Under the pieces are notes generated by a model, which saw only the letters and a list, made by a program, of their open reading frames with translations, was not told the DNA's origin and did not search any database. From the NCBI GenBank assembly GCA_026936335.1, contig JAPMXV010000045.1:248001-312000 (forward strand): a DNA stretch of 64,000 nucleotides, in the 5' to 3' direction. A program made the position numbers and the translations under genes. This document shows positions 1 to 64,000 of the stretch, in pieces (the first letter of the stretch is position 1; each line of letters begins with the position of its first letter). The stretch is from Mantamonas sphyraenae STR306. Taxonomy: Eukaryota; Protista; CRuMs.

Positions 1-786
1 GCCCTGCTCAAAGTATTTCATCTGGGCATACATACAGCCCACCAGACGCTCCAGCAGCTGCACCTTGGCGTGCGCGTCCACCGTCCGCAGATGTGCGTGG
101 TAGTCGAAGCGACTCTCCATGGCCTCGCCACGTGTGCTTTGAATGTCTGCCATCAGCTCCAGCAATTTCTGACCTTCCAGTTTCGTCTTGTGATTGCTGT
201 GAGAAAACTTATTCAGCGCTGACTCGTGCGCTTCTGTGTGGCTCTTGCTGGCCTCCTTCAGCACCTGTGTCTCCTTGGCGTCATTGGCCACAAACTCCTG
301 CAAGGGGTTCGTAAACATGTCCATCATGTTGGACAGCAAGATGGAGCGTGTGGTCTCCAGGTCCTGCCAGATGCGCGCAAACTCCACGGCCGTCTTGTCC
401 AGGCTTGCGGTGATGGACAGCGTCGAGTTGTCGTCGTGCATGGCGTACTGCGTCAGGGTGCTCGCAAACATGGAGCCCACCTGTGAAAACTCGTTGCCCT
501 TTGCAATGTACGACTGCGAGAGTTCACTCAGCGACGCAAGGTACGCGTGTGCGTCCTTAATGTCGTCCTCGGCCTCTTTGACGGTTGCACGGAAGGCAGG
601 CGAGTCCAACGCCACCTGTCGCAGCGCCGCACTCGTCTGCAAATCAATGTCCAGCTCTGTGTCGGCCTCGGTTGGCTGTTCGATCTCGGGCACATCCATC
701 TCCTTGGGGAGCATCTCTGCCGTGTCGATCCCAATGGACTCCACCACGCTCTTGAACAGGTTGGATGTTTGAGACTCGATGGACAT
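1..786 (-). CDS. BAR-domain protein (ACAP/APPL/oligophrenin-type N-terminal BAR), 5' part; runs off the left edge
   Basis: Not in the ORF track because it has no stop in the window. Minus-strand frame from ATG 786 reads MSIESQTSNLF...ALDSPAFRATVKEAEDDIK...MFTNPLQEFVANDAKE...RFDY...LLERLVGCMYAQMKYFEQG. The DSPxFR motif and helical pattern fit BAR-PH-GAP proteins. Confidence 0.75.
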   Translation of the reverse strand, partial: MSIESQTSNLFKSVVESIGIDTAEMLPKEMDVPEIEQPTEADTELDIDLQTSAALRQVALDSPAFRATVKEAEDDIKDAHAYLASLSELSQSYIAKGNEFSQVGSMFASTLTQYAMHDDNSTLSITASLDKTAVEFARIWQDLETTRSILLSNMMDMFTNPLQEFVANDAKETQVLKEASKSHTEAHESALNKFSHSNHKTKLEGQKLLELMADIQSTRGEAMESRFDYHAHLRTVDAHAKVQLLERLVGCMYAQMKYFEQG

Positions 787-940
787 GATGGTGCACGTGA
801 GCGTGGGTTCGGTCGCAGCGAGAACGCGTGGTGAGGGTTTGCTTGGTTCGGCAGGGAAGAGAGGGGAGCTGCAAGCGCGCTCCACTGCGGCCAACGATCC
901 AGCCCCGAGTGTCCCCTTTTCCAAACTCACCACAGATACT

Positions 941-1315
941 ATGGACGTACTGGACACACAATTGGACGGCATGTTTTGCCCGGACTGCGGGACGCTGCTG
1001 AACTTCAAGCAGGCGGCGCAGGGAACCATCACGTGCGGATTCTGCAAGCTGGAGTTGTCCGGGAACCAAGTGGTCAACACGTCGTCTGTGTCACGCTCGA
1101 GCAGGATATACCACGACGAGGCCGAGGAGGAGGCCGAGGAGGCAGAGCGTGAGGCAGACAAGAAGGAGACGCGCGCAACAATCCGCGAGAAGTGTCCGAA
1201 ATGCGGCTACAAGAAGCTCTTCTTCTCCACAGCCCAGCTGCGCAGCGCCGACGAGGGTCAAACCATCTTTTACGAGTGTGCCAAGTGTGCTCACAAGTGG
1301 TCGCTCAATTCCTGA
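941..1315 (+). CDS. RPA12: RNA polymerase I subunit RPA12 (two zinc ribbons, TFIIS-like C-terminus)
   Basis: FCPDCGTLL...CGFC and CPKCG...QLRSADEGQTIFYECAKCAHKW; ATG 941 is the likely start. Confidence 0.9.
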   Translation: MDVLDTQLDGMFCPDCGTLLNFKQAAQGTITCGFCKLELSGNQVVNTSSVSRSSRIYHDEAEEEAEEAEREADKKETRATIREKCPKCGYKKLFFSTAQLRSADEGQTIFYECAKCAHKWSLNS

Positions 1316-4229
1316 GGCCGTCGCGACGGTGCGCCAGCACGGCAAGCACGTCTTGCGGATTCAGTCCGCGAGTCTCGAGCTCTGCTGTGTCACGCAATTC
1401 CCGCAGCGCTGCCGTATCCATACCAAACACAAGCAACAAACGATCGATGCGCTCCACCAACACTGACGATCCCTCTTGCCCTGCCGTCCCAAAGAAGTCC
1501 TGCAGCTCGGCCCAGTCCTTCTCCAGTGCCCCGACGTCCTCCTGTTCGATCCACCGTGTCTTGTGCTCGCCTCCACCCAGAGCTGCCGGCGAGTCTGTCA
1601 GCACCCGTTCGAACGCCATGATCATCTGTCTGTGCAGCAAGGCGGCTATACGTTCCACACCGCGATCTGTGCACGCCATCACCACACCGTCCCACACCAC
1701 GTTCAGATGTTCCAGAACCTCGCGCACACGCATCCCTTTGGATACTGAGGGTACGTAGAGACGCGTGAGCAGTGGTTTGCGCAGCACGTACCACACAATG
1801 TAGGAGCACAGGTTGTTTGACAACAGCTCCTCCCAGCCCACAATGGCTCGGTGACACGCCTCCACAACCTCCACATTGTCTGCGTGGCCTTTTGTAGCGT
1901 CGTGGCTGTCTTCCACCAGCTGTGCGAGCCCGTCCGCCATGAATTGCAGATTTGTCAGCCGTTGTCCCAACTCCTCCAAATCCACAGCCCCGAGCAGCGC
2001 CTGCACCTCTTCCCGCAGCGTGTATACGTTGTTCCTGCTGCTTCGCGAGGAAGACGACGACGAGGACGTGGAAGGCGTGTAGCGCGGCCGTAGTGGCACG
2101 ATATCCGGGAGTTGCATGATTGGCTCGCACACAAACTTGCCGTAGCGATGCAGCAGGCTGACCATGTGTTTCTGAAACTCGTCCAGCAGCTGGTGGTCGA
2201 GCAAGAACACGTACTCGGTGATCACAGGCAGACATTGGCTGAGGATCTGCATCGTGTCCACAGCCACCGCAGTGGGCCCATTGGTGGAGCCCAGCAACGG
2301 TGTGCTGCGCTTCCAATCCTCAGCCTGCATGGCAGCGAGCAGCAGCGCATTGACGCGCTCCATTTGTTTGTGCATAAAGTCGCGAGCGAGGGGCGCGTAG
2401 ATCTGGGCCAGGTCTGGCACATCCTCCTTGCGAACAGCTTCGCTGCTGAGGAGGGCCTGTTCCAGCTGCTTCAGCGAGCCAAACAGACTCTTGATGTCGA
2501 TGTCTACCTCCTGTACATGTTGAAAGGTGTTTGCGAGCACATCGCGAAAGGCGGCCACGAGTTCGGAAATGGCGACACTCGCGGCAAAAGGATGCAGCTC
2601 GTTGAACGCAGGCGCGTAGAACGATTCTTCGGTGTCTGCCAACAGGGCCACGTCGTCGATGAGTTCCTCCAGCTTCGAGAGAGGCGTGAGGGGCTGCGGG
2701 TAGTTTTCGACCAGGCGCGCAAAATTGCTTCGCATGCTACTTTGGATGAGGTCGACCACAATGGTGGCATCGACACGCTGGGCCCCCTTGGACGTGTTTC
2801 GCTTGCCGTCCAGACCGTGCTGGGACAGTGAGCGCACGCGCGAGGCCTGAGAAATGTGCACGGTTTTCAGATCCAGGGCCAAATGCAGGTGCATGGCCAG
2901 GGGCAGGGCCGGTTGGGCAAACACGCAATAGTAGAAGTGATAGTTGGCGAGTCGCTCGTTGAGGTAGGTGAGCATGCGCGAGACCACTGCCTGGGCGTTG
3001 GCCATCTCCTGTTGATAGTAGGTGCCTGCGTACCACGAAGCCTGCGTCTCTCGCAACAGGTAGATGAGTCTGCGCATGGACTCCCACAGGTCGCGTGGCC
3101 ACTCTTCGTGGATGTATGCGTTGAAAAGGCGGTCGAGCATGACGTAGTTATGCATGTGCAAGGAAATGCCAAGGCCGTCGCGTACGTGACGAAGGAGCTG
3201 CACCATGGATGTATAATGAGGGTGCAGGGCAATGCCTTCGAGTTGCTCCTTGAGCATGCTGTGAGGGTCGTCGTGGAACTGTTCTAGATTGTTAATGTGG
3301 ACCGAGGAGATCTGCTGCAGCTGATCCTCGTCCAGCGAGGCCTGGGACAGCTCTTCACCTTCCTGGTGCCTGTCGACACGGTCTTGGAGCACACACTGGA
3401 GCTGGAAGCCGTAGAGCGTAGTGTTGATGGGAAAGGCGATGGCCAAGTCTGTGGCCGAGCGCAAGTCTGGATCGGCGTGGGCCAGGCCCAGCAACACTCG
3501 TTCGAGCGTTTGCAGGTTGCCCGCAAGGCCACGCTGCAAGTCGTCGCTGTCATTCTGTTTGAGGGAGCGCACATACTTGCAGATGGAGGCATAGTTGCGC
3601 TTCACTAGGTCGCTCACCTCCGATGCAGCCCAGGAGCCTGTCTGGGTGTCCATGTCGATGGAAAAGTCGCCGTTGGTGGTGACCAGGCGGTGGGCATGCA
3701 GAATGAGGGAGGCACAGACGAGAGAGAGCTGACGCGTGGCCCAGGTCTGGAAGTGGGCGTGGCTCTCAAAGTGCGAAGAGGTGTAGTGCCAGAGGAGCAG
3801 CAGATGGTGGTAGAGCGAGTCCACAGGAGCGTGGGAACCATCGATGCCTGCTTCCTGCTCGGTGGATTCGTACAGGGGGACAACGAAGCGGGAAGGGGGC
3901 GCGTGTTGTGTGCCCAGCGAGATCGGGGGCGGGATCTGCAGATGTTGGAAGAGGCGCACATGGCGCAGCTTGGGCACCTTGAGCTCCACACGCACTTCGT
4001 CCATCAGTAACTCCATCTCGGTGTTTGTGATGTCGCCGTCAAAGTGGGTGTTGAGCAGGAGGACCTCGTAGGCGAGGGTGCGGAGCTGCTGTTCGTCCTC
4101 CAGAGCAAACATCTCCGGCTCTGCTGGCACAAGGGCGTCCCACTGTTCCATGCTGTCCACTTGGAGAAGACGCATGGACGATCCGCCGTCGCTGAGGGTC
4201 GACGAGGCGGACGAAGAGGACGAGGCCAT
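1305..4229 (-). CDS. Munc13-homology (MHD/DUF810, PATROL1/Unc-13-like) helical vesicle-tethering protein
   Basis: ~975-aa helical ORF with LAYEVLL, ERLANYH, AMQAEDW, VDTMQIL and FERVLTD...LEKDWAELQDFF motifs typical of MHD1/MHD2. Confidence 0.7.
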   Translation of the reverse strand: MASSSSSASSTLSDGGSSMRLLQVDSMEQWDALVPAEPEMFALEDEQQLRTLAYEVLLLNTHFDGDITNTEMELLMDEVRVELKVPKLRHVRLFQHLQIPPPISLGTQHAPPSRFVVPLYESTEQEAGIDGSHAPVDSLYHHLLLLWHYTSSHFESHAHFQTWATRQLSLVCASLILHAHRLVTTNGDFSIDMDTQTGSWAASEVSDLVKRNYASICKYVRSLKQNDSDDLQRGLAGNLQTLERVLLGLAHADPDLRSATDLAIAFPINTTLYGFQLQCVLQDRVDRHQEGEELSQASLDEDQLQQISSVHINNLEQFHDDPHSMLKEQLEGIALHPHYTSMVQLLRHVRDGLGISLHMHNYVMLDRLFNAYIHEEWPRDLWESMRRLIYLLRETQASWYAGTYYQQEMANAQAVVSRMLTYLNERLANYHFYYCVFAQPALPLAMHLHLALDLKTVHISQASRVRSLSQHGLDGKRNTSKGAQRVDATIVVDLIQSSMRSNFARLVENYPQPLTPLSKLEELIDDVALLADTEESFYAPAFNELHPFAASVAISELVAAFRDVLANTFQHVQEVDIDIKSLFGSLKQLEQALLSSEAVRKEDVPDLAQIYAPLARDFMHKQMERVNALLLAAMQAEDWKRSTPLLGSTNGPTAVAVDTMQILSQCLPVITEYVFLLDHQLLDEFQKHMVSLLHRYGKFVCEPIMQLPDIVPLRPRYTPSTSSSSSSSRSSRNNVYTLREEVQALLGAVDLEELGQRLTNLQFMADGLAQLVEDSHDATKGHADNVEVVEACHRAIVGWEELLSNNLCSYIVWYVLRKPLLTRLYVPSVSKGMRVREVLEHLNVVWDGVVMACTDRGVERIAALLHRQMIMAFERVLTDSPAALGGGEHKTRWIEQEDVGALEKDWAELQDFFGTAGQEGSSVLVERIDRLLLVFGMDTAALRELRDTAELETRGLNPQDVLAVLAHRRDGLRN

Positions 4230-4369
4230 GAGTCGGAGGTGTGGTTTTGGCTGCGCCGTCGCTGCTAGGGGAATTCGCCATGAGCAGCAGCAGTGGCAGC
4301 AGTGTCGTTGCGTCCAGCTCAAGCAGTGGTGCAAATGATGAGGGGAAAGAGAAAAAGGGAAAGCCAAAG

Positions 4370-4797
4370 ATGAAGCTACGCATCAAAAAGTACGTGAGCG
4401 AGTGTGTGTCCAGCGCCAGGGTGTTTTGGCGCCACCGAATCCACTGACGCACACAACGACACCCACAGGTGGCACGCAATCGCAAGTTGGACGTGGGGAC
4501 AGGACGACGATGTGTGTGGCATTTGTCGCGCAAAGTTTGATGCGTGCTGCCCAGGCTGTTCGTTCCCGGGCGACGATTGTCCGCTCTGTAGGTTGGCGCC
4601 GATCTGCCTCGTCGTTTGCCGTGCCTGAACAGATCGGATTGAGACGACTGACACACTCGGGCGACGCATCTGGATTGGGTTGGGCAGTGGTGGGAAACTG
4701 CAAGCATGCGTTTCACATGCACTGCATTCTCAAGTGGGTGGGCTCGCAGAGCGTTCAACCGAAATGCCCCATGTGCAGGCAGCCGTGGTCCATGTGA
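4370..4797 (+). CDS. APC11: Anaphase-promoting complex subunit 11 (RING-H2), 3 exons
   Basis: Exons 4370-4389, 4469-4587, 4688-4797 (GT-AG introns) splice to MKLRIKKWHAIASWTWGQDDDVCGICRAKFDACCPGCSFPGDDCPLLVGNCKHAFHMHCILKW...CPMCRQPW. Confidence 0.92.
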
Positions 4798-4872
4798 GCA
4801 CGTGGTGGGCGATCCGACCCACAAGGGTGTGGGCAGTGTACAGAGAATCCGGGATGCATTTCGTTTCCGGGC

Positions 4873-6993
4873 TCAAACCTCGTCGATTCGCGCACAAGGG
4901 ACAAAGAAAAACATTCCGTCGAAAGCGCGCTTCGGACAGTATGCCAGTTTGGCAAACTGGGCGTAGAACTGCAGCATGTAGGCTGCAGACAGAAATAAAA
5001 CCAAGAGAAGCATACCTCGCGTCTCACGCACCTGTTCCCAGGCACGTAGCAGACGCATGTGCGTGCGGAAGGACTTTGCAGCACGACGTGCGACCCACCG
5101 AGGAACGGCGCTCAGGCAGGATGCGACACCATGCAAAGCACCCGCGTTGTCATCCCCTTTGCGATGTCCCCATGCCTGTTGCCTGCGTGTTGGAGCCTGT
5201 ACCTCGCGTTCTGTGCTCTGCGACGCCTCTCGCGCCTTCGGATCAGTCAGGGACGACGCTGGGCCGGCCAAGTCTTCCGATGCCACGTTTGCCAACGTGT
5301 CCTCTTCGATGTCGCTTGTCTTTGGCATCTGCGCATGGGTGCCTTTGTTTGCCTTTGGCGAGAGGGGCGCCGATTTGGGGCTGGCCTGGAACCGAGCACC
5401 GGCGTACACGACAAACATGGTGACCATGATCTCGACGCCAAACTCAATGGACAGTTGGCCGAGCATGGAGCCCAGACTGGTCCAAACAGGGACTGGGCCG
5501 GAGGCTGAGGCAACCGGGTTGACGCGCATGATGATGACGATGCAGCCACTGACGGTGATGCTGGTCAGCTCGAGAAACTCGGCAAACATGCGGTATCCAT
5601 CGTAGTGGTCGGGCTGCAACGACTCGTTGCGCTGGTATTCGCGGTAGAGCGAGGCCGTTTGGCCACGTCGGCAGCACATCCAGCTCCACACTCGGCTGAG
5701 AGGCTGCATGACATGAGAGTCGATGTCGCGCGCGTTGATGCGCTGCATGGCATCCAGCAGCGAGAGCAGCAGCGAAAGCAAAAGCTGCCCTTCCACACTC
5801 TCCAAGTTGTTGATCAACATCCGCGAAACCAGTGACAGCCCGAACAGGTTGGTGACACAGAACAACGCTGGAAAGCTGCCTCCTTCTTGGGCCGCATACG
5901 TGGCCTGCACACGGCCGGCGGCGTTGATGGCGTCGGACAGAATCGGGTGCAGAAACACGCGTACCAGCGCCTTCTGAAGGTCATTCTGCGCGTACGAGTA
6001 GAAAATGGTGGGCAGAAAGATGATGTAGCACACGTTGACAAACGTCTTGACCATTTGCGTGCGTACGCTGATGCCTGGGAGCCATGAGAAACCGAGCTCG
6101 TTTTGTACGGCCTTGGCCATGGTCCATGCAGCCAGAAACAGCCAGGCAAAGCGAACGACAATCATGGCCAAATTGGACACGGGCAGGTAGTACATGGGCA
6201 GAGTTGACAGCTGGGAAAAGGCCGAAATGACAACCGTTGCAACGAGCCAACCACGTCCAAAACGAGAAACGGACGTGGAAAACACGCGAGTGTACAGCAG
6301 AATGTAGATAATGGGATACAGGATAAGGACGTTGACGGTGCTAAAGATCAGTGTGTCGACGCCAGTGAAATATAGCTTCTGGTCGTCAGGCTGGTCGTCG
6401 AAAGAATCCCTGTACCGCAATCCACGCGCGACCAGCTCCTCGTGGAACGAGACCAGCGACCAGCGAAAGAGAAAAATGAGCGGAAGCATGCAGAGTGAGA
6501 GCACGATGCTGTAGCCCAGCTGCTGTACCTTGTGTTTGGCCACAAGCCATAGCACTTGACGGGTGAGCATTTCTGTGAGGGAACCGCTGGATCGCGGCGT
6601 CTCTGTGCTCAGACTGCGATCTTCCCAGCGGCCCAACTGGATGACGCCGTCATTGTTATCGTCGGTGCCTCCGTTCTCAGATGGCTCTTCGGGCACGGCG
6701 TCAAGAGAAACACTGTGGGTGTGTGAATGTGTGTTGGGCGAACGCGCCACATTGCGCTCGAGGTCGGATGAGCTGTGCCTGGTGGACGAGGATGACAGGC
6801 GCCTCCGCATATGCCGTCCTTGCAGGGGAGAGGCCGTGCGGCCCTCCGTAATCTCCAGCATGGAGGACAACACGTCGTTTTCGATCTCGCGATCGCTCAG
6901 CCGCCGCTGGGGCGTGCGCGAACGCGAGGAAACCGGAGTGTTGGACGAGCGCACACTGGTGGGCGACCTGCGGTCGCTCGCCGTGGTGGTCAT
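4873..6993 (-). CDS. Multi-pass membrane protein of unknown function with long Ser/Arg-rich N-terminus
   Basis: Long ORF (open to 7113) with roughly 9-10 hydrophobic segments; family not recognised; start uncertain. Confidence 0.6.
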   Translation of the reverse strand: MTTTASDRRSPTSVRSSNTPVSSRSRTPQRRLSDREIENDVLSSMLEITEGRTASPLQGRHMRRRLSSSSTRHSSSDLERNVARSPNTHSHTHSVSLDAVPEEPSENGGTDDNNDGVIQLGRWEDRSLSTETPRSSGSLTEMLTRQVLWLVAKHKVQQLGYSIVLSLCMLPLIFLFRWSLVSFHEELVARGLRYRDSFDDQPDDQKLYFTGVDTLIFSTVNVLILYPIIYILLYTRVFSTSVSRFGRGWLVATVVISAFSQLSTLPMYYLPVSNLAMIVVRFAWLFLAAWTMAKAVQNELGFSWLPGISVRTQMVKTFVNVCYIIFLPTIFYSYAQNDLQKALVRVFLHPILSDAINAAGRVQATYAAQEGGSFPALFCVTNLFGLSLVSRMLINNLESVEGQLLLSLLLSLLDAMQRINARDIDSHVMQPLSRVWSWMCCRRGQTASLYREYQRNESLQPDHYDGYRMFAEFLELTSITVSGCIVIIMRVNPVASASGPVPVWTSLGSMLGQLSIEFGVEIMVTMFVVYAGARFQASPKSAPLSPKANKGTHAQMPKTSDIEEDTLANVASEDLAGPASSLTDPKAREASQSTEREVQAPTRRQQAWGHRKGDDNAGALHGVASCLSAVPRWVARRAAKSFRTHMRLLRAWEQVRETRGMLLLVLFLSAAYMLQFYAQFAKLAYCPKRAFDGMFFFVPCARIDEV

Positions 6994-7137
6994 CGCGGGC
7001 ACAGGTTGGTACGGAGCGGTGGCTGGATGGTTGGAGGTGACGGCGCGAAAAGTGTGCTGTTGCTCTCGGAACGTGGACAGCAGCCAGGCGGCAACTCGAA
7101 GGATGTCAATCACAAGAAGCGGTGACCATGTGTGTAT

Positions 7138-8199
7138 TTACAAGATGATGCAGCACTTGCCGCTTCTGTTGCTACGGTTCCGCCTCCGCCCTGTGGGCTG
7201 TTGCGGCTGTGAACTTCCGACGCGCGAAGACCGCCTTCTCGCGCGCTCGCTGCGTGATGAGCGACCAGAACGAGCCGAGTGGGCACTGCGTTCGCTGGGC
7301 ACCTCTTCGATTTCGTCGTCCGCGATGCCAAACGAAGACACTTGCACAAGGGTGCCCACAGAGGGGCGTTTGGGAGGACCTGTGCTGAGCTTGAGGCTGC
7401 TGCCCTTGCTGCCCTTGCTGTGGGTTGAAGAATCGCTGCCCTGCGGCTGCAGCTCATCCTGTGGATGATTGAATGTGGATACCGACAGCGAACTGTGACG
7501 ACGCAGCGGGATGGAAGTGGAAACCCCGGAAAGGGAGGAGGGCTCAACGTCCTTCTGCGGCTCCACAACGGTGACCACATACGTGTCTGCGGCAGGCTCG
7601 GGGGTCACCACACGATGACGTTCACCCTCTGGCGCCTCGTCGTCATCCTCGTTGGTCATGGCCGGTATTTCGATGAATTGGGCTGGCGCAACGGTCGCAG
7701 CGTCGCTGACCACCTCCGTCTCCGCCTTGCTTTTGCTCTTGCCCACCCGCGCCAACTCCGACGTGGCAATCTGTACAGTGTCCCTTCCCAGACCCTGGTA
7801 TGAGCGCCACGGCTCGCTTTCGGCACCTGTATGTTCACTGGTAACACGCAGGAGCTGCTCGTCCAGGAGCGCCTCCAACGCCTTGGCGAGCGCCTTGTCC
7901 ACCTTTTTGGGTGTCTTGAGCTTCTTTGTGACACCTCGATCGCGCAAAAAGGCCAATTTGGCCTCCTGACTCGGGTTGTACGCATCCAGGCTCTCTGTGT
8001 CGTTGTCAGGCACGTCGTAGGCGCCGACGAACTTCCAGCGCAGCACCAGCAGGGCACGGTGCCTGTTCTGGGCCACTGAATCGCCAAACCGGTGTTCCAG
8101 GAATGAGGGTTCGCCGATAGGACGCGACACATACACGGGCGGGTGCCACAACGCATGGTCGTGCCGATCGAGAAACTCAACCGGAGCGGCCTCTTCCAT
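7138..8199 (-). CDS. Hypothetical protein with polybasic tail and C-terminal CaaX motif (CCIIL)
   Basis: ORF from ATG 8199 (MEEAAPVEF) ends RRRNRSNRSGKCCIIL*, a geranylgeranylation-type signal. Confidence 0.6.
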   Translation of the reverse strand: MEEAAPVEFLDRHDHALWHPPVYVSRPIGEPSFLEHRFGDSVAQNRHRALLVLRWKFVGAYDVPDNDTESLDAYNPSQEAKLAFLRDRGVTKKLKTPKKVDKALAKALEALLDEQLLRVTSEHTGAESEPWRSYQGLGRDTVQIATSELARVGKSKSKAETEVVSDAATVAPAQFIEIPAMTNEDDDEAPEGERHRVVTPEPAADTYVVTVVEPQKDVEPSSLSGVSTSIPLRRHSSLSVSTFNHPQDELQPQGSDSSTHSKGSKGSSLKLSTGPPKRPSVGTLVQVSSFGIADDEIEEVPSERSAHSARSGRSSRSERARRRSSRVGSSQPQQPTGRRRNRSNRSGKCCIIL

Positions 8200-8396
8200 T
8201 GGGTGGCCTGGAGCATGACTGGACCCAGCAAGAATGCACTTTGTTCCATGTTTGGGGGCATGGACGTGGTGGATTGTGTGATGGGAGGTGCAGAATGCGG
8301 AGAGGGCGCGACGGCGGCCACGCCATCGCCAGCCCCGGAGGACGTGCAGCACCACCCCACACCCCGCTCACCTGACACCTCACACGCGCGTTGGCC

Positions 8397-8801
8397 ATGA
8401 GTGTGTGTCGCATCAGTAGGACAGAGAACGTAAGTGCCTGCCACAGGCTGTGGAGCGAGCAGCTAAGCGACGAAGAGAACGTGGAGCTGTACGGCAAGTG
8501 CACCCAACGACACGGACACAATTATGCCGTGGAGGTGGTGCTCGAGGGAGAAATCGACGCCGTGACGGGCATGGTGTACAACCTTTCCACCCTCAAAGTG
8601 GCCATGAAGGAGGCCCTGGACGAGCTCGACCACGCGGATTTGGACGAGCTACCGTTTTTTGCCAAGCGGCCGTCCACCACAGAGAATTTGGCTGTGTGCG
8701 TATGGGAGAGAATGCACGAGGCCCTGGGGGACGACGCACATCTCTTGTGTGAGGTTTGCATCCAAGAGACAAGCAAGAACAAGGTTGTGTTTCGCGGCTG
8801 A
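8397..8801 (+). CDS. PTS: 6-pyruvoyl tetrahydropterin synthase
   Basis: SACHRL...ENVELYGKC...HGHNY...TGMVYNL...LDHADLD...STTENLAV...ETSKN; Zn-binding His residues and active-site Cys present. Confidence 0.93.
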   Translation: MSVCRISRTENVSACHRLWSEQLSDEENVELYGKCTQRHGHNYAVEVVLEGEIDAVTGMVYNLSTLKVAMKEALDELDHADLDELPFFAKRPSTTENLAVCVWERMHEALGDDAHLLCEVCIQETSKNKVVFRG

Positions 8802-8980
8802 ACAGCGCGGACCGTGGAGACATGAACAAAGATGGTGTGTGTGTGTGTGTGTGGTGCATTGCCACGTGACTTTACACGTGAAACGGTTCCACGTGCCCGT
8901 GTGCCTCGCTGTGGCTTGATTCCGTGCGTCTTGCGCAAACGAAGAGGCGTCGTCGCCTGCTTGACCAGCCAATTTCAGCC

Positions 8981-10021
8981 ATGCGTGTTTATGTGGAGTG
9001 CAACGATGCACAGGAGTGTTTGGTCATTGCCGACGACGAGGCAGCAGAGATGGACGGTCAAGCGCTGTGTCTGGCGCTGCTGAAGCTGCTGGGTCACGAC
9101 GAGACGGCCTCGACCCACGCCACATGGAAGCTCTATGCACGAGGGGCCTCCAACAAGCTGTATGTCGTGCGTGAAACACTGCAGGACGTGTCGCAGCTCC
9201 ACGGGGCGGAGCTGGTGCTGCAGCAGGAGGCCAAGGTCGAGGGGAAGGGACTCGTAGGCGTCCAGGATGCAGAATGGCAGGCTAGGGTGCAGCTGGCTGC
9301 TTGCTATCGCATTTGGAACCTGTATGGATGGGATGAGGTGATCTACAACCACATCTCGTTGCGTGTGCCCGGTTCCCCGGAGCACTTTCTGATCAACCCG
9401 TTTGGCCTGCACTTTTCGGAGATCACAGCGTCGTCGCTGGTCAAGATTGACATTGATGGCAACATTGTGGACGCCGGGAGCACGACATACGGAGTCAACA
9501 AGGCTGGCTTTGTTATCCACAGTGCTGTGCACGCGAGCAGCGACGAGTACCACTGCGTCGCCCACATGCACAGCGAGGCGAGCGTGGCCGTGTCCTGCAC
9601 CAAGCGTGGCCTGGTACCCTTCAACCAAGTGGCCATGATTGTGGGCAACGTGGCCTACCACGACTACGAAGGCATTTCGGTGGACACGGACGAACGGAAG
9701 CGTCTCGTCCAGGATCTTGGCGACTGCAGGGTCATGTTGCTGCGCTCTCACGGCGCCCTCACGGTGGGTAAAACCATTGGAGAGGCATTTTACCTCACCT
9801 TTATGCTGGACAAGGCGTGCCGCATCCAGATCGACACGCTGTCCATGCTCGGCCCCGAGGCGTTTGACGACGCACAAATGGTCCAGGTCGATGACGGCAT
9901 TGTACAAAAGACGCGTGAGATTGCGAGGGGGTTCACCAGTGATGACGGCGGATTTGGTTTCATGGAGTTTGAGGCGATGATGCGCATGCTGGACCGCACT
10001 CAGCCCGATTTTCGCGAATGA
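8981..10021 (+). CDS. Class II aldolase/adducin-head family protein with ~85-aa N-terminal extension
   Basis: RVQLAACYR...YNHISLRVP...FLINPFGLHFSEITASSLVKID...GFVIHSAVH...CVAHMH...LRSHG. Confidence 0.88.
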   Translation: MRVYVECNDAQECLVIADDEAAEMDGQALCLALLKLLGHDETASTHATWKLYARGASNKLYVVRETLQDVSQLHGAELVLQQEAKVEGKGLVGVQDAEWQARVQLAACYRIWNLYGWDEVIYNHISLRVPGSPEHFLINPFGLHFSEITASSLVKIDIDGNIVDAGSTTYGVNKAGFVIHSAVHASSDEYHCVAHMHSEASVAVSCTKRGLVPFNQVAMIVGNVAYHDYEGISVDTDERKRLVQDLGDCRVMLLRSHGALTVGKTIGEAFYLTFMLDKACRIQIDTLSMLGPEAFDDAQMVQVDDGIVQKTREIARGFTSDDGGFGFMEFEAMMRMLDRTQPDFRE

Positions 10022-10176
10022 AGACATGGTGGGCGATCCCACGTGCAGCAAGCGTGAACAGGATTCCGATCACAAACGATCAACGGACATGAAGCCCGTC
10101 CCTTGCCTCCCCACTCACGCTGAGACGATGCAGGGAAGACGCGCGTCCACAACCACCACAGACAAACACATCAGCA

Positions 10177-13100
10177 ATGTCTACCAACTCTGCCATCAAC
10201 CCGCTTGCATACCAGCTGGAGGACTACGGATTCTCGTGGGCGTCCAAGGACGACCTTGATCTGGATCTGTACAGCCGGTATGTTGCCGCCCGTGTCTTTT
10301 TCGCGTTCCGCCAGCGCCGCGTTTGCGGAAGAGTGCCGTTTGGGCGTGGTTATTGGCGCAAAAATACACTGACACACGCATATGGCCACCCAATCACAGC
10401 CAGTTTTTCGTGCTCGGTGCGCAGACCCAGAAGGCTCTGGCGTCGTTCAACGTCCTGATCATCGGCGCCACCGGTGTCGCTGTTGAAGTCGGTACGTACG
10501 CGGATCGAATTCTCTGCTCGCTTTTGGCCCTCTCTTTCCGGCCGGATTGCGCCTGCTGCATGGTACCGCCCTCTCGCATCCGACCTGCAATGCACGCGAT
10601 GTCTGCACCATTGTCGATGCCTTGCGCCGCGACGATGGCCATGCAGCACGTCTCTGTGTCGTGTTTGGGCTTGCGGAAATTTGTGTGTGCCCTGTGAACC
10701 CTTTTTTTTCCGTGCCCTCCCGTTGACACGTGGCCTTCTCACCCGCCTGCCCACAGCCAAGAACGTCGTCCTGGCCGGTCCCAAGAGCGTCACCGTGGCA
10801 GACAACTCCCCCACGCAGTGGACGGACCTTGCTTCTCAGGTATGTGACCCCTGTCTTGCCAATCCACAAGCAAGCAAAACGAACCGTGTGACGAGATCAA
10901 GCGGATCAATTTCTTCTCCCCGCTCACACCGATGAAAATACACACGCACTGCAGTTCTACCTGAGCGAGGAGGACGTGGGCAAGCCCCGCGCTGCCTGCT
11001 GCGTGCCCAAGCTGGCCGAGCTCAACCCGCACACAGAGGTCCACGCCTACGACGGCGAACTCACCCAAGAGTTCCTCACGGGCTTCCAGTGCGTCGTCGT
11101 GTGCGACAGCAACGACGAAGAGGCACTCATCCAGTACAACGGATGGTGCCACGAGGCCAACGTACCCTTCATTGCCACCACATCCCGTGGCCTTGCCGGC
11201 TATGTGTTCAGCGACTTTGGCAAGGAGTTTACGGTCATCGACAAGACGGGCGAGGACGAGCTGAGCGGATACATCCTGGACATCTCGCCCGAGGGACTCG
11301 TGTCGTGCACAGACGACGAGCCGCATGGACTGTCCGACGAGGACTCTCTGACATTCAGCGAGGTGCAGGGCCTGAGCAGCCTGAACGGTTGCGAACCGGT
11401 GAAGATCCGTGTGGAGACGCCGTTCTCGTTCACGATCCAGAACTTTGCAGCCGAGGGCAAGTACGAGGGTGGTGGTCTGTGGAAGCAGGTCAAGGTGCCG
11501 GAGGTGATTGAGTTCAACACACTGGCCGATGAACTGGTCAAGCCGACCGAGTTTATGCTGACGGACTTTGGCAAGTTTGGACGCGCCGAGCAGCTGCACG
11601 TGCTGTTCCGTGGTCTGGACGCGTACCAGAAGGCCAACGACGGGGCACTGCCGCCTGCGGGCAACTTTGAGGCAGCAGCCCAGGTTGTGGAGCTGGCCAA
11701 GAAGTGGAACGAGGAGCAAAAGGCAGCTGGCAACTGGAGCCTGGACGGCTTTGGTGAGGGCGATGAGAACGAGAAGCTGTACAAGATGTTTGGAGCGTAC
11801 GCAATGGGCCAGCTGAACCCGATGGCAGCCTTCTTTGGCGGCGTGGTGGGCCAGGAGGTGATCAAGACGAGCGCAGGCAAGTTTGGACCGATCCGCCAGT
11901 GGCTGTACTTTGATGCGTTTGAATGCATGCCGGACGAGCTGCTGACGGACGCAAGCGAGTTTGAGCTGGAGGGGACGCGATACGACGGACAGATTGCTGT
12001 GTTTGGCAAGACGTTCCAGCAGAAGGTGCTTGAGCAGAACCTGTTTATGGTTGGCTGCGGAGCGCTCGGCTGCGAGTTCTTCAAGAACTTTGCCATGATG
12101 GGCCTGGGCGCAGGCAACGGCATGATCTACGTGACAGACATGGACACGATCGAGCGCTCGAACCTGAACCGCCAGTTCCTGTTCCGCGAGCCGAACATCG
12201 GCCAGCTGAAGAGCGAGGCGGCAAGCGAGGCGATCAAGAAGATGAACCCGAACATCAACGTGACGACGTACAAGATCCCTGTGGGCAACGACACGGAGGA
12301 CACGTTCAACGACGAGTTCTGGAACAACCTGTCCAACGTGGTCAACGCCCTGGACAGCGTGACCGCACGTCGCTACGTCGACGCCCGCTGCGTGTTCTAC
12401 AAGAAGGCGCTGCTGGAGTCTGGCACGCTGGGCACGATGGCCAACGTGCAGGTTGTGCTGCCGGGCAAGAGTGAGTCGTACGGCTCCACGCAGGATCCTG
12501 CGGGCAAGGAGATCCCCATGTGCACGCTCAAGAACTTCCCCAACCAGATCGAGCACTGCATCGAGTGGTCCCGAGACAAGTTCCAGGGCCTGTTCCGCAA
12601 CGACATGGACGCCACCGTCAAGTACCTGAAGGAGGGTGCCGAGTACCTGGAGACCATGCCCAAGCAGGTCAAGCACCCCGTCGTGATCCGCGAGACGCTG
12701 GAAGCCGTCAAGGCCACCCTGGAGTCGTCCGAGGGCGTCACCTTTGACAAGTGCATCGAGTGGGCCCGCCTGCGTTTCCAGGAGATGTACTACAACGCCC
12801 CGGTGCAGCTTCTGACTGTGTACCCGCCCGACTCGGTGACCGCCGAGGGCACGCCCTTCTGGAGCGGCCCCAAGCGCGCCCCGACCCCGGTCGAGTTTGA
12901 CAACACGGACGAGCTGCACATGGGCTTCATCATTGCGGCAGCCAACATCCGCGCGTTCAACTACGGCATCGAGGTGCCCGAGGACATCGCCACCAACCCG
13001 GAGTACTTCTCCAAGGTGCTGGCCGACGTGGTGCTGCCCGAGTGGCAGCCCAACAGCAACGCCAAGATCCACACGGACGACAAGGAGGCTGCTGCGGACG

Positions 13101-13921
13101 TCGGTGGCGAGGAGGACGAGGAGATCTCGGCGCGCTTGACCAAGGAGCTGAGCGACCCGTCTGCGTGGCAGCAGCTCAAGCTGCAGAGCGCCCACTTTGA
13201 GAAGGACGACGACAGCAACTTCCACATCGACTTTATCACGGCATGCTCCAACCTGCGCGCGCGCAACTACGTGCTGCAGGAGGCCGACCGCCAGGCAACC
13301 AAGAAGATTGCCGGTCGCATCATCCCGGCCATTGCCACCACCACGGCCATGATCACGGGTATGGTGATGCTGGAGCAGTACAAGCTGCTGCAGGGCCACA
13401 ATGAGCTGGAGTACTACAAGAACGGCTACATCAACCTGGGTGTGCCTTCCTTCCAGCTGTCTGAGACCGTGGGTGCCATGATGACCCGCCCCAAGGATCC
13501 CGAGGTCGTGCAAGCCAACCTGGACCTGATGGACGGCAAGGAGGTGTCTGAGGAGCTGCAAAAGAAGCTGAAGCGCCAGGAGAACCGACCGGACGTCACC
13601 TACCCGGCCGAGGGTTACAACCTCTGGGACCGTGTGGACATCGAGGGTGCCCTCACTGTGCAGGAGCTCATGGACGAGATCCAGAACAGGTGCGGCTTCG
13701 ACGTGGACATGATCACATACCCGCTGCCCAAGAAGACCGTGCCCCTGTGGATGCGTGGCAAGAAGTTCAACGACCGCAAGGCCCAGAAGGTCACCGACGT
13801 CTTTGAGGAGGCTGTTGGCACCTCCCTGGCTGGCAAGAACAGCCTCCAGATCGACGTGGTCTGCTCCAAGGACGGCGGCGACCTCGAGGCTGGCCTGCCG
13901 CCTGTGGTCCTCCACTGGTAA
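10177..13921 (+). CDS. UBA1: Ubiquitin-activating enzyme E1, 4 exons
   Basis: Exons 10177-10277, 10400-10491, 10757-10839, 10955-13921. Motifs LYSRQ, VGCGALGCE, DMDTIERSNLNRQFLFR, catalytic PMCTLKNFP (Cys codon 12521-12523), FEKDDDSNFHIDFI, KIAGRIIPAIATTT and UFD. Confidence 0.96.
10955..12111 (+). repeat. Direct repeat copy 1 (1157 bp, within UBA1)
   Basis: Matches 14361-15517 at constant offset 3406; five substitutions seen, all synonymous. Confidence 0.95.
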
Positions 13922-14016
13922 AGAACCGGGTGAGATGTGAGTGATGTGTGTGTGTGTGTGTGTGTGTGTGATTTTGCGACAACGTCGCCACGAAAAAACA
14001 ATACACACCGACCCGC

Positions 14017-17000
14017 ATGAGCAGCCGTAGCCATTCCAGTGCCTCTGCCACTACAAGCATGTATCCCAAGCTGCAGCCGGTGTGGGGAAACACCACATGG
14101 GAAGCCATGCGCGAGTTTTCGTTGTTGGTGATTGGAGCGAGCGGTGCAGGCGTCACTGCCGTACAGGACGTGTTGAGCCTAAGCCCACGCCAGGTTGTCG
14201 TGTCAGACTCGACAGAGACGACATGGGCTGATGTCAGCTCCAACGTAGGTGGTGCCGGCGTTTGTTGTTTGAGAGGAACAAACACACCCACAGGCCGCTC
14301 TCTCTCGCTCACACTCACACACACGCACCGCTCACACACCGACACACACACGCATTGCAGTTCTACCTGAGCGAGGAGGACGTGGGCAAGCCCCGCGCTG
14401 CCTGCTGCGTGCCCAAGCTGGCCGAGCTCAACCCGCACACAGAGGTCCACGCCTACGACGGCGAACTCACCCAAGAGTTCCTCACGGGCTTCCAGTGCGT
14501 CGTCGTGTGCGACAGCAACGACGAAGAGGCACTCATCCAGTACAACGGATGGTGCCACGAGGCCAACGTACCCTTCATTGCCACCACATCCCGTGGCCTT
14601 GCCGGCTATGTGTTCAGCGACTTTGGCAAGGAGTTTACGGTCATCGACAAGACCGGCGAGGACGAGCTGAGCGGATACATCCTGGACATCTCGCCCGAAG
14701 GACTCGTGTCGTGCACAGACGACGAGCCGCATGGATTGTCCGACGAGGACTCTCTGACATTCAGCGAGGTGCAGGGCCTGAGCAGCCTGAACGGTTGCGA
14801 ACCGGTGAAGATCCGTGTGGAGACGCCGTTCTCGTTCACGATCCAGAACTTTGCAGCCGAGGGCAAGTACGAGGGTGGTGGTCTGTGGAAGCAGGTCAAG
14901 GTGCCGGAGGTGATTGAGTTCAACACACTGGCCGATGAACTGGTCAAGCCGACCGAGTTTATGCTGACGGACTTTGGCAAGTTTGGACGCGCCGAGCAGC
15001 TGCACGTGCTGTTCCGTGGTCTGGACGCGTACCAGAAGGCCAACGACGGGGCACTGCCGCCTGCGGGCAACTTTGAGGCAGCAGCCCAGGTTGTGGAGCT
15101 GGCCAAGAAGTGGAACGAGGAGCAAAAGGCAGCTGGCAACTGGAGCTTGGACGGCTTTGGTGAGGGCGATGAGAACGAGAAGCTGTACAAGATGTTTGGA
15201 GCGTACGCAATGGGCCAGCTGAACCCGATGGCAGCCTTCTTTGGCGGCGTGGTGGGCCAGGAGGTGATCAAGACGAGCGCAGGCAAGTTTGGACCGATCC
15301 GCCAGTGGCTGTACTTTGATGCGTTTGAATGCATGCCGGACGAGCTGCTGACGGACGCAAGCGAGTTTGAGCTGGAGGGAACGCGATACGACGGACAGAT
15401 TGCTGTGTTTGGCAAGACGTTCCAGCAGAAGGTGCTTGAGCAGAACCTGTTTATGGTTGGCTGCGGAGCGCTCGGCTGCGAGTTCTTCAAGAACTTTGCC
15501 ATGATGGGCCTGGGCGCGGTGTACGCAGGCGGAGCTGAGGCAGACGAAATCGAAGAGGCGTCGGCGGCTGCAAGGGCAAACAGCAACACGTTCCAGGTGC
15601 ACACGTTGGACCCATCGCCAGAGTTGGTGATCGACCAGGCTGTAGTGCGTGAGGTACGTCTGGGTGTGACAACACGGTTCCAAGCGAAAACCAACGCAGT
15701 TGCAGCGCCCCTGGGCGCAAGCATCATCGACGCGGGAGTGTTTGGCGTGCTGGGCAATGCTTGCATGCAAATCCGCGATGTGTGTGACATGTTGACCACA
15801 CAGGAGGAGGGGGATGGCCTTCCCATGCCGATGGGATTCCCCAAATCGCACAAGCACCTGCTCAGCCACGCCAGGCGATCTTTGCACGGTTTAGTGCAGG
15901 CCCTGGTGGACCTTGGCAACAATGAGGCGTTTGCAAGCGCACAGGGTTACCAGCGGGAAGTGCAACTGGCAATGATGCGTGCGACGGCGGGGGTGGACTG
16001 GGACGGGGAAGACGCAGCCGCTGTGCGCTCCGCGCTGTACGAGTGTGCATTGTTTGCATGGGACGAGGTAGGTGTGGCTAACCCTACTCGAATCCTGGAG
16101 ACATGGCCTGAAGACAGTGACGTGTGGCAGAAACACAGGATGCCGCACTGTGTAGGACATTTAGACGCAGGCAATCAAGAACACCGCGAATTTGTGGTGT
16201 GGATGGCTGCGATGTTTGCCAAATTGCTTGATGTGACCCTGGAGGGCCACCCGGACGACGACGAGGTTGCACATGCTATCCAGAGCCACAAACACTTGGT
16301 CCCGTTGTCTGCCGACAACAACGAAGAGTCAGGGTTGGGATCAGAGGACCAAAGTGCTTCGCACGCAAAGGCCATGATGGCTGAACTGGAGGAGTTGGAT
16401 GGCAAGCAGCTGTTTCGACAGCGCCTTGCCGGCAAGGATGACATTCCGTTGGCATCGACGTACCCCGAAGAGTTTGTGTTTGCCATGATCGCCACGAACC
16501 GGCTTATGGCAGATGTGTATCACATGCACAAGCAACCAGGGACCTGGGTGCGTCGCATGCTCTGGAGCGAACCTGGCAGCCCGCGGCTGATGCCTCCATG
16601 TCCATCAACCGTGTCACAAGTGGCGGGATTCGTTGGGCTGCAAGTGTTCATGGCCATGCAAGAGCCACACAGTACCGAACAAATGCGCGACGTGTTCTTG
16701 TCGGCACCCGGGACGATGGTAATGTCAGAACCCAGGGAGGTGCACAGGCGCGAGCTGCTGGATCCGAACGGAGACAAGGATGCGTTGGGGGCATTGGACG
16801 CTCTCACTGAATCTCGTCCAGACGGTGGATTGACTTGCTGGGATGCGTGGGTGTGGGACGCACGCGAGCTGGGATTGGAGACGGTGGGCCAGCTCAAGCA
16901 GTACATGAGCGAACACCTGGCCATCACCCCGGACGTGTTTACCATGCAATTGCTCGGACAAGACGCGGGACATGTCAAGGCCGTGTGGTGCAGTCATGAT

Positions 17001-17165
17001 TTTCGACCCCGTCCGCAACCGTGGGACACCTCGTTGGAGGAATTTCTGCTTGGTCAGAGCGAGTGGCCGGCCAACAGCTCGTTTGTGCGCATCGATGTGT
17101 CTGCCACAGCAGAGGATGGAGAAGCGGGCATTGACGTAGCGCCCATCATGCTGAGGATGCGATGA
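14017..17165 (+). CDS. Divergent full-length UBA1 paralog lacking the catalytic Cys and ATP-binding motif (pseudo-E1), 2 exons
   Basis: Exons 14017-14244 and 14361-17165; uninterrupted frame. 14361-15517 is near-identical to UBA1; the rest aligns distantly to the AAD, SCCH and UFD. Confidence 0.8.
14361..15517 (+). repeat. Direct repeat copy 2 (1157 bp, within UBA1 paralog)
   Basis: Matches 10955-12111; identity starts at the shared 3' splice site and ends abruptly after GGCCTGGGCGC. Confidence 0.95.
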
Positions 17166-17215
17166 TTGGGATGAGCGCTGTGGAAACCAGGCAAAAGCAA
17201 CAAACAACGCGTCTC

Positions 17216-18070
17216 ATGTCGTCCACACCAAGTTTCATCATCACAGGAGCATCCCGCGGGTACGGAGCATGCATTGCAGAGGTGTTGGCGAGCGAATACA
17301 CAGGGGCACGATTCGCTCTTGTGGCAAGGTCGAAGGAGGCGCTGGAATCGGTGGCGTCTGAGTTGAGCGGAGTTGCAAGTGTAGAGTCGTTTGCTATGGA
17401 CTTGAGTGCAAACTCGAGCGAGTTGTTTGATGCGTGGACGGCCATGCTTGACACTTTGAACACAAACGGATTTTGGCAAGAGTGCTCGCAGGCGATCCTG
17501 GTGCACAACGCAGGCAGCCTGGGCCCCACCAAGAAGCTGGACGAGTTTACACGCGAAGACTTGGCGGATATGACGGCGTACATGAATCTGAACGTGGTGG
17601 CCAACATGGTGGGCACCTCGCTGACGCAGCAAGCAGTGGCAGCAGCGGGAGTGGGCGAGTTCACGCAGGTGAACATCTCTTCGCTACTGGCGGTGCAGCC
17701 GTTTGCCGGACACGCAACGTACTGCACAGGGAAAGCAGCACGGGACATGCTGAGCCAGGTGGTGGGTGCAGAGGCGAATGTTGATGATGACGGTCAAGAA
17801 GGACCCAACAACCTGCGCGTGCGCACTCTCAACTGGAGCCCTGGACCCATGGAGACGGACATGCAGGTCAAACTGCGTGCTGGTGGCGTACACCAACAGT
17901 CGTTTCAGGATCTCAAAGACAAGGGGGGTCTTGTGGACCTCGAGGTCAGTGCCCGCGCCATGGTCAAGGTCTTGCAAGCTGACGAGTACGAGTCTGGCGC
18001 ACATGTCGATGTCTACGACGTCCTGGATGTGTCCCGCGACAACGGGCCGCAAGAGGACGGTGCCGAGTGA
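17216..18070 (+). CDS. SPR: Sepiapterin reductase (SDR family)
   Basis: ITGASRGYG, LVHNAGSLG, YMNLNV, VNISSL, YCTGKAARDML, LNWSPGPMETDMQ, ESGAHVDVYD; alternative ATG at 17171. Confidence 0.88.
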   Translation: MSSTPSFIITGASRGYGACIAEVLASEYTGARFALVARSKEALESVASELSGVASVESFAMDLSANSSELFDAWTAMLDTLNTNGFWQECSQAILVHNAGSLGPTKKLDEFTREDLADMTAYMNLNVVANMVGTSLTQQAVAAAGVGEFTQVNISSLLAVQPFAGHATYCTGKAARDMLSQVVGAEANVDDDGQEGPNNLRVRTLNWSPGPMETDMQVKLRAGGVHQQSFQDLKDKGGLVDLEVSARAMVKVLQADEYESGAHVDVYDVLDVSRDNGPQEDGAE

Positions 18071-18165
18071 TGTGCTCTGCCGCCGTGGGCAAGCGGGGGT
18101 GGCTGGGAAATGGAGTTTGTGGACATTCGCCGAAATCGTCGTTTTCTCTTGCTCTCACAGCTGGA

Positions 18166-18564
18166 TCAATAGCCATTGCCACGAAACTCTTCCAGCAAAT
18201 TCAAAACCTCATCGTCTTTGTGCTCCTTGGCCATATCGAACAAACTCTCGTCTTTCTCCATGCCCACGAGGGTGATTTGTGCGCCGTTCTCCAACAGCAC
18301 GCGCACAATCTCCACGTACGCGTACCGGACGGCATGGGCCAATGCAGTCCATCCCCCGACATCCTTAGCATCGATATCGGCCCCTTTGGACAGCAAGGCC
18401 TTCACCGTGTCCGTGTGGCCGGCAACGGTGGCTTTGATGAGCGCGGTTTCGTCCCACTCGTCGTCGGTGTTGACGTTGACCACTCCTTTGTTCAGCATGT
18501 TGATTACCGTCCCTGTTTTGCCTTTGCTGGCAGCGTTGAGGAACTTTGTGTCTGCATTGCCCAT
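18166..18564 (-). CDS. Small ankyrin-repeat protein, possible N-myristoylation (MGNADT)
   Basis: Three to four ankyrin repeats: ETALIKATVAGHTDTVKALLSKGADID, GWTALAHAVRYAYVEIVRVLLENGA. Confidence 0.85.
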   Translation of the reverse strand: MGNADTKFLNAASKGKTGTVINMLNKGVVNVNTDDEWDETALIKATVAGHTDTVKALLSKGADIDAKDVGGWTALAHAVRYAYVEIVRVLLENGAQITLVGMEKDESLFDMAKEHKDDEVLNLLEEFRGNGY

Positions 18565-18692
18565 GATGCCAGTCGTGTTTGCGCAGCGCTCGCAACTCGC
18601 AACGGACCTGCGGCAGAGAGGCAATCCAAGTGACCCCGATGATGCCATCGGTGGATGGATAACAGTGGCAATGATGCACTCGCATTCTTCAT

Positions 18693-20690
18693 TCAAGCGT
18701 CTTCCTCACACAGGGGCTGGGCGTCGAGCGAGAACAGCGCCATGTCGCACTTGCTCGAGACAGTGGCAGCCACGTGGAGGGTGGGGTGGAACTCCAGGCC
18801 CTCGATGGAACCGTAGTGGAGTTTGCTGCGATGCGACCAGGTATCTGTGTTGGACAGGGGCTCAAACGTGTACGCCCAGCCGTCTTCGGTGACACACACG
18901 ACGTGATGGCGGTGGGTGTGGTCATGGATGGCCAAGTAGGTGACGTACAGGTCCTTGGTGCGGTAAGCGACGACGAGATCCCACGACAGGGGATCAAACA
19001 CAAGCACCTGGCGATCGTCGCTGCAAGTGACCAGGAGCTCCGCGTCGTCAAACAAGCTCCATCGGACACAGGTCACAGCCATCGTGTGACCAAGAAGAGT
19101 GGTGACGAGTTCCAACCCTTTGTCGCCATCGTCATGTGAGGTCGGAAGCGACCACACGCACGTGGTCTGGTCTTCGCTGCAGGTGGCAATGGCGCTGCCA
19201 TCGGGCTTCCAAGCCACGTTCCATATTTCTTGGCCCACCTCATGGGCTTGGACTTCGTTCAGAACCGTGCTGAGGTCTGCAGCGGCTGCAATGCGGAGGA
19301 GACCCGTGGAGTCGCCGACAGCGAGCAGTTTGCCGTCGTCGCTGAATTGGACGCAGGTGATGCAGCCATTGCCTGTGAGGGCATCCATGCGTGTGGCAGA
19401 AGCGCTGTCTTGAACGGAAACGACGACAAGGTCGCCGCTGAAGCAGCCACAGACGAGATCCGAGTCGTTGGCAAAGGCCATGGATCGTACGCCACTTTCC
19501 AGCTTGATCTCACGGTGGCGGAAGCACATGGCATCGAATTTGCTTGTGCTCGCATCCATGTTGCTTGTGTCCAGGGCATCTAGGTCACAGTCCCACAGCA
19601 TCACGTTGCCTGCCATGTCGCCTGTGGCAAGCATGTCGCCCGCGGGATTCCATGCAAGGGCGCACGCGGCCAGCTCGTGGTATGCCAATGTGTGTGTTTC
19701 CTGGGTTTGCATGTCGGCCATGGTGACGGCCCCTTCGTTGCTCACACACCACAGGTGGTCCTGGTGGGCTCCGAAGCCCACGAAACGCAGTTCCCCAGAT
19801 GGCAGATCCTTCTGGGTGTGCGTCACCTTACCATCGTTGACATTGACTAGCAACACTTCGCCAAACAAGCCTGGGACGGCCAACATGTCGTCACGGCCCG
19901 CCATGGCACGGATCAAGCCGTTCTTCTTGATGTCCAGTGTCCACAGCTGCTCAAACGGGGACGAGGAAGCACCGTCGAGCATGTACAGGGATCCATCGGA
20001 GCGGGAAACGGCGATTCGGTTGGATTCAGGAATGTACAGGATGCAACTGACGTTGCGGGAGCCCGGAAGGACGGGACACAGGAGATCGCCGTCGATGGCG
20101 AGTCCCCACTCGGCATCCGACTCGTCCACGACCTCGTTGTCGGGCAGTCTACGTGGCCCCACGCACACCAGTTCGTTTTTGGGTGTGTACGCAATGTGTG
20201 TGGCCACAATGTCATCCACAACGTGGTTGGTGACGTTTGCACCGAAACCGGGAATTCGAGCGAGAAGTGGGACGGAAACCACGTGGCCACACAGGGCCAC
20301 GGCGGACACAGAGGCACCGTCGTGGCTCAATGCCAGGCTACGGACAAAGTAGTCGTGTTCGTCTGTGAATCCGTGTGGTTTGATGTCCATCGTGTGCAGG
20401 AGCTCGAGTTTGTTGTTGTCGAGGAGAGCGACGAGCGCCAGGTGGCCCGTGGCAGAGGCTACGACCACGTGACGTTGCTTGAAGGAATGGGAGGCGTTTG
20501 GGACCTCGAGGAGACAGGTGATGTGTCCGATGGATGGGTGGAGGGCATCGAGCTTGGCGTGGTCTGGCACAGACCACAGGGTGACAAAGGTGGACAAAGG
20601 GAGGAGAACGGTGGTGTCATCGAGAGGCAGGGCAGCCTGGTGGCTTTGGGCAGTGGCTGTGCCGAGTGCCTGAAGAATGGTGTGGCCCAT
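18693..20690 (-). CDS. WD40-repeat protein (probable double propeller)
   Basis: LAWNPAGDMLATGD..VMLWD, ITCVQFSDDGKLLAVGD, IWNVAWKPDGSAIATCSEDQTTCVW, LGHTMAVTCVRW; start ATG 20690 inferred. Confidence 0.85.
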   Translation of the reverse strand: MGHTILQALGTATAQSHQAALPLDDTTVLLPLSTFVTLWSVPDHAKLDALHPSIGHITCLLEVPNASHSFKQRHVVVASATGHLALVALLDNNKLELLHTMDIKPHGFTDEHDYFVRSLALSHDGASVSAVALCGHVVSVPLLARIPGFGANVTNHVVDDIVATHIAYTPKNELVCVGPRRLPDNEVVDESDAEWGLAIDGDLLCPVLPGSRNVSCILYIPESNRIAVSRSDGSLYMLDGASSSPFEQLWTLDIKKNGLIRAMAGRDDMLAVPGLFGEVLLVNVNDGKVTHTQKDLPSGELRFVGFGAHQDHLWCVSNEGAVTMADMQTQETHTLAYHELAACALAWNPAGDMLATGDMAGNVMLWDCDLDALDTSNMDASTSKFDAMCFRHREIKLESGVRSMAFANDSDLVCGCFSGDLVVVSVQDSASATRMDALTGNGCITCVQFSDDGKLLAVGDSTGLLRIAAAADLSTVLNEVQAHEVGQEIWNVAWKPDGSAIATCSEDQTTCVWSLPTSHDDGDKGLELVTTLLGHTMAVTCVRWSLFDDAELLVTCSDDRQVLVFDPLSWDLVVAYRTKDLYVTYLAIHDHTHRHHVVCVTEDGWAYTFEPLSNTDTWSHRSKLHYGSIEGLEFHPTLHVAATVSSKCDMALFSLDAQPLCEEDA

Positions 20691-20756
20691 TGGGGGGGGG
20701 AAGGTGGCGTTTGTGTTGTGTGGCTGCGGGCGTGGGGCAGGCCAGCGTTTTTGAAC

Positions 20757-21830
20757 ATGTTCAAGCGGGGCACAAACACACTGCAGCAGATGGGCACGCG
20801 TGCGTCGGTGCGTGTGCTCACTGCGCAGCCAAACGTGTACATGCCTGCGGAGCAGGAGCTGCGCGCTGTGCTGCAGCCTCAGCTGACACTGAGCGGCGAG
20901 GACAAGCCAGAGCTTCGACAGCGAGGCCACCCTCAGTCTTGCGCCCGAGGTGTTTGGTGCACCCGTGCGTCGCGACATTATGCACCGGGTGGTGCTGTGG
21001 CAGCGCAACAAGGCGCGTCAGGGGACGCACAAGACTAAAACCATCTCCGAGGTGTCCGGCACAGGCAAGAAGCCGCACCCGCAAAAGGGCACGGGACGCG
21101 CGCGTCAGGGAAGGTGAGTGTCCAAAAACACAGCAGCCTGTGCTTGTTGGAGCCCTAGCGTAGGAGACGACGCTGTGTACGCAGGCTAGCGTGGGCTTGT
21201 ACAAGCTCGGGAGGCAGACGAGAGCGAGGCTGCATTTCAGCGGCGGGTTTTTGCCAGGGCTTTGGCAAGGCACAGCAGGCACTGACACGTACAAACACAC
21301 CCGCATGCGATCCCCCGCTTGGCATACAACCTCTGGAATGTGTCACCAGCCGGCGCTCTGTGCATATGCGAGGCGGCGCGACGATGTTTGGTCCGCAGCC
21401 GCGGTCGCACGCCACAAAGTTGCCCAAGAAGGTGCGACAGATGGGTCTGCGCAGTGCTCTGTCGGCCAAGGCGGTGATGGGCCAGTTGATTGTGCTGGAA
21501 GATGACAGTGCGCTGGTGGAGGCCAAGACGGGCCTGTTGGAGGCAGAGGCAATTGCACGCGGGTGGAGCACGGGCGCGTATGCAGGTGTGGAGCAGAGTG
21601 TGCAGTCGCCACAGGTGGATGTGCAGTTGAACAGCAACCCGCGAGTACTGCTTGTGGAAGGGGCAGATATGGTCGACGAGCTGGACACAAACCTGCTCCT
21701 GGCCAGTGCAAACATCCCCTGGCTGTCGGTGCTGCCTCACGTGGGACTCAATGTGTACGATATGTTGCTGGCAAACACCCTGGTGCTCACGCGCCCGGCC
21801 ATGGAGAAGCTCACGGAGAGGCTTGCGTGA
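20757..21830 (+). CDS. MRPL4: Mitochondrial ribosomal protein uL4m
   Basis: [59 protein letters not shown], intron 21114-21349, then [28 protein letters not shown]. Joining to ATG 20757 needs either an intron 20808-20910 or a frameshift near 20910. Confidence 0.88.
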
Positions 21831-21892
21831 TGGGATGATCCTCAATGAACTTTTTCACGTCATAGAAAACACCATGACTTTCCTGCATGCCC

Positions 21893-21926
<34 letters not shown>

Positions 21927-21950
21927 GTGTGTGTGTGTGTGTGAGAGTGT
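21893..21950. repeat. Compound (GT)n(GA)n(GT)n microsatellite
   Basis: Read directly from sequence. Confidence 0.9.
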
Positions 21951-22030
21951 GGGTGCATGTCCCACAGGAAAACCGTGGAGGTGAGTTTGCTGGTGTCCCG
22001 TGCGCGAACTCTGGCAATTCAACTGGATCA

Positions 22031-23696
22031 ATGGGCTGTGGAACGAGTGCAGAGGAAAAGGCAGCGGAAGAAACTGTGGACGTGGAAGCTCCTGCGGAGG
22101 AGCCAGCGGAGGAACCTGCAGAGGAACCGGCTGAGGAGCCTGCGGAGGAACCTGCGCCAGCAGAAGCACCTGAAAAGACAAACAACATGCCCAGCGTACG
22201 TGACCATGCCACTCCATACTCCACCTCGCGTTTGTGTGCATGTCCGTTGGTGCCGAGGCCGTGTGCTCCACCGTACATGCTGTCGGCATGGAGGTGCTGC
22301 TGCCCAACGTCTGTTTCGCCTTTTTCCGGAATCAACGGTTGGATTTTAGCGCAACATTTGTGTGTCGTTTCCCCTCCCACCCTGTTTTCGCCTCCTGTTC
22401 CATCCACGCCATGGCGCTGTGCGTGCCCTGGCGCCTCTGCACGATTTGCTTGTCTGCCGCGCTTCCTCCCTCATGGTGTACACTCGTCCCTGTCCTGTGC
22501 TTGGCCTTGCTCAGCTACCCGTGGCTGTGTGTCTTGCCCTCTCCAAAACCCTCTCTCCCTCAAACACCTTTTTTTCCGTGTGCCTTCCAACTCTGTCGCC
22601 TGCACCAATTTCCCTGCGCGTTGTCCCCTCGATCGCCCGTGTCTCAGCGCCTCCCAGCACGCGCCCTCCCACAATTTGCACACCACTCCCACATATGGCT
22701 GTGTTTGAGGCCGTGAAGCGTGGTGTCACGTGGGCGAGGAAAATTTTGTGCGATGCTGACACCAAACTCCACCCACCCACCTTCACAACACCCCCACCCC
22801 ACCCCCACCCCACACAGTTTACCAACGGACAGATTATCACCCTCGTCACCTCGCACGGCAAGACGCTGTACGTGAACCCGGACAACGACGGCGTGGTCGG
22901 CTCGAACGGCGGCGAGCTGCCTTGGGGCGACTCGTCGCACTGGTGCAACTTCATTGTGACCAACACGGACGATGGCAAGATCACGCTGCAGACCGCTCAC
23001 GGAAAGCAGGTGTATGCCAACCCGGATGGCGAGTTCTGCGCCAACGGAGGCCTCCTGCCCTGGAACGACAGCGGCGAGTGGTGCGAGTTCGAGCTGGTGG
23101 ACAACGACAACGGCAACCTGTGCCTGCACACCACCCATGGCAACTCGGTGTACGTCAACCCGGAGGATGACGAGACCGTCAAGGCCAACGGCGGCCCTCT
23201 GCCCTGGAGCGACAGCGGCGAGTGGGCCGAGCTCACTGTGGGCCCGCCCCAGCTCACCGACGGCATGAAGATCTGCCTCAAGGCTCAGAAGCAGCTGTAT
23301 GTCAACCCGGACGCCGATGGAACTATGGGTTCCAACGGTGGCGATCTGCCTTGGGGTGACAGCGGCGAATGGTGCCTGTTCACCGTCGGCATCCAGAACG
23401 ACAACGTCACGCTGGCTACCAACCACGGCAAGCAGGTGTACGTCAACCCGGATGGCGAGCTCAAGTGCGACGGTGGCCTGCTGCCCTGGAGCGACAGCGG
23501 CGAGTGGTGTGAGTTTACCGTCGGATCCCAGGGCGGCAAGCTGACGCTGCACACTACCCACGGCAACTCCGTGTACGTCAACCCGGAGGATGACGAGAGT
23601 GTCAAGGCCAACGGCGGTCCCCTGCCCTGGAGCGACAGCGGCGACTGGGCCGAGTTTGCCGTTCTGGAGCCCACCAAGCTCGGCATTGAGGCATAA
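22031..23696 (+). CDS. MGC-acylated protein with AEEP linker and six ~45-aa repeats (two fascin/hisactophilin-like beta-trefoils), 2 exons
   Basis: Exon 22031-22195 (MGCGTSAEEK...(AEEP)x5), phase-0 intron GTACGT..CACACAG 22196-22817, exon 22818-23696 with six copies of HGKxxYVNP..NGGxLPWxDSGEWCxFxV. Confidence 0.75.
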
Positions 23697-23833
23697 GATG
23701 CTTGTCTTTGCGAGTGCGGATGTGCGCGTGAGCCGTGCGGCGTGCGAGAGCGAGTTCTCCGCAGACCGTTTGCGTGGTGCGATCAAATGAAGCTCGGCGA
23801 GTGCGCATCCAAAGCAAACGTAGCCCACACACC

Positions 23834-25414
23834 ATGTCAATCGAGGTGCGGTACTCCAAGTTCTCGAACGAGACCACGCCCACGGTGCGGCAGGACCTGC
23901 ACAGCTTGGTGTGGATTGCAGAGAAGGATCGTGTGCTGTTGGTGCCGGGGAACAAAAACGACACCTTGGCAGCGTACTACGACCCCGAAGCACACACGTG
24001 GGAAACCAACGACAGTCTTGTCGAGGCATTGAATCACCAGGGTCTGGAGCTGGCCGGGTTTGGTCTTGTGGACGACCACCTGCTCTATCTGCAGCCAGCA
24101 GGCAACATCGGCGCAAAGAACCGTGGCTTCATGTATGACCTGCGCACAGAACGTAAATTGGACAGCAAGGAGGCCAAGATAGTGGACGACACAGACACGC
24201 CGGCCAACACCAAGGGCGTGGCGTCGGCACACGACGGAACACGCGTTTGGTTTCACGGAGGGAAGTCCTCGAGCACCTACTACGGCACTCTGGACGTTCT
24301 GGAGCCCATGCCACAAGAAGAAGCTGACGAACCGGAGGAAAAGAGCAAGCACTCTCAGGCCTCGTCGTCGCCGTCGTCCACGTCCACGTCCAAACGCTTC
24401 CTGGGCAAGTTGTTTTCAAGGAAAGACGATGCGCAGAACGCAAACACCCCGCGCACGTGGCGCAAGCGACGCCTCCAGTACACAAACACGTCCGACGAGT
24501 TTGAAGACGGCACGGTTCCGTTTGCACGCACACAGCACACTTTGAACTATTGGGTGGACGCCACAGGCGCTTGCCGCGAGGGCTCGGTAGACAACTCCAA
24601 AGCCCAGGCGCAGGAGTACCTGGTCCTGTTTGGTGGCTACGGGGTCGGGAGCCAAGGTCTGACGGGCAACAATGGTGGCACGCGGTACAACGAAGTCCAT
24701 GTCTATAACCTGCACGAGGATCGCTGGTACAGGCTGCCTGCCACTGGCGAGCCGCCTTCACTCGTCTCGCGCCACTCCACTTGTATCATGGGCAACACCC
24801 TGTTTGTATTTGGTGGCTATGCGTACAATCCATCGGGCAGCCGCAACACTCTGCACGTATTTGACCTGCTGGAGCGCAAGTGGCTGCTCGTCGATCGCCC
24901 CAGTCCGCACAGCAAGCTCCTCATGCCCGGCGACGAGTCTGTGCGCAGCAGCAGCAGCAGTGATACAGAAGAGAAGAAAGAGGTAGAGGCGGGGAAAGGG
25001 ACAGACGAGGACTCTGTGTACCTGGGCAACCCGGATTTCATCTCTGCACGCTACTCCCAAGCGGGTTGCTTGGTCCCACCCAACAAGTTTGTGATCTGTG
25101 GCGGGGTTGCCGTGGACAACGCAGACCATGGCCAAGTCATGCACCAGTTTGAAGCCCAGGGTTCCTTCCAGCGCTTCTCCACGGACAACTTTATGCAGTG
25201 GCCACGCTCGTTCCGCGATGCCGTCCGCACCTGGCTCCTGATGACCCAAACCGACGAGAACCTGGAGCCGCAGTACAACACCGATGGCATGGAGTTCCCT
25301 GCCTGGGAGCTGCCCTACGAGCTCGTCATGCATGTCATCGAAAGCTTGGGTGACATCTGGTACAAGGTGCCCAACGGCGCCGTGGGGAGTGGCAACAGCA
25401 GCAACAGTGGCTGA
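23834..25414 (+). CDS. Kelch-repeat protein
   Basis: VWFHGG, ARTQHT..LVLFGGYG..YNEVHVYNL..W, SRHSTCIMGNTLFVFGGY..LHVFDLLERKW, ARYSQA..FVICGG. Confidence 0.82.
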   Translation: MSIEVRYSKFSNETTPTVRQDLHSLVWIAEKDRVLLVPGNKNDTLAAYYDPEAHTWETNDSLVEALNHQGLELAGFGLVDDHLLYLQPAGNIGAKNRGFMYDLRTERKLDSKEAKIVDDTDTPANTKGVASAHDGTRVWFHGGKSSSTYYGTLDVLEPMPQEEADEPEEKSKHSQASSSPSSTSTSKRFLGKLFSRKDDAQNANTPRTWRKRRLQYTNTSDEFEDGTVPFARTQHTLNYWVDATGACREGSVDNSKAQAQEYLVLFGGYGVGSQGLTGNNGGTRYNEVHVYNLHEDRWYRLPATGEPPSLVSRHSTCIMGNTLFVFGGYAYNPSGSRNTLHVFDLLERKWLLVDRPSPHSKLLMPGDESVRSSSSSDTEEKKEVEAGKGTDEDSVYLGNPDFISARYSQAGCLVPPNKFVICGGVAVDNADHGQVMHQFEAQGSFQRFSTDNFMQWPRSFRDAVRTWLLMTQTDENLEPQYNTDGMEFPAWELPYELVMHVIESLGDIWYKVPNGAVGSGNSSNSG

Positions 25415-25495
25415 ACCCGTTCCCAACCAACCCCCAAAACATCCATCATTCATCATCAACAAAATGTGTGGTGTGTGTCGAATTCATTGTGTTGA

Positions 25496-26870
25496 TCATT
25501 CGCTGTTGCTCTTCTTCTTCTTGAGCGGGCGGTAGCTGCCAACAACCACGGCATGGTCACGCTCGTACGGCTCCAGAGTGATCTGCTCCTTGGGCTTGAA
25601 CTTGGAAGCCTGCAGCTTCTTCACCTCCGAAGCAAACACCAGCGTCGGCTCCATGGTGGAGTCGATGCAGTTGGCCTTGATGGAAATCACAAAGTGGCCG
25701 CCGTTCTTGAGGAAATGGTGTGCGTTGAGTGCCACAATGCGCGCCTGGTCCGGCTGTGCCACATCTGCAAAGATGACATCCACCATGCCCACCAGCATAC
25801 GGTATTTGTGCGGGTGGCGAGCGTCTTCGATAATCGGGATGATGTTCGTGCGCTTCTTGGCCACGTTGATCAGGTCACGGCCCGATCGATGCGAAAACTC
25901 CACAGCGTACACAAGTCCGTCCTACGAGGAGGCCATGGTCCACATTCATATGTGTGTGTGTGTGCCCGTGTCAGCGTTTGTGCGCTCCTGCAGGTATTAG
26001 CACGGACTGCTGCTCCCTCTCTTTCGTCTTCCGGCGCCCCTTGCGCCTCTCCCGCGCATGCAATTGGGTCGCACGTCACACCTACCTTGCCCACGATGTC
26101 GCTGCAATGCGACACAGTCGTGCCCGACGCAGCACCCAGATACAGAAGCTTGCAGCCAGGCTTGATGTAGATGTTCTCAATACCACCCAGAACAGCTGCG
26201 GCCAGCTTGGAGCGGAACGGGTTCCAGTGGCGGTACTCCACCTTGCCTCCGTCCTCCGTCTGCGTTGGCCAGTGTAGATCATGGCCGTGTGTGCACACAA
26301 GGGCGCGTGGGGGCAGCGAGCGGTGTGTGTGTCAGCGTGCGTTCAGGCGTCACGTCTCGCCGCATGCAAAGGCCACTCACCTCCACCGAAACCCTCTTCT
26401 CGTTGTACACAGAGTCGCCCGGCACAAAGTTGCGCGTCATCAGCGAGTCGTCCTTGCCGCGGCCAATGAAGATACCTGGTGGGTGGATTGCTTGGTCAGT
26501 CGTGTGTCCTGGGCCACACGCGTGGAGAGGGCCAAAAAAGCCCAATTTGCTTCTCTCCCCCTCGCTCTTTCTGCGACTTACCCTCGTGACGATGCGGCTC
26601 CACGATCACCTTGGCGCCTCCGCGAGCTCCTCCGCGTCCTCCACGTCCTCCACCACGTCCGCCACGTCCACCACGTCCACCGCGTCCGCCTCCGCGTCCG
26701 CCTCCGCGTCCGCCGCCGCGTCCGCCGCCGCGACCGCCACGGAATCCGCCGCGTCCGCCGCCACGTCCACCGCCACGTCCACCACGTCCGCCGCGTCCGC
26801 CGCGTCCGCCGCCGCGTCCGCCTCCGTATCCACCGCCGCCGCCGCCGCCGTAACCACCATAGCCGCTCAT
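25496..26870 (-). CDS. FBL: Fibrillarin (rRNA 2'-O-methyltransferase), 4 exons
   Basis: Exons 26870-26582, 26475-26381, 26259-26086, 25921-25496. N-terminal RGG domain, [55 protein letters not shown]. Confidence 0.96.
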
Positions 26871-26982
26871 GATTTGTGCTGTGGGTGTCGGGTTGCAAAG
26901 AGTTTGGTGGCGGCGCGCAGCCACCCAAGCAGCAACGTGTGCATCGAACCATCCGGCGATCCATCCACAAACAACACACAAC

Positions 26983-29108
26983 ATGAGCGACAGCAACAGC
27001 AACAGCAACAACACAGCAGCAGCAGCAGCAGCACCTCCATCGAGTCCATCGACGACCGATTCCTGACACCCACCGAGGTGCCAGTGACCTGGTTTGACAT
27101 CCAGGAGGCGTTTGACCAGCTGACTGCCACCGAGCAGCGGTATGCATACCACGTGGCCAGGGCCTCCTTTGCCGGCAGTCTGATCTGTCTCGTGCAGACG
27201 TCGCCCGAGTCCCCGGGCATCTTCAACCTGCTGCAGGCCCTGTTTTCCGCCGTCTCCCCGGCTTCCCTTCGCGAGCTGGCCAAGGGCAACGACCTGGCCG
27301 ACCAAGTGGATGCCCTCATCAACTACGCAGCCCTCTTCTACGCCAACATGAGCAACTTCAAGAGCTTTGGCGACACCAAGTTTGTGCCCCGCGTGGACGC
27401 CCAAGGCCTGCGTGCCATCTTTGCCCTCACAGACAAGGCGGACGAGCTCAACGCCCTCCTGGACTTGGTGGCCGACCGCATGTGGTCCTGCGAGGCCAAC
27501 GAGAGTGAAATCGGCCTCCCCGGTGCCGGTACCAATGGCTACTACAGCGACAACGTGACAAAGGAGATCCTCGAGGGTGTGCAGGCGTTCATGCAGGCCA
27601 ACAACCTGAGTGCGTACAACACGCGTGTGTTTGTCAACCCCAAGGATGCATCACAGGTGGAAATCCGCCTGGCCAGTTCCCAGGTGGGTGAGCCCTGGAC
27701 TGGCGAACAGGACGGTGTCACCTACACAGTGACCACGGGCGACTATGCCCCGCTGATGGCACTGGTGGTGGAGGAACTCAAGGCAGCGCATGGCTACGCG
27801 GCCAACGAGAACCAGAAGGAAATGATGGACCAGTATGTGATCTCGTTCATGGACGGAAGCATCGATGCACACAAGGACGCCCAGCGTGCGTGGATCAAGG
27901 ACAAAGGACCCATCATCGAGTCCAACATTGGCTTCATTGAGTCGTACCAGGATCCCATGGGTGTGCGTGGCCAGTTTGAGGGCTGGGTGGCCATGGTGAA
28001 CAAGGAGACAAGCAAGAAGTTTGGCGCCTTGGTGGCCAGTGCCGAACCTTTCATTGCCTCGCTGCCTTGGCCAGAGGCGTTTGAGAAAGAGGTGTTTTCC
28101 AGGCCGGATTTCACGTCGTTGGAGGTGGTTGCCTTTGCAGGCACGGGCATCCCGGCAGGAATCAACATCCCCAACTACGACGATGTGCGCCAGAACTTTG
28201 GCTTCAAGAATGTGTCGCTGGGCAACGTGATCAGTGCTCCGCAGACGTCGGACAAGCCGAGCACGTTTTTGACGCAAGAGGACAGTGACGCGTTCAAGAA
28301 GCTGCACGCAGATTCGTTCACCGTGCAAGTGGCCGGCCACGAGTTGCTGGGCCATGGCAGCGGCAGGTTGTTGGTGGAGGGTGAGTTTGATGAGAGCACA
28401 GTGGACCCACGCACAGGCAAGCCCGTGGCCACGTGGTACAAGGCTGGCGAGACGTACGACGGCGTGTTTGGCACCATTTCCTCGTCCATGGAAGAGTGCC
28501 GTGCCGAGTGCGTTGGGTTGGTGCTCAGCGCCGACGACGCCTTCCTCAAGATCCTCGACCAGGCTGAGGAGCAGTGGAAAGACATCACGTACGTCAATTG
28601 GCTCAGCATGGCGCGTGCCGGTGTGCTTGCGCTGGAGTACTACACGCCGGAGAGCCGCAAGTGGGGACAGGCGCACATGCAGGCTCGTTACGCCATTCTG
28701 CGTGTGCTGTTGGACTCGGGACTGGTGAGCATCAACCGTGACACGCCGAACGGCTCGTACGTGCAGCTGGACGAGAGCAAGCTGCGCGAGGTCGGCGTCC
28801 CTGCCGTCAACGAGTTTCTGCTCAAGATCCACGTGGCCAAGTGCACCGCAGACTACGCCGCAGCAAAGGCCCTGTACGACGAGATGACCAGCGTGGGCGA
28901 GGACATGCTCGATCTGCGCAAGGAAGTGCTTGCTCGCAAACAGCCTCGTCGCATCTTTATGCAGCCCGCTCTGGTTCTGCAAGAGGGCAAGGAGGCAGTG
29001 AAGGTCAAGCAGTTTGATGTGTCTCCCGATGGAGTGATTGACAGCATGGTGTACCGCTTTGCAGGCTTCGACCCGGTGGAGGCAACTGGAGCTGCGGCGT
29101 TTGAATGA
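26983..29108 (+). CDS. DPP3: Dipeptidyl peptidase III (M49); apparent 1-nt deletion near 27013
   Basis: NFKSFGDTKFVPR, GFIESYQDP, GIPAGINIPNYDDVRQNFGFKNVSLGNV, HELLGHGSG, EECRAE, WGQAHMQAR. ATG 26983 is out of frame across the AAC/AGC repeat. Confidence 0.93.
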
Positions 29109-29384
29109 AGACCACGCGACAGATCTCTGATTTGCTGAGCGTTTCTGGCTGCAGCACAGTGACGTGGTGGGACGAGGGGGGGGGAAGGTTGGGGGGAGGA
29201 ATGCGTTGGGGGGAGTGAGGAGGATGGAGGATGGATGTTGAGGAACGAACGGGTGACGTGTGCCTGCAATGAAGAGGCACATTGGGCAATGGGTCTGCAG
29301 ACACATCTCTGTGCACGTGCACCATGCCCCTTCCATTCCTGGCCATGTGCGATGGCTGGACCAACAATCAACCAACACAGGGAA

Positions 29385-30308
29385 ATGGCGTGGACACAAG
29401 CGGCGAGCAAGAAACGGACCGAACGCGCGTGTCTGCTGCTGCTGGCCTGCATGCTGGGCTCGGTGTGTGCATACAAACCCATCATCATGATGCATGGCAT
29501 CACAGGGTCCTTCCACGACTTTGACGACCTTGTCCAGTGGGTGGACGAGCTGCACCCGGGCACAGTGACGGTGCAGTTGGACGTGGACAACAAAGACGCA
29601 AGCGTTTTCAAGCCAATGACTGAGCAGACGGCAGACGCATTGGCACTGGTGAAGGACATTGTGAGCGGGAAACACCCGGGATACAACGCAAGCGACTTTG
29701 AAGACGGGTACCACGTGATTGGGCACAGCCAGGGAGGGTTGTTGATTCGCGCGGCCATCCAGCAGTGGGACGGTCACAAGGTGCAGAACTTCCTGTCGTT
29801 TGCTGGCGTACAGCAGGGAGTGTATGGTGTGGATGAGATGGTGTGGCGTTTCTTCCCTGGGCTGGGAGTGGACGCCGTAACCGAGCTCCTTTACACCAAA
29901 GAGGGCCAAGAGCACTTTTCCTTTGCCCAATACTGGCACGACTCGAAGCTGCCGCAGCAGTACCTGCGTGACTGCGTGTACCTGCCAGTGATGAACAACG
30001 TGGTGCCCCACAACAACACCGCACGGTACAAGGCCAACTTTGAGGCCATCAAGAACGTGTATCTGTTTGGCAGTCCCCAGGACGGCACCATCATTCCCTG
30101 GTACTCATCACAGTTTGCCTTTTATGACAAGTGGATGGACTACAGCCCACCGGATCTGCAGCCGCTGTGGCTCAACGACACCATCGGCCTCCGTGGCATG
30201 TACGAACAGGGCAGGGTGCACTTTAGAATTATTGGGGACATTGAGCACAGCCAGTGGGTTCGCAACAAGGAGAACTTTGTGAAGAACGTGCTGCAGTACC
30301 TGGACTGA
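29385..30308 (+). CDS. Palmitoyl-protein thioesterase (PPT1/PPT2 family, PPT2-like), copy A
   Basis: Signal peptide, YKPIIMMHG, IGHSQGGL, FAQYWHD, FGSPQDGTIIPW.SSQF, catalytic His in IEHSQW. Confidence 0.9.
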   Translation: MAWTQAASKKRTERACLLLLACMLGSVCAYKPIIMMHGITGSFHDFDDLVQWVDELHPGTVTVQLDVDNKDASVFKPMTEQTADALALVKDIVSGKHPGYNASDFEDGYHVIGHSQGGLLIRAAIQQWDGHKVQNFLSFAGVQQGVYGVDEMVWRFFPGLGVDAVTELLYTKEGQEHFSFAQYWHDSKLPQQYLRDCVYLPVMNNVVPHNNTARYKANFEAIKNVYLFGSPQDGTIIPWYSSQFAFYDKWMDYSPPDLQPLWLNDTIGLRGMYEQGRVHFRIIGDIEHSQWVRNKENFVKNVLQYLD

Positions 30309-30390
30309 GAGGGAAGGAGCAAACCCCCCACCTTTTCCCTGTCCCGCACACACGCTATCATCAACACCAACAACAAATGCTTCACCTTTC

Positions 30391-30430
30391 ACTGAACTTC
30401 ACTGAACTTCACTGAACTTCTCTGAACTTC
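30391..30430. repeat. 10-bp tandem repeat (ACTGAACTTC)x4 just after the Ras stop; two copies in the other arm (41595-41614)
   Basis: Read directly from sequence. Confidence 0.9.
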
Positions 30431-30432
30431 AT

Positions 30433-31475
30433 TTACAGGATCAGGCACTTCTTCTTCTTCTTCTTGGTGTCCACCTTGTCGCCGCCAGCACGAGCCTTGC
30501 GGATCTCGCGCACCAGCTCAAAGAACGACTCCTCCACGTTGATGCGGGCCTTGGCAGATCCCTCCATGTGCGGGCAGCCAAACGACTTGGCCAGGTCCTT
30601 GCCCTCAGCAGTCGTCACCTGACGCTCGTGGTCCAAATCGCACTTGTTGCCAATGATGACCATCGGCACCTGGTCCTGGTCCTTCACGCGCAGAATCTGC
30701 TCGCGGAAGCAGGGATTTCGTCAAACGACGAGCGCGACGTGATCGAGTACACACACAGGAAGCCTTCGCCACTGCGCATGTAACCGTCACGCATAGCTGC
30801 GTACTCCTCCTGGCCAGCCGTGTCCAGGATGTCCAGCAGACACGACTCGTCATCGATCGTCACCTGCTTGCGGTACGAATCCTCTGTACGTGCAACCACC
30901 CACGTCCCCATGTGTGTCAGTTTCCCTGTCAATCTTCCTCTCCATCCGCCTCCCGGCGCCCCAAAACTTTGCCCAAGAGGGAAATCTCTCCACTCGCCCC
31001 TTCACAAACAAAACACCCTCCTGCCAAGTACACACACATCCCATGTCCTCCCCACATGTCCTCCTGCCCCGTCTGCCACACCCTCCACACATCCATGCAC
31101 CTTCCGTCGCCCTCGTCTCGCCCCCGCCTGTGTTCTCCACAGCCTTATCCACATGTGCCCACCCTCGAAAAAAAGCGCAATTCAGGGAACCCGCGCCCCA
31201 CCTCCACTTCCCTGCCCACCTGTCCCTTCCCCCACACCTTCCATTTCTCCCTCTCTCCATCCCCGTCCCATCCATGCACCTCTCTCCGCCCTCTCCTCCC
31301 TCCAATGCCATCCACCGCGTCCCGGCGTCCGTCTCCCCGCGCAACCGACTTGCCGTTGAAACTCACCAATGGTCGGGTCGTACTCGTCCACGAACGAGTT
31401 CTGGATCAGCTGGATGGTCAGGGCAGACTTGCCCACACCACCGCCGCCGACAACAACGCACTTGTATTCAGTCAT
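30433..31475 (-). pseudogene. Ras GTPase copy A with 1-nt frameshift near 30709 (pseudogene or consensus error)
   Basis: Exons 31475-31367 and 30883-30433 (451 nt versus 452 nt in copy B); CCTGC-TTCC here versus CCTGCCTTCC in copy B. Confidence 0.75.
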
Positions 31476-31843
31476 TGTGTTTTGTGTGTGTTTTCCTGAT
31501 TGGGTTGGGGTGGATGGAGCGGGTGAGGCGCGTTTGGTTTTGACGGCACCGGGAGAGGATAACGGGGAATTCTCGGTGTGGGGCACTAGCCAGGGGAGGT
31601 TGGGAAGATAAGGGGCGGGGAGAAAGGCAGGCTGGGGCTGGTGTGTGGGTGAAAGGGGGGGTGGGGGATTGGGGATGGGGTGGACGTGTGTGCAGTGGTG
31701 TGGTGTGGAGTGATCACACACCGACACCGAGGGATGGGTTCCAGAAACAACGTCTGGCTGTACACTCACACACCCCACACCCACACACCATCTTTATCTC
31801 TCTCTTTCTCTCTATAAAACAATGTTCATTTGGGGGGTAGGCA

Positions 31844-32293
31844 CTATGCAACGATCTCAACGCCGCTCTTGTTGGTTGTTTCCAGATCGTCGGCGCCCTG
31901 GATGGCATCTGCCCATGCTGTGGCTTCGTCGTGGGAGTAGAAGCGAAAATGATAGGTGCGCTCGGGTGTGACGACATCGACGACGTGTGTCCATTCCACC
32001 TCGTCGTCTGTGTTGTCGTTGAGTGTGACGGCTGTGACAATATACCGCGCCACGAGGCCGTCTGCATACTCGAGCGAGTCTTGAAAGTAGATAAGATAGG
32101 AAGGGGTCAGTGCCAGCCAGCAGGGCTTCCATTTGTGACCAAGGAGGCCAAACAGCGATGTGCCACCGCCTTTTTTGTCGCAGCGGCCTTGACGAGAGAC
32201 CGTTTCGTCCGGATACTGAGAGTGGACCCAGGAAGCGACCGCGTCACTGGTGTCGCGCACGGCCGTCTCGTCGTCGTGCTCCGGCAGGCTCAT
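31844..32293 (-). CDS. Small PH-domain protein
   Basis: RQGRCDKKGG..KWKPCWLAL..LIYFQ..VDVVTPERTYHFRFYSHDEATAWADAIQ. Confidence 0.82.
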   Translation of the reverse strand: MSLPEHDDETAVRDTSDAVASWVHSQYPDETVSRQGRCDKKGGGTSLFGLLGHKWKPCWLALTPSYLIYFQDSLEYADGLVARYIVTAVTLNDNTDDEVEWTHVVDVVTPERTYHFRFYSHDEATAWADAIQGADDLETTNKSGVEIVA

Positions 32294-32358
32294 GGGTGAT
32301 GAGATCCTGGGAGGTTGGATGAGGTGGCGGCGGCCGAGGCAAACCAAAAACACCGACC

Positions 32359-33564
32359 ATGCACCGCGCTCCGATCATCGGCAACCGCAGGCTGCATCAG
32401 TTTGAAGTGGAACGCAACCAGAAGCTGCACAAGCAGCGCCTGAAGAAGATCAAGCCCAGCATTGACAACAGCAAGCCCCGGTCGTACAACCACCTTGCTC
32501 GAAACGCCAAACGAACACAGCTGGAGGAGGGTACGTGTCATCCAAACGCATGTGCAGCAAGTGCAGCGACGCAAGTGTTCTGTATCCAGGTGTCTGTGGC
32601 TCTGTGTGGCCCTTAGACGACGCGTGGAGCGTGCGCGTGAGCACACGTTTTCCGGCAGGGCGGATGTGGCCGTTATCGCTTTTCCAGGCAGCCCCCACAC
32701 AGAGACCAGGCGGCAACGACACACACGACAGCCAGCACAGGAGAGAATGTACGCAGGAGTGGACATCTGACACACACGAGACCTCCCCACAGAGCGGCTG
32801 ACCAAGATTGAGCACGACAACAAAATCTTGCTGGAAAAGATGAGCTCGATTCTGCGGCAGAAAAACACGCTGGACAACAAGCGATCGGGCTACCGTGTCC
32901 AGTCGCTGCGCAAGACTCTGCGCAAGCAAGAGTTGCAGCGCATCACGGAGGAGAATCTGCACTTGCTCAAGCGCATTCAGCAGAAGGAGCCATTTTACAA
33001 CCACGTCCAGTGGGAGGAGGAGCGCAAGCAAAACGAGGTAGGTTCGGGGCCTTTCCCCACGCGCTGGCGCTCTGCAGAGAAAGCGAGAGGGTAAAAGAGA
33101 GAAGGCAACGCAAAGGAAAAGGAACCTATGACGCGTTGGTAAAGTTACTCACACACAATCCACATGTGCGCACACAGCGGCGGCTGAAAAACATCTGTGA
33201 GTATCCGCCTTCGCTTCTGCAGCAGCAGCAACAGGAACAGGCTGCATCGGGGGAAGCCCAAGAGGCACAAAAGAGCCCCAGCCCGCGCAAGGCTGGCGCC
33301 AAGAGCGGGGCAAAGGGCAAGAAGACGAAGAAGAGCAAAAAGGGCCGCAAACAGTCTTCGTCGTCGGCCGCCCGCAAGGCAGAGCAGCAAGATGCCGGCG
33401 AGCAGGACGAGGGAGCCAACAACTACAACGAGAACACCAACGACGAGTATGGATATGATGAGGAGCCGCAGAAGGCAGGAACGACGACGACGACGACGAC
33501 GACAACAACCACGTCGGCCGCCGTCGCTGCAGAGGACGAGTATGACGACGAGGATTTCGAATGA
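32359..33564 (+). CDS. CFAP97/KIAA1430 (Hemingway) family cilia-associated protein, 3 exons
   Basis: Exons 32359-32530, 32793-33037, 33178-33564. LHKQRLKKIKPSIDNSKP..NAKRTQLEEERLTKIEHDNKILLEKM..RKQELQRITEENLHLLKRIQ..NICEYP. Confidence 0.85.
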
Positions 33565-33618
33565 ACAGGTTGCATTTCTGTGGGGCGTTTGGTTTCATTT
33601 GCTGTGGACTAGCGACAC

Positions 33619-35907
33619 TCAGGAATGGCTCTGGGCGATGGGTGGGAGCTGGTTGACGGAGCTGCTTGTCTTTGCCTTGCTCTTGCCCGAGGTGCTGCTG
33701 CTGCTGCTGCTGCTGGTGTGATGTTTCCTGCTCTTGCGGTGGCCTCGATAGTACTTGGAGGTGCGGGACTCGCGATTCGTGGAGTGGCCCTCGAGGATCC
33801 ACTCGTGCTTGAGGGCTGCGTCGGGAGTGATTCGGTCGCTGGGGTCCCACGCCAGGCAGACCTCCAGGAAACTGATAAACAGGGGGTCGTTGCAGCGCAC
33901 GGCGGTGACGAGATCCTTGGTGCCCGGACGGCGCTTCTTGCCGCGGGAGTTTGTGACTACACGCGGATTGCCGCTGCTGTCAAAGAAGAGTTTCTTGCGC
34001 GACGAGGCGTCCACCAGCTTCTTGGGTGGCACGCCGAGGATCTCCATGATGCAAGCGAGCTGTTCCACCTCGTTCTCTCCCGGAAACAGCGGGTAGCCCG
34101 TGTACAGCTCGGCGAGGATGCAACCGAGGGACCACATGTCGATGGGGCAGCCGTACGGCAAGCCAAGGATGACCTCGGGGGAGCGGTAGAAGCGCGACTG
34201 GATGTATGTGTACACGCGCTCGTTCTCAAAGCAGCTGCTGCCAAAGTCGATGACCTTGATTCCACTCTTGTTGGGGTGCTTGAGCAGCACGTTTTCGGGC
34301 TTGAGATCGCAGTGGATAATGCTCTCCTTGGCCAGGAAGCGCAGGGAGTGAAGCAGCTGGATGCAGAATCGACGAATAAGACCCAGGGAAAAGCCCTGGA
34401 AATGGTTGTTCTTGATAAACTCGTAGAGGTTGATGGAAAGGAGTTCAAAGGTGATGCACAGGTGATTGCGGAAGTAGAAGGACTCGTGCATGGTGATGTT
34501 GCACACGTTGTCCTCCTCCGAGGCATGGCTCTTGAGGTGGTCGAGGATCTTGACTTCCACCAGGGCCTGGTGATGGAAGCGCTTCTTGTTGCGGATGATC
34601 TTGAGGGCGACAAAGGCGTTCTCCTTGTAGTCGTAGCATTTGACGACCTGGCCGAACGAACCCTTGCCGAGCAACGAAAGAATCTCGTAGCGATAGGCGA
34701 GGTGGTCGTGCTGTACAATGAGGTAATCGCCGCGTTCGTCATCAAAGCCGTGGTTGTTTGTGCCCGTGCCGCTGCGCGACTTGGCCTGCACCTGGCCGAC
34801 AAAGTGCACCTGCTGGAACTCGAGGATTTCACCCTGTTCGTAGCTGGTGAGCAGATCGCCGTGCAGGCGGATGGCTGCAGCCGGGGTCAGGGGCGAGTTG
34901 GACGACGATTGCAGGCCGCCGCCGCCTGAAGAGGACCCGGATGCGCGATACTTGCGGTCATTGTTCCATTTGGCCATGGAGGAAGAGCCACCCGAGGTGG
35001 AGTTGCCCGATGAGGAGGAAGACATGCCTGCGCCGACATTGGACGACGAGGAGGAGCCTGCGTTCTTTTTGTTGGAGCTGCCGCTGCCACCGCCGCCGCC
35101 GCTCGACGTCCCTCCTCCGCTCGCACCGTTGCTGCCGCTGCTGTTGGAGCTTCCTGTGGACGACCCGGCGGCAGGGAGGCCTGTGCCTGTGGTGGAGGAT
35201 GGTTGGTAGCCCGAGTAGGATGTGCGCTGTTCACGACGGCGAGACGAACCCGACTGCGAAACGAAACGGCAAAGACGGCAAAGGCAAAACGGGCAACACG
35301 CAGACGCCACACGCGGGACGGACAGGTGTGAGCAGACAACAATGGGATGAATGGGAAGTTGAACACGAGGCCATGGCCATGGAGTGCATCCAAGGCGGAT
35401 GGAGGGCAACATGGACGGTGTCGGGCCATGTGGAGCCGGCGACCGTTGCACACACAAAAACACCCAGGGCCTCCTTACCTTTTTCAGGCCGGTGCCTGAC
35501 GACGAAACCCCTGCGTGCGACCCGGATCCAGAGGAGGTGGACATGATGTGTGAGGAGCTGCTGCTGTGCGAGCTGCTGCCCGTGGACCGCTTTCGCGAGC
35601 TGTGCAGGCCACACAAACGCGAGGAGGGGTTAGCCAAACGTCTGGACGGGTTGATCGCAACGCCCAAGGCGCTCACAATGAGAGCGACGGGCGAGCGGGC
35701 GGGTGGCGTTGGTTGGGAAAGGAGCAAGCGGGATTGGACACGTGATCGCAGGTGTGTATGGACGGGGTGGGGGCTGCTGGAAAGGCTGACGTACCTGCGA
35801 TGTGTGCTGCCGCCGTTTGTGGACTGCCCTTGCGAACCCGCACTGGTGCCACTGATCCCCATGCCACTGGTGGTGTAGCTAAGCTTGGGCAAGCCGTTGG
35901 ATGACAT
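33619..35907 (-). CDS. DYRK2/3/4-class dual-specificity kinase, probably 3 exons
   Basis: [11 protein letters not shown] (DH box), [38 protein letters not shown]. Probable introns 35600-35794 and 35254-35478. Confidence 0.93.
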
Positions 35908-36143
35908 CTGCTGCTGCTATTGCTGGGGCGGGGATCTGTTGGTGGGATGGGCGACGCGCAGACGGCAGCAAAACAAACACAACAACAACTACCAACGGAC
36001 GAATGTAAGGGACACAGAGCAGAGGACACACGCAAACACAATGAGAGGGAGCGGTGTCTGACACCCCAGCGTGGATTGGTGATCACCCGTGGCGTGCTGG
36101 GACACACACACACACACACACACAACACACACACAGGAGCAGC

Positions 36144-37627
36144 ATGGGCGGGGACGACTTGTTTCAGAAGGTGAAGTCGCCTACCAAGAAGCAATTGAGT
36201 AAGAAGAACTCGCTTTTGAGCGTGGAGGACGAGGAGGGCAACAGCAGCAACAGCAGCAGCAACGAAAACGCAAACAGCAGCGACGACGAAATCATTATCG
36301 ACAACGGCAATCTGGATCTGGGCGATCCGCAGTCGCTGCTGGACTCGTACAAGCACCCGCTGCAGGACACGTGGGTCATGTGGTACGACCAGGCCACCAA
36401 GAAGACAGATCAGGGCAACTGGCTGGACAACCTGAAGACGGTCTGCGAGTTTTCTTACGTGGAGGATTTCTGGGCGTGAGTTTCCTCCTGAGCGGGTGTG
36501 ACGAGGGGTACCCCCAAAACACAGGCACACAGGCACGGTACACACACATACACACGCATGCGCACCACCCATGGTTGTGCTATGCGGACACGGACTTTGC
36601 TGCAGGCAGCATGGGGCCACAGACGATGTGAGGCGGAACGTGGCCGCGGAATGGACCGACGTCCGGCGACGGCATTTTGGCCAATTCCCCTCCTCGTCCG
36701 TCGGCCTTGGGCAGCCGCAGCCGGGTCCGCGTCCGAGCACACTGCAGAGACGCATCCAGGCCACAGTGTGTGAGCGTGTGCTGTGCATGCCCCACCTGCT
36801 GCGACGTACACCTGCGTCGGAGCGGTGCGGACCAAGTGGGTGTGTGGGCCAGTGGGGCATTTTTCTGCATGCCCTCGCAGGCAACCACACGCCTAGAGGC
36901 GGGTGCGGCACACAGACACAGGGCTCCAGGCGTGGGTATAGCTTCATATGCATGCCTGGGGTGGGCGATGGAATGTGTCGATGCATGGATGAGCTGTGTG
37001 AGCTGTGTCCACGTGCGGCCGGACGGCGGACGCAGAAGTGGCAGGGGCCAAACTCGCGTCCGCCGTGGAGTCCAAGTGGGCGCAGCAAGTGGAGGGATGG
37101 TACCCCTGTGATGCAGACATACAGAGAGGGATGGAGACGAGCGGTGGATGTGAGAGGGAGGCTGACACGAGCGTGCGCACACATGCAGCATGTACAACCA
37201 CCTGGTTGTGCCCAGCAAACTGTCAATGGGGGCCAACTACCACTGCTTCCGCAAGGGTATCATTCCTGCTTGGGAGCAGGAGGCCAACAAGAACGGTGGC
37301 AAGTGGATTTACACAATCCGCAAGGAGAACAAGCACTCGCTGGACGATCTGTGGCTGGGCACGGTCCTGGCATGCATTGGCGACCAGTTTGACGGCGCCG
37401 ACGAAGTCAACGGTGCTGTGATGAGCATTCGCTCCAAGGGCGACAAGATTTGCCTGTGGACAAAGACGGCGAGCGACGAGGACATCACCCGTCGCATGGG
37501 AACCATTTTCAAGACGGTCCTGGGCCTGGAGCTGCAGGACACAAAGCATAAGATCACCTACCAAATCCACAGCGATGCCATGCGACGTGGCACCAGCTAC
37601 AACAACAAGGCACGCCTGGAGCTGTAA
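36144..37627 (+). CDS. EIF4E: Translation initiation factor eIF4E (class I-like), 2 exons
   Basis: Exons 36144-36475 and 37189-37627. HPLQDTWVMWY, VEDFWAMYNH, YHCFRKGIIPAWE..NKNGGKW, GAVMSIR..DKICLWT. Confidence 0.93.
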
Positions 37628-37734
37628 ACAGCCCAGGTTGGGGCGGCGACACACAACGCAACACTTTCTCTCTCTTTTCAGAACAAAGCATCATCTCTCG
37701 CTCTCTTTCTGCGATAGCGTGTCCACCACCATCC

Positions 37735-40088
37735 ATGTCGAGATTGCCAACGTCTGCATCGACGAATGTTGCTGAACGCGTCCTGCAGTCGCAAATCGAC
37801 GGCAAGCGCAGGACTTCTTCCATCTCAGTCCTGCCTCACCTACGCCTGGGGCCCCTTCAGGATGCCATGTGGGCCAACTGCTACGGTGCGTGACGACAAT
37901 ACGGGGATATGGGGAACGGGGGGCAGAGGGAGGGGATAGGTGCTGAACTGACACCCAGCTTGTCCGTGTGTGCACAGCGGTGCGATGGGGAAATAGCTCC
38001 CAGGCCTTGGCACTGGACCAGGTGACACTTGGCTCTGTGCATGTGGTTAACCACGCCACAGGAAGCTGCCAACGCATGGACATGCGAGAGTTTACAGAGG
38101 ACGAAGGAGAGCACGGGGGCCTCTGCTTCACGGAGCGTGATCACAGGCTTTTCCGCCGACCCAGCACGGTGTTTTTCAGTATGGGCGACGTGGAAACAGG
38201 CAAACAGGTGAACAAAGTGCGTGTGCGGTGGGCCCGTGCCTACTCCGGCGTCTCCCAGGGCTATGCAGTGACCGGGGACACCGTGTTCTTCGGGTTTGGT
38301 GAATCCGTGGGCGTGTGGGACGTGCGCCAGCGTGCGTGCATGCCGCTTGTGACACAAATGCCCCCCGAGCCGCTGCAAGACTCGCCATTGCGTGGCTTGT
38401 GGGCCGATCGAGCAGGCAGCACCGTTGTGGGTGTCGGGGCAGAGGGCGACGTCAATGTGTGGGATGTTCGCAAGGGCAAACGGCGCCTTCAGGCCCTCTC
38501 GCAGTTTGGAGACCTGCGTTCGTTGGCTGTGGACAGCAACGAGCATATGGTGTGGATTTGGAGTGGATCATACATCGAGGGAGTGGAGCTGCGTCATCTG
38601 CTGTCGTGCAATGGCCAGTCGAGGGGTTATGTCGAGCTGACCGATTTGCCGTCGTACAGAGAGCTGAATTCAGACACGTTGGAGGAGCCCGTGGAATGGG
38701 TTGCGTGTGCGCCTTTGCATGTGGGCTTTGTGAGTGACGAGAGCTGCCTCGTGACGTCGCAGGGGGATGTGGTACGTTGCGACACGGGCGACTTGGTGAC
38801 GCCCGACTGGATGCGAGAGGTGCACGGGGAGCATTCGATGAGCGTTGCGTGGAGTGCATACGACGACACAGTGGCCATTCCGTACCTTGGCCAAGGCATA
38901 CGGATGGCCGGGATTGGCCGTCCGCAATTGCCCAGGAAACCACGCCACGACGACGACGAGCATGGACCCCATCAAACTGACGATTCGATGCTGCACGAAG
39001 CGATTTCGCAAAGCTGGGAGTTGACGGGGGAGACAGACTTTGACACGTGTTCGGGAGAGCTGGAGGCAGCCGCAGCCGCGTACGATCCGTCGCGGCTGGT
39101 GGATTCAAGAGGGATCATGACGGTAATGCAGTGTCTCACGTGCAGGGAACACATGGGAGAGTATGTGGCGCTGTGTGCGGCATGTGGCAACTCGTGCCAC
39201 GCTGGCCACGAGCTGCAGAATCTGGGTAGGAAGCGCAATGTGCTGTGTGACTGCGGCACCGATCGTTGCATGGACAGGTGTGTGTTGGCTGGTCCAAATG
39301 AGCAGGAGCTCACGCAGGAGGAAGCGGCGTACTTGGAAGCCAAAGGGGTGCAACGGGTGGCTCGGAACGCGGAGGAGGTGTACGATCACAACTTTGAAGG
39401 GCGTTGGTGCGTGTGCAGTGGGCCGGAGAGACAGGCAGAGGCGTCGATGGTGCAATGTGTCCAGTGTATGGATTGGTTCCACAGCGACTGCATGGGCTTT
39501 GCGGCAGATGGGGTGCTGATGATGATGATGGACCGCCTGGACATAGAATTTCACTGCAACGCGTGTGTTGAGTCCAACGAAGAGATGCAACCGCTTCGTG
39601 ACATGCCCAACGACAGGGCGTACCAGTCTCTGGTTCAGGAAGAGGGGGGTTTGGCCATGTTGCCTCGTGCACACCTGGCAAGCCAGCACGGAGATGAGCC
39701 TGGATTTGGCCTGTGGGTCAATGGCGGCGTGTTTCTGCCCACAATGATGGGTGCACGCTACACGCAGCAGTTGAGGGCTGCTGGGTTGTTGGAACGCTTG
39801 TGGCAGGATGGCCATGAGCAACGGGAAGGCGAGCAGCAAGACGACATGGACACAGAAAACAGCGGAGGCAATGCCTCACAGACACTGGGAATGACAATCG
39901 AGGGCGACAGTGACACGCGAGACACACGGGACCGTCTTGCGTCCTTGTTTGTGGGCATCTTTCAGCAGCTGCCAACCGACACGGGCACGGTGACCGGGGA
40001 CGACATTCGGGCGGCCTTGAATGTGTTGCGGACGAGAAGGGGCCGAGGAGAAGATGATGCAGAGCAAAATGGGGAGCAGGATGAGTGA
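37735..40088 (+). CDS. WD40-like + UBR-box + PHD protein (UBR7-like module at C-terminus), 2 exons
   Basis: Exon 37735-37885, intron GTGCGT..CACAG 37886-37977. VGVWDVR/VNVWDVRKG repeats; CLTC..ALCAACGNSCHAGHEL..KRNVLCDCG; YDHNFEGRWCVC..MVQCVQCMDWFHSDC..FHCNACV. Confidence 0.82.
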
Positions 40089-40549
40089 GTGATGGACGCC
40101 ACAGCATGGGCAGATGCCATCCAGGGCGCCGACGATCTGGAAACAACCAACAAGAGCGGCGTTGAGATCGTTGCATAGTGCCTACCCCCCAAATGAACAT
40201 TGTTTTATAGAGAGAAAGAGAGAGATAAAGATGGTGTGTGTGGTGTGGGTGTGTGAGTGTACAGCCAGACGGTGTTTCTGGAACCCATCCCTCGGTGTCG
40301 GTGTGTGATCACTCCACACCACACCACTGCACACACGTCCACCCCATCCCCAATCCCCCACCCCCCTTTTCACCCACACACCACCCCCAATCTGCCTTTC
40401 TCCTCGCCCCTTATCTTCCTAACCTCCCCTGGCTAGTGCCCCACACCCGATGAATTCCCCCGTTATCCTCTCCCGGTGCCGTCAAAACCAAACGCGCCTC
40501 ACCCGCTCCATCCACCCCAACCCAATCAGGAAAACACACACAAAACACA

Positions 40550-41592
40550 ATGACTGAATACAAGTGCGTTGTTGTCGGCGGCGGTGGTGTGGGCAAGTCT
40601 GCCCTGACCATCCAGCTGATCCAGAACTCGTTCGTGGACGAGTACGACCCGACCATTGGTGAGTTTCAACGGCAAGTCGGTTGCGCGGGGAGACGGACGC
40701 CGGGACGCGGTGGATGGCATTGGAGGGAGAAGAGGGCGGAGAGAGGTGCATGGATGGGACGGGGATGGAGAGAGGGAGAAATGGAAGGTGTGGGGGAAGG
40801 GACAGGTGGGCAGGGAAGTGGAGGTGGGGCGCGGGTTCCCTGAATTGCGCTTTTTTTCGAGGGTGGGCACATGTGGATAAGGCTGTGGAGAACACAGGCG
40901 GGGGCGAGACGAGGGCGACGGAAGGTGCATGGATGTGTGGAGGGTGTGGCAGACGGGGCAGGAGGACATGTGGGGAGGACATGGGATGTGTGTGTACTTG
41001 GCAGGAGGGTGTTTTGTTTGTGAAGGGGCGAGTGGAGAGATTTCCCTCTTGGGCAAAGTTTGGGGCGCCGGGAGGCGGATGGAGAGGAAGATTGACAGGG
41101 AAACTGACACACATGGGGACGTGGGTGGTGGCACGTACAGAGGATTCGTACCGCAAGCAGGTGACGATCGATGACGAGTCGTGTCTGCTGGACATCCTGG
41201 ACACGGCTGGCCAGGAGGAGTACGCAGCTATGCGTGACGGTTACATGCGCAGTGGCGAAGGCTTCCTGTGTGTGTACTCGATCACGTCGCGCTCGTCGTT
41301 TGACGAAATCCCTGCCTTCCGCGAGCAGATTCTGCGCGTGAAGGACCAGGACCAGGTGCCGATGGTCATCATTGGCAACAAGTGCGATTTGGACCACGAG
41401 CGTCAGGTGACGACTGCTGAGGGCAAGGACCTGGCCAAGTCGTTTGGCTGCCCGCACATGGAGGGATCTGCCAAGGCTCGCATCAACGTGGAGGAGTCGT
41501 TCTTTGAGCTGGTGCGCGAGATCCGCAAGGCTCGTGCTGGCGGCGACAAGGTGGACACCAAGAAGAAGAAGAAGAAGTGCCTGATCCTGTAA
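40550..41592 (+). CDS. RAS: Ras GTPase copy B (intact), 2 exons
   Basis: Exons 40550-40658 and 41141-41592. [44 protein letters not shown], polybasic [10 protein letters not shown]. Confidence 0.96.
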
Positions 41593-41696
41593 ATGAAGTT
41601 CAGTGAAGTTCAGTGAAAGGTGAAGCATTTGTTGTTGGTGTTGATGATAGCGTGTGTGCGGGACAGGAAAAAGCTGGGGGGTTTGCTCCATCCCTC

Positions 41697-42620
41697 TCAG
41701 TCCAGGTACTGCAGCACGTTCTTCACAAAGTTCTCCTTGTCGTGCACCCAGTCCATGTGTGTGACGTCGCCAAACACCTTAAAGTGAGCCCTGCCCTGTT
41801 CGTACATGCCTCGGAGGCCGATGGTGTCGTTGAGCCACAGCGGCTGCAGATCCGGTGGGCTGTAGTCCATCCACTTGTCATAAAAGGCAAACTGTGATGA
41901 GTACCAGGGAATGATGATGCCGTCTTGGGGACTGCCAAACAGATACACGTTCTTGATGGCCTCAAAGTTGGCCTTGTACCGTGCGGTGTTGTTGTGCGGC
42001 ACCACGTTGTTCATCACTGGCAGGTACACGCAGTCGCGCAGGTACTGCTGCGGCAGCTTCGAGTCGTGCCAGTATTGGGCAAAGGAAAAGTGCTCTTGGC
42101 CCTCTTTGGTGTAAAGGAGCTCGGTTACGGCGTCCACTCCCAGCCCGGGGAAGAAACGCCACACCATCTCATCCACACCATACACTCCCTGCTGTACGCC
42201 AGCAAACGACAGGAAGTTCTGCACCTTGTGACCGTCCCACTGCTGGATGGCCGCGCGAATCAACAACCCTCCCTGGCTGTGCCCAATCACGTGGTACCCG
42301 TCTTCAAAGTCGCTTGCGTTGTATCCCGGGTGTTTCCCGCTCACAATGTCCTTCACCAGTGCCAATGCGTCTGCCGTCTGCTCAGTCATTGGCTTGAAAA
42401 CGCTTGCGTCTTTGTTGTCCACGTCCAACTGCACCGTCACTGTGCCCGGGTGCAGCTCGTCCACCCACTGGACAAGGTCGTCAAAGTCGTGGAAGGACCC
42501 TGTGATGCCATGCATCATGATGATGGGTTTGTATGCACACACCGAGCCCAGCATGCAGGCCAGCAACAGCAGACACGCGCGTTCGGTCCGTTTCTTGCTC
42601 GCCGCTTGTGTCCACGCCAT
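41697..42620 (-). CDS. Palmitoyl-protein thioesterase, copy B
   Basis: Same 924-nt ORF as copy A; His region reads VTHMDW. Confidence 0.9.
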   Translation of the reverse strand: MAWTQAASKKRTERACLLLLACMLGSVCAYKPIIMMHGITGSFHDFDDLVQWVDELHPGTVTVQLDVDNKDASVFKPMTEQTADALALVKDIVSGKHPGYNASDFEDGYHVIGHSQGGLLIRAAIQQWDGHKVQNFLSFAGVQQGVYGVDEMVWRFFPGLGVDAVTELLYTKEGQEHFSFAQYWHDSKLPQQYLRDCVYLPVMNNVVPHNNTARYKANFEAIKNVYLFGSPQDGIIIPWYSSQFAFYDKWMDYSPPDLQPLWLNDTIGLRGMYEQGRAHFKVFGDVTHMDWVHDKENFVKNVLQYLD

Positions 42621-42841
42621 TTCCCTGTGTTGGTTGATTGTTGGTCCAGCCATCGCACATGGCCAGGAATGGAAGGGGCATGGTGCACGTGCACAGGGAT
42701 GTGTCTGCAGACCCATTGCCCAATGTACCTCTTCATTGCAGGCACACGTCACCCGTTCGTTCCTCAACATCCATCCTCCATCCTCCTCACTCCCCCCAAC
42801 GCATTCCTCCCCCCAACCTTCCCCCCCCTCGTCCCACCACG

Positions 42842-43864
42842 TCACTGTGCTGCAGCCAGAAACGCGTCGTAATCGGCCCCGACCATCTCATCCGTCTCGA
42901 TATCCGCCAGTTTCTGTGCAGATCCTACGAGTGTCAGTTGTCTCCACCACCTGCCACCTGCCACGTCCTCCTCACCTCCCCACCTTCCCACCTCCACCCT
43001 TCCCCGTCCCCCTACAACTCACATGAAACTCCTTGGGCTTCTTGCCAGAATGTTCCGCAAGAGTCTCGATCACCTCCTTCGCCATTCGCCGCCGCTTCTT
43101 CCAATGGCTCTTGTACGTCTCAAACTGCTTGTCCAGCTCCTCTCGCTCGGCCACAGTGATTGTGTCGCCCTCGCGAGCTCGCTTCAGCCTGTCCTTCAGC
43201 TTTGTGTTCTCCTGCTCCGCTTCCTCGAGCTTCTTGTCCAGCTGGTCGTCCGTCATGCGCGAGTTCAGATCCTTGTTTTCGCTGTTCAGTTTGCCCAGTT
43301 CGGCCTTGGCCTCCTCCACCTTCTTCTTCATCTCTGTAATCGAGTCGTCCAGCTCGTCCAGCTCCTCTGCATCCAGCGTGTCCTTTTTGTCCTGGTTTGC
43401 AAAGTAGATCTTTGACTTGTTGAACTGCTTCATCGTCAGCACCTTTTTGTCCGTCAGCTCGTCCAGCAGCTTCTGCAGCGCAGTCTTGCCCACTGTCCGG
43501 TGCAGATTCTCAAACAACATCTGTGTCGAGTACGGCCGGTTCTTGCTCTCCATATACTCAATCACAGCCGCCTTTGCCTCTGTATTGTCAACCCATGCAC
43601 ACATGCACGTGCCATGTGCGTTCAACCGCCCGTCCCATGCGTGCAAACACGTGTGTCAGCGCAAATTGCTCAGGTGAGCGATTCCACCGTCCACATTCTC
43701 GGGAACCCCTCTCGCTTTTGGCGCCATCGCTCACCCTTTGCGTTCAGCTTCTTTGGCTTGTCCGTCTTGCCCTGAGCGTGTGGTGAAGTCCATGCCCATG
43801 TCGATGTCAGTGTCCACTGTTTCCCACGTACCCCCCATGCACCTCCGTGCGCTGCACTAACCAT
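42842..43864 (-). CDS. HOP2: Homologous-pairing protein HOP2 (TBPIP/PSMC3IP), 4 exons; first coding exon is ATG only
   Basis: Exons 43864-43862, 43771-43735, 43579-43023, 42913-42842. VIEYMESKNRPYS..KTALQKLLDEL..KQFNKSKIYFANQ..WKKRRRM..KKPKEF..IETDE. Confidence 0.88.
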
Positions 43865-43886
43865 CTCGCACCGTTTTCCTTGCCTC

Positions 43887-44690
43887 ATGTCGCGCGCCGT
43901 CTCCTCCGCCGATGATGACGGCTTTGTCACCGTCACCAAGCGCCGTCGCGGCAAGGCCCGACGCAAAAAGGATGCCAGGCGTCAGCAGCGTAGCACAGGC
44001 TCCTCCCTGGCCATGCCTGTGCCCAACGACGACGACTCCGAGGTCGATCCCGAGGCTCTCTTTGCACGCATCGACGCCCGCTGCGCCGAACTGCTCCTCG
44101 ACGACACCTTTGTGGCCGACATCCACGACAGCGTCGACAAGCTGTGCAACACCGTCTGGAAGGATCTGGACAACCTCGCCGTCGTGTGTCTCGGCCTTGG
44201 ATCGCTCGTCGAGCACTGGGTGGCCCACTACCAGGCCGCACTGGTGTCCCACGTCATAGTACCAGCCCTGGTCAAAAACGGAATCCGTCCCACTGTCTCC
44301 ATTTTCGATCCTGTGGCCACCAGCGAGCTGGAAAAGAGCTGCGCCGAGCATTTTGGCTTTGTCCATATGCAGGAGCTCACCTCGTTCCACGCAGAGTCTC
44401 CCACCCTGTATTATATGCCCCACTGTCCCAAAGAGTTGTTTGACGCAGTGCTACTGGCCAATTGGTCCGCAGACGCCCTGTTCCAGCGACTCGTCCTGCT
44501 CGGCAACGACTTTGACACCTATGTGGACCACATGGACGACTATGCACACTTCCAGGCCGCCCTGGCCCTTGTGGACACACGTCTTCCCATCAACAACACA
44601 TGGTCTCCCTTCATCGTGTTTTCCGAGCTGGCCTGGCACACGTTTGCTGGCGACCTGCCTTCCATCGACAACGACGCCGCAGAGACCTGA
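43887..44690 (+). CDS. SRR1: SRR1-domain protein (SRRD/BER1-like)
   Basis: DGFVTVTKRR, VCLGLGS, YQAAL, IFDPV, TLYYMPHCPKELFDAVLLANWS, LLGNDF. Confidence 0.88.
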   Translation: MSRAVSSADDDGFVTVTKRRRGKARRKKDARRQQRSTGSSLAMPVPNDDDSEVDPEALFARIDARCAELLLDDTFVADIHDSVDKLCNTVWKDLDNLAVVCLGLGSLVEHWVAHYQAALVSHVIVPALVKNGIRPTVSIFDPVATSELEKSCAEHFGFVHMQELTSFHAESPTLYYMPHCPKELFDAVLLANWSADALFQRLVLLGNDFDTYVDHMDDYAHFQAALALVDTRLPINNTWSPFIVFSELAWHTFAGDLPSIDNDAAET

Positions 44691-44724
44691 GCGTGGAGAG
44701 CAGCACTGGTGGAATCATTGCGTT

Positions 44725-44734
44725 TCATGCCTCC

Positions 44735-44776
<42 letters not shown>

Positions 44777-47700
44777 CTACGAGGACGAGACGATGACGCA
44801 CCCTCCTCCTCGTTCACTAAAGCCGTTCGACGCTTGGCGACCTGGTTCATGGCCACAATGGCAGCCAACCTGTCAAAGGTCTGGTAAATGATGGTTTCTG
44901 TGCTGCGGTGGCCCAACAAGCGCTCGTACACGTCGATCTTGTTCTCCTGCAGAAACTGAAAGACGTCCTTCAGGCCCGGCATCACGTTGGCCCAAGCCAT
45001 GCCAGCTGGAGGGCAGAAGCCTTCAGGCGGCTGCATCAGGTGCGTTACATACGTGTCGATGGGCTCCTGCATCTCCTGCATCATCATGTTGATCTTGGTG
45101 GCCCAGTTGCCCTCAAACATGGTGTTGGTCACCGTGGCACGCACAACGCGCGCAAGCATCACCAGCGACGTCTTGACGTGCGGCGGAGGCGCATCCTTGC
45201 GCAGGCCAAATTTGTGGGGTGCTTGCAGCGCAGGCACAATCAGGCGTGTAAATACAAACGTTTTGATCATGCCCGCCGCCACAAACTCCGGCGGCTCCTC
45301 TGTGCGGTCGCTGATCACGTCGGCCTTCTCCAAAAAGAACTGGCACATTTTCTTTGCGTCCAGGTGCATAAAGTCGTGCTGCGTCACCACGTTCTCAATG
45401 ATGCTCGACGTGTACGAAATGACCAGCTTTGTGCTGTTGTTCGACTGGTAGAACGACTCCGCCTTGTCCGGGTTCACCTCCAGCACATCCTCGTCCTCCA
45501 ACGAGTAGATTTGGTCCACCACGGAGCTCACTGCCGCCTGCAGCCAGTCCTCACCCAGCAGCAGCTTAAAGTACTGCGAGAGCACACGCGCAGCCATCGA
45601 CACCTGCAGGTTCATCGCAGAGTGGAGCATCACCGCAGACTCTGCTCGCCTGTACTCTGCGCGCACAATGGCCTTGGCCAGCTTGCGTGACTCGTTGTGG
45701 TACTCAAACACCTTGATCAGGGCGTCTGCGAGCTGGTCTGCCTGTGTCGTGCTGGCCAGGTTCGGCGCAAGATCCACAATCACAAGGGGCAGTTGCATGT
45801 TGCACCCCTTCAGCATGTCTGCAAACTCAAACATAAAGTCGTTGGTGGTGTACGTGGACACCAGCTGCTTCTGCGACACGTACTTGGGTCGCTGCTCCGC
45901 ACCCTTGCCCCGTTCGCTGCCACGCCCCAACTTCTTGAACGACTGGGCCACCGACGCCGCACGTGCGCGGAACCCGCTGCGTCCAGACCCAGACGAGCTC
46001 GACGACGACCCGGCGCCCTCGTCCTCCACCACCTTGACCTGCACCGTGATCTCCTTCTTCTTGTTGCCCTGTGCCAGCACAGACAGCACCTTGTCGTTTG
46101 TCGTAAACGTCTGGTTGTCTGCAGACTCCACGCCGCTCAGCCGCTGGTTCATGTCCGGCAGCAGCGCACGCATGCTCTCTTCGATGGTGGACACCGCTGC
46201 CACCGCACGCTCCAAATCCTCCGCGGTCGAGTTTTCCAGAAACTCGCTTCGTGTCGCAAACACATCCCGTTCCACCTCTTCCACGTCCATGTCTGCGTCT
46301 TCCAGCTCCTCCATCAGGCTCTTGCCTCCCGACGCCTCCTCTTCGCCGCGCGTGTCCACCAGCTTCTGCTCTTGGATCTCAAACTCCTCTGGCAGCGTGC
46401 TCAGCTCGTCCATGAACGCGTCCACCTGCGCAATCACCTCATTCATCCAATCGTTCAGCGGCATCAGATGCTCCTTTTTCTTGTTGAACACCACCCCGTT
46501 GGCCACACACTGGATTACGTTGGTAAAGGTGATCAGCGCCAACCGCGCGCCCATGTGTGGTTCCTCCTCCATCAGACCAAACGCCTCTGGCGCCGCCAGT
46601 GCAGGGCACAGGAAGCGGAGGAAAAAGAAGCCAGCCACGGGCACGTTGACTTTGGTCGCATTGGGGAACTTGGCCGCCACATCCAGCTTCAGGTAGTGCG
46701 AGATCTGGCGCAGCTCCAAGGGCACGGCGTCCAGGTTGTTCACAATGGTGTCCACCAGTTCCTGGGCCAGGCTCTTCAGCGTGTCCAGGTTGTCCGCCAC
46801 ATCATGCACTGGGTTGCCGTCCAGATCCTTGCCAATCTTGGACGGGTCCACCTCCAGCCGGATGGCCATGTCAGGCTCGCAGATCTTTTCGATCGTGCCC
46901 AGAAGCACCTTGTGCATGTACTCGTTGGCCACCGTGGTCGAATAGTACGTCAACATCTTGGATGCCAGCGAATTCTGGCGAAACAAGGTGCTGGTTTGCT
47001 CTGTGTGTGTGTGTGTGGGGGGGGAGGTAGGGGTTGTTCGCAGTGGCGTCAGCGCACGTCGCAACACACAACACGAGCTAGCGACAACACACACGCGTGC
47101 AAACTTACTCGTTTTGGCCACCTCCTTGGAGATGCTGAGCTTGAGGAAGCGAATAAACTGCTTGTAGAAGCTGAAGCTGTCCACAATCTGCGGCACAATC
47201 TCCTTCCACTTCTTCGTGGACATGAGGACGTCGATATAGGCCTCGGCGACGGTAAAGTCTTTGCTCATGACACACTAGATGGTGAACGGGGGCGGGAAAT
47301 TCCGGTGTGGTGTGCGTTGTGTGTCAGTGGCGCTCCACGGGGGCTTGTGTGTGAAAGGACATGCCCGTTGGCTGCGCGTTGCGTGTCGTCTCTACGCATA
47401 CTGCGGCCGCACTGCAACACACGACACACCCCACGCAAGGGTTTGTGCTTCAATCACGTGCGGTCGGCCAGGGCATGACGGCGTGGCACGAGCGGCAACA
47501 TGCACACGGTGTGGGCACCGGCGTTTGCGAGACACGCACTTTTCTGCGCGAGGGACGCTTTGGGCAAAGAAAACGCAGGGCACTCGGTGCAGCTGGGGCA
47601 CACACACTTACCTCCAGGAACGGGGACATGTTTTCCAGGGCACTCTTGGCAAAGGAGAAGTCGTCGTAGCCCGAGACGTCAAAGCCGCCGCTGTTGGGCA

Positions 47701-48184
47701 GGAATGAGCGTAGCACCCACACGGGAATGGAGGTGCTGTTCGCTTCTCGCGCCGCTTCCAGGCGCTCTGTGGCGCTGTTGACCATCTGTTGCAGCTGTTT
47801 GCGACGTGTGATCTCCTCCTCGGAACGCTCTTCCTTCTGCTTGCCCGACTCCATCTGCAGCAGCATCTTGTGCGTGCGGCCGATAATCGTCTGCTTTCGT
47901 GTGAAAGCTCGCATGGTGCTCCGGTCCTGCTGGTTCGCCTCTTCCTCTCGTGCGTAAAACGACTCCAGTGTCTTCATTCGTGCTGACTCTTCTTTGGACA
48001 GCGTGCTCTCCGTCACCTCTGCGTCATCCTGCTGCCCGGCTTCGTCGCCATCCAGCACGCTGTCCAGCCAGTTGTACTTTGTCTCGTCAAACGCCTTGAT
48101 GGCTGTCGAGTCTCGCGACTTGGGGTTCTCCAGCGGCTCCTTGTGGGTTTCTGCCACCTCCACTTCGCCAAAGGAGACGGACAT
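44725..48184 (-). CDS. RasGAP protein with two tandem GAP-like domains, 3 exons
   Basis: Exons 48184-47612, 47274-47109, 47000-44725. Domain 1: TLFRQNSLASKML, LEVDPSK, GFFFLRFLCPALAAPEAFGL. Domain 2 degenerate: LEVNPDK, FVFTRLIVPALQAPHKFGL. Confidence 0.88.
44736..44773. repeat. (TC)n microsatellite encoding the RE-repeat tail of the RasGAP
   Basis: Read directly from sequence. Confidence 0.9.
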
Positions 48185-48269
48185 CGTCGCTGATGTGTGT
48201 TTCGCGTGTTGGTTCGGGCTGGGCTCCGCCCCACGGTCTCTCCAGACAAACAGTTGCCATTCAGACCCT

Positions 48270-50024
48270 TCACCGTTTCCTCTTCATTTGTTTCTTCTTT
48301 CCATTGCGGTCGTTGCTGTTTTTGACGTTGCGACACCCGTCAGCGACGATGTGGGTCAGGCAACCCGACCCCTTTTGCCACAGCAGCTCGATCGTGCTGT
48401 CGTCAATGTCTGTGGACGAAAGTGTCACGCGTTGAAGACGGCGTAGCTTGATCAGGGACGATCCGATGGATGCAGTGATTCGTGTGCACGCCAGGTCGAG
48501 CGTGCGCAGCGTATGCTTTGCGTTCCGGGACAAAGCCTTGCCGATTCCATCGTCCAGGTTGGCCAGTCCACGCAAAGACAAGTGCTCCAGGCGCGGTGAC
48601 GACTCGAGCAGTATCCTGACTCCTGCCTCGGTCACCTTTGGGCACCAGTCGAGGTTGCAAGTTTGCAGTTGTGGCAATCCATACGCACACAACTCTGCCA
48701 GTGCGTCGTCGTCAACCTCTCGACAGACGCGCAGGTCGATCAAACGCAGAGTTTGGCTGCATAACGACGCAATGGTGCTCAGAGTCGTTCCGTCGAGTTC
48801 GTGGATCCATCGCAACCACAGGCATTGAATCTCTGGCGGAGACTCTGCTTTGTTGCGCGCGCGATGCCACAGCTTCAGCGACGAATCCAACACACGCCCT
48901 GGGATGCGTTTTCCACCGGACAGGTCGATGCTGTGCAGTGTGGTTGCTGCAGAATGGAACAGGCGGCACACATTCATGGGTGCAGTGTTGAGCACACGCG
49001 TACACGAGTCCAGACGCACACACTCGAGTGTACGCAAGTTACAATAGTGGTCACGAAACGGCATGGTGTCCACCTCATTCGCATGGGTGAGCTCGAGCGT
49101 TTTGAGCGTGGTTCGCCACGTGTCCAGTGCAGGCAACCCAAGGTTGGTCACATTGCGTGCCTTGTTGAGCACCAGATGCTCCAGAGATGTGCATTGCTTG
49201 CTGAGGTTGTGCAGAAGGCCGTCACCTGCAATGTCACTGTGCAGCTCGAAGCGAAGCAGATTCGGCGGCAGGCATCCGTCCGTTTCCTGTTCCAGCGTTG
49301 AAGAAAGGTGCTTAGGCATCCCATCAAGGCACATGGTGAGTGATTGCAGCCCGCAGCACGCAGAGAGAGTGTTGCTCAGCGAATCTGGCCGTGTCCCAAG
49401 CGACAATTTTACAGACAGCGATCTCAACGAGGAAGCGGACGACGAAGCCACCAACGCTTCGAGAACCGTACTGCCACAGGTGGGTCCACTCAGGTCCCTG
49501 TCCCAACAGGTCAGTGTGTCCAGAACAGGCAGAGCGTCTGCGTTGAACGCGGAAGCAACGGAGTCGGTCAAACTCAGCCGTGTGCATCCGCTGACATCCA
49601 GAGATTGAAGGAGAGGCACATCGAGCAATGGGACAAAGGTAAGCTTGTGGAGGCCGCGCAGACACAGATGCTGCAGCTGCGCGGCGGTTTGTTGGATCAA
49701 CGGAGCAAGTCCGTCGTCGCTGACGCGTCCACAGTGCGACAAGTTCAGGTGATACGCCCACTGAAAGGTGCTCGACTCGGTAAGACTGTACAGGGTTTGG
49801 TCATCGATGCGCCATGCGCCTTGGTCGAGGCGTGCGGGCGCGTCTCCGAAAAGATGCCGCAGGAACTCGCGGTGGCATTCGTGCAGCCACGAGCAGGTGC
49901 ATGCCAGGTTGACCCGAGACCCGCCGTCCAACCAGGCGTAAATGTCGATCATTCGCTCAATGGGCAAGGCGAGCATGCCTGCGGGCGGGTCCTCGCCATC
50001 GGCGTCGTCCTCACCTGAACTCAT
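48270..50024 (-). CDS. F-box/leucine-rich-repeat protein (FBXL-like)
   Basis: LALPIERMIDIYAWLD..NLACTCSWLH F-box followed by Cys-containing LRRs (LNLSHCGRVSDDGL, LDVSGCTRL, NLDWCPKVTEAGV). Confidence 0.85.
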   Translation of the reverse strand: MSSGEDDADGEDPPAGMLALPIERMIDIYAWLDGGSRVNLACTCSWLHECHREFLRHLFGDAPARLDQGAWRIDDQTLYSLTESSTFQWAYHLNLSHCGRVSDDGLAPLIQQTAAQLQHLCLRGLHKLTFVPLLDVPLLQSLDVSGCTRLSLTDSVASAFNADALPVLDTLTCWDRDLSGPTCGSTVLEALVASSSASSLRSLSVKLSLGTRPDSLSNTLSACCGLQSLTMCLDGMPKHLSSTLEQETDGCLPPNLLRFELHSDIAGDGLLHNLSKQCTSLEHLVLNKARNVTNLGLPALDTWRTTLKTLELTHANEVDTMPFRDHYCNLRTLECVRLDSCTRVLNTAPMNVCRLFHSAATTLHSIDLSGGKRIPGRVLDSSLKLWHRARNKAESPPEIQCLWLRWIHELDGTTLSTIASLCSQTLRLIDLRVCREVDDDALAELCAYGLPQLQTCNLDWCPKVTEAGVRILLESSPRLEHLSLRGLANLDDGIGKALSRNAKHTLRTLDLACTRITASIGSSLIKLRRLQRVTLSSTDIDDSTIELLWQKGSGCLTHIVADGCRNVKNSNDRNGKKKQMKRKR

Positions 50025-50106
50025 CCACCTTGTGTTGGCGTGTTGCGCGCCCAATGACGGTGTTGCATTCCTTCATGATAGTCAATCCATCCCATCCGGT
50101 CCCCCT

Positions 50107-51560
50107 TTAGACACTCTGCACATCCAGAGCAGAAGCACGGCCGTCCCAGCTGGCTTCAATCTCCTCACATCGCTCCCAATCGCCCAGGTAAAGGACGGCA
50201 ATGGCGTCGTAGCCGCCTGCGCCTGGGACACACGCCAGCAACACGCCAGGCTGTGCCAGCGTGTCGTCCAACAGCTCACTCTGGCTCTCAGGCTCGATGG
50301 GCACGCCAGCACCCTCGCCCATCTGCTTCTGCAATGCCCGTGCCTTTGCATGTGCATCGCGCACTGCCACCAGAGCCATGGCCACTGCGTTCTCGTGTTG
50401 CATGGAGCTCCATTCTGCGTATGTGCATGTGCTGCACGCCTGCATCTGCTCGTCGTATCCAGATTCCTTTTCCAGCTCCACCAGCCCTGCCAGCGCCTCC
50501 TCCACTGCACTGTTGGCCTGTGCCAGCTCGTCCCACACCTCTTGCGCCCCATCCTGTGAGGAGACCCACGCAAGCACCTTGCGCACCATGCTGGGTGTCT
50601 CTGAGCCGCCGTTGACGTCGCCCAGCATCAGATTCAGTCCACGAGCCAGACGGAATGGGTCGTGCAGGCCATCCCAGGCACAGTCGACCACATTGAGGAG
50701 TGCAGAGCCGTCCAGTGCGCCGGACTCTGCTTGTTCAAGGGCCTCCTGGAGCAGCGAGGCGCTGAAACGCACGTACACCTGTGAGCCGTACACCGCCGAG
50801 CTGACGTCGAAACCAGATCCCACCTTGCCCTGTGCCAGACAGTGGCAGAACTGGGCTGTGTTGTGCAGCAATCGCATGTCGTGGGCCTTCCAGTCGACCT
50901 GAAGAAAGTCCAGGAGCACCCAGACGACGCTGGTGACGAGGGCGGCGCTACTGCCCAGTCCCGTCTTGTTCACCTCGTCCAGGGCCAAAAAGGGCTCCAG
51001 TTTGCGCAGGCTGGCCACACACACAGGCTGGTCACTCTCCTCCAGACGTTGCTTTTGGCTGTAAAAGGCGTTTGCGCCGCGCACCTGCAAGCGAATGCCG
51101 CCGCTGCAGCGATCCCACACTGCGTCTGCGCCCAGCAACGCCACAGCCACTTCCACGCTGTACCGCACCGCCGTTTCCACATACTTGTTGTGCACAAAGT
51201 CCTGCTGCGGGACACCTCGGCTACTGCTGTGTTCGCCTGCGAGGGTGACCCACCACCACCACCACCACCACCTCCACCTCCTCCTTCCGTGTCCAGTGTC
51301 ACTGCGTAGTCACTCTCCACCTGAAACTGCGGCGACTCCAGCTGCAGGGTAAAAACACGTGCGGATGCGCCGTCTTTGTCGCCACTGCTGCTGCGTGGGG
51401 CTTCCAGCGCACACAGGTTGCTCTCAAACTTTGCATCGAGGCCGAGGACGAGGCCGCGGTTGGGTGCCTTGAGCACCAGGTAGCCACCGGTGAGAAGGAC
51501 CTTGCCCGGGGCCCGGGCGCTGTGGGACCAGTTGTAGGATTGTGAGACGGGGGAGGACAT
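50107..51560 (-). CDS. ERG8: Phosphomevalonate kinase, ERG8 (GHMP, fungal/plant) type; apparent frameshift near 51250
   Basis: APGKVLLTGGYLVL, SPQF, KTGLGSSAALVTS, HCLAQGKVGSGFDVSSAVYGS, GGSETPSMV, VPIEP, VPGAGGYDAI. Split across two frames at a GGT repeat. Confidence 0.9.
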
Positions 51561-51622
51561 GGGACTCGATGGCGGCGCGTGCGCAGGCAGGGAAAAAACA
51601 CACGAGCGAAACACACAAACGC

Positions 51623-54433
51623 ATGAGCACATCCGGTGGCAGCCTGTCGGGCGGCGGCACGGACGCTTCTGCGTTGGCGTACACGGCGCATGAGTACTTT
51701 CAGAAGCAAGAGTACGCGACGGCGTTGGAGTACCTGGAGGAGCTGCTTGCACAGAAGCAGTCGTCGAGCGAGGAGCTGAGCATCCAACACAACATTGCGG
51801 TCACCAAATACTACCAACAGGGGTGTCGCAACCCAGAGACGCTTCTGGACTCGTTGCAGAAGCTGAACGACAGCGTTCTGGCCCAAGCGGAGAAGGAGGC
51901 CTCGAGAAGCACTGCGGGACAGAGCACAGAGGCAAAGGCAAAGGCACACGCAGCTCGCAGTAGCGTGGCACACGTGCTCTATAACCAGGCCCTGGTGTAC
52001 ATACAACTGCGGCGATGGAGCCGGGCCGCCTCCCTGTTGTCCCACCTCTTTGGCCAGCTGGACCAACTGCAAACCACCTTTGCCATCTCTGTGTGCTTCC
52101 TGTGCCTGCAACTGCACCTTGCCTGTCAAAATGTCGACCAGGCCCTGCGCGTCATCGATCTCGTAGAGCAGCAACTGCTGGAACACACCCAGGCCGACGA
52201 GGAGCTCGGTGAGTTGTCGTCGTTCATTGCAAAAGCCCTCTTCCACACCACCTGGACGCCACACGCGCCACCCTGCCTTCGCCCACGCTGCTCCTTCACA
52301 CATGCCATGCCCTCGCGTGCCTTGCCCCTGTCTTTGGCAAACAGATGTGTGTGGAGCGTGTGTGTCCAGCGTCCGTGAGCCGTGTGGACGCGTGCCTTGC
52401 AAACGCCGGAACCAAATGCCCCGGATCGGCGGCGGGAACGACGCCTAGGCACGTGGCAACGGAACAACGCACCACACGGATGTTGTGGACGAGCGGGTGG
52501 CGCACCATGGGCACCGCCATGTGGGCATGGAGTTGTTGGGAAAGACCAGAGGGCTTTGAGACAGGCCCACACACGCTTGCTGACACGGCACACATTCACG
52601 CGCCACAGAACTGGACGACGACGGAAAGCCCACTTACGCACAGCAGGTGTCGTCAGCACCCGGCGAACCGCCAGTATGGACAACTGCGCGTGTACAGGCA
52701 CTGCTGCACGTGTACCGTGCCATGGCGTTGCTGCAGAAGGGCACGGTGAAGCAAACGCGGCGAGAGCTCAAGTCTGCGCTGTCTGTGCGCAGCCAGAGTC
52801 CCACAGCGATGTTTGTCAAGGCCAACCTGGAGTACCTGCGCTTCAATCATCGCAAGGCCATCAAGGTGCTGGCACAGAGCTTCCAGCTGCACAATCTGGC
52901 GAACGAGGAGGAGGCCGGGAGCGTGGATCTCGGCGGCACATCGAGGCTGGACAACGAGCTGCTGAACCTGGTCATCCCTGCGTACTACTTCAACAACCTG
53001 GGCTGCCTGGAGTTCCAGCAGGGCAAGTTTAGCGCAGCGGCAGCCTATTTTGCCAAGGCGTTTGCGGAGAACGACCACGTGTACAGCAGTCGCATCATGC
53101 CCTCGGCAGGTCAGTCCAAATCGCTGCCCTCCTTTGCCAAGGATCGCAAGCCGCAGATTTTGTACAACTGCGGCTTGCAGCTGCTGCTCACGGGCAAGCC
53201 CGAGAGTGCTTTCCGCTGCTTTATGCAGGCCAGCTGCGAGTACTATTCGCATCCGCTGCTGTGGCTGCGCACCGCCGAGTGCTGTGTGGCTGCGTACACA
53301 GTGTCCATCTGTGACGCCCTGCGTGGCCACCAGAGCGACCTGGTGTTGGCCGTACACCCTGCGGAGAACAACAAGAGCCACATCCGCCTCAACACAAACT
53401 ACCACGTGCCCAGCGACCTCTTTCTCAAGCGGGACCTGCTGGCCACACACACACGCTCCACAGAAGGGAACGGCTGGTCAGAAGACCTGCTGGAGCTCAG
53501 CAAGGAGCTGCCCACACCCACCTTGCGTTTTGCGGTCAAGTGCCTGCACAACGCAGAGGCGCTGCTGCTCAAGCGCGGCCTGTTTTGGCGCAAGGGAAAC
53601 AGTGGTAACAGCGGATCCAGCAGCAGCAGCAACAGCAACAACGGCGGCGGCGGCGACAATGGAAACGGCGACGAAGAAGCTGGAAACGGCAACGGGCACA
53701 ACTCGGTGGCCGCGACGCTTCAGGTGCGCTCGCTGTCTGGGGGTGCAGCCAACAGTGTGGAAGACCTGCAGATGAAAGTGCAGCTGAACCTTGCGTTTGT
53801 GTGGTTGTGTCTGGACTCGCCACTGGAGGCATACGCGGCGGCCGACAAGGCCATCCAGCTGCTGAACGTGCTGGGCACGCGCCATCAGACGCTGAAAAGC
53901 GAGGAGGACGAAGTGCTGCCTTCTGTGCACGCGGGCAAGGCCAAGATGGGGGCCGATGGCGAGGAGGGTGGAGATCAGGCAGGCAGGAGCGAGGAGGCGG
54001 CCTCAAGGCAAGCCTGCTGACCAAATGGCAACAGAGGCAGCACATGCTGCGCCAGAACCTGTTCCAGGCCAACATGTATGCTGCAGAGGCGCTGTTCAAG
54101 ATGGATCGCCTGTCGGAAGCACTGGTGCACCTGACGCCGTCCAAGATGCTGAGTGAGGAGGCCATCACGGCTTCGCAGCAGGTCAAGTATTACCAGGTGC
54201 CGTTCCTGGACGAGCGATACATTGAGCCTGGGAGCGAGCAGTCGCGTGCGGCGCTGTTTGTCAACCTGGCGTGCGTTTGCATCGCGCAGGGCGATTTTCA
54301 CGGCGCGCTCAAGGCTGTGACGAGTGCACATCTGGCCTGGCCGCAGAGCACGCACGCACGTCTGCTCATGGTGTATCTGGAGATGAAGGCGGGCAACAAG
54401 CAGAGTGCATTGGAGGTGCTGAAGCGACGCTAG
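51623..54433 (+). CDS. CNOT10: CCR4-NOT subunit 10 (TPR), 2 exons; apparent 1-nt deletion near 54001
   Basis: Exon 51623-52208, intron 52209-52608. HNIAV, LYNQAL, KANLEYL..KAIK, NNLGC, ILYNCGLQLLLTGKP..AFRCF, PLLWLRTAECC, MYAAEAL, LFVNLA. Confidence 0.88.
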
Positions 54434-55797
54434 TTGTCGGCATCCGAGTCGTCGGAATCGGGCACAACCTCCACGACGCCGTCGTTGTCGTCGTAGGGCT
54501 GCACACCTTTGGATGAGATAAAATAGAGCACCGATGCACTGGGCAGATGTGGGGCGAGTGTAACACGTGCGCGACGGACGCCTACCGCTGTAGGTTGGCC
54601 GTCGGTGCCCGTGACGTCTGTGGTGATGGCTGTCTTGGTGAGGGTGACACGTACGTTGACGCAGTTGGACCACGAGAGGCCCATGCTGGGCATGGAGGAG
54701 GATGATGATGATGAGGAGGAGGATGAGGAGGCAGTGAGCGAAAGCCAGCCCGTCTGGCCGTGATTGTGTGCACTTTCTGTGCGCTCCCAGCCCATGAGCA
54801 TCTCGCTGGAGGCGGTGAGGTCTGTTTCAAACAGGGACGTGACCTGGTTGGTGACCATGACACAGCACTCGTGCTGCTCGCTGTACATCTTGAGCAGGTT
54901 TGCCTGGCGAAACAGGAAGCGTGATCGCTCGGCCAAAGATGAGGACGAGGAGGAGTCGTCAAAGGCGGAACGCGTGAGGGCGGCGATGCTGTCGACCACA
55001 AGTAGTTTGATCGACCGCTTTGCAAAGAGCTGCGGCAAGCGGTCATGGAGGAGGTGCCACTGCTCGTCCATGCTGTGCACACTCTCGACGTAGATGTTTT
55101 CACAGAGGTCCAGGTCAGTGTCGAGGGCATACTGGAGCTTGAAATGCTCCTCAAGTTGTTTGAGGCGACGCAGAGGTGGTGTGCCTTCGGTGCACACATA
55201 CATGGCATAGCCGTCCAGTCCGCCGTACTGCACGGGCAGCTGGGATTGAAGCAGTAGTTGAAGCATCAATTGGGTCTTGCCACACGAGGCAGCACCGGCC
55301 ACCTCGTTGAGCCCCTGGGCAGGGAAGCCACCGCGGAGAGCTCGGTCAAGCGGCAGACAGCCCGTGGCAAGGCGATGTCCAACGCCGCCAGTGAGGATAA
55401 AGGCGTCTAGATCCACGCTGGAGCGTTTGTCTTGCTCTTGCTGATCGTTGGGGCCGTCGGCGTCGTCGACCACCACGTCCGTGCGGGTGAGCGATTCCTG
55501 ATCAGCAGCCACCGGTTCCTGCGGCGCCTCCAGACCGCTCCAATGGACAAAAGCGTCCCAGGCGGTGGGCGGATCCAGTAAATCTGTGTCGGGCCACAAG
55601 AGCCGATCGACGGCAGAGCGCACGAGGGCACTCTGGGCGTCGGAGAGACCGAAGCCGCGGAGGTCTGGATCACTGAGCAGGAAGACCTGCTCGACCTCCT
55701 GGACGCCTTTGCTCTCGAGCCTCTGCAGACACTCGCGCAGCTGTGAGAGGTCTGCTTCGCTCCACTGGGCGCCCAGGGCAGTGAGGGAATCAAGCAT
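54430..55797 (-). CDS. XRCC3: RAD51 paralog, XRCC3-like
   Basis: LATGCLPLDRALRGG, EVAGAASCGKTQL.LQLLL..QLP...GGL, YVCTEG.PP..RL.QL, LLVVDSIAAL.R, VTNQV, PSMGLSWSNCV..R, APHLP. Confidence 0.85.
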   Translation of the reverse strand: MLDSLTALGAQWSEADLSQLRECLQRLESKGVQEVEQVFLLSDPDLRGFGLSDAQSALVRSAVDRLLWPDTDLLDPPTAWDAFVHWSGLEAPQEPVAADQESLTRTDVVVDDADGPNDQQEQDKRSSVDLDAFILTGGVGHRLATGCLPLDRALRGGFPAQGLNEVAGAASCGKTQLMLQLLLQSQLPVQYGGLDGYAMYVCTEGTPPLRRLKQLEEHFKLQYALDTDLDLCENIYVESVHSMDEQWHLLHDRLPQLFAKRSIKLLVVDSIAALTRSAFDDSSSSSSLAERSRFLFRQANLLKMYSEQHECCVMVTNQVTSLFETDLTASSEMLMGWERTESAHNHGQTGWLSLTASSSSSSSSSSSSMPSMGLSWSNCVNVRVTLTKTAITTDVTGTDGQPTAVGVRRARVTLAPHLPSASVLYFISSKGVQPYDDNDGVVEVVPDSDDSDADN

Positions 55798-55844
55798 GGG
55801 TGGGGGCGGCGGCGCTCCGGCGCACGCGCAAGCGCATGCAAGGA

Positions 55845-58614
55845 ATGAAGACAATGCGTGGCAGACGAGTAGCCTCGCACACGCGTAGCAACGGCACCGC
55901 ATGGGTGAAAGCAAGCGTGTGGATGGCAGCAGTGGCGTTGGTGCTGGTTGCCGGTGGAGCTCACGGAGCAGGCAGCCGGCCATGGGTCAAAGAGTCGCAC
56001 TCGCCAAGAGTGCACAACCAGCTCATGTGGCATGTGTTTACCGCAGGCAACATCGAATCGCAGGCGCAACACGCAAGCAACCAGTACAGCGTGCGGCTGC
56101 CTCTGGACGTGAACCCGGACGTCGTAGCGGCGGACCTGGGCCTGTACAACCATGGGCAAATTGGTATCCTCAAGGCAAGTTGTGTGACGGTTGTATGGGT
56201 GGCGTTTTGGCACGGCCACACAGTATCAATGGCGCCCCATGGGAGAGTTTTGCAGCTGACGCTTCTGCGCGTTCCCCATTTTCTGCTACGGCGGGTTTTT
56301 CGCGCGTGCGCACATGCACACACAGGGCCACTATCTGTTTGAATTGCCCCTGAAAAGTTCGGGAACGACGTTGATGAGCATGGAGGGAGAGGGCGCAGAG
56401 GGCACGGTGGCGTACCACACGCAGATGGCCGGTGTGGACGAGGAAGAGGAGGTTGCTTCGGCTGCAGCGTTGCTGCAGCCGGAGAGCGAGGCTGTGTACA
56501 CGCAGATGGAAGCACGTGTGGCGGTACACCCTGCGGTGGAGTGGAGCCAGCGTGAGGTGTACCGTCGGCACAGTCTGCGAGCGGTGCCGACGACGGAGCC
56601 CGCGACGCAGTGGCACATCAAAAACACAGGCGGTGGCGGCGGCACTGCAGGCGCAGACTGCCGTGTGGAACCCGTGTGGGCCGCAGGCACAATGGGGGCA
56701 TCGGTACAGGTGTGCATTGTGGACGATGGCATGCAGATTAACAACCCGGAGCTGGCTCCCGGGTACCAGAGCGCCGATTCGTACGATTTCAACGGCAACG
56801 ACAACAACCCGAGCCCAGGCACATCGGACAACCATGGCACGGCGTGTGCAGGGTGTGCAGTGGCACGAGACGACGGCACGTGTGGGCTGGGGACGGCGTT
56901 CCGCGCGCGTGTGTCTGCCCTGCGTCTGATCGCCGGCGGCGTGACAGATGCAACCGAGGCCAACGCGCTGTCGTACCGTCTGGCAAACAATGACATCTTT
57001 AGCAACTCGTGGGGCCCTACGGACGACGGCAGGACGGTGGCAGGGCCTGGGACGCTGACGCAGCAGGCGATGGAGACGGCGACGACGACGGGCAGGAACA
57101 ACCGGGGTACGATTTACGTGTGGGCAGGAGGCAACGGAGGCGAGAACAACGACAATGGCAACCTGGACGGGTATGGGAACAACGTGTTCACCCTGAGTGT
57201 AGGTGGCTTTGACAACAACGACGACCAGGCGTCCATCAGCGAGCCGTGCTCGTGTCTGCACGTGGTGGCACCGACCCAGGGCACGGTTGGTACTCTGGGA
57301 ATCACCACGACGGACCGCACGGGCACGGCTGGCTACAGCAACAACGCGTGCACGCCGTCGTTTGGCGGGACAAGCGCCGCGTGTCCGCTTGCGGCAGGCG
57401 TCATTGCGTTGGTGCTGGACAAGTATCCCACGTTGACGTGGCGTCAAGTGAAGCATCTGATGGTGTACCACTCGCGGCAGCTGCAGAGTGGCGACGCAAG
57501 TTGGGTGACCAACGGTGCCGGGGTGAAGCACTCGGACAAGTTTGGATTCGGGGCAGTGGACGCAGAGACGTACGTGGCAGCTGCGGCCAACTACACGACG
57601 ACCATGCCTGCGATGGTGCTCAAGGCAGGCACGCTGGTGGTGGTGAACCAGAACATCCCTGACAACAACGCGGCCGGTGTGACCAGCACGTACACAGTGG
57701 CGGGAGTGGACTCGGTGTACGTTGAACACGTGCAGGTGGAGTTTACCGCGTCGCACAACACTCGAGGGAACCTGCGTGTGGAGCTGACGTCGCCCAGCGG
57801 CACGGTGAGTGTGCTGGCCGAACAGCGACCCGACAACAACAACAACTACAACGGGTGGAACTTTGTGACGGTGAAGTGTTGGGGTGAACAGAGTGCAGGC
57901 ACGTGGACGTTGCGTGTGGCCGATCGCACAGCAGGAGCAACCGGGACGTTTGACTCGTGGAAGCTCAATGTGTACGGCACGGTCACGCAGTACGGGCGTC
58001 AAAGCGGAGGTGGAGGCGGTGCCACGCCCACATCGACGCCTACACCCACACCCACGGCGTCGCCCAACACCGGCGGCGATTCTTCAACGTCGGGTGGCGG
58101 CAACCCGTTGCTCGGCGGCGGTGAAGGCAGCGGAACGCCACTGACCGACGCAGAAACGGCTGGGCTGGTGGTAGCTCTGCTGGCAGTGTTTGCTGCCATT
58201 GGAGGGGCCTGGTTCTTCTTTGGTAAGAGGAAAGATGGCACGCGACGAGTGAACTTTGGCGGACGAGGACGTCGACGAGGGAACAACAGCCAGAACAGCC
58301 GTGTGGCCATGGGACGCACAGGAGGAGGTGGAGGTGGAGGCAACGAGCAGGTGTCCCGTCTGATCAACCAGTACGGAGGCGGGGGAGCAGGCACAGGGTT
58401 GCAACCGCCTGCAGCGGCACCGCCCGCTCCGCCGTCGGGAGGAGCACGGCCTTCGGCCACGGCACTGTACGACTACCAGGCTCGCGACGGTCGCGAGTTG
58501 AACATTCGTACGGGTGATGTGATGCAGGTGAAGAGTCGAGGCAACGATGGCTGGTCCCTGGTTGTGAACCAGCAGGGCCAGCAGGGCTATGTGCCCACCA
58601 ACTACATCCAATGA
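55845..58614 (+). CDS. Kexin/furin-like proprotein convertase (S8B) with P-domain, TM helix and cytoplasmic SH3 domain, 2 exons
   Basis: Signal peptide and prodomain; GC-AG intron 56175-56325; catalytic IVDDG, NHGTACAG, GGNGG, GGTSAACP; P-domain (VEHVQV..RGNLRVELTSPSGT); TM; ALYDYQARDGRELNIRTGD..DGW..GYVPTNYI. Start could be 55836, 55845 or 55854. Confidence 0.92.
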
Positions 58615-58694
58615 GAAGGGGCGGGAGCAGATGTGTGTGTGTGTGGCCATGACCATGAACAAAGGAAACGGGCAATTTGTTGCGTTCTGGCCTC

Positions 58695-60166
58695 TCACGA
58701 CGAGGCCTTGGCGAACAGCGCCGTGAGTTTGGATTGTGTCTTGGGACGGCTGGTGGTGGTGGAGGAGGATGTGGAAGTGGACGGCTTTGTAGTCGACGAT
58801 GACTGCTTCTGTGCGGCCTCTTTCGCCTGTTCAAGGACCCGTTGACGCCATGAGGCGTAGTCGAGTTCATCGCGCCGTTGTTTGCTGACCGAGAGGCCAG
58901 GGACAATGACAACGTCCGCATCGGCGACGGATGTTGTGGACTCTGCGTTCACAGCCGACTGGGCGACTTGCTGGGCGAGGGAGGTGTGAGAGGAGGATGA
59001 TGATGATGATGAGGAGGAGGAGGAGGAGGAGGAGGAACTGCTGGCTGGCGCCAGATCAGTGTCAAAGTCCACGTCGTCAGACTCTGCGTCCATCTGTTGC
59101 TGACGTTCCTTGCGACGTTGCTGCATGGACAGCAGTGGGTTGTATGTGGCCTTGCTGGGCGAGTTTGCGCCGGTACTGTTTTTGGCGTTGCTGAGCTGGC
59201 CCTTGCCATCCCAACGCACTCCGTTTTCGTCAACAATCATGACCATGGACTCCACGGGCTGAGAGGAACTGGACTCTGAGGACGTATCGGCGCCGGAGGT
59301 GGAGCTGGAGGCCGATTTGGCAAGTTCCGGTTTGGCAGGCTTGCGATTGGGGCCGAGCTGGGGACATGCGAATTCCATGGAATCCTGGACACGTTGGAAT
59401 TCCTTGAGTTGGATGTTGAGCGTCTTGCACAGCTGGGTGCGGTCCACCTTTTGTTTGGAGCGCCGGGCCACGAGAAAGACGGCGACGCCGACAAAGGCGT
59501 TGGAGGAAAAGTCGATGTACTTGAGGCGTGCCTTGGGCGTACACTCTGTGATTTTGGTTTTGTATCTGGGACGGGAGAGCGGAATGGGGGGCGGGGGGGA
59601 GGGACGGGTGAGCACGGGCGGGCGGAGAGGTTGGGAGCGCGCGGGAAGCAGCAGGGTCCACACGGTACATTTGCAGGAAACGTTTGACGGTGTTGGCCAG
59701 ATGAGCACACCCAAACTGGACGCAGAGCTCGCGTTCGGTAATCGGGAAGCGGATTCCGCAGAGGTTTTGTACAACGGTGCAGGCGCGCTCAAAGACGGAC
59801 TCGGAGGCGCCCGAGGCTTTGATCAGGCCGTCGCGGGCGGTTTGATCAAACGGCTCTTTGCAGCTGGAGGGTGCAGGGGTGGAGAATGGGAGACGGGAAG
59901 GGGGGAATGTACACATGGAAGGGTCAGTGGGATGGGTTGGGAAGTGTGCTCTGTGCGCCGGGGGTCACGTACAGCTTTGCGGCGAGAAAGATGCAGGCAG
60001 CCGGAACGGCGGCGCCAAAGCGGGAGGCCATGCCACTGCCTGCATCGCGTTGCCAGACACGACGGGCCAGCTCCATGGACTTTTGGGCCACGTCCGAGTC
60101 CGGCTCCAGGCCCAGGGACGAGACGGCGCGACGAACCTGTTTGGTGAACAGGGAACGCGCAGACAT
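58695..60166 (-). CDS. ORC6: Origin recognition complex subunit 6, 3 exons
   Basis: Exons 60166-59973, 59863-59669, 59565-58695. AACIFLAA, RELCVQFGC, DFSSNAF, KVDRTQL and C-terminal DYASWRQRVL. Confidence 0.82.
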
Positions 60167-60330
60167 GACGGGTTGGTTGAGTTGGAGCGGGAATCGTTGG
60201 AGAGGGAATCGCAGAAGAGGTGGGTGGAAGGATGGTTGGTGGGAAAAGGGGCAGGTGTCACAGAGATGAGGGATGAGGAAGCGAGCGCGGACGGCAGCAA
60301 GCGAAAAGCACAGACCAAGAACAAGCAACA

Positions 60331-60977
60331 ATGGGCCGACGAGGAGGTGGCAGCCGAAGCAGCAGCGGTGGTGGATTTGGCGGACGTTCGCGCACGACGA
60401 TGCGTCCGAACACGAGCAGGACGCAGAACGTGCGCAGCAGCAGCAGCAGTGCGAGCAGCAGGAAGCCAAGCAGCAGCAGCAGCAGCAGCAACAGCAACAG
60501 CAGCAGCAGCAGGACGAGCAGCAACAGCAATACGTCGAGCAGCAGCAGCAGCACGCCGTCGCGACAGGCGAGCTCGATGCCTGCGTCGAGCGGCGGTGGG
60601 ATGGGAATCGCGGGTGAGTGGAATTTCCTCCCGGCGGAAACTCGGCTGACGTGGCGCTCACACCGGATACGTACGCACTCTGCACAGGAAACATCGCAAC
60701 AACGGCGGCAGGCGTGGTTGCTGGCCACATGGTGATGAACGCAATGGGGTTTGGCAGCCACGGAAGCAGCGGAAGCGTGGAAAGCGGAGTGCAAGGTGGT
60801 CAAGTGGCCGAGGGCGGCTCGCAGGGAGGCCAACAGGTCGCCAGCGTGTGCCAATTTGAAGCCCAGGACTTTATGGCATGCTTGCAAGAGAACAAGGACG
60901 ACATTGGCATCTGCCAGAGCTACTTTGACACGCTGATGAGCTGCAGCAGCAGCAGCGCAATGGAAAGCAACATGTGA
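60331..60977 (+). CDS. CHCHD2/CHCHD10 (Mix17)-like mitochondrial twin CX9C protein, 2 exons
   Basis: Intron 60614-60687. GNIATTAAGVVAGH; CQFEAQDFMAC...CQSYFDTLMSC. Confidence 0.88.
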
Positions 60978-60989
60978 TTGGATTCCTGT

Positions 60990-61123
60990 GGCTCAGGGAA
61001 GACCCCCCTACGTTCATTTCTTGTTGATTGGAGTGTGGGATTGGAGTTGGGCACGGATGAAAGAGATTCCGCGGGTTGACTCGTTTGCCGTTGCTTCTGC
61101 CCGCGTGGCCTGTCATCATGTCT
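60990..61123 (-). ncRNA. Candidate box C/D snoRNA (weak)
   Basis: Box C ATGATGA (61119-61113) and box D CTGA (60996-60993). Internal GGAATCTC and GGGTCTTC are complementary to conserved LSU rRNA GAGATTCC and GAAGACCC. No terminal stem seen. Confidence 0.35.
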
Positions 61124-61272
61124 GTGTGCGACTTTGTGAGCACACTGGAAGCCACACATGCAAGCGGTGTAGTGCACCTGGTCGGTGCTACACCTTCCAT
61201 GCGGCTCCTTTCCAATGCACAGGGACTCGCAGGTGTGTCCTGCGCGCCCCGACTGCTGCCCCTGCTGCACAC

Positions 61273-61357
61273 GCATGCCATCAGAACTTCTTAGAGATTG
61301 TTGTTTGTGTGGATCACCATATCATCCGTCTGATTGCTTTGCTCATCCTTGGCATGC
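61273..61357 (-). ncRNA. Box C/D snoRNA, U61 (SNORD61)-like
   Basis: 8-bp terminal stem GCATGCCA/TGGCATGC, box C variant AGGATGA, guide CTCTAAGAAGTT directly before box D CTGA, complementary to SSU rRNA AACTTCTTAGAG. Confidence 0.8.
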
Positions 61358-61665
61358 ATGTGCAGCTGCCCCACAACCAAACTCTGTGGTCGTCTTCCTC
61401 CCATCCTTTTCCATCCTTCCCGCCTCCCGTGCTCACCTGCATTGCGCCCCTGCAGACAATGGCTTGTCTCTGAGCCTTGGCCACGTGTCCATCCTTGTGC
61501 ATGTCCACTGTACACACGCTCTGCGTGTCCTGGCCGACGCCATGCCCGCGTGCTTTGCATGCACCTCTGCGTGTGTTCCGCCTTTTGGCGTCAGCGCTTC
61601 CTTCTCCACGTCCACATGCGCAGACCCTCTCTCTGCCTCGCTACAGACAGCACAGTCCACAGCAT

Positions 61666-61759
61666 GCGACCTCAGAGATCTTGGTAGGTAAATATGTTTT
61701 GTAATCAGGGGCTTGCGCCGCAGTAATTAGTAGCAAATATCGTCTTCATCATCAGCCGC
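61666..61759 (-). ncRNA. U24: Box C/D snoRNA U24 (SNORD24/snR24) ortholog
   Basis: Terminal stem GCGGCT/GGTCGC, box C ATGATGA, guides ATATTTGCTACT and ACCAAGATCT-CTGA, both complementary to LSU rRNA AGATCTTGGTGGTAGTAGCAAATAT; this is the double-guide layout of U24. Confidence 0.88.
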
Positions 61760-62244
61760 ATGCTGTCCCTGTGTCTGCTTCTCTTGTGTGCACAACCTAC
61801 CCAAGGGCGCAGGACGTGTGTGTGTGCTGTGTGCTGTGTGCTGTGTTCGAACAAAACGGGGTTGTGTTCACATGAGGATGTTCTGGGCGAAGCGGCGCAA
61901 ACAATCCGCCACCCAAGACCACTCACCATTGAAACCAGTGAACATAGAAGAGAGAATGAATGGGTTGAAGCGTCCGTGTTGTTTGTTGTGTCTCCCGTCT
62001 CCCGTGTGACTGCACACCCCATCACAGACACTGATAGTGTGGCTGCGTGGTTCAGTGCTTCGCCTCCCTCAGCGTCTTGTGTGTCGCCAGTGCCCCACTT
62101 GCTCCAGCTGTCCATAGCCGCCATCATTTCACGTCTGGGTTCACATCGGTGTGCAGCCGAGCCGTCGACGCAAGATCACATCCACATGCGTGGGATCATT
62201 GCGGTGCGGCGTTCTCCTCTCCTCTTCTTCCGCTCTCTCCGTTC

Positions 62245-62763
62245 TTATTCATCCACAGACACTTCCGTGCTGTCCTTGCCACTGCGGCGCTTGACGGCAA
62301 TGCGCTTTGGCGTGACCTCCTCCTGCACTGGCTTGGTGATCACCAGCTCCAGCACGCCATCTTCCAGGTGAGCCGACACGTCGTCCTCCGTCGTGCCCTT
62401 CGGCACACGCAGACGACGCTCAAACTTGCCGTACGATCGTTCGATGCGACGGTAAGTCACCTGACCCTCGTCGTCCTCCTTCTCTTCCTTGTGCTTGTAC
62501 TGGCGCTCTGCGCTCAGGCTGAGCACGCCGTTGTGCAGGGAGATGTGCACGTCGTCCTCATGCACACCGGGCATGTCTGCATGCACCACGATGTCCTTGT
62601 CCGTCTCGTGGACATCCAGCTTGGGGCCGTAGCCCGTCAGGCCAGACAGGGCACGGCTGGATCCGTCGCCACTGTTGTTCTGGCTGCTGCGACGGCTCGT
62701 CAGCTCGTCGTTGAAAAAGTCGTCCATGTCAAATGCAAAAGGTCGAAACAGGGAAAGGCTCAT
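62245..62763 (-). CDS. HSP20: Small heat-shock protein (HSP20/alpha-crystallin)
   Basis: PKLDVHETDKDIVVHADMPGV..LSLSAER..YRRIERSYGKFERRLRVP..VSAHLEDGVLELVITK. Confidence 0.94.
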   Translation of the reverse strand: MSLSLFRPFAFDMDDFFNDELTSRRSSQNNSGDGSSRALSGLTGYGPKLDVHETDKDIVVHADMPGVHEDDVHISLHNGVLSLSAERQYKHKEEKEDDEGQVTYRRIERSYGKFERRLRVPKGTTEDDVSAHLEDGVLELVITKPVQEEVTPKRIAVKRRSGKDSTEVSVDE

Positions 62764-62885
62764 GTTGATTCGCTTGTTCGCTTGTGTGTGTGGTTGTTCG
62801 CTTAAGCTCTGTGCTTTGTCTTGGTTGAGTTGGTGCTAGGGGCGCAGGTTGTTTTTGTAGGTTGTTCGGTGGTCGGCAGGCGGAA

Positions 62886-62900
62886 ATTCGAGAAGGTTCT
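62886..62900. promoter_or_regulatory. Heat-shock element
   Basis: aTTCgaGAAggTTCt is a perfect three-unit nGAAn array about 125 bp upstream of the HSP20 ATG. Confidence 0.7.
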
Positions 62901-63609
62901 GCTGGGTTGTGGAAGGGTGGAGACGGAAGGTGGAAGATGCGGGTGGGGGGAAAGTGGTACGAGGCTGGTGCGAGGTGGTGTGGCTGGAACTGTGGCAGGC
63001 AGAGGAGGTGGTGGGTCGGAAAGTGTCGGGGAGTTTTTGCGCAGAACGAGTTGCTCAGCAACGACGTTATCGGTCGCTGTGGATGGGAACGGGGACGTGA
63101 ATGGACACGGAGATGGTGGCAGAGGGAGGAATGGATCACACTGCAAATGCAACGAAGCGTGGGATGTTGTGTAGTGAGCGCACTATGTCGTGGGGAGTGG
63201 GGACGCGTTGTGACAAGGAAACGAAAGGGAACAAAGCCTAGTGTGTGCCACAGGAACCAGAATGGATGCATGTGTGCATCGAAAGGGGTTACACTGCAGC
63301 CCAAGGAGGTGGTTCATGTGTGCTGAAGAACGTTCTTGTGCGCTGTGGAAAGGTGAGTACACGGTGGTTGTCTTTCCACACCTCCCCACAGCTTCCATGT
63401 GTCCATCCACGCTTCCAGCACTGTCCCAATGCCAACAATACCACGTGCAAAGCACCATGTACGCTCAGTGAGTCCACTGCTCGTCTTGTCGGCCCCGCCC
63501 CAAACATTTGGGTCCTCGTCACTTCCACAAAACGGAAGCGCCTGCGTCGCCCCCGCCCAACCAAGTGTACAGGGAATCTAGCAACGGCGTGATGCTCTCT
63601 CTGTGCCAG

Positions 63610-63744
63610 ATTTTTACTTCGTACATTGCCAAGAGGAAACATTCAGCGATATCAACCACCATGTCATGAACAAACATTTTTACTTCGAGTTGCAGGACGC
63701 GCTGCGCTTGCGCTAAGCACATGTCGGATCCCATTTTTACTTCG
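63610..63744. repeat. Three spaced exact copies of ATTTTTACTTCG
   Basis: At 63610-63621, 63676-63687 and 63733-63744, with unrelated 54- and 45-nt spacers. Confidence 0.85.
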
Positions 63745-64000
63745 AAAACTATTGTCAACGACCGTTCACAACGGATCCGGCTTGATGCTGCAGGAGCAGC
63801 GCCCATCAACACCTTTCAAACCAGAAAACGAGGCGCCATGGCACACAAAAACGCCGCTACCGCCTAACCACGTTCTCCTTCATAGTCGAGACCACCCCCT
63901 TGGATGCATCAGCACAGGGCGGCCGCGTGCGCAGAGGCCTGGGCTGCACATGGGACGCTTGCGGATGGTGTGCTGAAGGCGAGAGCAGGGAGGACCAGAC

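What the first reader, a model, noticed from the sequence alone, without database searches (positions are those of the whole stretch)
10177..17165. Tandem pseudo-E1: intact but catalytically dead UBA1 paralog with a 385-codon tract kept identical to UBA1
Seen: a second E1-like gene starts 95 bp after UBA1. Its ends are highly diverged yet alignable along the whole fold (IIDAGVFGVLGN/LLESGTLGTMAN, FPKSHKHLLSHAR/FPNQIEHCIEWSR, RLMPPCPSTVSQVAG/RIIPAIATTTAMITG, LTCWDAW/YNLWDRV, RIDVSA/QIDVVC). The ATP-binding DMDTIERSNLNRQFLFR is gone and PMCTLKNFP has become PMPMGFP, so the thioester Cys is absent (nearest Cys is about 14 residues upstream, in DVCDML). The middle 1157 bp (rest of IAD, FCCH, up to the GxGxxG loop) shows only five substitutions, all synonymous. 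The frame is open for ~1000 codons and one intron position is shared. Inference: an old duplicate retained as a non-catalytic E1 (E2/Ub decoy, scaffold or dimer partner) and partly homogenised by gene conversion. I know of no characterised full-length UBA1 pseudoenzyme.
Basis: partly seen in the sequence, partly recalled or inferred. Interest (0 to 1): 0.8.

Follow-up and report, generated by a model that had tools for sequence, protein, structure and literature searches.

The report
Catalytically dead tandem UBA1 copy
Directly behind the ubiquitin-activating enzyme (UBA1) gene of the protist Mantamonas sphyraenae lies an intact second copy, transcribed at least in its 3' part, whose front half is 99.5% identical to UBA1. 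Its catalytic back half has diverged almost beyond recognition and lost every catalytic motif, making it a candidate 'pseudo-E1', though it is unproven that it still does anything.

Summary
Gene 1 (10177-13921, four exons, 1080 aa) is a complete UBA1. Gene 2 (14017-14244 + 14361-17165, 1010 aa) starts 95 bp after it.

- **Shared tract:** 1172 bp (10940-12111 = 14346-15517) differs at six bases: one intronic, five exonic, all synonymous. Outside the tract no DNA similarity remains.
- **Homology of the diverged parts:** gene 2's exon 1 is about 36% identical to UBA1 by my hand count. Its last 548 codons are 17-21% identical and collinear with E1 to the C-terminus (BLASTP 1e-5; hhalign 90%, E 1.5e-6; ESM neighbours all SCCH+UFD).
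- **Lost motifs:** the NLNRQFLFR ATP motif, the NALDN Asp and the thioester Cys are all deleted.
- **Not an artefact:** Illumina contigs show both junctions and double depth over the tract. One run that behaves like RNA-seq covers gene 2's unique part at about one fifth of UBA1's depth.
- **ORF:** it is open against 6e-10 odds.

Retention as a functional pseudoenzyme is not shown. Allelic SNPs in the unique half are 7 non-synonymous to 3 synonymous. No orthologue was found, though close relatives are barely sampled. AF2 is unconfident over the degenerate adenylation core, and gene 2's first exon has no RNA coverage.

Verdict: a real, non-catalytic UBA1 paralogue with a gene-converted half; function open.

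The parts
10177..13921 (+). Gene 1: canonical UBA1. Exons are 10177-10277, 10400-10491, 10757-10839 and 10955-13921, giving 1080 aa.
   Evidence: Pfam finds ThiF, E1_FCCH, E1_4HB, UBA_E1_SCCH and E1_UFD, all significant. It is 44-48% identical to fungal and holozoan UBA1 and 65% identical to the closest relative in the database, an unnamed transcriptome entry. Splice sites were read. In run X3 a spliced exon 3/exon 4 junction is present in a contig.
10940..12111 (+). Shared tract, copy in gene 1. It covers the last 15 nt of intron 3 plus 1157 nt of exon 4, encoding the rest of the IAD, the FCCH, the 4HB, and the first strand and Gly-rich loop of the AAD.
   Evidence: It matches 14346-15517 at 1166 of 1172 positions.
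13922..14016 (+). 95-bp spacer between the two genes, containing a (GT)n microsatellite.
   Evidence: Read directly.
14017..14244 (+). Gene 2 exon 1 (76 aa): a diverged homologue of the E1 N-terminus (YSRQ...GxGxxG region), followed by a GT donor at 14245.
   Evidence: A gap-free hand alignment to gene 1 exons 1-3 gives 22 of 61 identical residues, ending at the same phase-0 intron position (sequences). Pfam gives no hit. The run taken as RNA, X3, shows no coverage here.
14245..14360 (+). Gene 2 intron (116 nt, GT..AG, CA-rich). It is unalignable to gene 1's intron 3 except for the last 15 nt.
14346..15517 (+). Shared tract, copy in gene 2.
   Evidence: It is 99.5% identical to 10940-12111, and all five exonic differences are synonymous. 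Contig depth is about twice that of the unique flanks in DNA runs X1 and X2. X4 contig 15165-15661 links gene 2's allele at 15380 to the unique part with no mismatch.
14361..17165 (+). Gene 2 exon 2 (934 codons plus stop).
   Evidence: The frame is open. Pfam finds FCCH, 4HB and the start of ThiF in the first 386 residues, and only a weak SCCH match (E 0.008-0.013) after that.
15518..15716 (+). Degenerate core of the adenylation domain: 66 codons stand where UBA1 has about 98. The NLNRQFLFR motif, the NALDN motif and a 16-residue block are deleted.
   Evidence: MAFFT alignment. hhalign leaves C-half residues 1-65 unaligned. No frame-shifted remnant was found. AF2 pLDDT is below 50.
15819..15842 (+). 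LPMPMGFP, the site where UBA1 has IPMCTLKNFP. The thioester Cys lies within a 4-residue deletion.
   Evidence: BLASTP, hhalign and MAFFT give the same gap.
15717..17162 (+). The diverged but collinear remainder of the AAD, the SCCH-like helical region and the UFD-like end.
   Evidence: hhalign against a 22-sequence E1 profile gives probability 90%, E 1.5e-6, over 419 columns to the last residues. ESM feature neighbours are all SCCH+UFD clusters at 0.91. Gene 2 keeps 48 of 162 highly conserved E1 columns. An RNA-like contig covers 15488-17175 at depth 28.

Best explanation
Gene 2 is a real tandem paralogue of UBA1 in Mantamonas sphyraenae that can no longer activate ubiquitin.

- **Front half:** the rest of the inactive adenylation domain, FCCH, four-helix bundle and Gly-rich loop are kept identical to the working enzyme by gene conversion. 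The last event was recent (dS about 0.02). Conversion has probably been recurrent since the duplication, because the flanks have no DNA homology left with which to start one.
- **Diverged parts:** the first exon and the whole back half (adenylation core, Cys domain, ubiquitin-fold domain) escaped conversion. They evolved at least 30 times faster than UBA1 and lost the ATP/Mg2+ motifs and the thioester Cys, yet kept length, collinearity and about 30% of the fold-defining residues.
- **Expression:** the gene is transcribed, at least its 3' unique part, and its frame has been kept open.
- **Inferred mechanism, not shown:** it is made as a full-length, non-enzymatic E1-like protein under weak sequence constraint that acts, if at all, by binding. 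It would present UBA1-identical IAD/FCCH surfaces next to a catalytically inert body, for instance competing with or modulating UBA1's partners.
For: **Real DNA**
- Both junctions and 2x depth appear in independent Illumina contigs.
- The assembly is a PacBio FALCON assembly (PMC10492846).
- The genome holds exactly two copies of the tract.

**E1 origin of the diverged half**
- BLASTP gives E 1e-5 over 532 collinear residues.
- hhalign gives 90% probability, E 1.5e-6.
- ESM neighbours are all SCCH+UFD clusters.
- The tree attaches it next to gene 1 and the relative's UBA1, although without support.

**Dead enzyme**
- The motif deletions are seen.

**Selection for an open frame**
- Chance odds of the open frame are 6e-10, with 5-18 stops in the other frames.
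- No indels appear between haplotypes in 1.65 kb of unique coding DNA, against three in the first ~45 bp after the stop.
- GC1/2/3 of 0.65/0.43/0.66 is typical of ordinary genes in this window.

**Constraint on the converted half**
- All five differences are synonymous. The probability is 0.006-0.02 if gene 2 were neutral there.

**Transcription**
- In run X3 the contigs are spliced and intergenic depth is zero. Gene-2-specific contig 15488-17175 has depth 28, against 143 for the gene-1-specific contig and 168 for the shared tract.
Against: - Heterozygous SNPs in the unique half are 3 synonymous and 7 non-synonymous (pN/pS about 0.68). That is compatible with neutrality, though n=10.
- Identity is a flat 17-18% in every C-terminal domain, so no domain stands out as preserved.
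- AF2 with an E1 alignment leaves residues 386-492 below pLDDT 50, and the rest of the C-half is only 50-80. The single-sequence model is useless.
- The ESM 'recognition' score of 1969 is below the value that 91% of known-family proteins reach.
- No orthologue appeared among 1.8 billion representatives or in the word search. This is weak evidence, because neither search returned a near-identical self-match. The nearest relative, at 65%, is one partial transcriptome entry.
- Gene 2's exon 1 has zero depth in the RNA-like run. This may be tip-clipping by the assembler, but use of its own start codon is unverified.
- Nothing tests binding.
Confidence: 0.45

Rival explanations
1. Expressed relic. 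Gene 2 was once a functional, divergent E1-like gene, or never acquired a function. It is now drifting. It is transcribed because it sits in a very compact, co-oriented gene run, and its front half looks healthy only because UBA1 keeps overwriting it.
For: - pN/pS is about 0.68 in the unique half.
- Divergence is uniform across domains.
- The adenylation core is heavily eroded by deletions.
- AF2 confidence and the ESM recognition score are both low.
- No orthologue was detected.
- GC3 is 0.66 against 0.91 in UBA1.
Against: - A sequence that drifted to 17-21% identity without constraint should carry many stops and frameshifts, yet 624 diverged codons are open (P 6e-10).
- Gene 2 keeps 48 of 162 fold-defining columns.
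- All five post-conversion differences are synonymous.
- No indel separates the haplotypes inside the coding part, whereas three lie just after the stop.
Confidence: 0.3
2. One locus with two alternative giant last exons. UBA1's exon 3 donor (10839) can splice either to 10955 or, skipping 3.4 kb, to the identical acceptor at 14361. That would give a UBA1 N-terminus joined to the dead C-half. Gene 2's own exon 1 would be little used.
For: - The acceptor region is identical from 15 nt upstream of both exons.
- The RNA-like run X3 has depth 28 on gene 2's unique part but zero on its exon 1 and intron. The X3 contig also runs unbroken from gene 1's exon 3 into the tract.
Against: - Gene 2 has its own ATG-initiated, E1-homologous exon 1, with an open frame and a GT donor at the homologous phase-0 position. 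That would be pointless if it were unused.
- Exon 1 plus its 5'UTR is about 300 nt and would be a low-coverage dead-end branch, which I expect a de Bruijn assembler to clip (my inference). The tool itself warns that a hole in coverage proves nothing.
- No joint 10839^14361 can be told apart from 10839^10955 in contigs.
Confidence: 0.1
3. Assembly or polishing artefact. The identical tract would be a mis-join, or a paralogue overwritten during consensus polishing.
For: Near-identical 1.2-kb repeats 3.4 kb apart are the kind of place where this can happen. The assembly was polished with Racon and then with short reads.
Against: - De Bruijn contigs of four separate Illumina runs contain k-mers across 14346 and across 15517/15518 for gene 2, as well as the gene-1 versions.
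- The tract has about 2x the depth of unique DNA (105 vs 53; 70 vs 43).
- No third, diverged version of the middle part exists in the contigs or the genome.
- X4 contig 15165-15661 is a perfect match across the junction.
- The six fixed differences show that the assembler kept the copies apart.
Confidence: 0.02
4. Still an enzyme. It would retain non-canonical activity using the upstream Cys (DVCDML), or adenylation supplied in trans.
For: A Cys lies 16 residues before the deleted site. The Gly-rich loop is intact because it lies inside the tract.
Against: - The Arg/Asn/Gln motif, the Mg2+ Asp and a 16-residue block of the Rossmann core are deleted. About 41 of 141 residues of this part are missing.
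- That Cys aligns to a strand of the AAD, not to the Cys-domain entry.
Confidence: 0.03

Closest known systems
Canonical UBA1/Uba1 ubiquitin E1 (e.g. PDB 3CMM yeast, 6DC6 human)
   Same: Same six-domain order, IAD-FCCH-4HB-AAD-SCCH-UFD, collinear to the last residue. The N-half is identical to the organism's own UBA1. The AF2 model aligns over the full length to UBA1 structures (TM about 0.6), but this is circular because E1 sequences formed the alignment.
   Different: It has no ATP-binding Arg/Asn/Gln motif, no Mg2+ Asp and no thioester Cys. The C-half is 17-21% identical with about 90 residues deleted. It therefore fails the defining catalytic features.
Non-catalytic ThiF-fold partners: SAE1/Aos1, NAE1/APPBP1/Ula1, and UBA1's own inactive adenylation domain (from general knowledge of the E1 family)
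   Same: These are degenerate adenylation folds that lost nucleotide binding yet are retained as structural partners of an active domain.
   Different: Those proteins pair with an active domain to make one enzyme and are conserved across eukaryotes. In gene 2 the normally active half is the dead one, no active partner is known, and the gene looks lineage-specific.
UEV pseudo-E2s (Mms2/UEV1A, TSG101) (general knowledge)
   Same: A ubiquitin-cascade enzyme fold that lacks the catalytic Cys and works by binding ubiquitin or partners. This is the model for what a pseudo-E1 could be.
   Different: UEVs are ancient, conserved and functionally proven. None of this is shown for gene 2.
Mosaic paralogues shaped by gene conversion / concerted evolution (e.g. 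globin or RHD/RHCE-type tracts; general knowledge)
   Same: A sharply bounded near-identical tract sits inside otherwise diverged tandem paralogues. A second recent duplication (2.8-kb inverted repeats, 96-100% identity) lies 12 kb away in the same window.
   Different: The contrast here is extreme: 99.5% identity against no detectable DNA similarity. The tract also ends exactly before the catalytic motifs.

Membership tests
UBA1-type ubiquitin E1 (active enzyme) | Domain order IAD-FCCH-4HB-AAD-SCCH-UFD | tested here: met
   Pfam finds FCCH, 4HB and ThiF in the N-half. The C-half is collinear with the E1 profile to the end (hhalign 90%, E 1.5e-6). ESM neighbours are SCCH+UFD clusters. For the C-half this is weak homology, not a Pfam-level match.
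UBA1-type ubiquitin E1 (active enzyme) | ATP/Mg2+ site of the active adenylation domain (Gly loop + NLNRQFLFR + Asp of NALDN) | tested here: not met
   Only the Gly loop is present, and it lies inside the converted tract. NLNRQFLFR and the 16-residue block just after the NALDN motif fall in alignment gaps. At NALDN, gene 2 reads VAAPL and the Mg2+ Asp falls in the gap. No frame-shifted remnant was found.
UBA1-type ubiquitin E1 (active enzyme) | Thioester Cys in P-x-C-T-L-K-N-F-P | tested here: not met
   Gene 2 has PM----GFP. Three independent aligners give the same 4-residue gap. The Cys is invariant in all 22 reference E1s, including two other paralogues of this genome.
UBA1-type ubiquitin E1 (active enzyme) | C-terminal ubiquitin-fold domain that recruits E2 | tested here: inconclusive
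   hhalign runs through it without gaps. Gene 2 keeps 5 of 7 conserved columns, including the W-D pair. AF2 pLDDT is 57-83. Pfam E1_UFD does not match. E2 binding was not tested.
Pseudoenzyme (non-catalytic homologue retained for a function) | Homologous to an enzyme but lacking its catalytic residues | tested here: met
Pseudoenzyme (non-catalytic homologue retained for a function) | Expressed | tested here: inconclusive
   In run X3, which I infer to be RNA from its spliced contigs and unequal depths, contig 15488-17175 has depth 28. Exon 1 is not covered, and there are no raw reads, strand information or protein data.
Pseudoenzyme (non-catalytic homologue retained for a function) | Kept by purifying selection / conserved in relatives | tested here: inconclusive
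   For: the frame is open (P 6e-10), all 5 tract differences are synonymous, and no coding indels separate the haplotypes. Against: 7 non-synonymous to 3 synonymous allelic SNPs. No orthologue was found, but relatives are almost unsampled.
Unprocessed pseudogene | Disrupted reading frame or lost splice/start signals | tested here: not met
   The ATG, GT..AG intron and 1010 open codons are all present.
Gene-conversion tract between tandem paralogues | Near-identity sharply bounded by diverged flanks, with both copies physically present | tested here: met
   Single-molecule reads spanning both copies could not be examined here.

The most novel reading that the evidence does not exclude
Gene 2 is a selected, full-length pseudo-E1: a UBA1-derived protein that cannot adenylate or thioesterify ubiquitin. 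Ongoing gene conversion holds its IAD/FCCH/4HB half identical to the working enzyme, so that it keeps recognising the same partner(s). Its freed back half evolves rapidly. It would act as a regulator or competitor in ubiquitin activation. This would be the first natural full-length UBA1 pseudoenzyme, and an example of conversion being used to keep a decoy matched to its model.
Probability: 0.3. Interest if true: 0.7.

Novelty: new variant of a known kind. Interest (0 to 1): 0.5.

Why it matters
Pseudo-E2s, pseudo-DUBs and pseudo-E3s are established regulators of ubiquitin signalling. A full-length pseudo-E1 derived from UBA1 has not been described, as far as my two literature searches could show. 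If this protein is made and selected, it offers a natural experiment on what the non-catalytic surfaces of an E1 (IAD, FCCH, four-helix bundle, UFD) can do on their own.

It is also a very clean case of mosaic evolution. One half of the gene is frozen to its neighbour by conversion while the other half runs free, with the boundary falling exactly in front of the catalytic motifs.

If it is only a drifting relic, it is still a useful annotation warning. Half of it scores as a perfect UBA1, so automatic pipelines will call it an active E1. The organism, a CRuMs flagellate near the root of Amorphea, also carries at least four intact UBA1-type E1s, which matters for reconstructions of the ancestral ubiquitin toolkit.

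Tried and rejected
**Searches that found no relatives of the unique 548 aa**
- The word-index search gave no hit.
- Exhaustive phmmer against 1.84 billion representatives gave one hit, a low-complexity repeat protein that I rejected as spurious.
- phmmer against PDB sequences gave nothing even at E 10.
- A word search with the shared N-half, looking for proteins with a UBA1-like front and a different back, returned only ordinary E1s at 48% identity or less.

**Structure**
- The single-sequence AF2 model of the C-half had mean pLDDT 37 and was uninformative.
- The AF2 model built on an E1 alignment, and its Foldseek hits, are circular for the C-half. I used them only for the per-residue confidence profile.

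**Sequence history**
- I tested whether a frameshift hides the ATP motif. tblastn of UBA1's core against all frames of 15400-16000 found nothing.
- blastn found no collinear residual DNA similarity in the flanks.
- A tree to decide which paralogue gene 2 derives from was not decisive. Its branch is about 10 substitutions per site and the placement beside gene 1 is unsupported. tblastn scored the C34 paralogue (1.7e-9) better than gene 1, so parentage from sequence alone is unresolved. Adjacency and the shared intron position favour gene 1.

**Reads**
- Only contigs were on offer, so transcript starts, strand, gene 2's exon 1-exon 2 junction and phasing across the tract could not be read.

- No complex prediction was run, because I make no binding claim.
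All searches used single exons by reference, so the first 76 residues of gene 2 and the first 92 of gene 1 were never searched together with the rest.


Full report
**Organism and assembly.** The window is contig 45 (248001-312000) of a 25,061,354-bp genome in 78 contigs. Size, contig number and GC (59%) match the FALCON PacBio assembly of the diploid CRuMs flagellate Mantamonas sphyraenae. That assembly was polished with Racon and short reads, and its genes are mostly mono-exonic (PMC10492846). The identification is an inference from those figures.

**Anatomy.** Gene 1 has four exons (10177-10277, 10400-10491, 10757-10839, 10955-13921; 1080 aa). Its last exon carries the complete Pfam set of a ubiquitin E1: ThiF x2, E1_FCCH, E1_4HB, UBA_E1_SCCH and E1_UFD.
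- After a 95-bp spacer with a (GT)n run, gene 2 starts at ATG 14017.
- Its exon 1 (14017-14244, 76 aa) ends at a GT donor.
- A 116-nt CA-rich intron ends at AG 14360.
- Exon 2 runs open to the TGA at 17163-17165, giving 1010 aa in all.

**The identical tract.** At a constant offset of 3406 bp, 10940-12111 equals 14346-15517. That is 1172 bp with six differences, and identity falls to background within a few bases at both ends.
- The tract begins 15 nt inside the intron and ends just after the Gly-rich loop (GLGA), immediately before the ATP-binding residues.
- The five exonic differences are all synonymous, giving dS of about 5/256 = 0.02.
- If gene 2 were free of constraint and UBA1 fully constrained, five out of five synonymous would have probability 0.006-0.02.
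- The genome holds exactly these two copies.

**Not an artefact.** Logan contigs of four public runs of the same organism were laid on 13900-17300.
- In X1 and X2, unique DNA has depth 53 and 43 and the tract has 105 and 70. These runs are DNA, because their contigs continue into gene 1's intron.
- Contigs leave the tract at 15517 in two directions, one into gene 2's unique sequence and one into gene 1's.
- The same holds at the left edge, 14346.
- X4 has a perfect contig, 15165-15661, across the right junction.
- The junctions therefore exist in Illumina reads independently of the PacBio assembly.
- Contigs cannot phase 1.2 kb, so single-molecule confirmation is still wanted.

**Are the diverged ends really E1?** Yes.
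- Exon 1 aligns without gaps to gene 1's exons 1-3, with 22 of 61 residues identical by my hand count, ending at the same phase-0 intron.
- BLASTP of the last 548 residues against UBA1's last 602 gives 19% identity over 532 collinear residues, E 1e-5.
- hhalign against a 22-sequence E1 alignment gives probability 90%, E 1.5e-6, over 419 columns from the LLESGTLG strand to the last residues.
- A language-model feature search, independent of alignment, returns only SCCH+UFD clusters at 0.91.
- Pfam alone sees only a sub-threshold SCCH match.
- No DNA similarity and no frame-shifted remnant survive.
- Identity to gene 1 is a flat 17-18% in AAD part 1, SCCH, AAD part 2 and UFD.
- Gene 2 keeps 48 of 162 columns that are at least 90% conserved in E1s, and 30 of those columns fall in gaps.

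**Catalytically dead.** In the MAFFT alignment NLNRQFLFR is deleted, the NALDN Asp is gone, and a 16-residue block of the Rossmann core is missing. P-x-C-T-L-K-N-F-P reads PM----GFP. BLASTP and hhalign give the same Cys gap. That Cys is invariant in all 22 reference E1s, including two other paralogues of this genome.

**Is it used?**
- *Evidence for:*
  - 548 open codons have chance odds of 6e-10, and the other frames have 5-18 stops.
  - Codon-position GC (0.65/0.43/0.66) is like ordinary genes in this window, whereas UBA1 reaches GC3 0.91.
  - The haplotypes differ by three indels in the first ~45 bp after the stop but by none in the coding part.
  - Run X3 behaves like RNA-seq. Its contig joins gene 1's exon 3 directly to exon 4. 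Depth is zero in the gene 2 exon 1/intron bins (14014-14355) and at 17206-17300, downstream of gene 2. Depth is 143 on gene-1-specific, 28 on gene-2-specific (15488-17175) and 168 on shared sequence.
- *Evidence against, or open:*
  - The contigs differ from the window at ten sites in gene 2's unique half, which I read as allelic because the genome is diploid. Three are synonymous and seven non-synonymous (two of them in one codon), so pN/pS is about 0.68.
  - X3 shows no depth on gene 2's exon 1. A roughly 300-nt low-coverage dead-end branch might be clipped by the assembler (my inference), so this proves nothing. It does leave open that UBA1's exon 3 is spliced to gene 2's identical acceptor.
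  - AF2 with an E1 alignment is confident for residues 1-385 (pLDDT 80-95), below 50 for 386-492, and 50-83 for the SCCH-like helices and the UFD.

**Age and relatives.** In a tree of the C-half, gene 2's branch is about 10 substitutions per site against 0.34 for gene 1. It attaches beside gene 1 and the closest foreign UBA1 (P0002, 65% identical, a partial transcriptome entry), but without support. No orthologue was found by any search. No search returned a near-identical self-match, so this genome's proteins are probably not in those libraries and close relatives are barely represented. Absence therefore says little.

**How the pattern arose (inference).** The flanks retain no DNA homology, so a single late homologous conversion into an already diverged gene is hard to start. 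Recurrent conversion since the duplication, with the ends escaping and then diverging freely, explains several things at once:
- the exact collinearity;
- the in-frame join;
- the sharp edges;
- the small dS.

The tract's intermediate GC3 (0.80, between 0.91 and 0.66) would fit two-way exchange, but this is speculative. A second recent duplication (2.8-kb inverted repeats, 96-100% identical) lies at 29177-31927 / 40095-42828.

**Verdict.** A selected non-catalytic function remains a hypothesis (about 0.3-0.45).

Noticed in passing
G000 contigs C7:63384-66281, C34:383675-386209, C4:369119-371597 (loci L012, L013, L014/L015): Besides the pair studied here, the genome encodes three more full-length UBA1-type E1s, 42-46% identical to gene 1. 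Pfam (run on two) finds ThiF, FCCH, 4HB and SCCH in C7 and C34, plus UFD in C34 only, and both keep the catalytic Cys; C4 was not checked. That makes at least four intact UBA1-type E1s in a 25-Mb genome, which is unusual. None has a dead neighbour like gene 2.
   Followed up: partly
window 10790-14008 (-) and 13791-15887 (-): Very long antisense ORFs (1072 and 698 aa) lie opposite the two E1 genes. Their GC pattern (GC1 0.73-0.83, GC3 0.60) is the mirror image of the GC3-rich sense frame. They are a by-product of codon bias, not genes.
   Followed up: partly
window 17162-17210: Gene 2's stop overlaps an ATG (ATGA) that opens the downstream short-chain dehydrogenase ORF (17162-18070, Pfam adh_short). 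The haplotypes differ here by +4, +1 and -1 nt indels and four SNPs. This stretch is therefore non-coding, and the real start of the downstream gene must lie further on.
   Followed up: partly
window 10955-17162: There is a stepwise GC3 pattern: 0.91 in UBA1's unique half, 0.80 in the shared tract and 0.66 in gene 2's unique half. The intermediate value might reflect two-way exchange between a highly expressed and a weakly expressed gene, or it might only reflect domain composition.
   Followed up: no
window 29177-31927 and 40095-42828: Inverted repeats about 2.8 kb long, 96-100% identical in five collinear blocks, flank an ~8-kb segment. This is another recent duplication or homogenisation event 12 kb from the E1 pair.
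   Followed up: partly
window 8924-10021 (+): The gene directly upstream of UBA1 is a class II aldolase/adducin-type protein (Pfam Aldolase_II, E 3e-48) with an unassigned N-terminal extension of about 120 residues.
   Followed up: no
window 13945-13970 and 14290-14355: A (GT)n microsatellite sits in the 95-bp spacer and CA-rich repeats fill gene 2's intron right up to the left edge of the identical tract. Such repeats are possible break or initiation sites for the conversion events.
   Followed up: no
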